Part shown: positions 1-41,272 of the stretch, one piece after another
Position numbering within the stretch: position 1 is the first letter of the stretch
Layout: the number at the start of each line of letters is the position of its first letter
Source of the DNA: Candidatus Aenigmatarchaeota archaeon
GTDB lineage: Archaea > Aenigmatarchaeota > Aenigmatarchaeia > PWEA01
Assembly (NCBI GenBank): GCA_046539325.1
Contig: JBKHHD010000008.1
Span: forward strand, 1-41,272
Direction: 5' to 3'
DNA length: 41,272 nucleotides
Translations under genes and position numbers: made by a program
Notes under the pieces: generated by a model
Seen by the model: the letters and a program-made list of their open reading frames with translations, nothing else
Databases searched by the model: none
Told to the model about the DNA's origin: nothing

Positions 1-1377
1 GTAGTTAACGATGATACTTTCATTCTCAACGAACTTATTTCCATCCACGGGATCCCTTACGTTGACCTCAAAGAAATTGCTCATTGATGCTGTTGCCTCA
101 AGTACATCTAACCTCGGATATGTCCTCCCGTCGGCCTCGATTTCCTTTCCTGTTTCAGTCAACACATCTTCAATATAAGAAACGTTCTCCTTTCTGTCCT
201 TGATTTCTAGGTACTGGTTCATTATCGCAACGGCACCGGAGACGTGTGGCGTAGCCATAGATGTGCCACTTACTTTACAATATTTATCACCAGAACTGCA
301 ATCTTGCACATTATTGTCTTCTATCATGGTTGAATTTATCTCTGTTCCGGGAGCAACGAGCATATCCTTGTCCCATTGATTGGAGTAGCTAGTAGCCAGT
401 GTGTCGTTCTTGTTTGTTGCTCCAACCCTTGTTGCGTTTTCTATGCAGGCCGGAGAAGAAATATGTGTTTCATTATGATCATTGCCCGTTGCCGCAACCA
501 CTGTTATGTTTTCACCAACGGCCTTGTTTATTGGTTCAGCAAATAAACTATGGTCCTCATCACAGTATTCATCGAAGAGATCTGGTGCCTCTGTTCCCAG
601 ACTCATGCTTATCGTTGTTATGTTAAAATCCTCTGATTTGTCTATACACTGTTCTATTCCAGCTACAATATCATCAGGATCGCCAGACCCATCATCACCC
701 ATTGATTTCGAAATGAAAATATTTGCATCAGGGGCGACGCCCGTTACGGAGCCGTTTGCTGCGACTATACCAGCGACGTGGGTTCCATGGCCGTAAGAAT
801 CCATGCAGTATGAGTGATTTTCAGAACAGTTTTTATTTTCGGAGTAATCAGCCGTATTAACACCACCAATTACTTTTCCGCCCCAGCCATCGCCCAGGTC
901 TGTGTGGTTGTAGTCAACTCCAGAATCTACTACACATACAGTCTGGTGCTTTCCAGTTAGGTTGCTTCCGTCGATCTGGAGATCCCAGGTTGAGTTGGCG
1001 TTTATCAGGGGAACTGAATCGTCAAGGTGCGTGGTAATGGGGTAGTTGTAGAAGATTTTTTCAACATCATTCTGTTGTCTTAACCTTTCCAGTTCATCCT
1101 GATTCACGGTTGCGGAGAAGCCGTTGAAGGAGGAGAATCTGTGTCTTACCTTGTCCTTGTCTAGGACTTCGATAGCCTGGCTTCTGGCCTGTAAAGAGGC
1201 CTGTTCCTCCATCTGTACTATGACCTTGACCTTTTCCTTTCCTTCAGTAAAGCTTTCCGTGACCCTGTTGCTGACCTTTACATCTTTTTGTTCTGTGGCT
1301 CCAAGAACAACAGGTGATAGGACTACTGCAAGTAGGACAAGTAACGCGGCCGCAGTAACTGTTCCCCGTTGTCCCAT
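1..1377 (-). CDS. Secreted S8 subtilisin-like serine protease (runs off the window at its 3' end)
   Basis: Not in the ORF track; translated by hand. Signal peptide MGQRGTVTAAALLVLLAVV, I9-like propeptide, catalytic motifs VVDSG, HGTHVAG and SGTSMATPHV, oxyanion ATGN. GGAG Shine-Dalgarno upstream; open to position 1. Confidence 0.93.
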   Translation of the reverse strand, partial: MGQRGTVTAAALLVLLAVVLSPVVLGATEQKDVKVSNRVTESFTEGKEKVKVIVQMEEQASLQARSQAIEVLDKDKVRHRFSSFNGFSATVNQDELERLRQQNDVEKIFYNYPITTHLDDSVPLINANSTWDLQIDGSNLTGKHQTVCVVDSGVDYNHTDLGDGWGGKVIGGVNTADYSENKNCSENHSYCMDSYGHGTHVAGIVAANGSVTGVAPDANIFISKSMGDDGSGDPDDIVAGIEQCIDKSEDFNITTISMSLGTEAPDLFDEYCDEDHSLFAEPINKAVGENITVVAATGNDHNETHISSPACIENATRVGATNKNDTLATSYSNQWDKDMLVAPGTEINSTMIEDNNVQDCSSGDKYCKVSGTSMATPHVSGAVAIMNQYLEIKDRKENVSYIEDVLTETGKEIEADGRTYPRLDVLEATASMSNFFEVNVRDPVDGNKFVENESIIVNY

Positions 1378-1608
1378 AATTTCCACTCCTAAAGGGTTGA
1401 TGTTAATACATTTTTTGTAGTCCCCTTTATATAGTTTTGAGAGCCTGTTAGAATCACTATATGTAGGTGGGCCCGGTGTCACTAGTTCCTTGATGGTGCT
1501 TTAGAGGCTCTGTATAACCCTAAATCAAGCCTTTGATAAGAATGGCACCTAGAGGGGGATAATTTTAAAAGGATGTATACAAAAGGTATAGCGTGGAGGT
1601 GAAAAATT

Positions 1609-1920
1609 ATGGCAGATACACGTTACTTTGAGATGATAGAGAAAGGTAAGAAGCATGTTTTCAAGGGCAAGACGCCACGCCAAGCTGCGCTTAAGGCAGC
1701 AACCAGATTCGGTAGGAAAGGCAGGGCAGGTAAGAAGATCAAGCTAAGAGAACGTGGAAGGAGAAATCAGGACGGTACCTACTCCCTTCACGTCTACCAC
1801 GTAGGCTACAAAGAGAAGTCTGCACCTTCAGACGCACCTAATTGGCTTGGCAACAAAGTCAAGGAACCTCTTGTAGAGAAGCAGGGCGTCGAGAGAGTGG
1901 ACAAGATTCCTAAGGCATAA
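1609..1920 (+). CDS. Non-histone chromosomal protein MC1
   Basis: Motifs F.GK.PRQAALKAA, I.LRERG and AP...P.W...V.EP.VEK match the MC1 family; GGAGGTGA SD. Confidence 0.9.
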   Translation: MADTRYFEMIEKGKKHVFKGKTPRQAALKAATRFGRKGRAGKKIKLRERGRRNQDGTYSLHVYHVGYKEKSAPSDAPNWLGNKVKEPLVEKQGVERVDKIPKA

Positions 1921-1926
1921 ACCCCG

Positions 1927-1971
1927 TTCGGGATTAAACGATCCCGAATTTCCTTTCTTTATTTTATTTTT
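1927..1971 (+). terminator. Hairpin plus T-tract terminator after MC1
   Basis: TTCGGGAT-taaacg-ATCCCGAA perfect 8-bp stem followed by a long T-rich run. Confidence 0.6.
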
Positions 1972-2020
1972 AACATAAATTTCAAAAACCTGTAGTTACT
2001 ACTATATCTGGGGTGAATGT

Positions 2021-2665
2021 ATGGTTAATTTCAAGTGGTTCGGTCAGGCCTGTTTTGAGATAAGCAACGGTAAAACAGTAGTAACGGATCCACATGACGG
2101 TAAATCCGTTGGTCTTGAAGCTCCTGAAACCAAGGCTGACATCATAACGGTTTCACATGATCATTACGACCATGCCAGCGGAAAGAGTCTGGTCAGCAAG
2201 CCCGACTCCATTGTAGCCGAAGGTATGGAAAAGGGAAGGGCAGAGGAGATAGACCTTGGAAGATTCCAGAGCTATCACGACAAAGTCGAGGGCAATGCAA
2301 GAGGAGAGAACACTATCTTTAAGTTTGTAGTTGATGGCTTCAGGATATGCCACCTCGGCGACCTTGGACATAAGCTCGAGAAAGAAGAGATCGAGAATTT
2401 GAAGCCTATAGATATTCTCCTTGTTCCTGTAGGCGGTAAGTTCACAATAGATGGCAAGGAAGCAGCTGAATTATCCAAGAAGCTGGATCCCGGGGTAGTG
2501 ATTCCGATGCACTACGAGGTCGAGGGGCTTGAAGTCCCTATATCCGGTCCTCAGGCCTTTTTGGAGAACATGGAAGGTAGTCACGAAGTTGTAGAGAATA
2601 AAGTTCTGGAGTTGAGGGAGCTTCCCGACAAGAAGACAGTCTATGTTTTAGAGTGTCAGGCCTGA
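2021..2665 (+). CDS. Metallo-beta-lactamase-fold hydrolase
   Basis: SHDHYDH, HLGDLGH and IPMHY motifs; GGGGTGA SD. Confidence 0.9.
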   Translation: MVNFKWFGQACFEISNGKTVVTDPHDGKSVGLEAPETKADIITVSHDHYDHASGKSLVSKPDSIVAEGMEKGRAEEIDLGRFQSYHDKVEGNARGENTIFKFVVDGFRICHLGDLGHKLEKEEIENLKPIDILLVPVGGKFTIDGKEAAELSKKLDPGVVIPMHYEVEGLEVPISGPQAFLENMEGSHEVVENKVLELRELPDKKTVYVLECQA

Positions 2666-2742
2666 TCAAAGGTCTCAGATACTTAGCACTACTTATCCAT
2701 AGTTGCTATAGTTTTATTAAAATCAGAAGCTATAGTAGAGGT

Positions 2743-3207
2743 ATGTTGTTTGAGGATTACTCACAGAGAGTCGCTAGCTACGGATTCATCTCCGGGCTCG
2801 TCATAGGGCAGCTTGCGGGTATAATGCTTTCTTTCATAACCGCTCTCAACGTAACCACAGGCATCATAAACGGCGCAGGAGCAGGCATATTTATAGCGAT
2901 GATATCTGCCCATTTCCTCATAACGGAGAGGTTCAGCAAGAAGAGGATGATAGTTCCCTTTTCACTGGGTCTCGGAACGGTTATTGGAACACTTGTTGGC
3001 GTTTCCACAGCTTGGAGCTACGAGATCTCCTACTTATCCGGCTTCTCGTATGGTTCCATCACCGGACTAGTAGTTGGAACAGTTCTAGGAATAATTCTCT
3101 GGAAAATTCCTTCCGACGGAGAAGATGAACATATTGTTGAAGAAGTTGCTGTTGAAGAAGATGAGGATGAAGAAGACGAAGATGACTACATAGAGATAAG
3201 CGAGTAA
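2743..3207 (+). CDS. Gly-rich multi-pass membrane protein with acidic C-terminal tail
   Basis: About four hydrophobic Gly-rich segments and an E/D-rich tail; ATG at 2743 follows GAGGT. Confidence 0.7.
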   Translation: MLFEDYSQRVASYGFISGLVIGQLAGIMLSFITALNVTTGIINGAGAGIFIAMISAHFLITERFSKKRMIVPFSLGLGTVIGTLVGVSTAWSYEISYLSGFSYGSITGLVVGTVLGIILWKIPSDGEDEHIVEEVAVEEDEDEEDEDDYIEISE

Positions 3208-3208
3208 A

Positions 3209-3307
3209 TGGCGTCCTCGGTGGGATTTGAACCCACGGCTCCCAGCTTAGGAGGTTCACCATCCATGTTTGGATTCTGGTGCTCTGTCCAGGCTGAGCTA
3301 CGAGGAC
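3209..3307 (-). tRNA. tRNA-Arg(CCT) with a 21-nt non-canonical intron at 30/31 (3255..3275); CCA encoded
   Basis: GTCCTCG/CGAGGAC acceptor and GTGGG-TTCAAAT-CCCAC T arm. Removing AATCCAAACATGGATGGTGAA restores CCAGC-CTCCTAA-GCTGG. Strict BHB: GAG-CACC-AG^A-ATCCA/TGGAT-GGTG-AA^C-CTC. Confidence 0.93.
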
Positions 3308-3340
3308 ATCTTAGTTCTATCTTTGTGATATCAAAACTAC

Positions 3341-3727
3341 TTAAATCTTACCTGCTTGTTTTGCCTCCTTTTCGAGGTCCCTTAGCTTCTCGGAAGCGAC
3401 GTAGTAGAGCTGACCTCTCTTCCCCTTTGTTATCGCTTTGTTCTCTTCGGCTTCCCTTATCGCTCTCTCCAAGAGATCGTCGTTGACCGTGTCCGAGTTT
3501 TCCATCTGCCTCCTCACTGCTTTGTGTACATAGCTAAGGTTCGTCAGCTTTTCATCTCTCATGCCTAGCTCAATGGATTCATGCCAGAGGTTCTCAAATT
3601 CTTCCTCAAGTTCTTTGAACCTGTAGAAGAAGCTCCAGATCCTTGAAGCCAGGAATAAAAATACTGTAGAGCCTATAGAAAGAGTTGCGACACCGCCGAA
3701 CTTTATGAGCTCTCCTGTCAAAGACAT
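3341..3727 (-). CDS. Hypothetical protein with N-terminal membrane anchor
   Basis: Likely start MSLTGELIK; one hydrophobic helix followed by a charged helical region. Confidence 0.6.
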   Translation of the reverse strand: MSLTGELIKFGGVATLSIGSTVFLFLASRIWSFFYRFKELEEEFENLWHESIELGMRDEKLTNLSYVHKAVRRQMENSDTVNDDLLERAIREAEENKAITKGKRGQLYYVASEKLRDLEKEAKQAGKI

Positions 3728-3827
3728 TCTACCATAAATAACTACTGTTGGATCAGTTAAATAAGTTAGTTCTATCCGGAGACCGTTAACTATTAAATAG
3801 CTGCGATTTATTTTTAACTGCGATAGG

Positions 3828-4328
3828 ATGCAGGAGAACAAGGCCGAAGACGGGGATAGTTCTTACGCTGATGAAGCGGGTACGGAGGATTATACGAGCG
3901 AGGAGTACGAAGCTCTGAGAAGTTCTGTTGGATCTGCTTTACCTGAAGATGACAACAACGCCCTCGATTATATGGACAAGTTTTTCTCTGACAGGGAACG
4001 CACTATAGAGCAACTCAGGCTACAGAACCGGTTCCAGAGGCAAAAGCTCAAGGAAGTTCTTGAGGAGGTTAAAAAACTCAGTAAGAAATACGAAGACCGG
4101 CTGAAAAGTCTGGAACAAAGGGTCGAGGAGCAGGAAAAACTCTATGAGGAAAAGGTGCAGGAAGTGAAAGAAGAAGTAAAGGAGTATATACCCGATAACA
4201 GGGATCCAGAGGAGGTTCAGGAGGCGATAGAAAGGGCACTCTGCGACCACAACTTCACTGTCAAGAAGCATGGCATGAACAAAAACAAAGACTGCAACAA
4301 TTGTTCAACAGAGATTAACGAGAAGTAA
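3828..4328 (+). CDS. Hypothetical coiled-coil protein with C-terminal C-x-H...CxxC
   Basis: Acidic N-terminus, heptad-rich middle, terminal CDH...CNNC. Confidence 0.7.
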   Translation: MQENKAEDGDSSYADEAGTEDYTSEEYEALRSSVGSALPEDDNNALDYMDKFFSDRERTIEQLRLQNRFQRQKLKEVLEEVKKLSKKYEDRLKSLEQRVEEQEKLYEEKVQEVKEEVKEYIPDNRDPEEVQEAIERALCDHNFTVKKHGMNKNKDCNNCSTEINEK

Positions 4329-4334
4329 AGAAGC

Positions 4335-5846
4335 TTAGCTAAGTTTCCCATGCCAGAGTTCTTCCTGTAGGTCTCTGCCAGTTTCTTCTTCCCATTCCTC
4401 TACAGAAACGGAGTGTTTTTCCCTTATCTCTTCCCCCACGCCTAATCCGTTGTAGGCACAGAAAGGTACCATTCCCTCGGGCGTGGTGTACTGGATCACG
4501 CAGTTGCTTAGCCTGTTTATGTCCATATTCCATGCGTCCTGGAACCACATGCTTCCTATATAAAGGGCTTTATGATGGAACTCTCCTAGTGAGCTGTAGT
4601 CCCCGGAAGCCAAAGCCTTGGCGAGGATCTTCTTCAGGGAAAGTTCCTGGGGAACCTTTTCAGAATCTATGAAGTCCGAAAGGCTTGACATCAGTGAAGT
4701 CATTATCCTCGTCTTCTTCAACATACCGTCCTTCTCTGAGAGGTGTTCTAGGTATTCCATAAGTCCTTCGACATCGACGAACTTGGTTATCGGAAGGAGT
4801 TCGTCGTTCTCGACGAAGGCGTAGGTTGCTCCGCCACAGGTTGGATTGGCTGTGAACTCGACCTGTTTCTCGTTCTTTACGCTCTCGACAAGCTTGGAAA
4901 CGGGATAAACAAACGGAACGGGGTAAAAGTCGTCGTTTCTTATTTCACCATCGAGCTGCTCGTCGACCGCCTCCATCATCTCCGAATAATCAACCCTCTG
5001 GTTCTTCCTGTAGTCGTCATCCACCTCGGTTATCCTTCCTGTAAACGCAAGGGGCTGGAAGTTTACACCTCTTACAACATCTATATTCTCCTGCGCAAAT
5101 CTTATTATTTCGCCGGTCTCGTCCAGATTTTCCTGGGAGAGAACAGGGACAAGAACCACGCTTGTAAAACCAACCTCCCTCAGGTTCTGAATAACTTTCT
5201 TGTTCTGCTCTATCCAGGGGTTTGTCTCCTCAGTTACACCGTCGAAGCTAAGGTACAGAGTGTTTATAGGACTTTCTTTGATCTTCTCTGCGTATTCCTT
5301 TGATTCGGCGATCTTCAAGCCGTTTGTATTTAGCTGTATATGCGCAAAGCCTTTTTCGTCTGCCATCTCAACTATTTCAAACAGATCGTCTCTTACAGTT
5401 GGCTCGCCACCGGTTATCTGTATAGACTTCGAACCGACCGGCTCTATGTTTCTGGCTTGATCCATAAGCTCGCCTATCTCCTCCAAAGAAGGTTCGTAGA
5501 CACGGCCAGAGGTACCGGCGTTCATAAAACAGTAGGAACAGCGGAGGTTACAGCGGTTGGTTACGGTTAGGTTTGTGAGAACTGACTGTGACTGATGGTC
5601 GTTGTAAAGCGAAAGCGTCTCTACGTCCACGTTTTCAACTCCAGAGCCCTCTACTTCGTACTTCTTCCACTTCCTGTAGTCATCGGGATTGCTGAACATT
5701 ATAGCTTTGTAGTCACCGTGCTCTTTGCAACTTTTCTTCAACCATATCTTGTCGTCCTCCTCGATTACCTCTGCGTCTATCTTGTTCACTTCGCCATCCT
5801 TCAGACAATCAGGACACACGGACTCCGTAGTTTCAAGTATTTCCAT
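4335..5846 (-). CDS. tes: Radical SAM tetraether lipid synthase homolog (Tes / GDGT-MAS, MJ0619 family)
   Basis: N-terminal CPDC...CKEH rubredoxin-like site, TNRCNLRCSYCF, GGEPT, RGVNFQP, DFYPVP, TCG, MWFQD, CVIQY and PFC..N are collinear with MJ0619 as I recall it. Confidence 0.85.
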   Translation of the reverse strand: MEILETTESVCPDCLKDGEVNKIDAEVIEEDDKIWLKKSCKEHGDYKAIMFSNPDDYRKWKKYEVEGSGVENVDVETLSLYNDHQSQSVLTNLTVTNRCNLRCSYCFMNAGTSGRVYEPSLEEIGELMDQARNIEPVGSKSIQITGGEPTVRDDLFEIVEMADEKGFAHIQLNTNGLKIAESKEYAEKIKESPINTLYLSFDGVTEETNPWIEQNKKVIQNLREVGFTSVVLVPVLSQENLDETGEIIRFAQENIDVVRGVNFQPLAFTGRITEVDDDYRKNQRVDYSEMMEAVDEQLDGEIRNDDFYPVPFVYPVSKLVESVKNEKQVEFTANPTCGGATYAFVENDELLPITKFVDVEGLMEYLEHLSEKDGMLKKTRIMTSLMSSLSDFIDSEKVPQELSLKKILAKALASGDYSSLGEFHHKALYIGSMWFQDAWNMDINRLSNCVIQYTTPEGMVPFCAYNGLGVGEEIREKHSVSVEEWEEETGRDLQEELWHGKLS

Positions 5847-5923
5847 GATTACCAAAACTTTTATGGATTTTTAAATCTTTTAAAACTTTGCCTTAATAAA
5901 GGTAACGGACTTCAGAAATAGTA

Positions 5924-7366
5924 TTACTTTCTCTTCCAGACGGTCTCGCCACCTTCGTCCTCAAGAACTATTCCAGCGTCATTCAGAACCTCTCTTACCC
6001 TGTCCGCCCCCTCGTACCTCTCCTCCTCTCTCAACTCCTCTCTTATATCTATAAGGAGCTCTACAGCCTTTTCAGGAATCTTTCCACCTTCCTCCTCCAG
6101 ATTGAGCTTCAGTCCGAGGACCTCGCCTAGCTCCTGGATTTTCTCCTTGGCTCTTTCCAAAAGTTCCTTCCTGTTGTTCAGATTCTTGTTCACCTTCTTT
6201 GAGAACTTCATTAATTCGTTCAATGCTCCGGGCGTATCCAGGTCGTCGTCCATTGCCTCTTCGAACTTCTCCTCAAGTTTCTCCAACTCTTCCTCCAGAT
6301 TCTCCTTGGTACCCCCTTCGGCGTTTTCTATATTCCATAACGTGTTGTAGAGCTTCTCTAGGTTTCCTTCTGCGCTCTCAAGAGCTTCGTGGTTGAAGTC
6401 TATCTGTTTGCGGTAGTGGCTCGAGGCGAAAAACATCCTTAGAACTTCAGCGTCGTATTTCTCAAGCAACTCCCTTACAGTGTAGAAGTTGCCTTCGCTC
6501 TTGCTCATCTTTTCACCTTCTATAGTCATATGCTCGCTGTGCATCCAGTAGTTGACTGGTTCTTCGTCCAGGCCGTTCATAGCGATGTTCTGTGCTCTTT
6601 CGTTGGGATGGTGCGGAAAAATATGGTCCACTCCTCCCGTGTGAATGTCGAACTTCTGTCCAAGGTACTTCGAGCTCATGACACTGCACTCGAGGTGCCA
6701 TCCTGGGTAGCCTTTGCTCCAGGGTGAAGGCCAGTTCATTATATGTTCCGGATCAGCGTTTATCCAAAGCGCAAAGTCTAGAGGAGACTTCTTCTCTTCC
6801 GTTTCTTCCTCTTCTACTCTCCCTCCTCTGCCCGCTTCAAGCTCCTCTATATCCATGTTTCCTATTTCCGGATAACCGTAATCCTCGTAGAACTTCATAA
6901 CGTCGAAGTACACGGACCCGTTCCTTTCGTAGCCGTATCCACTTTCGATTATATCCTTTACAGCTTCTATCATCTCGACCATGTGGCCTGTAGCTCTCGG
7001 ATTTACGTTGTGTGTCTTCATGTTCAGCCTGTCCATCTCCTCGTACCACCTCTGCACCTGCTCCGTGACAAGCTCTCTGGGTTCTACACCCCTTTCCTTT
7101 GCCTCCTTCTCCACTTTATCATCGCCTCGGTCCGAGTCGTCCGTTAGATGTCCAACGTCCGTTATATTCATTACGTGGAAAACGTCGTAGCCCTTCCACG
7201 TGAGGTAACGGTTGAGGATGTCCCAGGCCGCGTAAGTTTTCGCGTTGCCCACATGCATATCCAGATATATGGTCTGGCCACAGGAGTAAATATTCACCTT
7301 CCCTTCTTCCAGGGGCTCGAACTCCCCCTTCTTACCTGTCATCGTGTTGTACAGCTTGAGAACCAT
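5924..7366 (-). CDS. cysS: Cysteinyl-tRNA synthetase (class I)
   Basis: CGQT..HVGN, PGWHLECS, DIHTGGVDHIFPHH and KMSKS motifs. Confidence 0.97.
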   Translation of the reverse strand: MVLKLYNTMTGKKGEFEPLEEGKVNIYSCGQTIYLDMHVGNAKTYAAWDILNRYLTWKGYDVFHVMNITDVGHLTDDSDRGDDKVEKEAKERGVEPRELVTEQVQRWYEEMDRLNMKTHNVNPRATGHMVEMIEAVKDIIESGYGYERNGSVYFDVMKFYEDYGYPEIGNMDIEELEAGRGGRVEEEETEEKKSPLDFALWINADPEHIMNWPSPWSKGYPGWHLECSVMSSKYLGQKFDIHTGGVDHIFPHHPNERAQNIAMNGLDEEPVNYWMHSEHMTIEGEKMSKSEGNFYTVRELLEKYDAEVLRMFFASSHYRKQIDFNHEALESAEGNLEKLYNTLWNIENAEGGTKENLEEELEKLEEKFEEAMDDDLDTPGALNELMKFSKKVNKNLNNRKELLERAKEKIQELGEVLGLKLNLEEEGGKIPEKAVELLIDIREELREEERYEGADRVREVLNDAGIVLEDEGGETVWKRK

Positions 7367-7380
7367 GCTACCACGAGTAG

Positions 7381-7514
7381 AGCCGGGCGCCGGATTCGAA
7401 CCGGCGTACGCGGATATCCGAAACCTTTTCCTTTTTCGCGAACGTTTTTACGAGCCTTTGTGAGTAAAAAGGTTCCTGCAGTCCGCTGCCTAAGCCAGAC
7501 TCGGCCAGCCCGGC
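7381..7514 (-). tRNA. tRNA-Cys(GCA) with a 60-nt intron at 37/38 (7416..7475); no encoded CCA
   Basis: GCCGGGC/GCCCGGC acceptor, U73, GCGGA-CTGCAG[intron]A-TCCGC, GCCGG-TTCGAAT-CCGGC. Relaxed BHB with intron helix AACCTTTT/AAAAGGTT. Confidence 0.93.
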
Positions 7515-7700
7515 CTCTGTGTTTATTGGTTTTAGAAGCTTTAGAGAAAAGATGAATCTATAGAAGAGCTCACCAAACTTCTCAGTAATTTTCCCAAAGA
7601 CAAAAACGTCCACCTACCATCATACCACAGCCTTTGCTTTCTCCTCACTCCTTAAATATCTTTTGGGATTTTTTAAACGAAAAATACTATTGTACCTGTT

Positions 7701-8159
7701 ATGTCCAAGGAAGATCTGGAAAGGTATATGAAGGAGGAAGACATAGACGGCGAGTTTGTGGAGATGGACGGTGAAGTGAAGACTGTTAGGGACTCTGCGA
7801 AGTACCTCGACGAACCCATGACGAAGATAGCGAAGTCCATAGTTTTCGTCGTCGGCGATGAAAGGGTTCTTGTGTTTTTATCAGGTAACAAAGAGGTCGA
7901 TGAGGAGAAGCTAAGGGAAGTTATGGACGCAGAAAGCTGTAGGATAGCAAAACCACCAGAAGTGAAGGAGGCTACAGGTTACGAAGTAGGTGAGGTACCG
8001 CCTGTGGGTACCGGCCTGAAGGTTATACTGGACGAATACGTCATGCAGATGGACGAAGTGTATGTCGGCGGTGGTTCAAGATATCACCTTGTAAGAATGA
8101 CTCCAGATGAGATAGAGGACAATACGGATTCGCAGGTCGAGGATATTTCAAGGTCTTGA
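7701..8159 (+). CDS. ybaK: YbaK/ProX-family aminoacyl-tRNA deacylase
   Basis: IAKSIVF, ATGYEVGEVPPVG and YVGGG motifs; TTTTAAA box upstream. Confidence 0.88.
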   Translation: MSKEDLERYMKEEDIDGEFVEMDGEVKTVRDSAKYLDEPMTKIAKSIVFVVGDERVLVFLSGNKEVDEEKLREVMDAESCRIAKPPEVKEATGYEVGEVPPVGTGLKVILDEYVMQMDEVYVGGGSRYHLVRMTPDEIEDNTDSQVEDISRS

Positions 8160-8162
8160 TTT

Positions 8163-8348
8163 TTATTCTTCTTGGCCTTCGTCTTCAGGGATATCTATAG
8201 GGAAGTATACCATTGATTCATCGTCGTAAAGGCCCATGCCTTGTGGATTTTCTGCCATCCTTCTTCCCATCTCATCTAAATCGGTAGCTTCTTCGTAGGT
8301 TTCCCTTAGAAAGTTCGCGACTTTGTCAAGTTTTTTGGTGAATGACAT
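8163..8348 (-). CDS. Small acidic hypothetical protein
   Basis: 61-aa ORF that fills the intergenic space, with genome-typical composition. Confidence 0.55.
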   Translation of the reverse strand: MSFTKKLDKVANFLRETYEEATDLDEMGRRMAENPQGMGLYDDESMVYFPIDIPEDEGQEE

Positions 8349-8426
8349 GTTACCATATAGTAATTAACCCTCAAAGCTTTTAAACATTTATCTCCATTGT
8401 CATTGAATGTTTCATTGGGGAGATCA

Positions 8427-9461
8427 ATGATGGATCCACATCAAATCGAGCTTTCCCGGGAGGTAATAATAGGAAACGAAGCATACAGAGAGTTCCCGAA
8501 AATTCTCGATAAGCTTGGACTTAAGGGACCGGCTCTTCTTCTCTGTGATGAAACCACTTTTGAAGTCGCTGGTGAGGAGGTCAAAGATATTTTGGAGAGG
8601 GAAGGTTACGCGGTGGAGAAGATGATATGCAAAGACGTTACACAGGAGGAGCTGGACAGGGTATTGAGGGAGGCGGAGCACTTCCGTTTCGTTCTAGGCG
8701 TCGGCGGAGGAAGGATAATTGATACTGCGAAGTACGTCGGAACCGAGGAGTCCGTTCCTTATATTTCTGTTCCTACAGCTCCTTCACACGACGGAATAGC
8801 CAGCTCAAGGGCAACTATAAACAAGGAGGATCGAAGGTATTCTTACGAAGCGGATGCACCGATGGCGATAGTCGCCGACATAGGAGTTATATCCAACGCT
8901 CCCTACGAACTTATAGCGGCCGGCTGTGGCGATCTTCTTTCAAATATAACTGCTGTAGAGGACTGGAAACTGGGGCAGAGCGACAACAACGAATACTATT
9001 CTGACTATGCCGCAGCTTTGTCGGTCCTTGCGGCTGAGATGGTTATAAGTTCCGCAGACATGATAAAGGAAAGAGAGGAGAGGGGAATAAGGAATCTTGT
9101 CAAGGCTTTGATATCGGCAGGAATAGCGATGTCCATAGCCGGTTCTTCAAGACCTTGCTCGGGAGCGGACCATCAGTTTTCGCATGCGCTGGACTACATA
9201 GCTGAGGAACCCGACAACCATGGAATACAGTGCGCTATGGGAGCCTTAGTTTCTGCTGAAATGAGAGGCATGGACTACAGCAAGATCAAGGAAGCTATGG
9301 TGAAGCTCAGAATACCTACAGAGGTTTCCGATACGTCCTTTTCCGAAGAGGAAGCTATAAGAGCCTGGAACGAAGCAGGTGATATAAGGGAGAGATATAC
9401 AGTGCTTGACGTCAAGGAAGAAGATACTGAAAGCTTATTTAAACGTGCGGGTATTATATAG
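8427..9461 (+). CDS. egsA: sn-glycerol-1-phosphate dehydrogenase
   Basis: GVGGGRIID.AK, PTAPSHDGIAS, SSRPCSGADHQFSHALD and HGIQC motifs. Confidence 0.95.
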   Translation: MMDPHQIELSREVIIGNEAYREFPKILDKLGLKGPALLLCDETTFEVAGEEVKDILEREGYAVEKMICKDVTQEELDRVLREAEHFRFVLGVGGGRIIDTAKYVGTEESVPYISVPTAPSHDGIASSRATINKEDRRYSYEADAPMAIVADIGVISNAPYELIAAGCGDLLSNITAVEDWKLGQSDNNEYYSDYAAALSVLAAEMVISSADMIKEREERGIRNLVKALISAGIAMSIAGSSRPCSGADHQFSHALDYIAEEPDNHGIQCAMGALVSAEMRGMDYSKIKEAMVKLRIPTEVSDTSFSEEEAIRAWNEAGDIRERYTVLDVKEEDTESLFKRAGII

Positions 9462-9473
9462 TGCCGTGATATT

Positions 9474-10154
9474 ATGGTCGGTGACTGGGACCACATAACT
9501 AAGGTAGACCCTGATAAGGAAATCTCACAGGAAAAGCTCGACAGGGTTGTGGAAAGTGGTACCGACGCACTTATGATTTCTGGTACCCAAGGAGTAACAC
9601 AAGAGAAGTTGAGGAACACCTTGGATATGTTGGAGGACTGTGACCTACCAAAAATACTTGAACCATCCGATCCTTCTACTGTCCTTTACGATGGATTTGA
9701 TGATATATATGTACCCTCGGTCGTAAATGCCAAGGATCCGACCTGGATAATGGGCCATCACAAGAACTGGGCAATAGAGTTCGATCCTAAGTGGAGTGCG
9801 ATAACAAAGGAGGCATATATTGTCCTTAACCCAGAGTCAGCAGTAGGTATGGTTACACAGGCTAAAACAGACCTTACACCGGAAGAGGTGGCTGCCTACG
9901 CCACAATAGCCGAGAAGTACTACGACTTCCCTATAATTTATATAGAGTACAGTGGAACATTCGGTGACCCGAAGGTTGTAAAGGCTGTTAAGGAAGCTTT
10001 GGATGAAGCTCATCTATTCTATGGTGGTGGTATAAAGAGCGAAGAACAGGCGAGGAAGATGGCAGAATATGCAGATTCTGTGATCGTAGGGAATGTCATT
10101 TATGAAGACGACCTGGACGTTTATTTGTCTACTGTAAAAGGTTCCAAGAAGTAG
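9474..10154 (+). CDS. Geranylgeranylglyceryl-phosphate synthase (group I, PcrB-like)
   Basis: HITKVDPDK, SGTDALMISGT, YIEYSG, FYGGGI and IVGN motifs; directly follows egsA. Confidence 0.92.
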   Translation: MVGDWDHITKVDPDKEISQEKLDRVVESGTDALMISGTQGVTQEKLRNTLDMLEDCDLPKILEPSDPSTVLYDGFDDIYVPSVVNAKDPTWIMGHHKNWAIEFDPKWSAITKEAYIVLNPESAVGMVTQAKTDLTPEEVAAYATIAEKYYDFPIIYIEYSGTFGDPKVVKAVKEALDEAHLFYGGGIKSEEQARKMAEYADSVIVGNVIYEDDLDVYLSTVKGSKK

Positions 10155-11279
10155 TTACTCTACTACAATAGGACTTTTTCTCCGAGACTTCTTTAGTTTT
10201 TCTCTTAGTTTCTTTACTTCGTTTTCTAAATTTTTGACTCTTCCTGAACTTTTCATTTCTTCCCCCAATTCTTTGAATTTCTCTTCTATGAGATTTCCTA
10301 TATCTTCTAACTTTTCCTCGAGATCTTCTTCGGAGACTTTGGTCTTTGTCTTTTTTTGAATCATTTCCTCAGTGGCTTCCTCGAAGCCCCTCAATTTATT
10401 TTCAACTTCTTCTTCGCTTAGAAAATTATCTTCTTTTAATTTTATCTCCGAAACTTGATCTTCGATGGTTTTTACTTTGTTTTGCAGCTCTTCGACATCA
10501 TTGTTTCCCATCCTGTTTTTTATTGAATCGAGTTCGTCCTTGATCTCCTCCTGTGTATTTTCAACAGAAGAAAGGTTATCTTCAATTTTATTTATGTCTG
10601 ATGAAGTATCTAGATCCCTGATATCTTCCCTAGAAAGTTTTGAGGATTTGAGATCTTCTAGCTCGTCTTCTAAGTCCTCTATATCTCGGATCTTGTCTCT
10701 TAGCTTTTCTTCTTCTTCTGAAGGATTAGATAGATCCTCAATCTCAACTGATTTTTTTACGATGTCCTTGATTTGTTCCTCGTTTATCTTTGTCTTATCT
10801 GATTTTTTCAGGTCTTCAATATCCTCCACTTTCGAAGATAGATTATTTACTTTGTTCTTTAAGTCTGAAATATCCTCAAGTTTTTCGATACTTTCCTTTG
10901 AAAACTTATCTCCAAGTTCTTCAAGCCTTTTCTTAGTTTTTCTGAATGAATCAGATATCTCATCACTTGTAATTTCCTCGAGTTGTTTCCTCAGCTCTTT
11001 ATTTTCTTCCTCGACCTTTTCGAGTTTATCAGTTATTTTATCGAAACTGGTTTTCCATCTTTCAACATCTTCTAGGTCCTCTTCTAGCTTTTTTTCCATT
11101 TCCTTCAGACGGTCTTCAAGGGCTTCTGGTGTTGGAGAATCCTCTTTTCCGTGCACTTCTGCTCTAAGTTCCTGAAAGTCCAGCTCATTTGTAAGAACTC
11201 TGTCCTCAAGCTGGCTTATCTTCGCTTCAATATCTTCAAGCTTTCTTAGGACTTCCTCGTCCTTGTTTGTTTCTGACAT
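10155..11279 (-). CDS. Long acidic coiled-coil protein
   Basis: 374 aa, E/K/D-rich heptads, ends SPIVVE. Confidence 0.8.
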   Translation of the reverse strand: MSETNKDEEVLRKLEDIEAKISQLEDRVLTNELDFQELRAEVHGKEDSPTPEALEDRLKEMEKKLEEDLEDVERWKTSFDKITDKLEKVEEENKELRKQLEEITSDEISDSFRKTKKRLEELGDKFSKESIEKLEDISDLKNKVNNLSSKVEDIEDLKKSDKTKINEEQIKDIVKKSVEIEDLSNPSEEEEKLRDKIRDIEDLEDELEDLKSSKLSREDIRDLDTSSDINKIEDNLSSVENTQEEIKDELDSIKNRMGNNDVEELQNKVKTIEDQVSEIKLKEDNFLSEEEVENKLRGFEEATEEMIQKKTKTKVSEEDLEEKLEDIGNLIEEKFKELGEEMKSSGRVKNLENEVKKLREKLKKSRRKSPIVVE

Positions 11280-11285
11280 AGTTAA

Positions 11286-11795
11286 TCAGTTCGTTTCTTT
11301 TGTTAAAAAATTTGTCCTGTTCATCCACATAACCCAAAGAGCTATGACTGCTAATATCATTGTTGAGCGCCATAGGAATCCGTGAATGATCTCATAGTTC
11401 CCTTGAGAGAATCTAAGAGCAGATAATATGATTGTAATGATTCTTAGGAGATTTAGAGAGTATATACTAGGAATTCCTACGGCCAATCCTTTCAGAACTT
11501 TGGTGACCGACTTTCCTGATGATAAGAGAAGCGCGCCGAAGAAAAAAATCCCCTTCCACGCCGTACAGTCTTCTGTTATAAGAAAATCTGCTTCTCGGAT
11601 TGTTAATCTTATTCCTTGAATTTCAACGTTTGCTCCTGTAACCCTTGCGAAGTCATAGATCCATTCAGCCGTAAGCTCCTGTAAAGCGTAGAAGTTAAAC
11701 GTTGTTGATACAAAGTAAATAACTCCTGAAAGAATTGAAAACTTTAGGAAAAAGCGAAGTAATCGTTTTATATCTTCTGTATAGTCCTCATTCAT
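11286..11795 (-). CDS. Archaeosortase/exosortase-family membrane transpeptidase
   Basis: Multi-pass membrane protein with ITEDCTA (Cys), NLLRI (Arg) and IIHG (His) catalytic-triad pattern. Confidence 0.8.
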   Translation of the reverse strand: MNEDYTEDIKRLLRFFLKFSILSGVIYFVSTTFNFYALQELTAEWIYDFARVTGANVEIQGIRLTIREADFLITEDCTAWKGIFFFGALLLSSGKSVTKVLKGLAVGIPSIYSLNLLRIITIILSALRFSQGNYEIIHGFLWRSTMILAVIALWVMWMNRTNFLTKETN

Positions 11796-12996
11796 CTCTA
11801 TCTCTGTACCTCTTCAACCAGCCTCTAAAACTTTTCTTCCCTTCTGTCTTAATTTTTTCAACAGCCTCATTATTGATGTATTTTACTCCCTGCTCTTCAT
11901 TTATTTCCAAGTCTTCTCCTCGACAGGACCATATACCTTCGGAAATTAATCTATCTATGAATGATTCTTCCAGGTCCCCTATAACGGATCCTACATCCAT
12001 TTTTTTCAGGCCCTGCAGTAACTCTTCTTCATCACCTTCAATTTCTTCCACAAAAATAACACTGCCTTCAAGTGTTTGGTTTCCATGCTCTTTCTTCAGA
12101 GTCCTTTGAGAAAGTTTTCCGAGACTTCTGATGGGTATTTTACCCTCCTTCCTGAGCTTGTTCAATAATCTGAAATGTTTGACCTTCTTTTCTAACTTTG
12201 ATTTCTCAGCCTCGAGATCCTTTATCCTGTTTTCCTTCGACCTGACGTTCCTTTTGAGCCTTTTGACTTCCCGCTTCTTCATTACCTCTTTCTTTTTACC
12301 CTGTTCCAAACTTTCTACTTCTTCTTCAAGTTCTTTTTTGTCTTCTTCCAGACCTTCTATTTTCGACTTTAGTCTTTCATTCTGTTCTTTGACCTTCTTT
12401 TTGTCCTTCCTTTCCTTCATTATTATCTGTCTGTAGTTGTCAAGTTTCTCTTCTACATTCTCATTTCTTGTCGTCTCTACATCCTCCTCTTCATCTCCTT
12501 CTTCCTCTTCCTCGCCAAGTGCCATTTCAACTGCTTCAGAAACATTTTTCGCATCACCCTTAACTACAGACTCCTTAACCTGCGGCGTAAGATCCTGAAT
12601 ATTTAGATCGTCCATCCTAGCCTCTATGTTCTTGAACTTGTCCTTGTAGCTGTTGTAGGCCTTTAACGCTGAGGCTAAAGCATCCCTCTCATGCAAATCT
12701 TCGTAGTCATACTTTCCTGTCAGCTCCTTCTTACTGTTCACGGAAAGGTCTTCCTCGGGCGTGAACCCTTTCGCTCCGAAGCTGTTTGTTATTTCCTCGA
12801 CTGTTGAAGGCATCTTTCCTTTATCAGTGCTTATCAGAACAGGATTACCTTCCCCGGAGACCTTCCTTATGATATCCTCCTTTGACATGTGCTTTTCTGA
12901 ATAAAGGTTCAGTAGCTTACCCCTTAGGTCAAGAACAGCTACAGCAGAAGTCGAGCCAGGATCTATTCCGACTATGACTCTCTTCCTCTCAGTCAT
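11788..12996 (-). CDS. DUF460-domain protein (RNase H-like N-terminus plus coiled coil)
   Basis: IVGIDPGST.AVAVLDL.G and HERDALASA motifs. Confidence 0.85.
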   Translation of the reverse strand: MTERKRVIVGIDPGSTSAVAVLDLRGKLLNLYSEKHMSKEDIIRKVSGEGNPVLISTDKGKMPSTVEEITNSFGAKGFTPEEDLSVNSKKELTGKYDYEDLHERDALASALKAYNSYKDKFKNIEARMDDLNIQDLTPQVKESVVKGDAKNVSEAVEMALGEEEEEGDEEEDVETTRNENVEEKLDNYRQIIMKERKDKKKVKEQNERLKSKIEGLEEDKKELEEEVESLEQGKKKEVMKKREVKRLKRNVRSKENRIKDLEAEKSKLEKKVKHFRLLNKLRKEGKIPIRSLGKLSQRTLKKEHGNQTLEGSVIFVEEIEGDEEELLQGLKKMDVGSVIGDLEESFIDRLISEGIWSCRGEDLEINEEQGVKYINNEAVEKIKTEGKKSFRGWLKRYRDRDE

Positions 12997-13666
12997 CCGA
13001 AATCTCCTTAGTCAGGGCCTTTCGAAGTTTCTCTGCCCTCTTTTCGCCTATTCCCCTTACTTCTTTCAGTTCTTCCTTTGAAGCTGTGAACACAGCTTCT
13101 GGTTTTTTAAACTTCTTTAGAAGTCTTTTTGACATTTTTTTATCGATATCTGGCAGACCTGCGAGAAGGAAAAGCTGTTGTTCCTTGAGTGTCGAGGGCT
13201 TCTTCTCACCTCTAAGGGATACTGTCCTCTCTTCCTCCTTTTGTTCTCTCTTAGCTATCCAGTGTAAGAAGGAAGCAGTATCCTCTTCCGAATCCGTCCA
13301 TATTATCGGTACGGAAAGGTCGATCCCGATTGAAGCAATGGCGCCACGTATAGAGTTGGGGTGGACGTCTCTCTGGCAGTACAGATCCTCCCCTTCGATC
13401 ATAAGCAAAGGCTTTTCGAAGTTTCTCTTGAGTTCCTCTAACTGGTCAAAGATATTTCCGTGGAAGACAGACGATAGAAAGTCGTTACAGCTTTTCCTCT
13501 CAACCGCGACCCTGTCAGAAAGTATGTAGTCTCCGACTTCGAGCTGCTTGGGCTTTACGGTACAGTCCTTCCTTGCCATTTCCTTTACAACGTTTGAGCG
13601 GAACTCACGGTTGTCCGCAAATATAAGTATTTCTCCATCGTCCTTCAAGATCTCTTGCTTTTCCAT
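12989..13666 (-). CDS. ERCC4/XPF nuclease with HhH (Hef nuclease half)
   Basis: D.RE, VGDY, VERKS..D and C-terminal helix-hairpin-helix (GIGEKRA). Confidence 0.92.
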   Translation of the reverse strand: MEKQEILKDDGEILIFADNREFRSNVVKEMARKDCTVKPKQLEVGDYILSDRVAVERKSCNDFLSSVFHGNIFDQLEELKRNFEKPLLMIEGEDLYCQRDVHPNSIRGAIASIGIDLSVPIIWTDSEEDTASFLHWIAKREQKEEERTVSLRGEKKPSTLKEQQLFLLAGLPDIDKKMSKRLLKKFKKPEAVFTASKEELKEVRGIGEKRAEKLRKALTKEISDD

Positions 13667-13689
13667 GCGTAGAAAAATTGTCAAGGTAA

Positions 13690-13696
13690 CTTAAAA
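13690..13696 (-). promoter_or_regulatory. Putative TATA box for the ERCC4 nuclease gene
   Basis: TTTTAAG about 24 nt upstream of the ATG at 13666 (leaderless spacing). Confidence 0.45.
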
Positions 13697-13707
13697 TAGT
13701 TCACTTT

Positions 13708-15264
13708 TCAGAACTCCTTCAGTTTGCTTTGCCCGTTGCCGTCGCTTTTCATATCCTTGAGTGTTTCCTTCATCCTTCTCTCACGGTGTTTGCTCTTCCA
13801 GTAGTAGGCCTCATCCCTTGTATCCTTCGCCATAAGAACTATTACTTTCCCGCTCTTCTCCCTTCCTGTCCTTCCTCTTCTCTGTATTGAACGTATCTCC
13901 GAAGCTACAGGTTCGTAGAAAACTACGAGATCAACCGCAGGTATATCCAGCCCTTCTTCACCTACGGAGGTAGCAATAAGCGTGTTGTACTTTCCATCTT
14001 CCAGCTTTTCAAGCCTTTCTACCTGTTCCTTTTGTGACATGCCTTCGTCACCGGCCTGTCCTATGAAAACTTCTGGTTTACATCCGTCCACTTCCTTTAG
14101 CTTTTCCTTTATCTTGCTGACCTGGTCACGGTAGTGCGAGAAGACGAGTATCTTTGAATCCTCTTTGTTCCTGAACTGTTCCTTTACAGTCTCTTCGAGC
14201 GCTTCCAGCTTGGGATGTTCAACGCCTTTATCAAGCAAAGAGCTAGTTTTTCTGAAGGCTGTCGCTATATTGGCGTCCTTCATAACGGACTTAGCGGCCT
14301 TTGTCTTACCTTCCCTTGCCTCTTCTCTCAATCTTTTCAGGTATTCGTAGAGGGAAGAAGAACCTTGCGTTTCAAGCAGCATTAGACCGTGCTCTATCTT
14401 CAGGGCTTCAGCGCTCTTTGACAACGCGGCGTAAAGCATCTTGTCTTCCTCACTCTTTGAGATCTTCTTTCTGAGCCTTCCCTGCAGCTTCAGTAGCTCC
14501 TTCCTGTACACGTCGCCTGTTGGGGCGTAGTCCCAGTCTTTGAGCTTCTTTATCCTTTTCTTGTATGCTTTCTCCAGCAGCTCCTTAACCTCCTTGAACT
14601 CCTCCGGTAGATCAACCTTCTTCCAGTTCTTTTCCACGTCTTCGACGTAACCTTCCACGTCCTTGTCGTCTTCTGTCCTTATCTCGACTTCATCGATAAA
14701 CAGGTTGTCCATAACACTCCTTATCTCCTTCTCAGAACCTCCGGGTGAGGCCGTGATACCTAAGATTCTGGGATCATCAGCTCTCTGCATATACATCTCA
14801 GCTATAAATCCATACGGATAGTCGCCTGTCGCGCGATGGCACTCGTCAAATATAACAAGCGAGAAATCGTCAAGGTTCAACCTTCCAGCTATTATGTCGT
14901 TCTGGGCTACCTGCGGCGTAGCAAAGAAGCACATACCCTTTTTGTACTCCTTCTCCCTCTTCTTCGGCCTTACCTTCCCTGTAAGCACCTTCATATCGCC
15001 CTCAGCTATCTCCAGAAAGTCGTTGAAGAAGCGCTTGTGCTGCTCTACCAGTGGCCTCGTGGGTGCCAGGAAAAGAACCTTCCCACCCTTTTTATCGAGC
15101 CGGTGTGCAGCGAGCAGGACTGCGGATATCGTCTTCCCCATTCCTGTAGGAAGCACGACAAGCGTGTTGTTTCTTACGGTCGTATGAAATATTGTTTCCT
15201 GGTAAAGCCGCTTTTCCAGCTTGTTGTCCTTTATCAGCGGGTGTTCGAAGTACTCGTCGGTCAT
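13708..15264 (-). CDS. Hef/FANCM-like SF2 helicase (helicase half) with C-terminal PIP-like motif
   Basis: LPTGMGKT, DECH, TAS, EEGLDIP and QRRGRTGR motifs; ends QSKLKEF. Confidence 0.93.
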   Translation of the reverse strand: MTDEYFEHPLIKDNKLEKRLYQETIFHTTVRNNTLVVLPTGMGKTISAVLLAAHRLDKKGGKVLFLAPTRPLVEQHKRFFNDFLEIAEGDMKVLTGKVRPKKREKEYKKGMCFFATPQVAQNDIIAGRLNLDDFSLVIFDECHRATGDYPYGFIAEMYMQRADDPRILGITASPGGSEKEIRSVMDNLFIDEVEIRTEDDKDVEGYVEDVEKNWKKVDLPEEFKEVKELLEKAYKKRIKKLKDWDYAPTGDVYRKELLKLQGRLRKKISKSEEDKMLYAALSKSAEALKIEHGLMLLETQGSSSLYEYLKRLREEAREGKTKAAKSVMKDANIATAFRKTSSLLDKGVEHPKLEALEETVKEQFRNKEDSKILVFSHYRDQVSKIKEKLKEVDGCKPEVFIGQAGDEGMSQKEQVERLEKLEDGKYNTLIATSVGEEGLDIPAVDLVVFYEPVASEIRSIQRRGRTGREKSGKVIVLMAKDTRDEAYYWKSKHRERRMKETLKDMKSDGNGQSKLKEF

Positions 15265-15298
15265 AGCAGTTAAACATAGAAGTCCAGCTTAAAGAAGT

Positions 15299-16585
15299 TT
15301 AAAACTCCTCTTCGTCTTCAAAGGCGTCTGGAGTTTCCCCGGCATGCCACGACATCCTTGGCCTTACCTTTATAGAGTAGATTCTTTCGGAGTTGTCGTC
15401 AAGGACTATGGCGCTACCTTTCTTCCTTGGTAGATTGTTGATATACTCCTGGATGTCGAACGTCATGTAGGTCTGCATAATGTTTCTCAGAGCGTCCATA
15501 TCAGGCTTTGCCGTAAGCCTGTGGGAGACTATGAGGTCGGCCTGTGAGATTGCATTGGGATGTATAGCTCCAGGGCGCTGGGTTATGAATGAAACAGATA
15601 TCCCTGGCTGTCTTCCTTCCTTTACAAGGGTCGTCAAGGGCTCCGAAGCCGGAGTCTTCCCTTCAGCAGGCAAGAACTGGTGAGCCTCGTCTATCATTAT
15701 CCAGGTCATGGGAACGTTGATCTCCTTCCTACCTCTTATCGTTGTCATCTCTTCCTTTCTCCTTGCTTCGACCCTTTTTCTGTAGATCCTCCTCGAAAGT
15801 AAGCCTACCAGAAGTCCTCTTACGCTCCATCCTGAGGACATATGGCCGAAGTAGGATATATCAAGGACGGAGACCTTGCCAGGCGAGAGGATGTCCTCTA
15901 TCGACAGACCTTCCTTGGAAAATATGCCCCATTCCTTAGCCGACAGGAATCGGTTTTCCAAAGCTTCCTTCACATCCTTGCCCGCCCTTTCGTCTTCCCT
16001 TATAGTTTCTATTATTTCGTTTATGCCGTATTCTTCCATTTCGCCCAGGTTCCTCATAACTCTCTCAAGCAAAACTCCGAGCTTGTCCGTTAACGGGATA
16101 TCAAATGCCAGGGACCAGTCCTCCACGGAAAGCTCCGAAGCTTTTATAGAAAACGTTTCGTCAAAGGGTATATTTTCTTTCTCGTAGTCCTCTTCAAAAC
16201 CTCTTGGAACATAGACATCCGCGTCAAAGGTCCTGGGCTTTAAATCCCAGTTCTTCAGAAGGTCTATCTGCTTCTCGTTTGGATTCTTAAGACTCCACCA
16301 TATGCCCATTGTATCTATCATCAACATAGAAAGATTCTGCCGTATCTCTTCCGGTAACAGGAAAAACTCCTCTGCTACCACGGCTCCAGTATAACTCTTG
16401 CCTTGACCTCTTTTTCCACAGATCAGAGAAACGTGGGGCCTCGCAACGTCCAGATGAATAGGGTTTGTCAGGTTAGCGTCTTCACCTTCGCCGACTATGT
16501 GCTTTCCGAAGTAAACCGATCCACGCTTGCCGTATTTTTCCCTGTCATCTTCGTCTCTTCCTATGATAATCTCTCGTAGAGGCAT
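15299..16585 (-). CDS. HerA/DUF87-family P-loop ATPase
   Basis: GKRGQGKS Walker A, MIDEAH Walker B, EGRQ.G....TQRP. Confidence 0.88.
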   Translation of the reverse strand: MPLREIIIGRDEDDREKYGKRGSVYFGKHIVGEGEDANLTNPIHLDVARPHVSLICGKRGQGKSYTGAVVAEEFFLLPEEIRQNLSMLMIDTMGIWWSLKNPNEKQIDLLKNWDLKPRTFDADVYVPRGFEEDYEKENIPFDETFSIKASELSVEDWSLAFDIPLTDKLGVLLERVMRNLGEMEEYGINEIIETIREDERAGKDVKEALENRFLSAKEWGIFSKEGLSIEDILSPGKVSVLDISYFGHMSSGWSVRGLLVGLLSRRIYRKRVEARRKEEMTTIRGRKEINVPMTWIMIDEAHQFLPAEGKTPASEPLTTLVKEGRQPGISVSFITQRPGAIHPNAISQADLIVSHRLTAKPDMDALRNIMQTYMTFDIQEYINNLPRKKGSAIVLDDNSERIYSIKVRPRMSWHAGETPDAFEDEEEF

Positions 16586-16627
16586 AGTTAAGATTGTTGT
16601 TTTCAGTTTAAAAGTTATTTAGTTTAT

Positions 16628-17215
16628 TCAAATCAGGAATGCCCCTATTATACCGATTATACCTGCAAGAGTTGAAGTAAGCCAGAGCCAACCACCCCAG
16701 AGTACAGTGTTTCCACCGTCGAACGGATGAATCGGAATCAGGTTCGAAACACTTATCCAGAAGTTTATAAGCGAAACTAGCCAGAACGTCCAAATTCCGG
16801 AGAAGTAATACAGTCCAAGAAAGGTTGTTCCTATTATTAAGTTCAAGATAGGACCTGACGTGGAAACCAAACCAAGTTCCTGGTCGTTTATCCCCTCAGT
16901 TTTCCTCAACCATCTTCCTGTTTCCGTGGCCCTCATCTTCGTTATAAGCGGTATCGCAAGGACGGCCAGTCCTTGGCTGAGTATACCTGTAGCTAGTGTT
17001 AGAACTATTCCAATTCCTGAAAGCTCTGATTTGTTTTCTATACCCTCTACTTCTGAAAGTTTTTCGTGTGCAACTTCGTGAACAAAGTAGCTAAGAAAGA
17101 CTATGATAAAACAGAGAACAAAAAAACCAGGATTTATGTCTTGAATGGTGAAAGCGCTGGAAATAACTAGCACAGAAATCAAGAAGTTCCTCCATTGTTC
17201 CTTCCTGGAGATCAT
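16628..17215 (-). CDS. M50 (site-2) membrane zinc metalloprotease
   Basis: HEVAH, SGPILN and NLIPIHPFDGG motifs. Confidence 0.88.
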   Translation of the reverse strand: MISRKEQWRNFLISVLVISSAFTIQDINPGFFVLCFIIVFLSYFVHEVAHEKLSEVEGIENKSELSGIGIVLTLATGILSQGLAVLAIPLITKMRATETGRWLRKTEGINDQELGLVSTSGPILNLIIGTTFLGLYYFSGIWTFWLVSLINFWISVSNLIPIHPFDGGNTVLWGGWLWLTSTLAGIIGIIGAFLI

Positions 17216-17415
17216 TATTCTTCATCTTCCTTTATTACTTCGATATCCTTTCCAAGTACCTTCTCTGCAGCGCGGACGTTTGATCCACCGGGTCCGATTG
17301 CCTTTCCTATCATTTCCTCGTCGATGTCTACCCGAATTACGTCTTCTTCTTCCATGACTTCATTGATCTCTACGTCCATCATCTTCTCCAGTTTCTTCTT
17401 TAAATCTTCAGCGAT
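17215..17415 (-). CDS. Small single-KH-domain (NusA-like) RNA-binding protein
   Basis: Not in the ORF track; reads ...IRVDIDEEMIGKAIGPGGSNVRAAEKVLGKDIEV. Start is either ATC at 17415 after GGGGTGA or ATG at 17382. Stop overlaps the M50 ATG (TAATG). Confidence 0.8.
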   Translation of the reverse strand: MAEDLKKKLEKMMDVEINEVMEEEDVIRVDIDEEMIGKAIGPGGSNVRAAEKVLGKDIEVIKEDEE

Positions 17416-17451
17416 GTTATCACCCCTTCTCTATGGGTTAATTAGCAATGA

Positions 17452-18087
17452 TTATTTAAAAGTGTTGTTCACGTACTCGATGTCTCTTTCATCAAGCCTC
17501 CTCTTGATTCCGGGTAAATGCCCGGCTCCGACCACTGCAAGCACCGTATCCTCCTCCTTTTGTAACTCCTCAAGTACTGTAGCCATTACATCATTCCTTT
17601 CCTCGACCAAGACGGAGTACATCTTTGGTGCTTTCTTCTCCATCAGGTCCAGACTTTCCTTGATTATTTCGTAGGAAGGGACCTCGTTAAGGTCGAATTT
17701 GCGGCCCTTTAACTTCCTGAAGGACAGAAAAGAAGATAGGAAGAGCCTTGCCTTCTCCATGGCCCCTACTTTTCTGAAGCCTTGTATAGTTCCGTGTATC
17801 GGTCTGTCTATCAGGTATACATTTATGCCTCTTTTTCCGGCTTCTTCCGTTGCCGTTAACATTTCTTCCCCAGGTAGTACGCCAGTTTTTTCACCTAGCT
17901 TCTTCTGAATCCAGGAGAGAATACGGAAGAAAACTGAGGGATAACCTTCACTTTCACCTGATTTCAATGCCCTGTACCTGCCTTCATCAAGCTCTACAGC
18001 CACACAGTCCGGACCCTTTTCCATCTCCTCCTTTATCCGTTTTATGGACTTTGGTGATATATGTGAAGTTCCGACAAGTATTATCAT
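17452..18087 (-). CDS. TraB/PrgY-family protein
   Basis: VGTSHIS, VAVELD..R, PGEEM, IDR, ERN.VM and VVGAGH motifs. Confidence 0.9.
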   Translation of the reverse strand: MIILVGTSHISPKSIKRIKEEMEKGPDCVAVELDEGRYRALKSGESEGYPSVFFRILSWIQKKLGEKTGVLPGEEMLTATEEAGKRGINVYLIDRPIHGTIQGFRKVGAMEKARLFLSSFLSFRKLKGRKFDLNEVPSYEIIKESLDLMEKKAPKMYSVLVEERNDVMATVLEELQKEEDTVLAVVGAGHLPGIKRRLDERDIEYVNNTFK

Positions 18088-18095
18088 ACAGACAC

Positions 18096-18854
18096 CTACA
18101 TAAAGTAATCAAGAGCCTCCTCTATGTTTTTTACTTCTACTACTTCGATATCAACCTCTTCGCTTACATTTACCCTCTCCTCCTCGTATTCCGTCCTGCA
18201 TATCTCTATGTTTCTAACGGATCTGCAGCTTTCCTCCCTCGTATATGTTACTTGAACGGACTGGCCTTCGGGAACCAGGAACTTTTCAAATCCTTCGCGG
18301 TCTGCTGCCTCTGCCTTTGGAACTATTCCCCCGACCTTGCCTATCCTCCCGTCCGGCTCAACGGTTCCTGTCATGACAACGTCCTCACGTATCGTACTGT
18401 TTTCAAGTGCCGCCAGTGTAGCTACGGTCAGAGCTCCGCCTGCACTCGGACCACCTATTATAGATGCGTCAAGATCGACGGTGTAAGTTAGATCGTACTC
18501 TTCTTCTGTTTCCAGGTATTCCTTCGCATAGGTGCTGGCTGCACGGATCGAATTCTGAATGTCAACCCAGAAAAAGAGGTTTTCTATATCCACAAGTATC
18601 TTACCCACGCCTGGATCCGCCCTTACCCAGGCCGATGAAACAACTCCTTCATTGTCTTCTGTTGTTCCGACTATCTGCGTCTCAACACCTTCGGGTAGTG
18701 GCTCTACTGTAAGGTTCCATTCTGTAGACTGCCCCCTTGCTTCCTGTCTTCCGATCCTTTCTACAGATAGCTCAGGAAGAACTATCAGGGACGTAAGAGC
18801 ACCGGCTATAAATACGAGCGCTAGAGTTAGCGCAAAGACAGTCTTATTTTCCAT
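18096..18854 (-). CDS. Membrane-anchored Lon-type (S16) serine protease domain protein
   Basis: N-terminal transmembrane segment; GGPSAG, MTG.V..DG.IGKVGG and KAEAA (Ser-Lys dyad); no ATPase domain. Confidence 0.88.
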   Translation of the reverse strand: MENKTVFALTLALVFIAGALTSLIVLPELSVERIGRQEARGQSTEWNLTVEPLPEGVETQIVGTTEDNEGVVSSAWVRADPGVGKILVDIENLFFWVDIQNSIRAASTYAKEYLETEEEYDLTYTVDLDASIIGGPSAGGALTVATLAALENSTIREDVVMTGTVEPDGRIGKVGGIVPKAEAADREGFEKFLVPEGQSVQVTYTREESCRSVRNIEICRTEYEEERVNVSEEVDIEVVEVKNIEEALDYFM

Positions 18855-18868
18855 AGTATCGGAATAGT

Positions 18869-19135
18869 GACAGGGAAGGGCCGGGTCGACAGTCAGACTG
18901 GAGAAGTTTACCTGTCCTCCTCCTCAGTCCTGCGATCCCCCGAACATCCGATCTACAGCTTAGGGCTGCTCCCGTCAGGGCCTGACCCGGTTGACTGCAG
19001 AGCAGATCCCGGAGGACAGGACGTCGACGTTGGAAGACAGGGCTCCCCCAGCCGGACGTGCCTGGCCGGCTTTTCGGTCGCCCTGTAGAGGTTTTGGGCT
19101 AAAGATGACCCCTACCCATCCGACCTATCCCTGTC
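18869..19135 (-). ncRNA. ffs: Signal recognition particle (7S) RNA, 267 nt
   Basis: Terminal helix GACAGGGA/TCCCTGTC; Alu domain with loop-loop complementarity GTAGGGGT/ACCTCTAC; long helix 5; helix-8 SRP54 motif CAGG-CCC-TGAC-GGG-AGCAG. Confidence 0.93.
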
Positions 19136-19157
19136 GAAGTTATTTTTACCCTACAAG

Positions 19158-19163
19158 TTTAAA
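19158..19163 (-). promoter_or_regulatory. TATA box of the SRP RNA gene
   Basis: TTTAAA about 23 nt upstream of the 5' end, preceded by purine-rich GAAAA. Confidence 0.55.
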
Positions 19164-19215
19164 GGGTTTTCGGTATCCGGAAAAGCTAATAAGTTTTTGG
19201 GTACCATATAAGACT

Positions 19216-19422
19216 ATGGTCTCAAAGACAAGGGCAAATCTATTCTGGATTTTAGGAACCATCTTCCTTTTCACAGGGATGAGGTTAGCAGTGGAGGCAG
19301 ACAGGACCATAATAGGAGCTACTGACGCAAGGTATTACGCGGCCCTGATACTTTCCTTCGCATTGATACTTGCAGGAGGCCTTCTCTGGATAGTTGTCGG
19401 CGGAGCCCTGGGCAGTGAATAG
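19216..19422 (+). CDS. Small two-TM membrane protein
   Basis: MVSKTRANLFW...; the upstream part of the tracked ORF is antisense to the SRP RNA. Confidence 0.7.
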   Translation: MVSKTRANLFWILGTIFLFTGMRLAVEADRTIIGATDARYYAALILSFALILAGGLLWIVVGGALGSE

Positions 19423-19437
19423 CAACAATCAAATATT

Positions 19438-19689
19438 TCAGTCTACTTTGAAGACCTCATCTTCTTCACGAACACGTTCCTTGACCTTCATTCCTATGAC
19501 GTCCCCTGGACCAGCTTCCTCCACGTCTTCCCTATCTATCTCCATTGACTTTACTTTCTGTGTGAAGTCGGTTGTCGCGCCCTTGAAGTGGACCTTGTCC
19601 CCTATCTTCAGCTTTCCGCTTAAATCTACTATCCCCACAGATATATCGGTGAAGTAGTGATCAACCTCACCTATCTTTTCTTCTGACAT
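19438..19689 (-). CDS. Small beta-barrel 'translation elongation factor-like' protein (similar to the U32 peptidase C-terminal domain)
   Basis: IGEVDHYF..ISVG, LKIGD.VHFKG.TTDF.Q.V.SMEID and VGMKV-like motifs. Confidence 0.8.
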   Translation of the reverse strand: MSEEKIGEVDHYFTDISVGIVDLSGKLKIGDKVHFKGATTDFTQKVKSMEIDREDVEEAGPGDVIGMKVKERVREEDEVFKVD

Positions 19690-19776
19690 AACAGTAAGAA
19701 TATAGGTTTCGAGAAATATAAATTTCGGACTCCCTGGACCTTTTTAATCCAGAATTCAAAACTCTAGACGGATAAA

Positions 19777-20421
19777 ATGAAGCTTGTCATCAAAATAGGC
19801 GGCTCAATATCTATGAACAAAAACGGCCCGGACCATGCCTACATTTCAAGGTTTCTGGACGTTATAGACGAGTTCAGCGAGGACCATAAAATTTCGATAT
19901 GCGTAGGTGGTGGCGACTTCGTCGGAAGCTATTCAGAAGCCATAGAAAAGTTTGGCCTGGACGACGAGGAGAGGGAACTTTGTTTTATAGAGCTTATGCG
20001 CGCAAACGTCATGTTGCTTTCCATCCTCACCGGAAAGGAGCCGTTGTTCGACCTTTCCAAATACGAAGGCGGAGAGGTTGTAGTTTCTGGCATAGAGCCC
20101 GGTCGGTCGACGGACGCTAATGCTGCGGAGGTAGCTAGAATTATGGATGCGGACCTTTTCGTAAAGCTGACGGATGTCGACGGGATATACGACAAGGATC
20201 CTGCGGAAAACAAGGATGCGGAGCTTATACGAAGCTTCGACTTCGAGGATATTGATACAATCGGTGGAGAGGAAACACCATTGGACTACGGCCCACTGGA
20301 CCCCACGGCCTTGAAGATAATCAAGGAGAACAGGATAGAGACCGTGCTTACCGACGGAAGGGACCTCGAGAACCTGAGGGAGGCCGTGGAAGGTGAAAGG
20401 GTGGGTACGAGGATAGGCTAA
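19777..20421 (+). CDS. pyrH: UMP kinase (archaeal type)
   Basis: KIGGS, VGGG, PGRSTD, TDVDGIYDKDP and LDPTA motifs. Confidence 0.9.
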   Translation: MKLVIKIGGSISMNKNGPDHAYISRFLDVIDEFSEDHKISICVGGGDFVGSYSEAIEKFGLDDEERELCFIELMRANVMLLSILTGKEPLFDLSKYEGGEVVVSGIEPGRSTDANAAEVARIMDADLFVKLTDVDGIYDKDPAENKDAELIRSFDFEDIDTIGGEETPLDYGPLDPTALKIIKENRIETVLTDGRDLENLREAVEGERVGTRIG

Positions 20422-20460
20422 AATCTAATCTATTTAAGTCTCTGAGATTATTTTTTCTGT

Positions 20461-21084
20461 ATGCCTGAGATTATAGGACGTGGAGCAGAAGCCGTTCTGA
20501 AGAAGAAGGAGTTTATGGACAGCTACTGCGTTGTGAAGGAGAGACTGGAGAAAGGTTATCGGGTAAAGGAGCTGGACGAGAAACTCAGGAAGGAAAGGAC
20601 GAAGGAGGAGGCAAAGCTTCTGTCTGGGGCGAGGCGTGTAGGCGTCTCAACACCGCAAGTTTACGAGAAACAGGAGAACTTTCTGAAGATCGGGTTCATA
20701 GACGGAGAGAAGGTGAGGAACCTCTTGCCTGAATACGATGAAGAGAGGAGAAAGGAGGTCGCAGAAGAGATTGGAGAATACGCTGCAAAGCTACACAACC
20801 GAGGGATAGTTCATGGTGACCTTACCACCTCCAACATGATCGTAATGGACGGAGAGCTTTACTTCATAGACTTCGGACTGGGTTATTTTTCAAAAAGTAT
20901 CGAAGACAAGGCCGTCGATCTTTACCTGCTCTGGGAGGTTCTGGACAGTACACACCCAGATTACAGGGATGGTGTCTGGGAAGCTGTTGTTTCGGGCTAC
21001 GAAGATGTTTCAGAGGATTCGGACAGAGTTCTAAAAAGAGTTGATAATATCGCAAAGAGGGGAAGATATGTCTCTGACAGATAA
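20461..21084 (+). CDS. bud32: KEOPS complex kinase Bud32
   Basis: GAEA, K.R..K.YR, HGDLTTSN, IDFGL and EDKAVDL motifs. Confidence 0.95.
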   Translation: MPEIIGRGAEAVLKKKEFMDSYCVVKERLEKGYRVKELDEKLRKERTKEEAKLLSGARRVGVSTPQVYEKQENFLKIGFIDGEKVRNLLPEYDEERRKEVAEEIGEYAAKLHNRGIVHGDLTTSNMIVMDGELYFIDFGLGYFSKSIEDKAVDLYLLWEVLDSTHPDYRDGVWEAVVSGYEDVSEDSDRVLKRVDNIAKRGRYVSDR

Positions 21085-22045
21085 GATATTCGGAAGGGAA
21101 GAGCTTAAGGAAAGGATAAGCTTTCTTGAGGACAAGATCCAGAGCTTGAAAAAGGATAAAAAGGAACTGGAAAGGAAGGCCGAAAAGGAAAGCAAGAGGG
21201 CGAAGGGAGCGGTTTCCGAGAAACAGGAGCTTGACAGGAAAATTAAGAAGAAAGAGGACAAGCTTGCTTCGCTTCAGGACAAGCTGAAGAAAAAAGAGTT
21301 CTTGGAGGACAAAACCTCGCAGGTCAGAGAGAAAAGTTTGGTTGGAAAGGAGAAGATGAGAGGACTTGTCCGTAAGCTTGGTAGCATGGAGAGCTCGAAG
21401 GAGGACATGGTTACTGTATTTTTACCGAAAGGAAGTTCTGTTAACGATATTAATTCACATGGTTTTCTTCAGACAAACCTCACACTAAACCAACTTAGAA
21501 GGCTTAAGGAGGAAAGTTCTGAGACAGGGATGGTTTTGTTCCATGCTGAAAACCTTCTGAACCTTCTGATGAAGCCTCCTGCTCCCGTGGCAAGGGAGGA
21601 CTGGTTTAAGGGGACCGGCTTCGAAACTGAACCTGTCCTTGAGAAGCTTAAGGAGGAAGTTGGTTTCATATTTCTTTCAGCCGGAGGTTCCGCAGTTGCG
21701 TTGTTCTCCGATGAAATACAGGAGTTTCAGATAGTAAAGAGCAAGATTAAAGGTAAACACAAAAAGGGCGGATTTAGTCAGGGAAGGTTTGAGAGAGGAA
21801 GGGAAGAAGAAGTCAAGAAACATGTGGAAAAGGTCGTAAAGGCCTGTGATGATGTTTTGCCGGAAGAAATTGACTGGATAGCCCTCGGTGGGTCTCCAGA
21901 GATGATAAGCGACTTCAAAGAGCGTGAAGTTTTCGAGGACAAGAAGCTTTTTGAGAGAAAGCTGGATGTTTCAAGTATAGAGGATAAGGGAGCTCTAAAA
22001 AGAGCGTTCAACAAGTTCTGGAAGTCCGAGCTCATTCACCTTTGA
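21068..22045 (+). CDS. Archaeal Vms1-like release factor (aVLRF1)
   Basis: N-terminal coiled coil, then KGKHKKGGFSQGRFER. Confidence 0.85.
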   Translation: MSLTDKIFGREELKERISFLEDKIQSLKKDKKELERKAEKESKRAKGAVSEKQELDRKIKKKEDKLASLQDKLKKKEFLEDKTSQVREKSLVGKEKMRGLVRKLGSMESSKEDMVTVFLPKGSSVNDINSHGFLQTNLTLNQLRRLKEESSETGMVLFHAENLLNLLMKPPAPVAREDWFKGTGFETEPVLEKLKEEVGFIFLSAGGSAVALFSDEIQEFQIVKSKIKGKHKKGGFSQGRFERGREEEVKKHVEKVVKACDDVLPEEIDWIALGGSPEMISDFKEREVFEDKKLFERKLDVSSIEDKGALKRAFNKFWKSELIHL

Positions 22046-23283
22046 ACCCTTTTTCTTCTTTTTCGACAGGTATGGAGTTCTTTTTGACTTTATGTTCTAT
22101 GTAAAGAGTTCCGAAGGTCGTTACTATGGAGGTACCGAGAATTACAGAAAATACTATCTCTGGAAATATTTCAGTTCCTGAGATCCCGTATTCCACTGCA
22201 GGAGCTGATGCCAGGACGGCCGCAGCCAGGCCTCTCGGCGACATAAATACCATTATCCACTTCTCCATGCTGTTGAACTCGCTTCTCACGGACACTATCT
22301 GAACAGCTATGTACCTTGTGAAAATTATGACTACGGTGAAAAAAGCACCGTACATGAAGAGCTGAGGATTTTCAAAGGTTATTAGTATGCCTAAAATAAC
22401 GAAGAAGAAGGTCTTTACGAAGAAGGATATCTGCCCCTGAAACTCCTTTGTTTTCTCAGTAAGCCCGAAGTATTTCTTCCCAAGGCCCAGCATATCAGTG
22501 ATTTTCTTCGCGTTTCCGAGAACTAAGCCTACCATAAAGGAAGCAATGGCTCCATGTCCACCCAGAAACTGTGTCGCGGCATAGATGAAGAATAGGAAGG
22601 AAAGCGTAAGCATATAGTGGTAATCCTGTCCCCTTACATGTCTCAAGACGGAAAGCCAGAGTATTCCTGCAACAAATCCGATCACAATCGACACGGAAAA
22701 GGTTGATACTACGCTTGCGAGGCCCTGGTCGGTAAGCGATCCCATCCCCCGCCGGCTACTATTATGTCTATGAGGACAAGCGCGACTATTATACAGAGCG
22801 GATCGGTTATAACTGATTCTATATCAAGAGTTAAGCGCGATTCCTTGCTGAACTCTTCCAGCTCCGAGACGACGGGTATGACTATGGCTGAAGAAACACC
22901 TCCTACAACTGTTCCCAAGAGCAGTGAGTTCAGTACTGTTATTCCCTCAATCGTGAAGAAAGCTATACCGCTTACAGCTGCAGCGGAAAAGGTGAAACCA
23001 AGCACTGCGAGTAAAGTTCCTCTGGGAACCTGGCCTATTACTTTGTCCGCTTTCAAGTTCAGTCCTCCGTCAAACAGTATCATGAGCAGAGCAAGGGCTG
23101 ATATATGTGGCGTTATCTGGAGTATAAGCTCCCTCTGGAATATACCTAAGGCGGGGCCTAGAAGTACACCGAGTAGAAGGAGGAACAGTATGTCAGGTAT
23201 CCTTGTCTTCTGGAATACGTAGCTACCGAGGAAGCCTATACCTACAACGGAGGCTATTATCAAAAAAGTGTGCTTATATCCAT
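22032..23283 (-). pseudogene. CPA1-family cation/H+ antiporter broken by two single-base frameshifts
   Basis: Fragments carry RIPD, ILFDGGL, ESVITD and PRGLAAAVLA. Adding one base at the A6 run (23262..23267) and one at the C5 run (22746..22750) gives a single 417-aa frame from ATG 23283. Confidence 0.75.
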
Positions 23284-23360
23284 CTTCTCATCCCTTCTAA
23301 ACAAAAATATGAGGGAAAATTTAAAAAGGCCGTCGTAAGTATAAAGGTTTAGTGAGCTTT

Positions 23361-23717
23361 ATGGATGATGTGGTTCCTGAAGGTGAAGTTCTGGAGATTG
23401 ATGAGCCCAAGTTTGAGTGTCTTGTATGTGAGGAGATGCTGGAGTTTGAGTTTGACCCAGGGCCTGTAGAACCTGAGAACTCGGAGGAGTTACCTGAGGA
23501 GTTCGAGGAGAATATAGCTACTCCTGAGAACTTCACAGAGGAAGTTGAATCCGATATCGAGGAAAACAGTGAAGAAACAATGAGGATAGACTGCGAGTGC
23601 GGGGCTGAATACCTGGTTAAAAAGATTCCAGGCGTTCCAGGCTTCGAGGTAACGCATTTAGTTGAAAGCGAGCCGGAGCTAGCTGAAAAGGAGTTCGAGC
23701 AGGAGTTCGAAGTCTAA
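23361..23717 (+). CDS. Very acidic protein with CxxC...CxC (possible zinc ribbon)
   Basis: FECLVC...IDCECG separated by an acidic linker. Confidence 0.65.
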   Translation: MDDVVPEGEVLEIDEPKFECLVCEEMLEFEFDPGPVEPENSEELPEEFEENIATPENFTEEVESDIEENSEETMRIDCECGAEYLVKKIPGVPGFEVTHLVESEPELAEKEFEQEFEV

Positions 23718-23750
23718 GCTTTAATAGTGAGCACGTAGCTTACTTTTGCT

Positions 23751-25601
23751 ATGGTTCCAAATCTCTTTCCTTTTGACGAAGTACGTTCAGGTCAGGACGA
23801 GATTATTTCTGACGCCGAGAGCGCTCTAAAGAAAGGGGACAACCTTATAGCCCACGCTCCTTCGGGTCTCGGAAAAACAGCTGCTTCTCTTTCACCAAGC
23901 CTTGACTACGCCTTACGTAACGACAAGACAGTCTTCTTTCTTACACCGAAACATTCACAGCACAAGATGGCAGTTGAGACCGTGGAGAAGATAATGGACA
24001 AACATTCCGTGGATATAACCGTGGCGGACATCATCGGCAAGAGGTGGCTCTGCAGTGCCGAGGGAATAAGAGATATGAGCTCCTCGGACTTCCAGGACTA
24101 CTGTAAAACCTTGAAGGAGGAGGAAAGGTGCAGGTACTACAACAACACGTTTGAAGATATATCCTCTCTTTCGGAAAAGGCAGTAAAGAAGCTTTCAGAG
24201 CTTAAAGGCGAGGCCCTCCTTGCTGAGGACGTCAAGAGGAAGACGAAGAAGTTCTGTACGTATGAGATACTTGTTAACCATGCCAAGCAGTCCGACCTCA
24301 TAATAGGTGACTATTTCCATGTTTTCCATCCAGGCGTTAGACAGGCGTTCATGAACAAAGCGGACAAGGTTCTTGAGGACAGTATTTTGGTGGTCGATGA
24401 AGCCCACAACCTTCCTTCTAGAACACGTAGCCTTCTGTCTAAGAAGCTCAGCACCTACCAGATTTCAAGAGCACAGAAGGAGGCAGGTGAGTTCGGTTAC
24501 CTTGAGGAAAAGAGGATACTTGAGGACTTAGAGGATATACTTGTAGATCTCAGCAGAGGAATGGACGATAACGAAGAGGAGATAACCAAGGAGGATTTGA
24601 TGGATAGGATAAACAAACTGGAGGACTACGATACATTGATAGACAGAATGGAGAGGGTTGCGAGGGACGCTTACGAGGAAAACGATAGGAGCTACTGTTC
24701 TTCGCTCAAGGACTTCCTGGAAGCTTGGAAAGGGAAGGATGAAGGCTTCGTTCGCTTTATAAGGAAGAGAAAGTCGAGGAACGACAACATCTACTACACC
24801 TGTCTTTACGAATGTCTTAACCCGCAGCTCTCAACGAAGGAAGTCTTCGACGAGGTTCATTCTTCAATCCTCATGTCCGCCACCCTTACGCCAATGCGTA
24901 TGTATTCCGACCTTCTTGGTTTAGAGGAAGGCGGTACTTTGAGAAAGGCCTACTCTTCACCCTTTCCTGAGAAAAATAGAACCTACCTTGTGGTAGACTC
25001 CGTAACTACGAAATATAAGGAAAGGAGTAAGGAGGAGTTCGAGAAGATAGCATGGTTTCTGTCGAAAAGCTTAGAGGAGGTTCCCGGCAACGCCTCTGCA
25101 TTTTTCCCTTCCTACAGACTTCGGGACCAGGTAAAGGATAAGATAAATACGGATAAGAGAGTTCTACTGGAAAAGAGAAATATGTCCAAGGAGGACAAGT
25201 CAGAGCTTCTTGACCTCTTCAGAAAGAAGGATAACTGTCTCCTTCTAGGAATTTCAGGAGCCTCCTTTTCTGAAGGTGTGGACTTTCCTGAGAGATCCAT
25301 GGATGCTGTTTTCGTTGTTGGTTTGCCGCTCAAAGAGCCGGACCTGAAGACACGTGCCCTCATAGACTTCTACGAGTACAAGTTCGGCAAAGGATGGGAC
25401 TACGCCTACATATACCCTGCGATGAAGAAGGCGCTTCAGGCCGCGGGGAGGTGTGTCAGGACGAAGAAGGACAGAGGGGCTGTAGTCTTTATGGATAGGA
25501 GGTACACTTGGAACAACTACAGGAAAGTATTTCCTCCTGAAGTTAAGCTAGAAGACACAGATGCGCCCTGGAAAGAACTCGACGAGTTCTTTTCTCAGTA
25601 G
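23751..25601 (+). CDS. XPD/Rad3-family Fe-S DNA helicase
   Basis: APSGLGKT, four Cys of the Fe-S domain, DEAHN, SATL, SEGVD and QAAGRCVR motifs. Confidence 0.93.
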   Translation: MVPNLFPFDEVRSGQDEIISDAESALKKGDNLIAHAPSGLGKTAASLSPSLDYALRNDKTVFFLTPKHSQHKMAVETVEKIMDKHSVDITVADIIGKRWLCSAEGIRDMSSSDFQDYCKTLKEEERCRYYNNTFEDISSLSEKAVKKLSELKGEALLAEDVKRKTKKFCTYEILVNHAKQSDLIIGDYFHVFHPGVRQAFMNKADKVLEDSILVVDEAHNLPSRTRSLLSKKLSTYQISRAQKEAGEFGYLEEKRILEDLEDILVDLSRGMDDNEEEITKEDLMDRINKLEDYDTLIDRMERVARDAYEENDRSYCSSLKDFLEAWKGKDEGFVRFIRKRKSRNDNIYYTCLYECLNPQLSTKEVFDEVHSSILMSATLTPMRMYSDLLGLEEGGTLRKAYSSPFPEKNRTYLVVDSVTTKYKERSKEEFEKIAWFLSKSLEEVPGNASAFFPSYRLRDQVKDKINTDKRVLLEKRNMSKEDKSELLDLFRKKDNCLLLGISGASFSEGVDFPERSMDAVFVVGLPLKEPDLKTRALIDFYEYKFGKGWDYAYIYPAMKKALQAAGRCVRTKKDRGAVVFMDRRYTWNNYRKVFPPEVKLEDTDAPWKELDEFFSQ

Positions 25602-25969
25602 CTGAGAGCTATAATCTTAAGTATCCTGTCCTTGTTGTGTGAGGGATCGAACTTCCAGATTATTCTCGAGTCGGACTCCTCTGTAATCGCTTTCACGAGC
25701 TCAGTCGCCTTCCAGTGAAGCTTCGGATTTCCTTGAACCAGAAGCAGGAGGTTTTCCGTTTCTGTTAAGTTCAGGTTTATGTTTTTCAGTATTTGTTCCT
25801 CATTTACTGTTGGAAAAACTTGCAGATAGCTGCTATCTATCTTCCGTGAAAGCATTTCTTCGATATGCTTTTCGTTGAGACTGAATCCGTTGTTGAGAAA
25901 CTTCCTGAGCTTTTTCTCGACCGCTGAATTGTTTATTTTCTGAAGCAGTTTTTCCTCCATATAGATCAC
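25595..25969 (-). CDS. Hypothetical protein resembling an isolated FtsZ C-terminal domain
   Basis: SD-like GAGGAGTGA around the start; LLLLVQG.P.L...RIIW..DPS....LKIIAL pattern. Confidence 0.55.
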   Translation of the reverse strand: MIYMEEKLLQKINNSAVEKKLRKFLNNGFSLNEKHIEEMLSRKIDSSYLQVFPTVNEEQILKNINLNLTETENLLLLVQGNPKLHWKATELVKAITEESDSRIIWKFDPSHNKDRILKIIALSY

Positions 25970-26072
25970 TCCTCACATTATTGCGAGTAGCCAAAAAATT
26001 AGAAGTCCTTGTTAAAAAGCTTTACGGCTTCCTAACAAATAAATACCTTGACAAGCATTCTTTTATGGTAAG

Positions 26073-27074
26073 ATGATCAAGGCTTCAGCTCCAGGAAACA
26101 TTTTCCTTCTAGGCGAACATTCCGTAGTTTACGAGAGACCTGCCTTGCTTGCATCCTTGGACAGAAGAACATATGTTTCTGGCGAGAAGAGGAATGATGA
26201 AAAGGTTGTTGTAGATTCAAAGGACTATGGAAAGATAGAGTCGGATATAGAGAGCCTTGGTAAAAGGATGTACGAGTCCCAGGGCAGCTATACGGATGAG
26301 ATGGATCCTCTTAGGCATATAATAAGCTACTTCCACAAGGTCGTGAACGACCTCGACCGTGGCTTTGAAGCAGAGATAAAGTCGGAGATACCCAAGGATT
26401 CAGGTGGCCAGAGCAGCTCTACAGCAGTACTTACCTCATTTTTCTACTTTCTAAACGAGCTTTACGGTGGTGGTGTTGTTAAGGGCGACTATTTCACGCA
26501 CCTCTATCCTTTCCAGGTTAAGATCCACGGCGGGGCAGCTTCAGGTTCGGAGTTCGCGTCCAGCATCTTCGGAGGTTACAACAGAGTTGTGAAGACGCCC
26601 GACGGTGAAAGGCCTGTGGAGTTTGAAAACCTAGGCAGCCTGGAGCTTGATCTTGTTATAGGTGACACTGGAATAGTGGCCAAGACCGACGAGACGGTGA
26701 GTAAGGTCAGAAAAAACTGGCAGGACAACAAGAAAATGTATGAGTCATATTTCAACAGCATAGCCCATCTGGTCGGAAGGGCCGAGAAAGCTATTGAGGA
26801 AGAAAATTTAGAGGAACTTGGCTACCTTATGGATGAAAACCAGAGGATTCTTTCTAAGCAGCTGGAGGTCTCACATCCAAAGCTGGAGGAACTTATTGGG
26901 GCAGCGAGAAAAGCTGGAGCCTACGGTGCCAAGCTTTCCGGTGGTGGTGGAGGAGGAATTATGGTTGCTCTATGCGACGAAAGTAATAAAAAGGACATAA
27001 GGAAAGTAATAGAGGAAAACGGCGGGGAGGCTTGTGTTACAGAGGTAGGAGTTCAAGGAGTTATGAGGGAATGA
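26073..27074 (+). CDS. mvk: Mevalonate kinase (GHMP family)
   Basis: APG.I.LLGEHSVVY, IHG..SG, GAKLSGGGGGG motifs; sits at the head of the mevalonate cluster. Confidence 0.85.
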   Translation: MIKASAPGNIFLLGEHSVVYERPALLASLDRRTYVSGEKRNDEKVVVDSKDYGKIESDIESLGKRMYESQGSYTDEMDPLRHIISYFHKVVNDLDRGFEAEIKSEIPKDSGGQSSSTAVLTSFFYFLNELYGGGVVKGDYFTHLYPFQVKIHGGAASGSEFASSIFGGYNRVVKTPDGERPVEFENLGSLELDLVIGDTGIVAKTDETVSKVRKNWQDNKKMYESYFNSIAHLVGRAEKAIEEENLEELGYLMDENQRILSKQLEVSHPKLEELIGAARKAGAYGAKLSGGGGGGIMVALCDESNKKDIRKVIEENGGEACVTEVGVQGVMRE

Positions 27075-27075
27075 A

Positions 27076-27987
27076 ATGGCTAGAAAAGTGAAAGACTACG
27101 ATATTTCTTCAGAAATGAGTATAGAAGAGCTTGTTGAGCAGATGGAAGAAGCTGGTGGTTTCCAGGCCAAAAATGTAGCCAGAGCCAGTGAGCTTCTGGA
27201 AGAAATGAACGGGGACAAGAAGTCTGTGAACTTCCTATCCTTTCCTGCCTGTATAGTTTCCACGGGAACACGAGGACTCATACGTGATCTTCTCAAGGAA
27301 AACGTCTTCGACGCGGTCGTGACAACGTGTGGGACCCTGGACCACGACGTTGCCCGTTACTTCGCCGACTACCACCACGGCAGCTTCGGAGCCGACGACA
27401 AGGAGCTTCATCAGAAGGAAACACATCGCCTCGGCAACATATTCATACCACAGTCCTCTTACGGAGAGGTGGTCGAGGAAAACTTGCAGCCTATACTGGA
27501 GGAAATAAATGAAGAGAAGGACGTTCTGGCGCCCTACGAGCTAGTATGGGAGCTTGGAAAAAGGATGGATGAGAGCACGATATGCTACTGGGCCTGGAAG
27601 AACAAGATCCCTGTCTTTGTTCCTGGTATAACCGACGGTGCCGTGGGTACACAGGTCTGGTTCTTCAGACAGGACCATAACTTTACCGTGGACGTCTTTA
27701 AGGACGAAGATAGGATTTCTGAAATAATTTTTGATGCTGAGAAAACCTCAGGCCTCGTACTCGGTGGGGGAATATCTAAACACCATACCATCTGGTGGAA
27801 CCAGTTTATTGAGGGCTTGGAGAGGGCTATTTACGTCACCACAGCGTCGGAATGGGACGGTTCTCTTTCTGGAGCTAGACCAGAGGAGGCTATTTCGTGG
27901 AGCAAGGTCAAGGAGGAGGGGAAGACGGTGGAGGTTAAGGGCGATGCGACGATTGTTTTACCTTTGATCGCCTCGGTACTGGTATAA
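27076..27987 (+). CDS. dhs: Deoxyhypusine synthase
   Basis: RLGNIF, DGAVG, GGGISKHH and DGSLSGARPEEAISWSK motifs. Confidence 0.95.
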   Translation: MARKVKDYDISSEMSIEELVEQMEEAGGFQAKNVARASELLEEMNGDKKSVNFLSFPACIVSTGTRGLIRDLLKENVFDAVVTTCGTLDHDVARYFADYHHGSFGADDKELHQKETHRLGNIFIPQSSYGEVVEENLQPILEEINEEKDVLAPYELVWELGKRMDESTICYWAWKNKIPVFVPGITDGAVGTQVWFFRQDHNFTVDVFKDEDRISEIIFDAEKTSGLVLGGGISKHHTIWWNQFIEGLERAIYVTTASEWDGSLSGARPEEAISWSKVKEEGKTVEVKGDATIVLPLIASVLV

Positions 27988-28019
27988 TGGACAGATGACG
28001 AACAAAAATAACGTCAATT

Positions 28020-28027
28020 TTTATATA
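28020..28027 (+). promoter_or_regulatory. TATA box for the ubiD-HD-acnX-ubiX-ipk operon
   Basis: TTTATATA about 25 nt upstream of ATG 28053. Confidence 0.55.
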
Positions 28028-28052
28028 TTTAATCCTAGCAAAAAGATGTAGT

Positions 28053-29351
28053 ATGAGTCTAAGGGAGTTCGTGGGGGATAGAGAGAAGAACGTAATTTCC
28101 GGTAAGGTTAGCCCTGACTATGAACTTCCTGCGTTGATATCGAAGGACGAGTCGAAGCCAATAGTCTTTGAGAACGTTGAAGGTTATCCTGACTGTAAGG
28201 TCGTTTCTAATATAGTTTCTTCCAGGGAGCTTTTGGCTAAAGCTCTGAAGACAGACAAAGAAGGTATAATCAGAAGGATAAGCAGCTCCCTGGATAATCA
28301 GATGAAATCTGAAGAAGCTGAGCCCAAGTTCAGAAAAGTAGCAGAGAAGCCTGATATAAGGAAAGAGATTCCGGTTCCGATTTTCTACAAGAAGAAGAAA
28401 AGGAGGTACTTCGCCTCTGCCATGGTAGTTGCCAAGGATCCAGAAACAGGCGTGCATAATGTTTCCTTTCATAGGCTCATGCTCCAGGAGAAGAACAAGC
28501 TTGTAATGCGCCTGGTGAAGAGACATCTGCATAGCATATACCAGAAAACGGACGGTCCCTTGGAAATTGCTATAATCATGGGGGTCGATCCTGCCGTCGA
28601 AGTCGCTGCTGCGACCTCCTTCTCACCGGAGATGGACGAGCTTGAGCTCGCAAATGCTTACATGGAAGGCGATCTTGAGGTTTCCAAGGTAAATGGAATA
28701 AAGGTTCCGAGTAATTCTGAGGTCGTGATGTTTGCAAGGATACTGGAAGAGAAGGCCGAGGAAGGACCCTTTGTGGATCTTTCCGATACCTGGGACAAAA
28801 CAAGACAGCAGCCAAAAGTTGTTGTTGATGAACTCTGGAAGAGAGAGAACCCCTACGTACGTGTCCTTCTTCCAGGAAAGGGAGAACACAAGAACCTCAT
28901 GGGAGTTCCACAGGAACCGAGAATATACAAGATCGTTGAAAATACAGTCCCGACCGTGAAGAATGTCGTGCTCACGCAGGGTGGTTGTTCCTGGCTTCAT
29001 GGTGTAGTTCAGATAGGAAAGAGAAATGAAGGAGATCCGAAGAACGCAGGCATGGCGGCTTTAGCTGCACATCCTTCTATGAAGAAGGTGACTATCGTCG
29101 ACGAGGATGTAGACCCTGCGGATCCCGAGCAGGTGGAGTGGGCTACAGCGACACGTATGCAACCTCACAAAGATATAATATTTATAGAGCGAGCCAAGGG
29201 TTCGTCCCTTGATCCATCCCAGGACTACGAAAACAGGCTTATGACGAAATGGATTGTCGACGCCACAGTTCCCTTTGAAGAAAAGGAGAAAGAAGAGTTT
29301 AAAAGGGCCGAGCTTCCCGGGAAAGACCTCAACCTGGATGATTACAGGTGA
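28053..29351 (+). CDS. UbiD-family decarboxylase, probably anhydromevalonate-phosphate decarboxylase
   Basis: N.SFHRL, EEGPFVD, GGCSWLH, HPSMK and GSSLDPS motifs; clustered with AcnX, UbiX and IPK. Confidence 0.9.
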   Translation: MSLREFVGDREKNVISGKVSPDYELPALISKDESKPIVFENVEGYPDCKVVSNIVSSRELLAKALKTDKEGIIRRISSSLDNQMKSEEAEPKFRKVAEKPDIRKEIPVPIFYKKKKRRYFASAMVVAKDPETGVHNVSFHRLMLQEKNKLVMRLVKRHLHSIYQKTDGPLEIAIIMGVDPAVEVAAATSFSPEMDELELANAYMEGDLEVSKVNGIKVPSNSEVVMFARILEEKAEEGPFVDLSDTWDKTRQQPKVVVDELWKRENPYVRVLLPGKGEHKNLMGVPQEPRIYKIVENTVPTVKNVVLTQGGCSWLHGVVQIGKRNEGDPKNAGMAALAAHPSMKKVTIVDEDVDPADPEQVEWATATRMQPHKDIIFIERAKGSSLDPSQDYENRLMTKWIVDATVPFEEKEKEEFKRAELPGKDLNLDDYR

Positions 29352-29356
29352 TACAA

Positions 29357-29944
29357 ATGAATGACGAGGACTTTCGCAGGATAAAGGAACTGTACGGAGA
29401 AAACGGAAAGGATCCGATTCCAGCTCACTCCTTTGAGGAGCATGTCCTTGAAGTTTATGAAAACGCGAAGGAGTTAGTGAACGGGGAAGAAGTGGATAAA
29501 GAGGTCGTGGAGTATGCTGCTTTACTGCATGATGTAGGAAGGCAGTTCCCTGGCGATAAAGGTCATGCGGAAAGGGGTGCTGAGGTAGCCCAGGACTTTC
29601 TCATCGAGGAATTAGACAAAGAAGAGAAGTTTGCTGGAAAGGTTTCTGAGTGTGTAAGACACCATTCAAATAGGCCACATCTAGATCCTCCTACAAGGGA
29701 GGCCGAGCTGGTTTGGGCAGCTGATAAGATGCATGCATCTGGCGCAACCGGTCTCTGTAGATTTCTCCTGACACTCGGAGCAAAGAACTACTCGTGCAAG
29801 GATGCTGTAGATATACTGGAGAGAAGGGTTTACGAGGCCGAGGAAAGGCTAAAGAGCTTTGGCTTTGAAGATCTTGCTGAAGACCTTGAAATCCTGAAGA
29901 ACTTTGTAGAACAGTACAAGGAGGAGAACCATGCATCTAACTAA
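29357..29944 (+). CDS. HD-domain phosphohydrolase
   Basis: H...EHV, ALLHDVGR, HAERGA, VRHH and ADK motifs; AGGTGA SD. Confidence 0.88.
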   Translation: MNDEDFRRIKELYGENGKDPIPAHSFEEHVLEVYENAKELVNGEEVDKEVVEYAALLHDVGRQFPGDKGHAERGAEVAQDFLIEELDKEEKFAGKVSECVRHHSNRPHLDPPTREAELVWAADKMHASGATGLCRFLLTLGAKNYSCKDAVDILERRVYEAEERLKSFGFEDLAEDLEILKNFVEQYKEENHASN

Positions 29945-31109
29945 GGAAGAAGAGAGAATGCTGGAATCCGATAATCCTGCTATACGGAAAGCTATGAAGC
30001 TTCTAGTTAAACTGGGTGATATTTACGGCGCTGAAGAGATGGTCGAAATAAGTTCTGCACAGGCCTCGGGAGTTTCTTACAAGTCTATAGGCGATCCAGG
30101 CATAAAGTTCCTCAAGGAGTTTGCCGATGAAGGGGCTGAGGTTTCCGTACCTACCTTTGCAAATCCTGCAGGAATGGACTTGGAGAGATGGAGAGAGATG
30201 AATATAAGCGAAAATTTTGCTGAAAAGCAGAAGGAGATAGTTGAAGCGATGAAGAAGATGGGCATAACTATATCTTCGTCCTGTACACCTTACCTGTGGA
30301 GCAATCTTCCAAGGAGGAATGAACATGTAGCCTGGGCTGAATCTTCCGCGGTTTCGTTCGCCAACTCCGTTATAGGTGCGAGGACAAACAGGGAAGGCGG
30401 TCCTTCGGCTTTGGCTGCAGCTATAACCGGAAGGACGCCTAAGCATGGCCTTCATCTGGAGGAAAACAGGGAGCCTACGCACGTTGTCGAGGTCGACACC
30501 CCGCTTGAAAATATTTCTGACTTCGGAGCCCTCGGTTCCTGGGTAGGTGAAAGAGTAGAGGACGGCAAGCCGTACTTTATAGGTATTGAATCCGCAGGCA
30601 CAGACGAGTTCAAGTCGCTGGGTGCTGCAATGGCAGCTTCGGGGGCTGTAGCCCTTTACTTCGTCGAAGACATAACTGTGGATCCGAAGGATGTGTCCCA
30701 CCTGGAGAGGCTCCATTTTACGAAGAAAGATAAGGAAGAGGAATACGAAAAGCTTACTGCCTCCAAGGAGCCGGAGCTTGTTGTCTTTGGTTGTCCACAC
30801 TGCTCTATAAACGAGATTGAGGATATCGCTAAGAGGCTTGAAGGCAAGACAGTCAAAAAAGATCTCTGGGTCTTTACCAGCAAGGCTGTTAAGGCTTGGG
30901 CAGACCGCATGGGTTATACAGATACTATAGAAGAGGCCGGTGGGAAGCTGCTTTCGGATACGTGCAACGTCGTCTGTCCTATAGAAGACATGGAGTACGA
31001 AAAGATGGGTACCAACTCCGGTAAGGCCGCTAACTACCTGCCTGGGTTTTGTGAGCAGGACGTTCTTTTCGCGGATACAACGGAGCTTATCGACAAGGTG
31101 GTAGAATGA
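29931..31109 (+). CDS. Aconitase X large subunit (phosphomevalonate dehydratase large subunit)
   Basis: GVSYK, NPAG, SCTPY, ESSAV, GCPH, DTC.VV.P and TNSGKAA motifs. Confidence 0.92.
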   Translation: MHLTKEEERMLESDNPAIRKAMKLLVKLGDIYGAEEMVEISSAQASGVSYKSIGDPGIKFLKEFADEGAEVSVPTFANPAGMDLERWREMNISENFAEKQKEIVEAMKKMGITISSSCTPYLWSNLPRRNEHVAWAESSAVSFANSVIGARTNREGGPSALAAAITGRTPKHGLHLEENREPTHVVEVDTPLENISDFGALGSWVGERVEDGKPYFIGIESAGTDEFKSLGAAMAASGAVALYFVEDITVDPKDVSHLERLHFTKKDKEEEYEKLTASKEPELVVFGCPHCSINEIEDIAKRLEGKTVKKDLWVFTSKAVKAWADRMGYTDTIEEAGGKLLSDTCNVVCPIEDMEYEKMGTNSGKAANYLPGFCEQDVLFADTTELIDKVVE

Positions 31110-31507
31110 AGGTAAATGGGAGGGGTGTTACGGAAGGTGAAGCTGAAGGGAAAGTCCTGGTTTCCAGTGAGCCCATAGGCTTCTATGGAGCTGTAGATAT
31201 AGATACAGGCGAGTTCATAGAGGAAGGTCATGAGCTTGAAGGTGAAAACATTTCCGGAAAGATTCTTATCTTTCCTAGGGGCAAGGGCTCTACTGTAGGA
31301 TCCTACGTTCTCTACGGCCTTGCAAAGAACGATAAAGCACCTGCTGCCATAGTTAACGAAGAGACGGAGACGATAGTTGCTACAGGCTGTATCCTGGGTG
31401 AAATTCCATGTGTGGACAGTCCTGACGTTGACCTTGAGGATTTCAAGAATGGACAGAAGGTTTCTGTAAACGCCGATAAAGGAGAGGTTGTGTTTAAGGA
31501 TGAGTGA
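31106..31507 (+). CDS. Aconitase X swivel/small subunit (DUF126)
   Basis: GKGSTVGSYVL and E.ETIVA.G motifs; ATGA overlap with the large subunit gene. Confidence 0.92.
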   Translation: MKVNGRGVTEGEAEGKVLVSSEPIGFYGAVDIDTGEFIEEGHELEGENISGKILIFPRGKGSTVGSYVLYGLAKNDKAPAAIVNEETETIVATGCILGEIPCVDSPDVDLEDFKNGQKVSVNADKGEVVFKDE

Positions 31508-32078
31508 AAAGAAAATAGTTCTCGCCTTGACAGGAGCTTCAGGCATTCCTATAGGATTAAGGCTGGCTGAAGAGCTTTCGGAGGAGTTCAAGCTTTTTAC
31601 AGTTGTCTCTGATTCTGCAAAGAAAGTAATGGAAGAGGAGACGGATGACAGGGAGGAAAGTATGGAAAGCCTTGAGGAGCTTTCCGAAGAAGTCTATTTC
31701 GAGGACGAGGTCGAAGCGCCCTTTGCTTCTGGATCCTTTGAGACAGAGGGTATGGTAGTATGTCCGTGTTCTATGAAGACTCTTAGTAGCCTGGCGACAG
31801 GTAGATCGTCAAACCTCATAGAGAGAGCAGGAGACGTGTGTATAAAGGAGAAAAGAAAGTTGGTTCTGGTTCCCAGAGAAACACCTTTCAGTCAGATCCA
31901 TCTGGAGAATATGCTTAAGCTTTCGAGAATGGAAGTAGATATAGTACCTCCTGTGCTTGGCTTTTACTTCGACCCGGAAAGTATAGATGATATGGTGAAC
32001 TATACTGTTGGAAAGGTCTTGGAAAGGTTTGAAATATCTAAGGGTCTATATAATACCTGGGAAGGTGGCATTGAATGA
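31500..32078 (+). CDS. ubiX: Flavin prenyltransferase UbiX
   Basis: TGASG, ASGS, PCSMKT, KEKR.LVLVPRETP and P...FY motifs. Confidence 0.95.
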   Translation: MSEKKIVLALTGASGIPIGLRLAEELSEEFKLFTVVSDSAKKVMEEETDDREESMESLEELSEEVYFEDEVEAPFASGSFETEGMVVCPCSMKTLSSLATGRSSNLIERAGDVCIKEKRKLVLVPRETPFSQIHLENMLKLSRMEVDIVPPVLGFYFDPESIDDMVNYTVGKVLERFEISKGLYNTWEGGIE

Positions 32079-32851
32079 GCTTAAAGGTACTGAAGGTAGG
32101 AGGTTCAATAATAACGGAAAAAGAGAAGGAAGAGCCTTCGCCTGATCTTGAACAGATGAAGAGGATAGCGTCGGAAATAAACTCCTCCTTTTCTGACCTC
32201 TCGGGTCTTGTTCTTGTCCACGGCGCCGGAAGCTATGGTCATCCTATAGTTAAGAGGACGGGGATTCATGAAGGTCTCGAGAGTGAAAAGGATAGAGTAC
32301 ACTTTGCTGAGACGCAGAGGCTTCAGAACGAGCTAAACTCCATATTTACTGACATTCTCATCGACAACGACGTGCCTGCTTTTCCCGTTCAGCCTTCTGC
32401 ATCTGCGATTATGCATGGAAATCTGAAGGAGATGAACCATGAAGTTGTAGAAAACTTGATCCAGGAGGACATGGTTCCTGTTCTTTACGGTGTTCCGGCT
32501 TACGACAGAAAGAAAGGCTGCTCAATACTCTCTGGTGATGAGATATTACCGTACCTTGCTGAGAAGTTAGGTGCTAAAGAAGTGCTTCATGGTACAAACG
32601 TTGAAGGTATATATACCTCCGATCCCCGCGAAGATCCTGATGCTAGGATTGTCCGGAGGATAAGCTCATTGGAAGAAGTAAGGGAGTATCTTGGCGGAAG
32701 TAAGGATACTGACGTTACAGGTGGTATGGAGAACAAAGTAAGACACATACTCGAATCCGAGATTTCAGGTAAGATATTCGATGCCTCAGAAAAAGGCAAT
32801 GTTGAGAAAGCTCTGAGAGGCGAGGAAGTGGGAACACATATCAGTCCTTGA
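32075..32851 (+). CDS. ipk: Isopentenyl phosphate kinase
   Basis: LKVGGSIITEK, HGAGSYGH, ILSGD and DVTGGM..K motifs. Confidence 0.93.
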   Translation: MSLKVLKVGGSIITEKEKEEPSPDLEQMKRIASEINSSFSDLSGLVLVHGAGSYGHPIVKRTGIHEGLESEKDRVHFAETQRLQNELNSIFTDILIDNDVPAFPVQPSASAIMHGNLKEMNHEVVENLIQEDMVPVLYGVPAYDRKKGCSILSGDEILPYLAEKLGAKEVLHGTNVEGIYTSDPREDPDARIVRRISSLEEVREYLGGSKDTDVTGGMENKVRHILESEISGKIFDASEKGNVEKALRGEEVGTHISP

Positions 32852-32910
32852 TGTAGTGATTTCTTTTTCTATCCCTCAACTATTTTTATTTTGCGTGTGA
32901 ATACATTCAT

Positions 32911-34575
32911 ATGAGATATTCAAAGCTCTGCAGCTACTACGAGCGCCTGGAGGACACTACGAAGAACCTGGAGATGAGGGATATAGTTGCGGAGCTACTT
33001 GGAGAAGTTTCTTCCGAAGAGCTCGAGACGGTTACCCTTGCAGCTATGGGAAAGGTCTTTCCTTCGTCTGTTAACAAGGACATAGGCATCGCCGGTAAGC
33101 TTATGCAGAATATAATATCCAAGGCCTATGGAGTGAGCAAGGACGAAGTGGTCGAGAAGTTTAAGGAAACCGGCGACCTTGGAAAGACGGCTGAGTATTT
33201 CTGTGAGAACAAGAGGCAGAGGAGCCTTATGCAGAAGCAGCTGACTGTGGATAAGGTCTTCAAGAACTTACGGAGGCTACCGGAGACTTCGGGAACAGGT
33301 TCGGAGGAGAGGAAGAGGAGGTTGGTAAAGGAGCTTTTGGTCTCCGCGGATCCCTTGGAGGCGCGCTACGTCGTAAGGACGACCCTGCAGGAGATGCGTA
33401 TAGGTGTGGGCGAGGGAACGGTCAGGGATGCTATAGCGAAGGCCTTCGATGTTCCGAAAGACAAGGTGGAGAAAGCATTCTTCAAGATAACGGACTACGG
33501 TAAGGTAGCCAGGATAGCTATGGAGGAAGGAGTGGAAGGACTGGAAGGAGTTGAAATTGAGGTAGGCAGGCCTTTAAGGATGATGCTTGCTGAGATCTCC
33601 GAGTCCTTGGAACAAGCTATTGAGTCCTATGAGAATCCAGCCCTTGAGATCAAGTTGGATGGATTCAGGGGGCAGATCCATAAGAAAGGAGAGGATATAA
33701 CCTTGTTTTCTCGACGTTTAGAGGACAAGACCAAACAGTTTCCTGAGGTTGTGGAGTGGGCCAAGGAGTGTCTGAGGCCTGAGGAATGTATTGTTGACTG
33801 TGAGATAGTTGCGGTTGACGAGAAAGGAGAACCACTTGTTTTCCAGAACCTTTCCAAGAGAATTCAGAGAAAGTATGATATAGAGAGAATGAGAAAGGAA
33901 ATTCCTGTTCAGGTAAACTGCTTCGATCTGTTTTACGTGGACGGAGAAAACTACATGAGCAGGAAGTTGAGTGAGAGATGGAAGAAGCTTTCTGAAATTG
34001 TCGATGGGAAGGAAGGTAAGTTTAGGCTTGTTGAACATATGGAGACGAAGGACCTTGAAAAGGCCAACAGCTTCTACCAGAAGGCTTTGAGGGAGAACCA
34101 GGAAGGTATAATGGTAAAGAATATGGATGCTGTTTACCAGCCCGGGAAACGTGTAGGCTACTGGAAGAAGGTAAAAGAAACTATGGAGCCGCTCGACCTC
34201 GTGATAGTTGAAGGTATCTGGGGTGAAGGTAAAAGATCTAACTGGATATCCTCTCTTATGCTAGCTGTCAGAGATCCCGATACGGGTGAATTTTTAACTA
34301 CAGGTAAGATGGCTACAGGTATGACTGAGGAGGAGCTGGAAGAAGTTACGGAGAAGCTTCAGGATCTGATTATTGAGGAGGACGGAAGGCGCGTAAAGGT
34401 TAGACCCGAGCTTGTGGTGGAGGTTGGTTACGAGGAGATACAGAAAAGTCCGAAGTATGAGACCGGCTACGCCTTGAGATTTCCCCGTCTTCTACGTTTT
34501 AGATACAACAAATCCATCGAGGAAGCAGACGATATCGAAAGACTTAAAAGTCTTTACCGTAAACAGAATAATTAG
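32911..34575 (+). CDS. lig: ATP-dependent DNA ligase
   Basis: KLDGFR, EGIMVK, W.K.K and ALRFPR motifs. Confidence 0.96.
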   Translation: MRYSKLCSYYERLEDTTKNLEMRDIVAELLGEVSSEELETVTLAAMGKVFPSSVNKDIGIAGKLMQNIISKAYGVSKDEVVEKFKETGDLGKTAEYFCENKRQRSLMQKQLTVDKVFKNLRRLPETSGTGSEERKRRLVKELLVSADPLEARYVVRTTLQEMRIGVGEGTVRDAIAKAFDVPKDKVEKAFFKITDYGKVARIAMEEGVEGLEGVEIEVGRPLRMMLAEISESLEQAIESYENPALEIKLDGFRGQIHKKGEDITLFSRRLEDKTKQFPEVVEWAKECLRPEECIVDCEIVAVDEKGEPLVFQNLSKRIQRKYDIERMRKEIPVQVNCFDLFYVDGENYMSRKLSERWKKLSEIVDGKEGKFRLVEHMETKDLEKANSFYQKALRENQEGIMVKNMDAVYQPGKRVGYWKKVKETMEPLDLVIVEGIWGEGKRSNWISSLMLAVRDPDTGEFLTTGKMATGMTEEELEEVTEKLQDLIIEEDGRRVKVRPELVVEVGYEEIQKSPKYETGYALRFPRLLRFRYNKSIEEADDIERLKSLYRKQNN

Positions 34576-34641
34576 TTACTACAACGAAGTGAAAAAGTAC
34601 TTAAATGTGTGGGACGAATAAAAGAACAGGGTTGATGAAAT

Positions 34642-35457
34642 ATGGTTGCATCAGATGAAGTTTTAGACCAATTAAAGACGCTCGGACTTAACTCCTATCA
34701 AAGAAAGCTATGGACAGCACTCTTATCAAACGGAACCTCAACTGCAGGTGAGCTTTCTGATATTTCCGACGTTCCGAGGAGCAGGACCTACGATGTTTTG
34801 GAGAGTCTTGAAGACCTCGGCCTTGTAAGAATACAGTCCGGCAAGCCTATGAAATATACTCCCGTGGATCCTGATGAGAGCCTTGAGAGGCTGAAAAAGA
34901 ACTACAGGCAGGAGTACGAGGAGAAAAAAGATAAGATCGACAGGTTGAAAGACAGTGAGGCATTCGAAGAACTCAACGAGCTTTATAACTCCGGTGTAGA
35001 ATCAACGGATCCAGGTGAGCTTTCAGGAGCCCTCAAAGGAAGGTATAAGATGCTTCAGCAGCTCGAGTCTATGTTTAAGAACTCAGAGGATAGGATCCAT
35101 CTCATGACTTCGGAAGAAGGTCTTAAGGAGATACACAACAACCACATAAACCACCTCAGGGATGCTCACGAAAGAGGCGTAAACATAAAGATAGCAGCTC
35201 CTGTCAGTGAAGAGGGAAGAGACATTGTCGATAAACTATCCCAGTTTGCTGAGATACGGCATATACCCAGTAACGAGGAAGCAATTGGAAGATTCTCCAT
35301 TGTCGACGGGAGTGAGTTTACCTTTGCTTTGACACACGAAGATGAAGTAGATCCTACGCAGGATGTAAGCTTCTGGTCAAAGAGCAACCATGCAGCAAGC
35401 GACTTCCTTGAACCACTTTTCCAGGACTACTGGAAGAAGCTTGAGAAAAAGGAGTAA
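34642..35457 (+). CDS. TrmB-family (TrmBL2-like) regulator/chromatin protein
   Basis: LGLNSY, TAGELS.IS.VPRSR.YDVL.SL winged helix plus C-terminal PLD-like domain. Confidence 0.9.
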   Translation: MVASDEVLDQLKTLGLNSYQRKLWTALLSNGTSTAGELSDISDVPRSRTYDVLESLEDLGLVRIQSGKPMKYTPVDPDESLERLKKNYRQEYEEKKDKIDRLKDSEAFEELNELYNSGVESTDPGELSGALKGRYKMLQQLESMFKNSEDRIHLMTSEEGLKEIHNNHINHLRDAHERGVNIKIAAPVSEEGRDIVDKLSQFAEIRHIPSNEEAIGRFSIVDGSEFTFALTHEDEVDPTQDVSFWSKSNHAASDFLEPLFQDYWKKLEKKE

Positions 35458-35460
35458 ATA

Positions 35461-36345
35461 TTAATTCGAGACGGCGTAAAGCCTGGGAACTTCCATTTCT
35501 GTTGAGTGGGAAGTTTCTTCCATCTTTGTTTCTGTATCTCTTGTTTCTGTATCTCTTTCAGCGCCTAAAAGGAGTTCAATTAGTCCCGGATCTTTTCCGT
35601 ACTCCTTGAAGTTTACAGTTTCGTTGAAGGAGTCTTCAAATATCATTTTTGCTTTCTTCCTTCCACCCAAATAATCAGTAAGGCGTTTTTCTTGTGCTTC
35701 GGTTCCAGTAAATACGTGACCTCTGCCTACAGTTTGCGCCTGGTCCTCTGTTAGGTTTCTATTTTCTGAAACTGTTTCTATGAAATCTGTGTGTGTCTCG
35801 TTAAGGATTCTTGTAAAAAGCTCCCTCTCCTCCTCAGTTATATTCCTGTAAGGTGTTCCCATGTCTTTTAGCTCTCCGCCGGTAAGTCTCACGTATTCTA
35901 TACCTTCCTCCTCCATAAATTCAGAATACTCTAGATAGGAAGCTATTACACCTATTCCGCCTGTCAGCGTTAGAGGATCAGTAACTATCTCGTCGCATGC
36001 AGAAGCTGCCCAGTAGGCTCCTGATGTTGCATAGTCTTGGAAGCGACAGACTGTGGGCTCTTCAATATTACTTATTGTTTTTTCTAGCTGTCTGGATGCC
36101 ACAACCGTTCCGCCTGGGGAGTTTATTTCGAAAAGAAAGCCTTGGGCCCCTTCGCTCCTTGCTTCTTCTATGTTGTTCTGTACAGAACTTGGAGATGCTT
36201 CTACTGCACCAGGCGAGATTCCACCCCTTACAGGAATTACAGCGACGTCTGTTTTTAAAGGTGTACCAAAGTTCATGAAAATTAGACCTAGAAACATTAC
36301 ACCGAATCCGGCAAGTATCAGTAAAACTGTCTTCTTCTTTTTCAT
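35461..36345 (-). CDS. sppA: Signal peptide peptidase SppA (S49)
   Basis: N-terminal transmembrane segment; INSPGG, ATSGAYWAAS, GGIGV and KDMG motifs. Confidence 0.92.
   Translation of the reverse strand: MKKKKTVLLILAGFGVMFLGLIFMNFGTPLKTDVAVIPVRGGISPGAVEASPSSVQNNIEEARSEGAQGFLFEINSPGGTVVASRQLEKTISNIEEPTVCRFQDYATSGAYWAASACDEIVTDPLTLTGGIGVIASYLEYSEFMEEEGIEYVRLTGGELKDMGTPYRNITEEERELFTRILNETHTDFIETVSENRNLTEDQAQTVGRGHVFTGTEAQEKRLTDYLGGRKKAKMIFEDSFNETVNFKEYGKDPGLIELLLGAERDTETRDTETKMEETSHSTEMEVPRLYAVSN
35526..35555. repeat. In-frame 15-bp tandem duplication in the sppA 3' region
   Basis: TTGTTTCTGTATCTC twice, encoding RDTET-RDTET. Confidence 0.85.
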
Positions 36346-36381
36346 CAGAATAACTAATTACTTTTCTCTTTAATAAAAGGA

Positions 36382-38259
36382 CTACCCTACGAACTTCGGC
36401 CTCTTTGAAAGCTTTTCTGGAAGAGGCAGTGGTCTAAACGGATAGCCTTTTATTTTTTCCTTTATCTCATCTACCAGTTCTTGTGGCCCCATTCCTGTTT
36501 CCCTGCCTGATTCACGTTTCCTCACTGAAAGCATGTCACCCTCTAACTCATCGTCTCCAACTACAAGCGTGTATGGAACCCATTCGCTCTCAGACCTTCT
36601 TATTCTCCTTCCTACGGATTCGTTTCTATCGTCGATATCCACCCTTATTCTTTCCTCCTTCAGCCTCTTCCTAAGTTCTTCGGAGTATTCCATGTGTTTC
36701 TCAGGACTTACGGGTATTATTCTGACCTGTGTCGGAGACAACCATAGAGGCAGTGTTGTGTTCTTCTTACTGCTCCGCACAGCGTCTTCCAGAAGGAACG
36801 TCAGGGTTCTCTCTATAGAACCGAAGGTCGAACAATGTAGTATTGTGCAGGGATGTTCTTTGTTGTCTTCGCCTGTGTAAGCTATATCAAACCTTTCCCC
36901 GTTTACAAGATCCATCTGGACCGTGGAAACCTGCGTTTCGATTCCACTTGGATGGATGGCCTCGAAGTCCGCCTTCATCGAGTAATAATGGCTTCTTTCT
37001 TCGGAAAGCTGGATAAATGCGGGTTTGCCCATCTTCCTTGTCACTTCCTTTATCCAGTCCTTGTTCTCCTTCCAGTAGCTTGTAGTTCCTTCCCACTCAA
37101 GTATCCAATCGCCCTTGCTTATTATCGAATTCATGAGATCCTTGCATATATCACATAGCTCTTCGAACTCTTCCTTTGCCCTTTGTTCGTCGGCTGTGAA
37201 TGTGTGGGTGTCCGTCATCGTGAAGTTTCTCACTCTTCTAAGGCCTGAGAGCTCTCCCCTTTGCTCTTTCCGGAAACAGGAGGTTTCCTCGTACTGTTTC
37301 AGTGGGAGGTGTTTGTAGCTTATGCTCAAATTCTGTGCATAGGGGAACTGTCCTGGGTCGGAGGCAGGCCTCATAGCAAGCTTTTCACCATCTTCCTCCC
37401 AGTTGTATATCTTTTCCTGGAACTCGCCAATTAGTTTGTCTATCCTTTCGTCGTTAAGTCTGTAGATAAGCGGATTCTCTATTTTGAAGGCTCCGTACTC
37501 CTTGACAAGTTCGTCCTGATAGTCCAGTATAAGTTCCTTGAGAAGTACACCCTTTGGGTGCCATTTGAAGTGGCCCGCGTCGCTTACATCGCAGTAGTCC
37601 ACGAGCTCCAGATCCCTCATAATTTCTATGTGTGGAGGCTTGCCTTTCTCTTCACCTTTCCCTATTTCACATCTTACAAGGTCCTTTAGGTTTTCAGAAT
37701 TACGGGTATCTTCGTTTACGATGTCGCTCTCATGCCAGTTGTGTTTGTTTACTTCGTACTCATTGCCTTCCCCATCCAAAATAATGAACTTGGAGAACTC
37801 CTCTTCTCCTTCCCTTTCCTTTGCAGGTCCTTCATCTCCCTCCTCTGGTCTTATCTCCCTGCTGAGCTCCGAGAGAGGATGGCCCTTTACGTGTATTTCA
37901 AACTCCTTGTACCAGCCGAACGGCGCTCTTGTGACCCCGAAGTCATCTTCCAGCTTTTCTTCTAAAAGCTTCTGTGACTTCATCGCGTCGTCTAGGTTAC
38001 CGGGATTCGAGGTCAGGTGAACCCATGGATATATAACAATTCTTTCTGCATTTACCTGCTCCACCACGTCCCTTATCTCTCCTTCCGTTCTTTGAATAAC
38101 GTAGTTGAGATCCTTTTCGTCTCCTTCCTCCAGCGCATTGAAAACAACGAGACAATCCTCGACCCTCTTCTTCCCTTCTTCGCACTCCTCGGCGCTGTCC
38201 ACAGCTTTTTTGTGCGGCTCAAACTCCAGGTGGCTTGAATGTAACAGTAGTAGCTTCAT
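36382..38259 (-). CDS. thrS: Threonyl-tRNA synthetase (archaeal type with N-terminal editing domain)
   Basis: YPWVHL, RAPFGWYK, GHPLSELS, FRKEQRGEL.GL.R.R.F and PLWLSPTQVR motifs. Confidence 0.96.
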   Translation of the reverse strand: MKLLLLHSSHLEFEPHKKAVDSAEECEEGKKRVEDCLVVFNALEEGDEKDLNYVIQRTEGEIRDVVEQVNAERIVIYPWVHLTSNPGNLDDAMKSQKLLEEKLEDDFGVTRAPFGWYKEFEIHVKGHPLSELSREIRPEEGDEGPAKEREGEEEFSKFIILDGEGNEYEVNKHNWHESDIVNEDTRNSENLKDLVRCEIGKGEEKGKPPHIEIMRDLELVDYCDVSDAGHFKWHPKGVLLKELILDYQDELVKEYGAFKIENPLIYRLNDERIDKLIGEFQEKIYNWEEDGEKLAMRPASDPGQFPYAQNLSISYKHLPLKQYEETSCFRKEQRGELSGLRRVRNFTMTDTHTFTADEQRAKEEFEELCDICKDLMNSIISKGDWILEWEGTTSYWKENKDWIKEVTRKMGKPAFIQLSEERSHYYSMKADFEAIHPSGIETQVSTVQMDLVNGERFDIAYTGEDNKEHPCTILHCSTFGSIERTLTFLLEDAVRSSKKNTTLPLWLSPTQVRIIPVSPEKHMEYSEELRKRLKEERIRVDIDDRNESVGRRIRRSESEWVPYTLVVGDDELEGDMLSVRKRESGRETGMGPQELVDEIKEKIKGYPFRPLPLPEKLSKRPKFVG

Positions 38260-38425
38260 ACGATCAGCTCCCTATAGTGTAGTCTACTGAAGTTTATAAT
38301 TGTTTGGAAGGAATTTTCGATTCTAGGAAAGGTCTTCTCAAACTGTAAAACGTCCACCGGACTTGCGCCTCATTCTACCACTCTAAGTTTTCCTTCATCT
38401 CCAAACCTTAAATAATTTACCTGCC

Positions 38426-38872
38426 TTACTTGAAGATCTGCTTCTGATAGAAGTAGATGTAAACAAAGGGCGTATTGAAAAGCATATAATATACAAAGGC
38501 GGCTATCCAGATGTTCATTGGACTTCCAATGTTCGATGCGCCTGAAAATATAGTTTCGTAAGGCCAGTATCCTCCAGGAGAGATAATCCATGAGGAGTAC
38601 AGTACGGCTGATAAGCCAAAAAGACCTGAAGAAGCTCCATAGTAATTCAAGGAACCTCCGTCAACGTCGAACCTTTTGTTTATGATTGTTATTAAAATGA
38701 GCCCCAAGGCTAGTCCAAGTAAGCCAGAAAACGTGTAGTGAAAAAATAGGTTTCCGAACTCAAGAAAAGAGGACATGAGAGTATATGATAGCAAGATTAC
38801 AGGTACAATGACGATCAATTGAATGACTGCTATGACAAACATCGGAGCTAGACGTGAAGTATTCCTTGTCAT
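38426..38872 (-). CDS. Hypothetical four-TM membrane protein
   Basis: Hydrophobic 148-aa ORF. Confidence 0.65.
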   Translation of the reverse strand: MTRNTSRLAPMFVIAVIQLIVIVPVILLSYTLMSSFLEFGNLFFHYTFSGLLGLALGLILITIINKRFDVDGGSLNYYGASSGLFGLSAVLYSSWIISPGGYWPYETIFSGASNIGSPMNIWIAAFVYYMLFNTPFVYIYFYQKQIFK

Positions 38873-38910
38873 ACTTTATCTACTGCATTTCTTCTTTTTA
38901 AGCTTCCGTT

Positions 38911-39360
38911 TCAGGCTTCGTTGTTCAAACATATGGCCCTTTGTTGGAAGCTTCTTGGTGCGTCCTTTACTAACCTTATTTTAAGCTCGTGTGGAAGTAT
39001 AGTGTAGTCCCTTAACTCGTCCACAGGAACGAACTTCACGTCCTTGAGGATCCCCTTTTCACCTGCCTCTGGATCCTCGCCCAGCTTCACCTCGCCACTT
39101 TCATAGTTGCAGAGAAAGAAGAACTCCATATGATGTTTCGTCCCGCCGAAGAAGTCGTTGTAGTAGATAGGCCGCTCAACCCTGACATCGACGTTGGTCT
39201 CCTCCTTCACTTCCCTTTTCACTGCTTTATGTATCAGCTCGCCTGCCTCCACAGCTCCACCAGGAGGAATCCAGTAGGACATGTTTCCTTCTTCGTGCTT
39301 TACCAGAAGGATAGAGTTTTTCCTTGGTACTATAGCCGCGACCCTGGGTCTCAGTTCCAT
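38911..39360 (-). CDS. Nudix hydrolase
   Basis: Nudix box GGAVEAGELIHKAVKREVKEETNV. Confidence 0.92.
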   Translation of the reverse strand: MELRPRVAAIVPRKNSILLVKHEEGNMSYWIPPGGAVEAGELIHKAVKREVKEETNVDVRVERPIYYNDFFGGTKHHMEFFFLCNYESGEVKLGEDPEAGEKGILKDVKFVPVDELRDYTILPHELKIRLVKDAPRSFQQRAICLNNEA

Positions 39361-39390
39361 ATACAAAACAACACAGGCACGAGTTAAATA

Positions 39391-39398
39391 TTTTTAAG
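39391..39398 (+). promoter_or_regulatory. TATA box of tRNA-Gln
   Basis: TTTTTAAG about 26 nt upstream of the tRNA 5' end. Confidence 0.55.
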
Positions 39399-39423
39399 CC
39401 TTACAAAGAAGGTTGTTACGGGT

Positions 39424-39639
39424 AGCCCGGTAGTCTAGCCACCTTTTACTCACTTCGTTCGCAAAACGCGGGCGAAAAGAATACGGGTGGGACAATGGTC
39501 AAGGATGTCGGGCTTTGGGCATCTGCTCAAAGCATTGAGCTTTTTGTCGAGCGATGAAAGAAACCCGGCGACCCAGGTTCGAAAGAAGAAATCGGGATTT
39601 CATATTTCCGGTTTCCCGGAAATCCTGGCCGGGCTACCA
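39424..39639 (+). tRNA. tRNA-Gln(TTG) with three introns: 15/16 (39439..39495), 37/38 (39519..39562), 59/60 (39584..39622); CCA encoded
   Basis: Removing the three segments leaves a 76-nt cloverleaf: AGCCCGG TA GTCT AGTGGTCAA GGAT G TCGGG CTTTGGA CCCGG CGAC CCAGG TTCGAAT CCTGG CCGGGCT A CCA. A1-U72 is typical of archaeal tRNA-Gln; each junction pair forms a BHB or BHB-like motif. Confidence 0.9.
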
Positions 39640-39718
39640 ACTATTCTTTGCTCCAGGCTAATTTTATGAGAAAAGAATATCTAGGTATTACTTAGAAAAG
39701 ATCTCATATTTTGAATTT

Positions 39719-39979
39719 CTAATCTTTCACGTACTTTCTTTTCTTCTTTCTTCCATTCCTCCATTCCTCATCCAGGTCCAGATCCTTCTTTGCAGCCATT
39801 GCAAACAAGATAAACAGGATATCGTAGATCTGGTGCCTTAAGTCGTCATCTTCATCAGCTTCCCTCAGAAGCTCAAGCTCTTCTTCGAGCATATCCGTCT
39901 GTTTCACCATAGATTCATCTGTATCCTTGACCTCTTCAAGGAAATCCTTTACTTCGTCCCTGTAGTCGTTCAGTGACAT
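39719..39979 (-). CDS. Small MazG-like all-alpha protein
   Basis: LEEELE...IYDILF.L..MA....LDL pattern; acidic motif partly degenerate. Confidence 0.55.
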   Translation of the reverse strand: MSLNDYRDEVKDFLEEVKDTDESMVKQTDMLEEELELLREADEDDDLRHQIYDILFILFAMAAKKDLDLDEEWRNGRKKKRKYVKD

Positions 39980-40045
39980 TTTCCTTCTTTGTTAATTCAC
40001 TTCCCACTTACCTTTAAATAAAAATATCCTCATATCTTTCTTGTT

Positions 40046-41077
40046 ATGGACACTGAAGAGAAGGTGGAGCTGTTGAAGAGGAAGCCCACTGACGAGGTCG
40101 TTACGGAGGAGGAGCTGGAGGAGATAGTTCAGAAGGACAAACCTTCAGCTTACATAGGATATGCTCCGACGGGAAAGATGCACATAGGTCACTTCACCAC
40201 GGTCCGTAAGATAGCGGACTTCTTGGAAGCAGGATTTGAATTCAAAATTCTAATCGCCGATATACACGCAGAGTTGGACGTGGAGAAGACACCGAAGGAA
40301 CTCCTGGAAGCTAGAGCAGAGTGGTATACGGAAGCTATGAAAGGTATGATAAAGGCTGCCGGAGCAGATCTTGAAAACGTGGAGATAGTTAGAGGCAGCG
40401 ACTACCAGCATGATAAGGAGTATCAGAAAGGCTATATGCACCTTATGGAGAACGCAACGGTTAAGAGGGCTGAAAGAGCCTCCAGTGAAGTTGTGAGGTA
40501 CGGGGACAGTATGAAGGCATCAGGAATTCTTTATCCCTTCATGCAGATAATGGACTGCGTTGGTTTGGACGTTGACGTTGCCTACGCTGGAACCGATCAG
40601 AGAAGGATATATATGCTTGGAAGGGAAACACTTCCGAATATAGGGGAGGAGAAAGTTACTTGTATTTTCTCAGAGCTGCTTCCTGGTTTAGGAGGCGGCA
40701 AGATGAGTTCGTCTGTTAAAGGTTCAAAGGTAGGTGTAACCGATGACCCCGAAACTGTGAAGGAAAAGATAAGCGATGCCTACTGTCCTGCCGGCGAGTT
40801 GAATGACAATATAGTTTTGAAATACGTCGAAAACCTTCTTTTTCCACTCCTAGAAGACAGAGGCGAGGAGTTTCTAATAGAGAGACCTAAGAAATATGGC
40901 GGTGACCTTTCGTACAGTGGTTACGAGGAACTAAAAGAAGATTTCCTATCGGAAGAGTTACATCCACAGGATCTTAAAAAGGCTCTCGGTGAGAAGGTGG
41001 CTGAGGTTTTGAAGCCTGTCAGAGAGAGGTTTGAAAGTAAAGAAAACCTTACTGAAAGGGCCTTCCCGGACGAGTAA
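40046..41077 (+). CDS. tyrS: Tyrosyl-tRNA synthetase (archaeal type)
   Basis: YIGYAPTGKMHIGH, YPFMQ..D, G.DQR, KMSSS and LHPQDLK motifs. Confidence 0.97.
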   Translation: MDTEEKVELLKRKPTDEVVTEEELEEIVQKDKPSAYIGYAPTGKMHIGHFTTVRKIADFLEAGFEFKILIADIHAELDVEKTPKELLEARAEWYTEAMKGMIKAAGADLENVEIVRGSDYQHDKEYQKGYMHLMENATVKRAERASSEVVRYGDSMKASGILYPFMQIMDCVGLDVDVAYAGTDQRRIYMLGRETLPNIGEEKVTCIFSELLPGLGGGKMSSSVKGSKVGVTDDPETVKEKISDAYCPAGELNDNIVLKYVENLLFPLLEDRGEEFLIERPKKYGGDLSYSGYEELKEDFLSEELHPQDLKKALGEKVAEVLKPVRERFESKENLTERAFPDE

Positions 41078-41175
41078 GCTATTCTAGATATCCCGCAATC
41101 CTCTCAACCTTCGTCATTAATTAACTAATTCCTCTTGATATTTTTAAGATAAATTTAGAATAAGCCTAAATCAAT

Positions 41176-41272
41176 TTGGAGGGTGAAGAATTCATACAGG
41201 ACTTTGAAAGTATTGCTGAAAGAGCTTGCAGAGATGTGTCTGAAGTTCAGGAAAACTGGGACGATGGACAGG
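41176..41272 (+). CDS. Possible start of a gene running off the window
   Basis: TTG-initiated open acidic frame (EGEEFIQDFESIAERACRDVSEVQENWDDGQ). Confidence 0.35.
   Translation, partial: MEGEEFIQDFESIAERACRDVSEVQENWDDGQ

Follow-up and report, generated by a model that had tools for sequence, protein, structure and literature searches.

Two introns in different tRNA genes of a Candidatus Aenigmatarchaeota archaeon, one in tRNA-Cys(GCA) and one in tRNA-Gln(UUG), are members of a family of small hairpin cassettes that recurs within this genome and in other archaea. Both the family and its hairpin are very likely real, and the hairpin has been conserved through compensatory base changes. Sister genomes differ at orthologous sites, which are filled in some, empty in others or occupied by another variant, and it is likely that the cassette has moved between sites. 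The introns lie in a stretch of 41,272 nucleotides (hereafter the window) from a genome (G000) of 715 kb in 10 contigs, with 45% G+C and a completeness of 91%.

The original prediction, made from sequence alone, held that the two introns share collinear blocks and derive from one ancestral element of about 60 nt that colonised different tRNAs at different sites. The first part held: the sequences are present at the positions given in Table 1 and share the blocks. The second part is supported, and was even understated, except for the size, which failed: the conserved unit is only about 30–45 nt.

The tRNA genes and their introns

ARAGORN with default settings and Rfam each reported a single tRNA in the window, which actually holds at least three. 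Removal of the intron from tRNA-Cys restores a canonical tRNA, as indicated by ARAGORN and by the ortholog in G004, a genome of the same family (f1), where the gene is contiguous, intron-less and identical across the junction. Orthologs of tRNA-Cys were matched in seven of the eight other genomes of family f1, G005 being the one without a match, and orthologs of tRNA-Gln in all eight. Without its introns, tRNA-Gln has a 7-bp acceptor stem and D, anticodon (UUG) and T arms that are canonical in our hand parse.

Table 1. Features of the two tRNA genes, in window positions.
Feature	Position	Strand	Basis or remark
tRNA-Cys(GCA) gene	7380..7514	minus	ARAGORN with introns allowed (tRNA-Cys(gca), c[7380,7514]; 60-nt intron placed after position 37); cloverleaf hand parse
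tRNA-Cys exon 1	7476..7514	minus	
tRNA-Cys exon 2	7380..7415	minus	
tRNA-Cys 37/38 intron, 60 nt	7416..7475	minus	hand parse and ARAGORN
Hairpin cassette core, Cys intron	7432..7475	minus	top own-genome match of both covariance models
P1 5' strand GAAC, Cys intron	7472..7475	minus	
First unpaired C, Cys intron	7471	minus	
U5 run, Cys intron	7466..7470	minus	
A5 run, Cys intron	7445..7449	minus	
Second unpaired C, Cys intron	7444	minus	
P1 3' strand GUUC, Cys intron	7440..7443	minus	
Tail GCGAAAAA, Cys intron	7432..7439	minus	
Site-specific 3' extension, Cys intron	7416..7429	minus	MFE fold of pre-tRNA
AAAAGGUUU in the 3' extension, partner of 5' (G)AACCUUUU	7421..7429	minus	intron-side helix, MFE fold
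CGGAU, holding the 3' splice site	7416..7420	minus	opposite anticodon-loop bases 32–35
tRNA-Gln(UUG) gene, three introns	39424..39636	plus	hand parse
tRNA-Gln exons	39424..39438, 39496..39518, 39563..39583, 39623..39636	plus	
Encoded CCA of tRNA-Gln	39637..39639	plus	
tRNA-Gln intron 1, 15/16, 57 nt	39439..39495	plus	hand parse
tRNA-Gln intron 2, 37/38	39519..39562	plus	hand parse
tRNA-Gln T-loop intron	about 39584..39622	plus	hand parse; ends uncertain by a few A's
CCAC (P1 5' strand), Gln intron 1	39439..39442	plus	
First unpaired C, Gln intron 1	39443	plus	
U4 / A4 runs, Gln intron 1	39444..39447 / 39463..39466	plus	
Second unpaired C, Gln intron 1	39467	plus	
GCGG, Gln intron 1	39468..39471	plus	
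Tail GCGAAAA, Gln intron 1	39472..39478	plus	
Closing strand GGGUGG, Gln intron 1	39485..39490	plus	
GGAC, partner of D-stem strand GUCU	39490..39493	plus	

The splice junctions were read by hand, without a dedicated predictor of bulge-helix-bulge motifs, and splicing at them is inferred. On this reading, intron 1 of tRNA-Gln has a canonical-looking bulge-helix-bulge, made up of the 4-bp helix GUCU/GGAC, the flanks AG-C and AA-U (hyphens at the splice points) and the helix CACC/GGUG. The junction of tRNA-Cys appears to be a relaxed form of the motif. In the MFE fold of its precursor, the distal AAAAGGUU(U) pairs with the 5' (G)AACCUUUU, and the central helix CUGC/UCGG contains one C.U mismatch.

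Kinship of the two introns

Global alignment of the Cys and Gln introns scored 29, against 12.1 ± 4.5 for shuffles that preserved dinucleotide composition, and 23 of 5000 shuffles reached this score. The local alignment scored 21 against 14.5 ± 2.6, a score reached by 140 of 5000. The pair is thus modestly above chance and, since shuffles do reach these scores, suggestive by itself rather than decisive. Kinship is settled by the further copies and the covariation described below. The original prediction named as its refutation an alignment score no better than that of shuffled controls, with neither further copies nor covariation in relatives; both copies and covariation were found.

Two covariance models were used, R1 built from 13 copies and R2 from 118 matches. 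The core of the Cys intron is the best match in its own genome for each (57.3 bits with R1, 52.1 bits with R2). Intron 1 of tRNA-Gln matches R1 only weakly (18.7 bits, E 0.062), because the base of its helix reads CCAC/GCGG. Its orthologs in five relatives (G001, G005, G006, G007 and G008) have CCAC/GUGG, a perfect 4-bp, doubly compensated P1, and a 27-nt block of the intron recurs unchanged in an intron of G005. The Cys and Gln introns are joined by a series of intermediates at 82–91% identity.

Structure of the cassette

From 5' to 3', the cassette consists of N-AAC, an unpaired C, a run of four to five U, a variable apical stem-loop, a run of four to five A, a second unpaired C, GUU-N' and a single-stranded tail, R-CG(G)-AAAA. 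Folding pairs GAAC, the first four bases of the intron, with an internal GUUC; C then faces C, and the U-run and A-run form a helix below the variable stem. The predicted ACC/GGU closing stem, and a U-run with alternative A-run partners, were likewise confirmed by folding. A predicted CG-N4-CG mini-hairpin failed; these bases are now read as the unpaired C of the C.C mismatch, the GUU-N' strand of a 4-bp helix, whose other strand is the four bases at the 5' end of the intron, and the beginning of the tail.

Among 110 distinct matches, standard pairs occupy 94.2% of the helix cells, compared to 77.1% after shuffling of partners, and none of 500 shuffles reached the observed value. The covariation score was 0.422, against 0.135 in shuffled alignments and at most 0.130 when partners were slid by 1–3 columns, and compensatory changes occur at 10 of the 13 helix pairs. 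An alignment of 89 rows gave a similar outcome. These counts rest on model-fitted alignments, which are biased towards the structure of the model. For this reason, 173 distinct instances were also gathered with a pattern that fixes the inner three pairs only. The free outer pair was G-C in 61 of them, A-U in 47, U-A in 29, C-G in 27, G.U in 3 and other in 6, and each of the four Watson-Crick combinations is therefore represented. Of 69 distinct rows, 67 carry the C.C mismatch, which, together with AAC/GUU and the CG(G)AAA tail, is near-invariant across phyla. Counts of G.U versus A.C (13 versus 27 among 859 cells) did not discriminate which strand folds.

Copies within the genome

The core motif AAAACG-N2-8-CGAAAA occurs seven times in the 715-kb genome, and six of these occurrences are at tRNA genes. 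They include the Cys intron, Gln intron 1 and the D-loop introns of tRNA-Val(GAC) and tRNA-Val(CAC); the 37/38 intron of tRNA-Val(CAC) also has the core motif. Another copy starts directly after the CCA of tRNA-Pro(CGG) and shares stretches of 23 and 13 nt with the Cys intron without a mismatch. This trailer copy sits upstream of an ORF. Taken together, R1 and R2 gave six matches at E ≤ 0.003, all of them tRNA-associated. Since all clear copies in this genome are at tRNA genes, DNA-level insertion elsewhere is shown in other lineages only.

The Cys 37/38 intron is 83% identical to the 37/38 intron of tRNA-Val(CAC), 81% to the Pro trailer and 70–72% to the Val D-loop introns, which are themselves 98% identical to each other. 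Weaker members, recognised by eye, are the T-loop intron of tRNA-Gly(CCC) and the 37/38 intron of tRNA-Thr(GGU), which contains a large insert. Type B, a sister variant (GAAAC-U4-loop-A5-GUUUC-AUCAAAA), is present, also by eye, in tRNA-Ala(GGC) and in a tRNA read as Ile(UAU). In our approximate by-eye catalogue of about 36 tRNA loci, about one quarter of the roughly 40 intervening sequences belong to the cassette family.

Distribution across genomes and contexts

A 16-nt core, allowing at most one mismatch, matched 26 of 61 related genomes, including all eight relatives of the same family. The true pattern matched nine of the nine family f1 genomes (G000 included), and a reversed-pattern control matched none of them. 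R1 at E ≤ 0.001 matched 43 genomes in a phylum-wide sample of 151, with up to 27 copies per genome. The search of the genome and its relatives with covariance models thus yielded more copies in tRNA introns, rRNA introns and elsewhere. The cassette lies in introns of the D-, anticodon- and T-loops, immediately behind tRNA 3' ends, and in introns of 16S and 23S rRNA, one example in 16S rRNA being inserted between GUGCCAG and CCGCCGCGGUAA. Many copies in Nanoarchaeota and Woesearchaeota lie just upstream of start codons, and G152 and G085 hold short tandem arrays with a period of 60–62 nt and no ORFs between the copies.

When prokaryotes were scanned with a pattern, each species being represented by one genome, at least 120 stretches were returned. 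Of the 80 stretches with titles, 69 were archaeal and 11 bacterial, and R1 confirmed 67 of the 69 archaeal loci versus only one of the 11 bacterial loci. Named in the archaeal titles were Micrarchaeota, Iainarchaeum, Nanoarchaeota/Woesearchaeota, Aenigmatarchaeota, Undinarchaeota, Altiarchaeota, ANME-1/Methanophagales, Methanocellales, Methanosarcinales, Thermoplasmata and Bathyarchaeia. Between 1 and 12 copies were present in each of five genomes from other groups, and four of seven pattern matches on IMG/VR contigs were also good model matches.

At gathering thresholds, the sole Rfam matches in the window were SRP RNA and one tRNA, with no family for the cassette; at E ≤ 1, eight loci with good copies returned rRNA and tRNA only. 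The open-access literature, searched by topic and by sequence string, yielded no description of the cassette. This search did not cover supplementary tables or the sequences of Fujishima et al. (2010). Related sequences might be present among the tRNAs tabulated with PMC3239211 or in the families of Fujishima et al. (2010), and an earlier sighting of the cassette cannot be excluded.

Evidence for movement

Movement of the cassette is likely for several reasons. Within one genus, copies about 80–98% identical occupy D-loop, anticodon-loop and T-loop introns and the 3' trailer of different tRNAs. For instance, the D-loop introns of tRNA-Val(CAC) and tRNA-Val(GAC) in G000 and of tRNA-Ala(GGC) in G003 are mutually 95–98% identical. 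One subtype, 80–91% identical, comprises the Cys intron of G000, T-loop introns of G004 and G007, a Val D-loop intron of G001 and the Pro trailers of G002 and G003.

Comparison of orthologous sites points in the same direction. At the 37/38 site of tRNA-Cys, for which seven orthologs were extracted, the variant of G000 occurs in G000 and G006 and type B in G002, G003, G007 and G008, while the site is empty in G004; this comparison leaves out G001, which was matched but not extracted, and the unmatched G005. The T-loop site of tRNA-Gln carries variant b in three genomes (G005, G006, G008) and type B in three others (G001, G003, G007); G000 and G004 have other sequence there. The tRNA-Gln of G004 lacks intron 1, and tRNA-Gly(CCC) has a 37/38 intron of the family in G005 and G006, not in G000.

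Other genomes add to this evidence. G134 contains a 105-nt repeat that begins with the cassette, in 17 copies at 100%, three at 99% and one at 90% identity, in unrelated contexts and with additional fragments at contig ends. The MITE feature of short, non-coding, near-identical dispersed copies is thereby met in G134, in contrast to our genome with only six clear copies. Furthermore, two IS200-like tnpA genes of ANME-1 have reciprocal filled and empty sites, each with a net gain of 39 nt, in frame and stop-free, and one of these two genes additionally holds a type-B copy.

Of 176 instances, 65 were sense-associated with a tRNA T-arm and 9 antisense, compared to 3.3% sense and 5% antisense for random positions in the same loci; the loci had been picked as best matches, and hence these shares are descriptive. 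At least 10 of the 176 begin no more than a few bases from a tRNA 3' end. The tRNA-Pro trailer copy is at the same place in G000, G002 and G003, which may reflect function and not selfish spread.

Two further suggestions of the original prediction can be judged here. Insertion into introns that already existed is generally unlikely, given that the cassette starts 0–2 nt from the 5' splice site, an offset obtained only from intron copies that could be placed by eye. The suggestion that the core is either a mobility signal or an excised circular RNA is supported as to a mobile family; for a circular-RNA function there are no RNA data. The sequencing runs that matched positions 6500..8500 were DNA runs from a single study, two of four containing at least half of the words sampled.

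Search for a mobilising enzyme

Our searches in five genomes did not identify the mobilising enzyme. Y1 transposase (PF01797) was found in none of the five, which include G134 (27 model matches), G085 (16), G067 (15) and G161 (14). No TnpB domain exceeded the cut-off in any of them, and the integron integrase (TIGR02249) remained below the cut-off in all five. Y1 and TnpB were the only transposase families sought. No candidate tyrosine recombinase was found in our own genome; such recombinases are present in four of the five genomes tested, and no cassette adjoins the tyrosine-recombinase genes examined. The ends of the 105-nt repeat of G134 are not inverted repeats and eight flanks examined show no consistent target duplication, nor were terminal inverted repeats or target-site duplications evident at the filled and empty tnpA sites.

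Several identities were rejected. An IS200/IS605 or REP-like origin is not supported, given the absence of Y1 from the five genomes and of TnpB over the cut-off. A C/D box or H/ACA guide was rejected, as no boxes were seen by eye. Reading the U and A runs as a promoter or terminator, as the trailer copy upstream of an ORF might suggest, was dropped as a general account because most copies lie inside tRNA genes.

Proposed mechanism and splicing

The explanation that we favour, with moderate confidence, combines a mobile cassette, insertion at the DNA level and provision of a splice site; in this explanation both the splicing and the copying enzyme are inferred. The cassette would be a non-autonomous mobile element of small size that depends on an unidentified enzyme for copying at the DNA level. 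In tRNA and rRNA genes, its RNA would supply the intron-side helix beside the 5' splice site, which might be the reason why it is tolerated there. This helix would be either the 4-bp base of the hairpin or a pairing of the 5' GAACC arm with GGUU(C) further downstream. A strict or relaxed bulge-helix-bulge would be completed by a short 3' segment, specific to the site, that pairs with the exon, after which the splicing endonuclease and a ligase would remove the insertion. Only sense-oriented, spliceable insertions would persist in tRNA genes, and only in-frame, stop-free insertions in protein genes. In minimal introns, such as the Cys intron of G129, the hairpin base would have to serve as the flanking helix, with the A-rich tail as a linker.

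The genome encodes one splicing endonuclease (contig C6, 26431..27597), a protein of 388 aa with two PF02778+PF01974 (N+C) units. An Epsilon-2 type is not supported, as Pfam resolves a pair of N+C units and only one of them is covered by the alignment with the ARMAN-2 structure 4fz2. Simple insertion does not explain the exon-complementary 3' segments. For instance, the 3' GGAG of the Gly(CCC) intron of G005 faces the exon sequence CUCC, to which it is perfectly complementary. The idea that the tail is a universal 3' splice half complementary to the T-loop fits two loci (L028 and L029), and was kept only as a possible origin. T-loop insertions account for 22 of 173 or 25 of 176 instances, and in most of these the intron extends 5–57 nt past the tail.

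Alternative explanations

A possible alternative is that the hairpin and its A-rich tail form a selected functional RNA module, with mobility being secondary. It might be bound by a conserved archaeal protein with a role in RNA processing or as a chaperone, act as a signal for 3'-end formation or processing, or persist as a stable circular RNA after excision. In its favour are the positions that are invariant across phyla (AAC/GUU, the tail, and the C.C mismatch with its two exceptions), the conservation of the Pro trailer copy after the CCA in three genomes, the instances near tRNA 3' ends (at least 10 of 176) and the many copies upstream of start codons. Against it stand the presence, absence and replacement at orthologous sites of sister genomes, the identical dispersed copies in G134, the in-frame copies in tnpA and the lack of an Rfam family. 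Moreover, one function is hard to square jointly with introns, trailers, rRNA and coding regions. Spread at the RNA level seems unlikely. Here, an excised intron would be ligated into another cleaved precursor, by reverse or trans splicing with the endonuclease and an RtcB-type ligase, and then copied back to DNA; this route is inferred, without data on reverse transcriptase. It would fit the start of the cassette at RNA processing points (0–2 nt from 5' splice sites, or after tRNA 3' ends), the predominantly sense orientation of copies in tRNA genes (65 versus 9 in 176 instances), and a tail whose CGAA can pair with the universal T-loop UUCG and which ends the intron at L028 and L029. However, the copies in coding sequences and the 105-nt repeat in non-RNA genes are not at known endonuclease sites, and selection for spliceability accounts equally well for the orientation and edge rules.

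The cassettes might also be folded single-strand recombination sites used by a tyrosine recombinase, comparable to the attC sites of integrons. The AAC/GTT triplets at the base of an imperfect hairpin, the invariant unpaired base, the variable apical part and the tandem arrays of 60–62 nt period in G152 and G085 are reminiscent of such sites; according to PMC9668308, 75 archaeal MAGs from nine phyla carry integrons, and four of five genomes have tyrosine recombinases. The R box of attC is a 7-bp RYYYAAC/GTTRRRY. In the cassette, the corresponding box has 4 bp, as only N-AAC/GUU-N' pairs. Furthermore, the integron integrase was not over the cut-off in any of five genomes, none of the copies adjoins the recombinase genes examined, and there are no cassette ORFs between copies. 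With occurrence in 43 of 151 genomes, the cassette is also far commoner than archaeal integrons (75 of 6718 genomes; PMC9668308). We therefore regard this origin as very improbable. Finally, the introns might have no common origin at all, the resemblance being due to chance or to a general likeness among bulge-helix-bulge introns rich in A and U runs. The marginal local alignment of the pair (140 of 5000 shuffles) is in line with this view, which is nevertheless practically ruled out by the intermediates at 82–91% identity, the perfect P1 in the Gln introns of relatives, the reversed-pattern control (0 of 9) and covariation far above the shuffled and slid controls.

Relation to known elements

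Introns that appear to have spread between tRNAs are already known from the Thermoproteales, where intron 'transposition' families were described by Fujishima et al. (2010; via PMC4033280, PMC3239211 and 10.64898/2026.10.13.758758) and interpreted as introns gained through copying, within the limits set by the bulge-helix-bulge motif. As in those families, related introns are found in more than one tRNA species and at more than one position, both within a genome and within a lineage. Unlike in the Thermoproteales, the host is a small-genome, DPANN-type archaeon, and its endonuclease is a single two-unit protein of 388 aa instead of (alpha-beta)2. The cassette also differs in having a defined covarying hairpin, in crossing phyla and in occurring outside introns, although its core was not compared with those of the Thermoproteales introns.

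Similarly, the cassette resembles the Rickettsia palindromic elements (RPEs) and MITEs (PMC10969869) in being small, non-coding, palindromic, multi-copy and in frame within unrelated genes, with mobilisation presumed to occur in trans. However, at about 30–45 nt (39 nt net in tnpA) it is much shorter than RPEs (about 150 bp), and in contrast to MITEs no terminal inverted repeats, target-site duplications or transposase partner were found. It further differs from RPEs in being archaeal and mainly located at the 5' edge of spliced tRNA and rRNA introns; PMC10969869 makes no mention of tRNA. With integron attC sites (PMC9668308), the cassette shares an imperfect AAC...GTT-based hairpin, unpaired bases, variable terminal structure and many of the same archaeal phyla, but not the longer base helix (here 4 bp), the cassette ORFs or, as far as found, an integrase, and it differs in its association with RNA genes and its A-rich tail. 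The C/D box sRNAs borne by the tRNA-Trp intron of Euryarchaeota (PMC12558985) are likewise a conserved small module in an archaeal tRNA intron; the cassette, in contrast, has no C/D boxes by eye, is not bound to one tRNA or position and also occurs in non-intron DNA. The cassette shares one trait with each of the Thermoproteales intron families, RPEs and attC sites, and lacks defining features of each. What is new here is not the existence of intron families, but a structurally defined, cross-phylum mini-element found in tRNA and rRNA introns as well as in ordinary DNA.

Implications

A bolder reading, which we are inclined to doubt, if only slightly, holds that the non-canonical introns of tRNA and rRNA have a major source in a single pan-archaeal mini-element of about 30–45 nt. 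According to this reading, the element would insert into DNA almost anywhere, and in genes for structured RNA its hairpin would act as half of a bulge-helix-bulge, so that it brings its own splice site. If true, the 'introns' of DPANN archaea, ANME-1, Methanocellales and other groups would be domesticated or tolerated transposon copies, and there would be a direct, datable route from transposon to intron in Archaea, with the mobilising activity still unidentified.

For annotation, the consequences are that cassettes hide tRNA genes from standard finders and add in-frame segments to protein genes. How introns are gained at non-canonical positions of archaeal tRNAs is an open question, and a recent census of Asgard tRNA genes (2026 preprint, 10.64898/2026.10.13.758758) offers no general route for their arrival. 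The cassette provides a searchable, structured handle on this question. With its recent bursts and its filled and empty sites, it makes the origin of these introns, the requirements of the splicing endonuclease and the identity of the mobilising enzyme testable.

Recurrent introns and other RNA genes of the source genome

The second intron of the tRNA-Gln(UUG) in the window has a 3′ end that resembles those of other introns inserted at position 37/38 in the source genome, G000. These other introns end in GAUGAUGAAAGAAA, GGAGGAAAGAAA, GAUGAAAAA, GAUGAUAAGAAA and GGAUGAAAGC, and their hosts are Lys(UUU), Lys(CUU), Met, a Leu and one other tRNA. The shared 3′ ends might represent a second recurrent intron motif. 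Introns of a third kind, located in the T-loop (AGAAAACCCUUUSGAAAAG..., 50–130 nt), are repeated across several tRNAs of G000. The T-loop intron of the window tRNA-Gln, at 39584..39622, is unlike the cassette variants that six sister genomes carry at this position, the cassette being a hairpin element of about 30–45 nt.

The tRNA-Pro(CGG) of G000 carries a D-loop intron of 45 nt that is not related to the cassette, and its D-stem (GUGU/GCAU) contains two wobble pairs. In the tRNA-Pro(CGG) of ARMAN-2, the D-stem has only one Watson-Crick pair (Fujishima 2011). The window also encodes an archaeal SRP RNA and a further tRNA of 99 nt. Inspected by eye, this tRNA resembles one with a CCU anticodon loop (CUCCUAA) and an insertion of ~22 nt immediately 5′ of the loop more than it fits the ARAGORN assignment, although its identity is unresolved.

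Features discussed in this section, with their locations
Feature	Location	Strand	Remarks
Archaeal SRP RNA	window 18869..19135	-	127.7 bits, entire model covered
tRNA, 99 nt	window 3209..3307	-	ARAGORN: Trp(cca), without intron
Gln intron 2	window 39519..39562	+	3′ end GAUGAAAGA(A)
Gln-intron-2-like 3′ ends	G000 C2:94324, C2:102208, C3:32387, C2:90820, C4:60220		
Third-kind T-loop intron, places listed	window 39584..39622	+	
Third-kind T-loop introns, places listed	G000 C2:108100-108330, C2:56844-57100, C2:88560-88760		
tRNA-Pro(CGG)	G000 C1:45748..45870	-	unusual D-stem and D-loop intron
IS200-like tnpA with in-frame cassette	L154 825..1439	-	ANME-1/Methanophagales MAG contig
IS200-like tnpA with in-frame cassette	L126 3692..4147	+	ANME-1/Methanophagales MAG contig
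Tandem cassette arrays	L043/L072 (G152 C17), L073 (G085 C5)		2-3 cassettes, 60-62-nt period
Cassette immediately 3′ of tRNA CCA	L010/L039, G013 C1: about 698480..698600		
Cassette flanked by direct repeats	L246 616..830		IMG/VR contig, 5079 nt

Cassettes in genes, repeats and at tRNA ends

The cassette positions differ between the two tnpA genes: cassettes lie 3′ of the HUH motif and 3′ of GRSSK, while a copy of the sister variant, type B, lies 3′ of CYH. Each cassette site of one gene is empty in the other. The insertions are in frame as judged by sequence, and might be either translated or removed by splicing.

In genome G134, the cassette forms the 5′ end of a 105-nt repeat (L064-L071) found on many contigs, which also contains a TATA-like TTTATATA. 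In four of the eight flanks examined, the first TAA of this repeat possibly acts as stop codon for the gene upstream. This was assessed with an ORF list for L067 alone, and by eye for the remaining three.

In the tandem arrays, the spacers are repeated along with the cassettes, and some cassettes are preceded by sequence ending like tRNA 3′ ends. On a relative's contig (L074), an N-masked stretch at 1..55 adjoins a tandem cassette pair.

Where the cassette directly follows a tRNA in G013, the 10-nt tRNA end GGGUCCACCA recurs ~45 nt beyond the cassette. This second copy resembles a duplicated attachment or target site, which is a tentative reading. In the IMG/VR contig, the cassette sits between two direct copies of a reverse-complemented tRNA 3′ end (GGGCCCGGAGGGAUUUGAAC), an arrangement that resembles the border of an integration into a tRNA gene.
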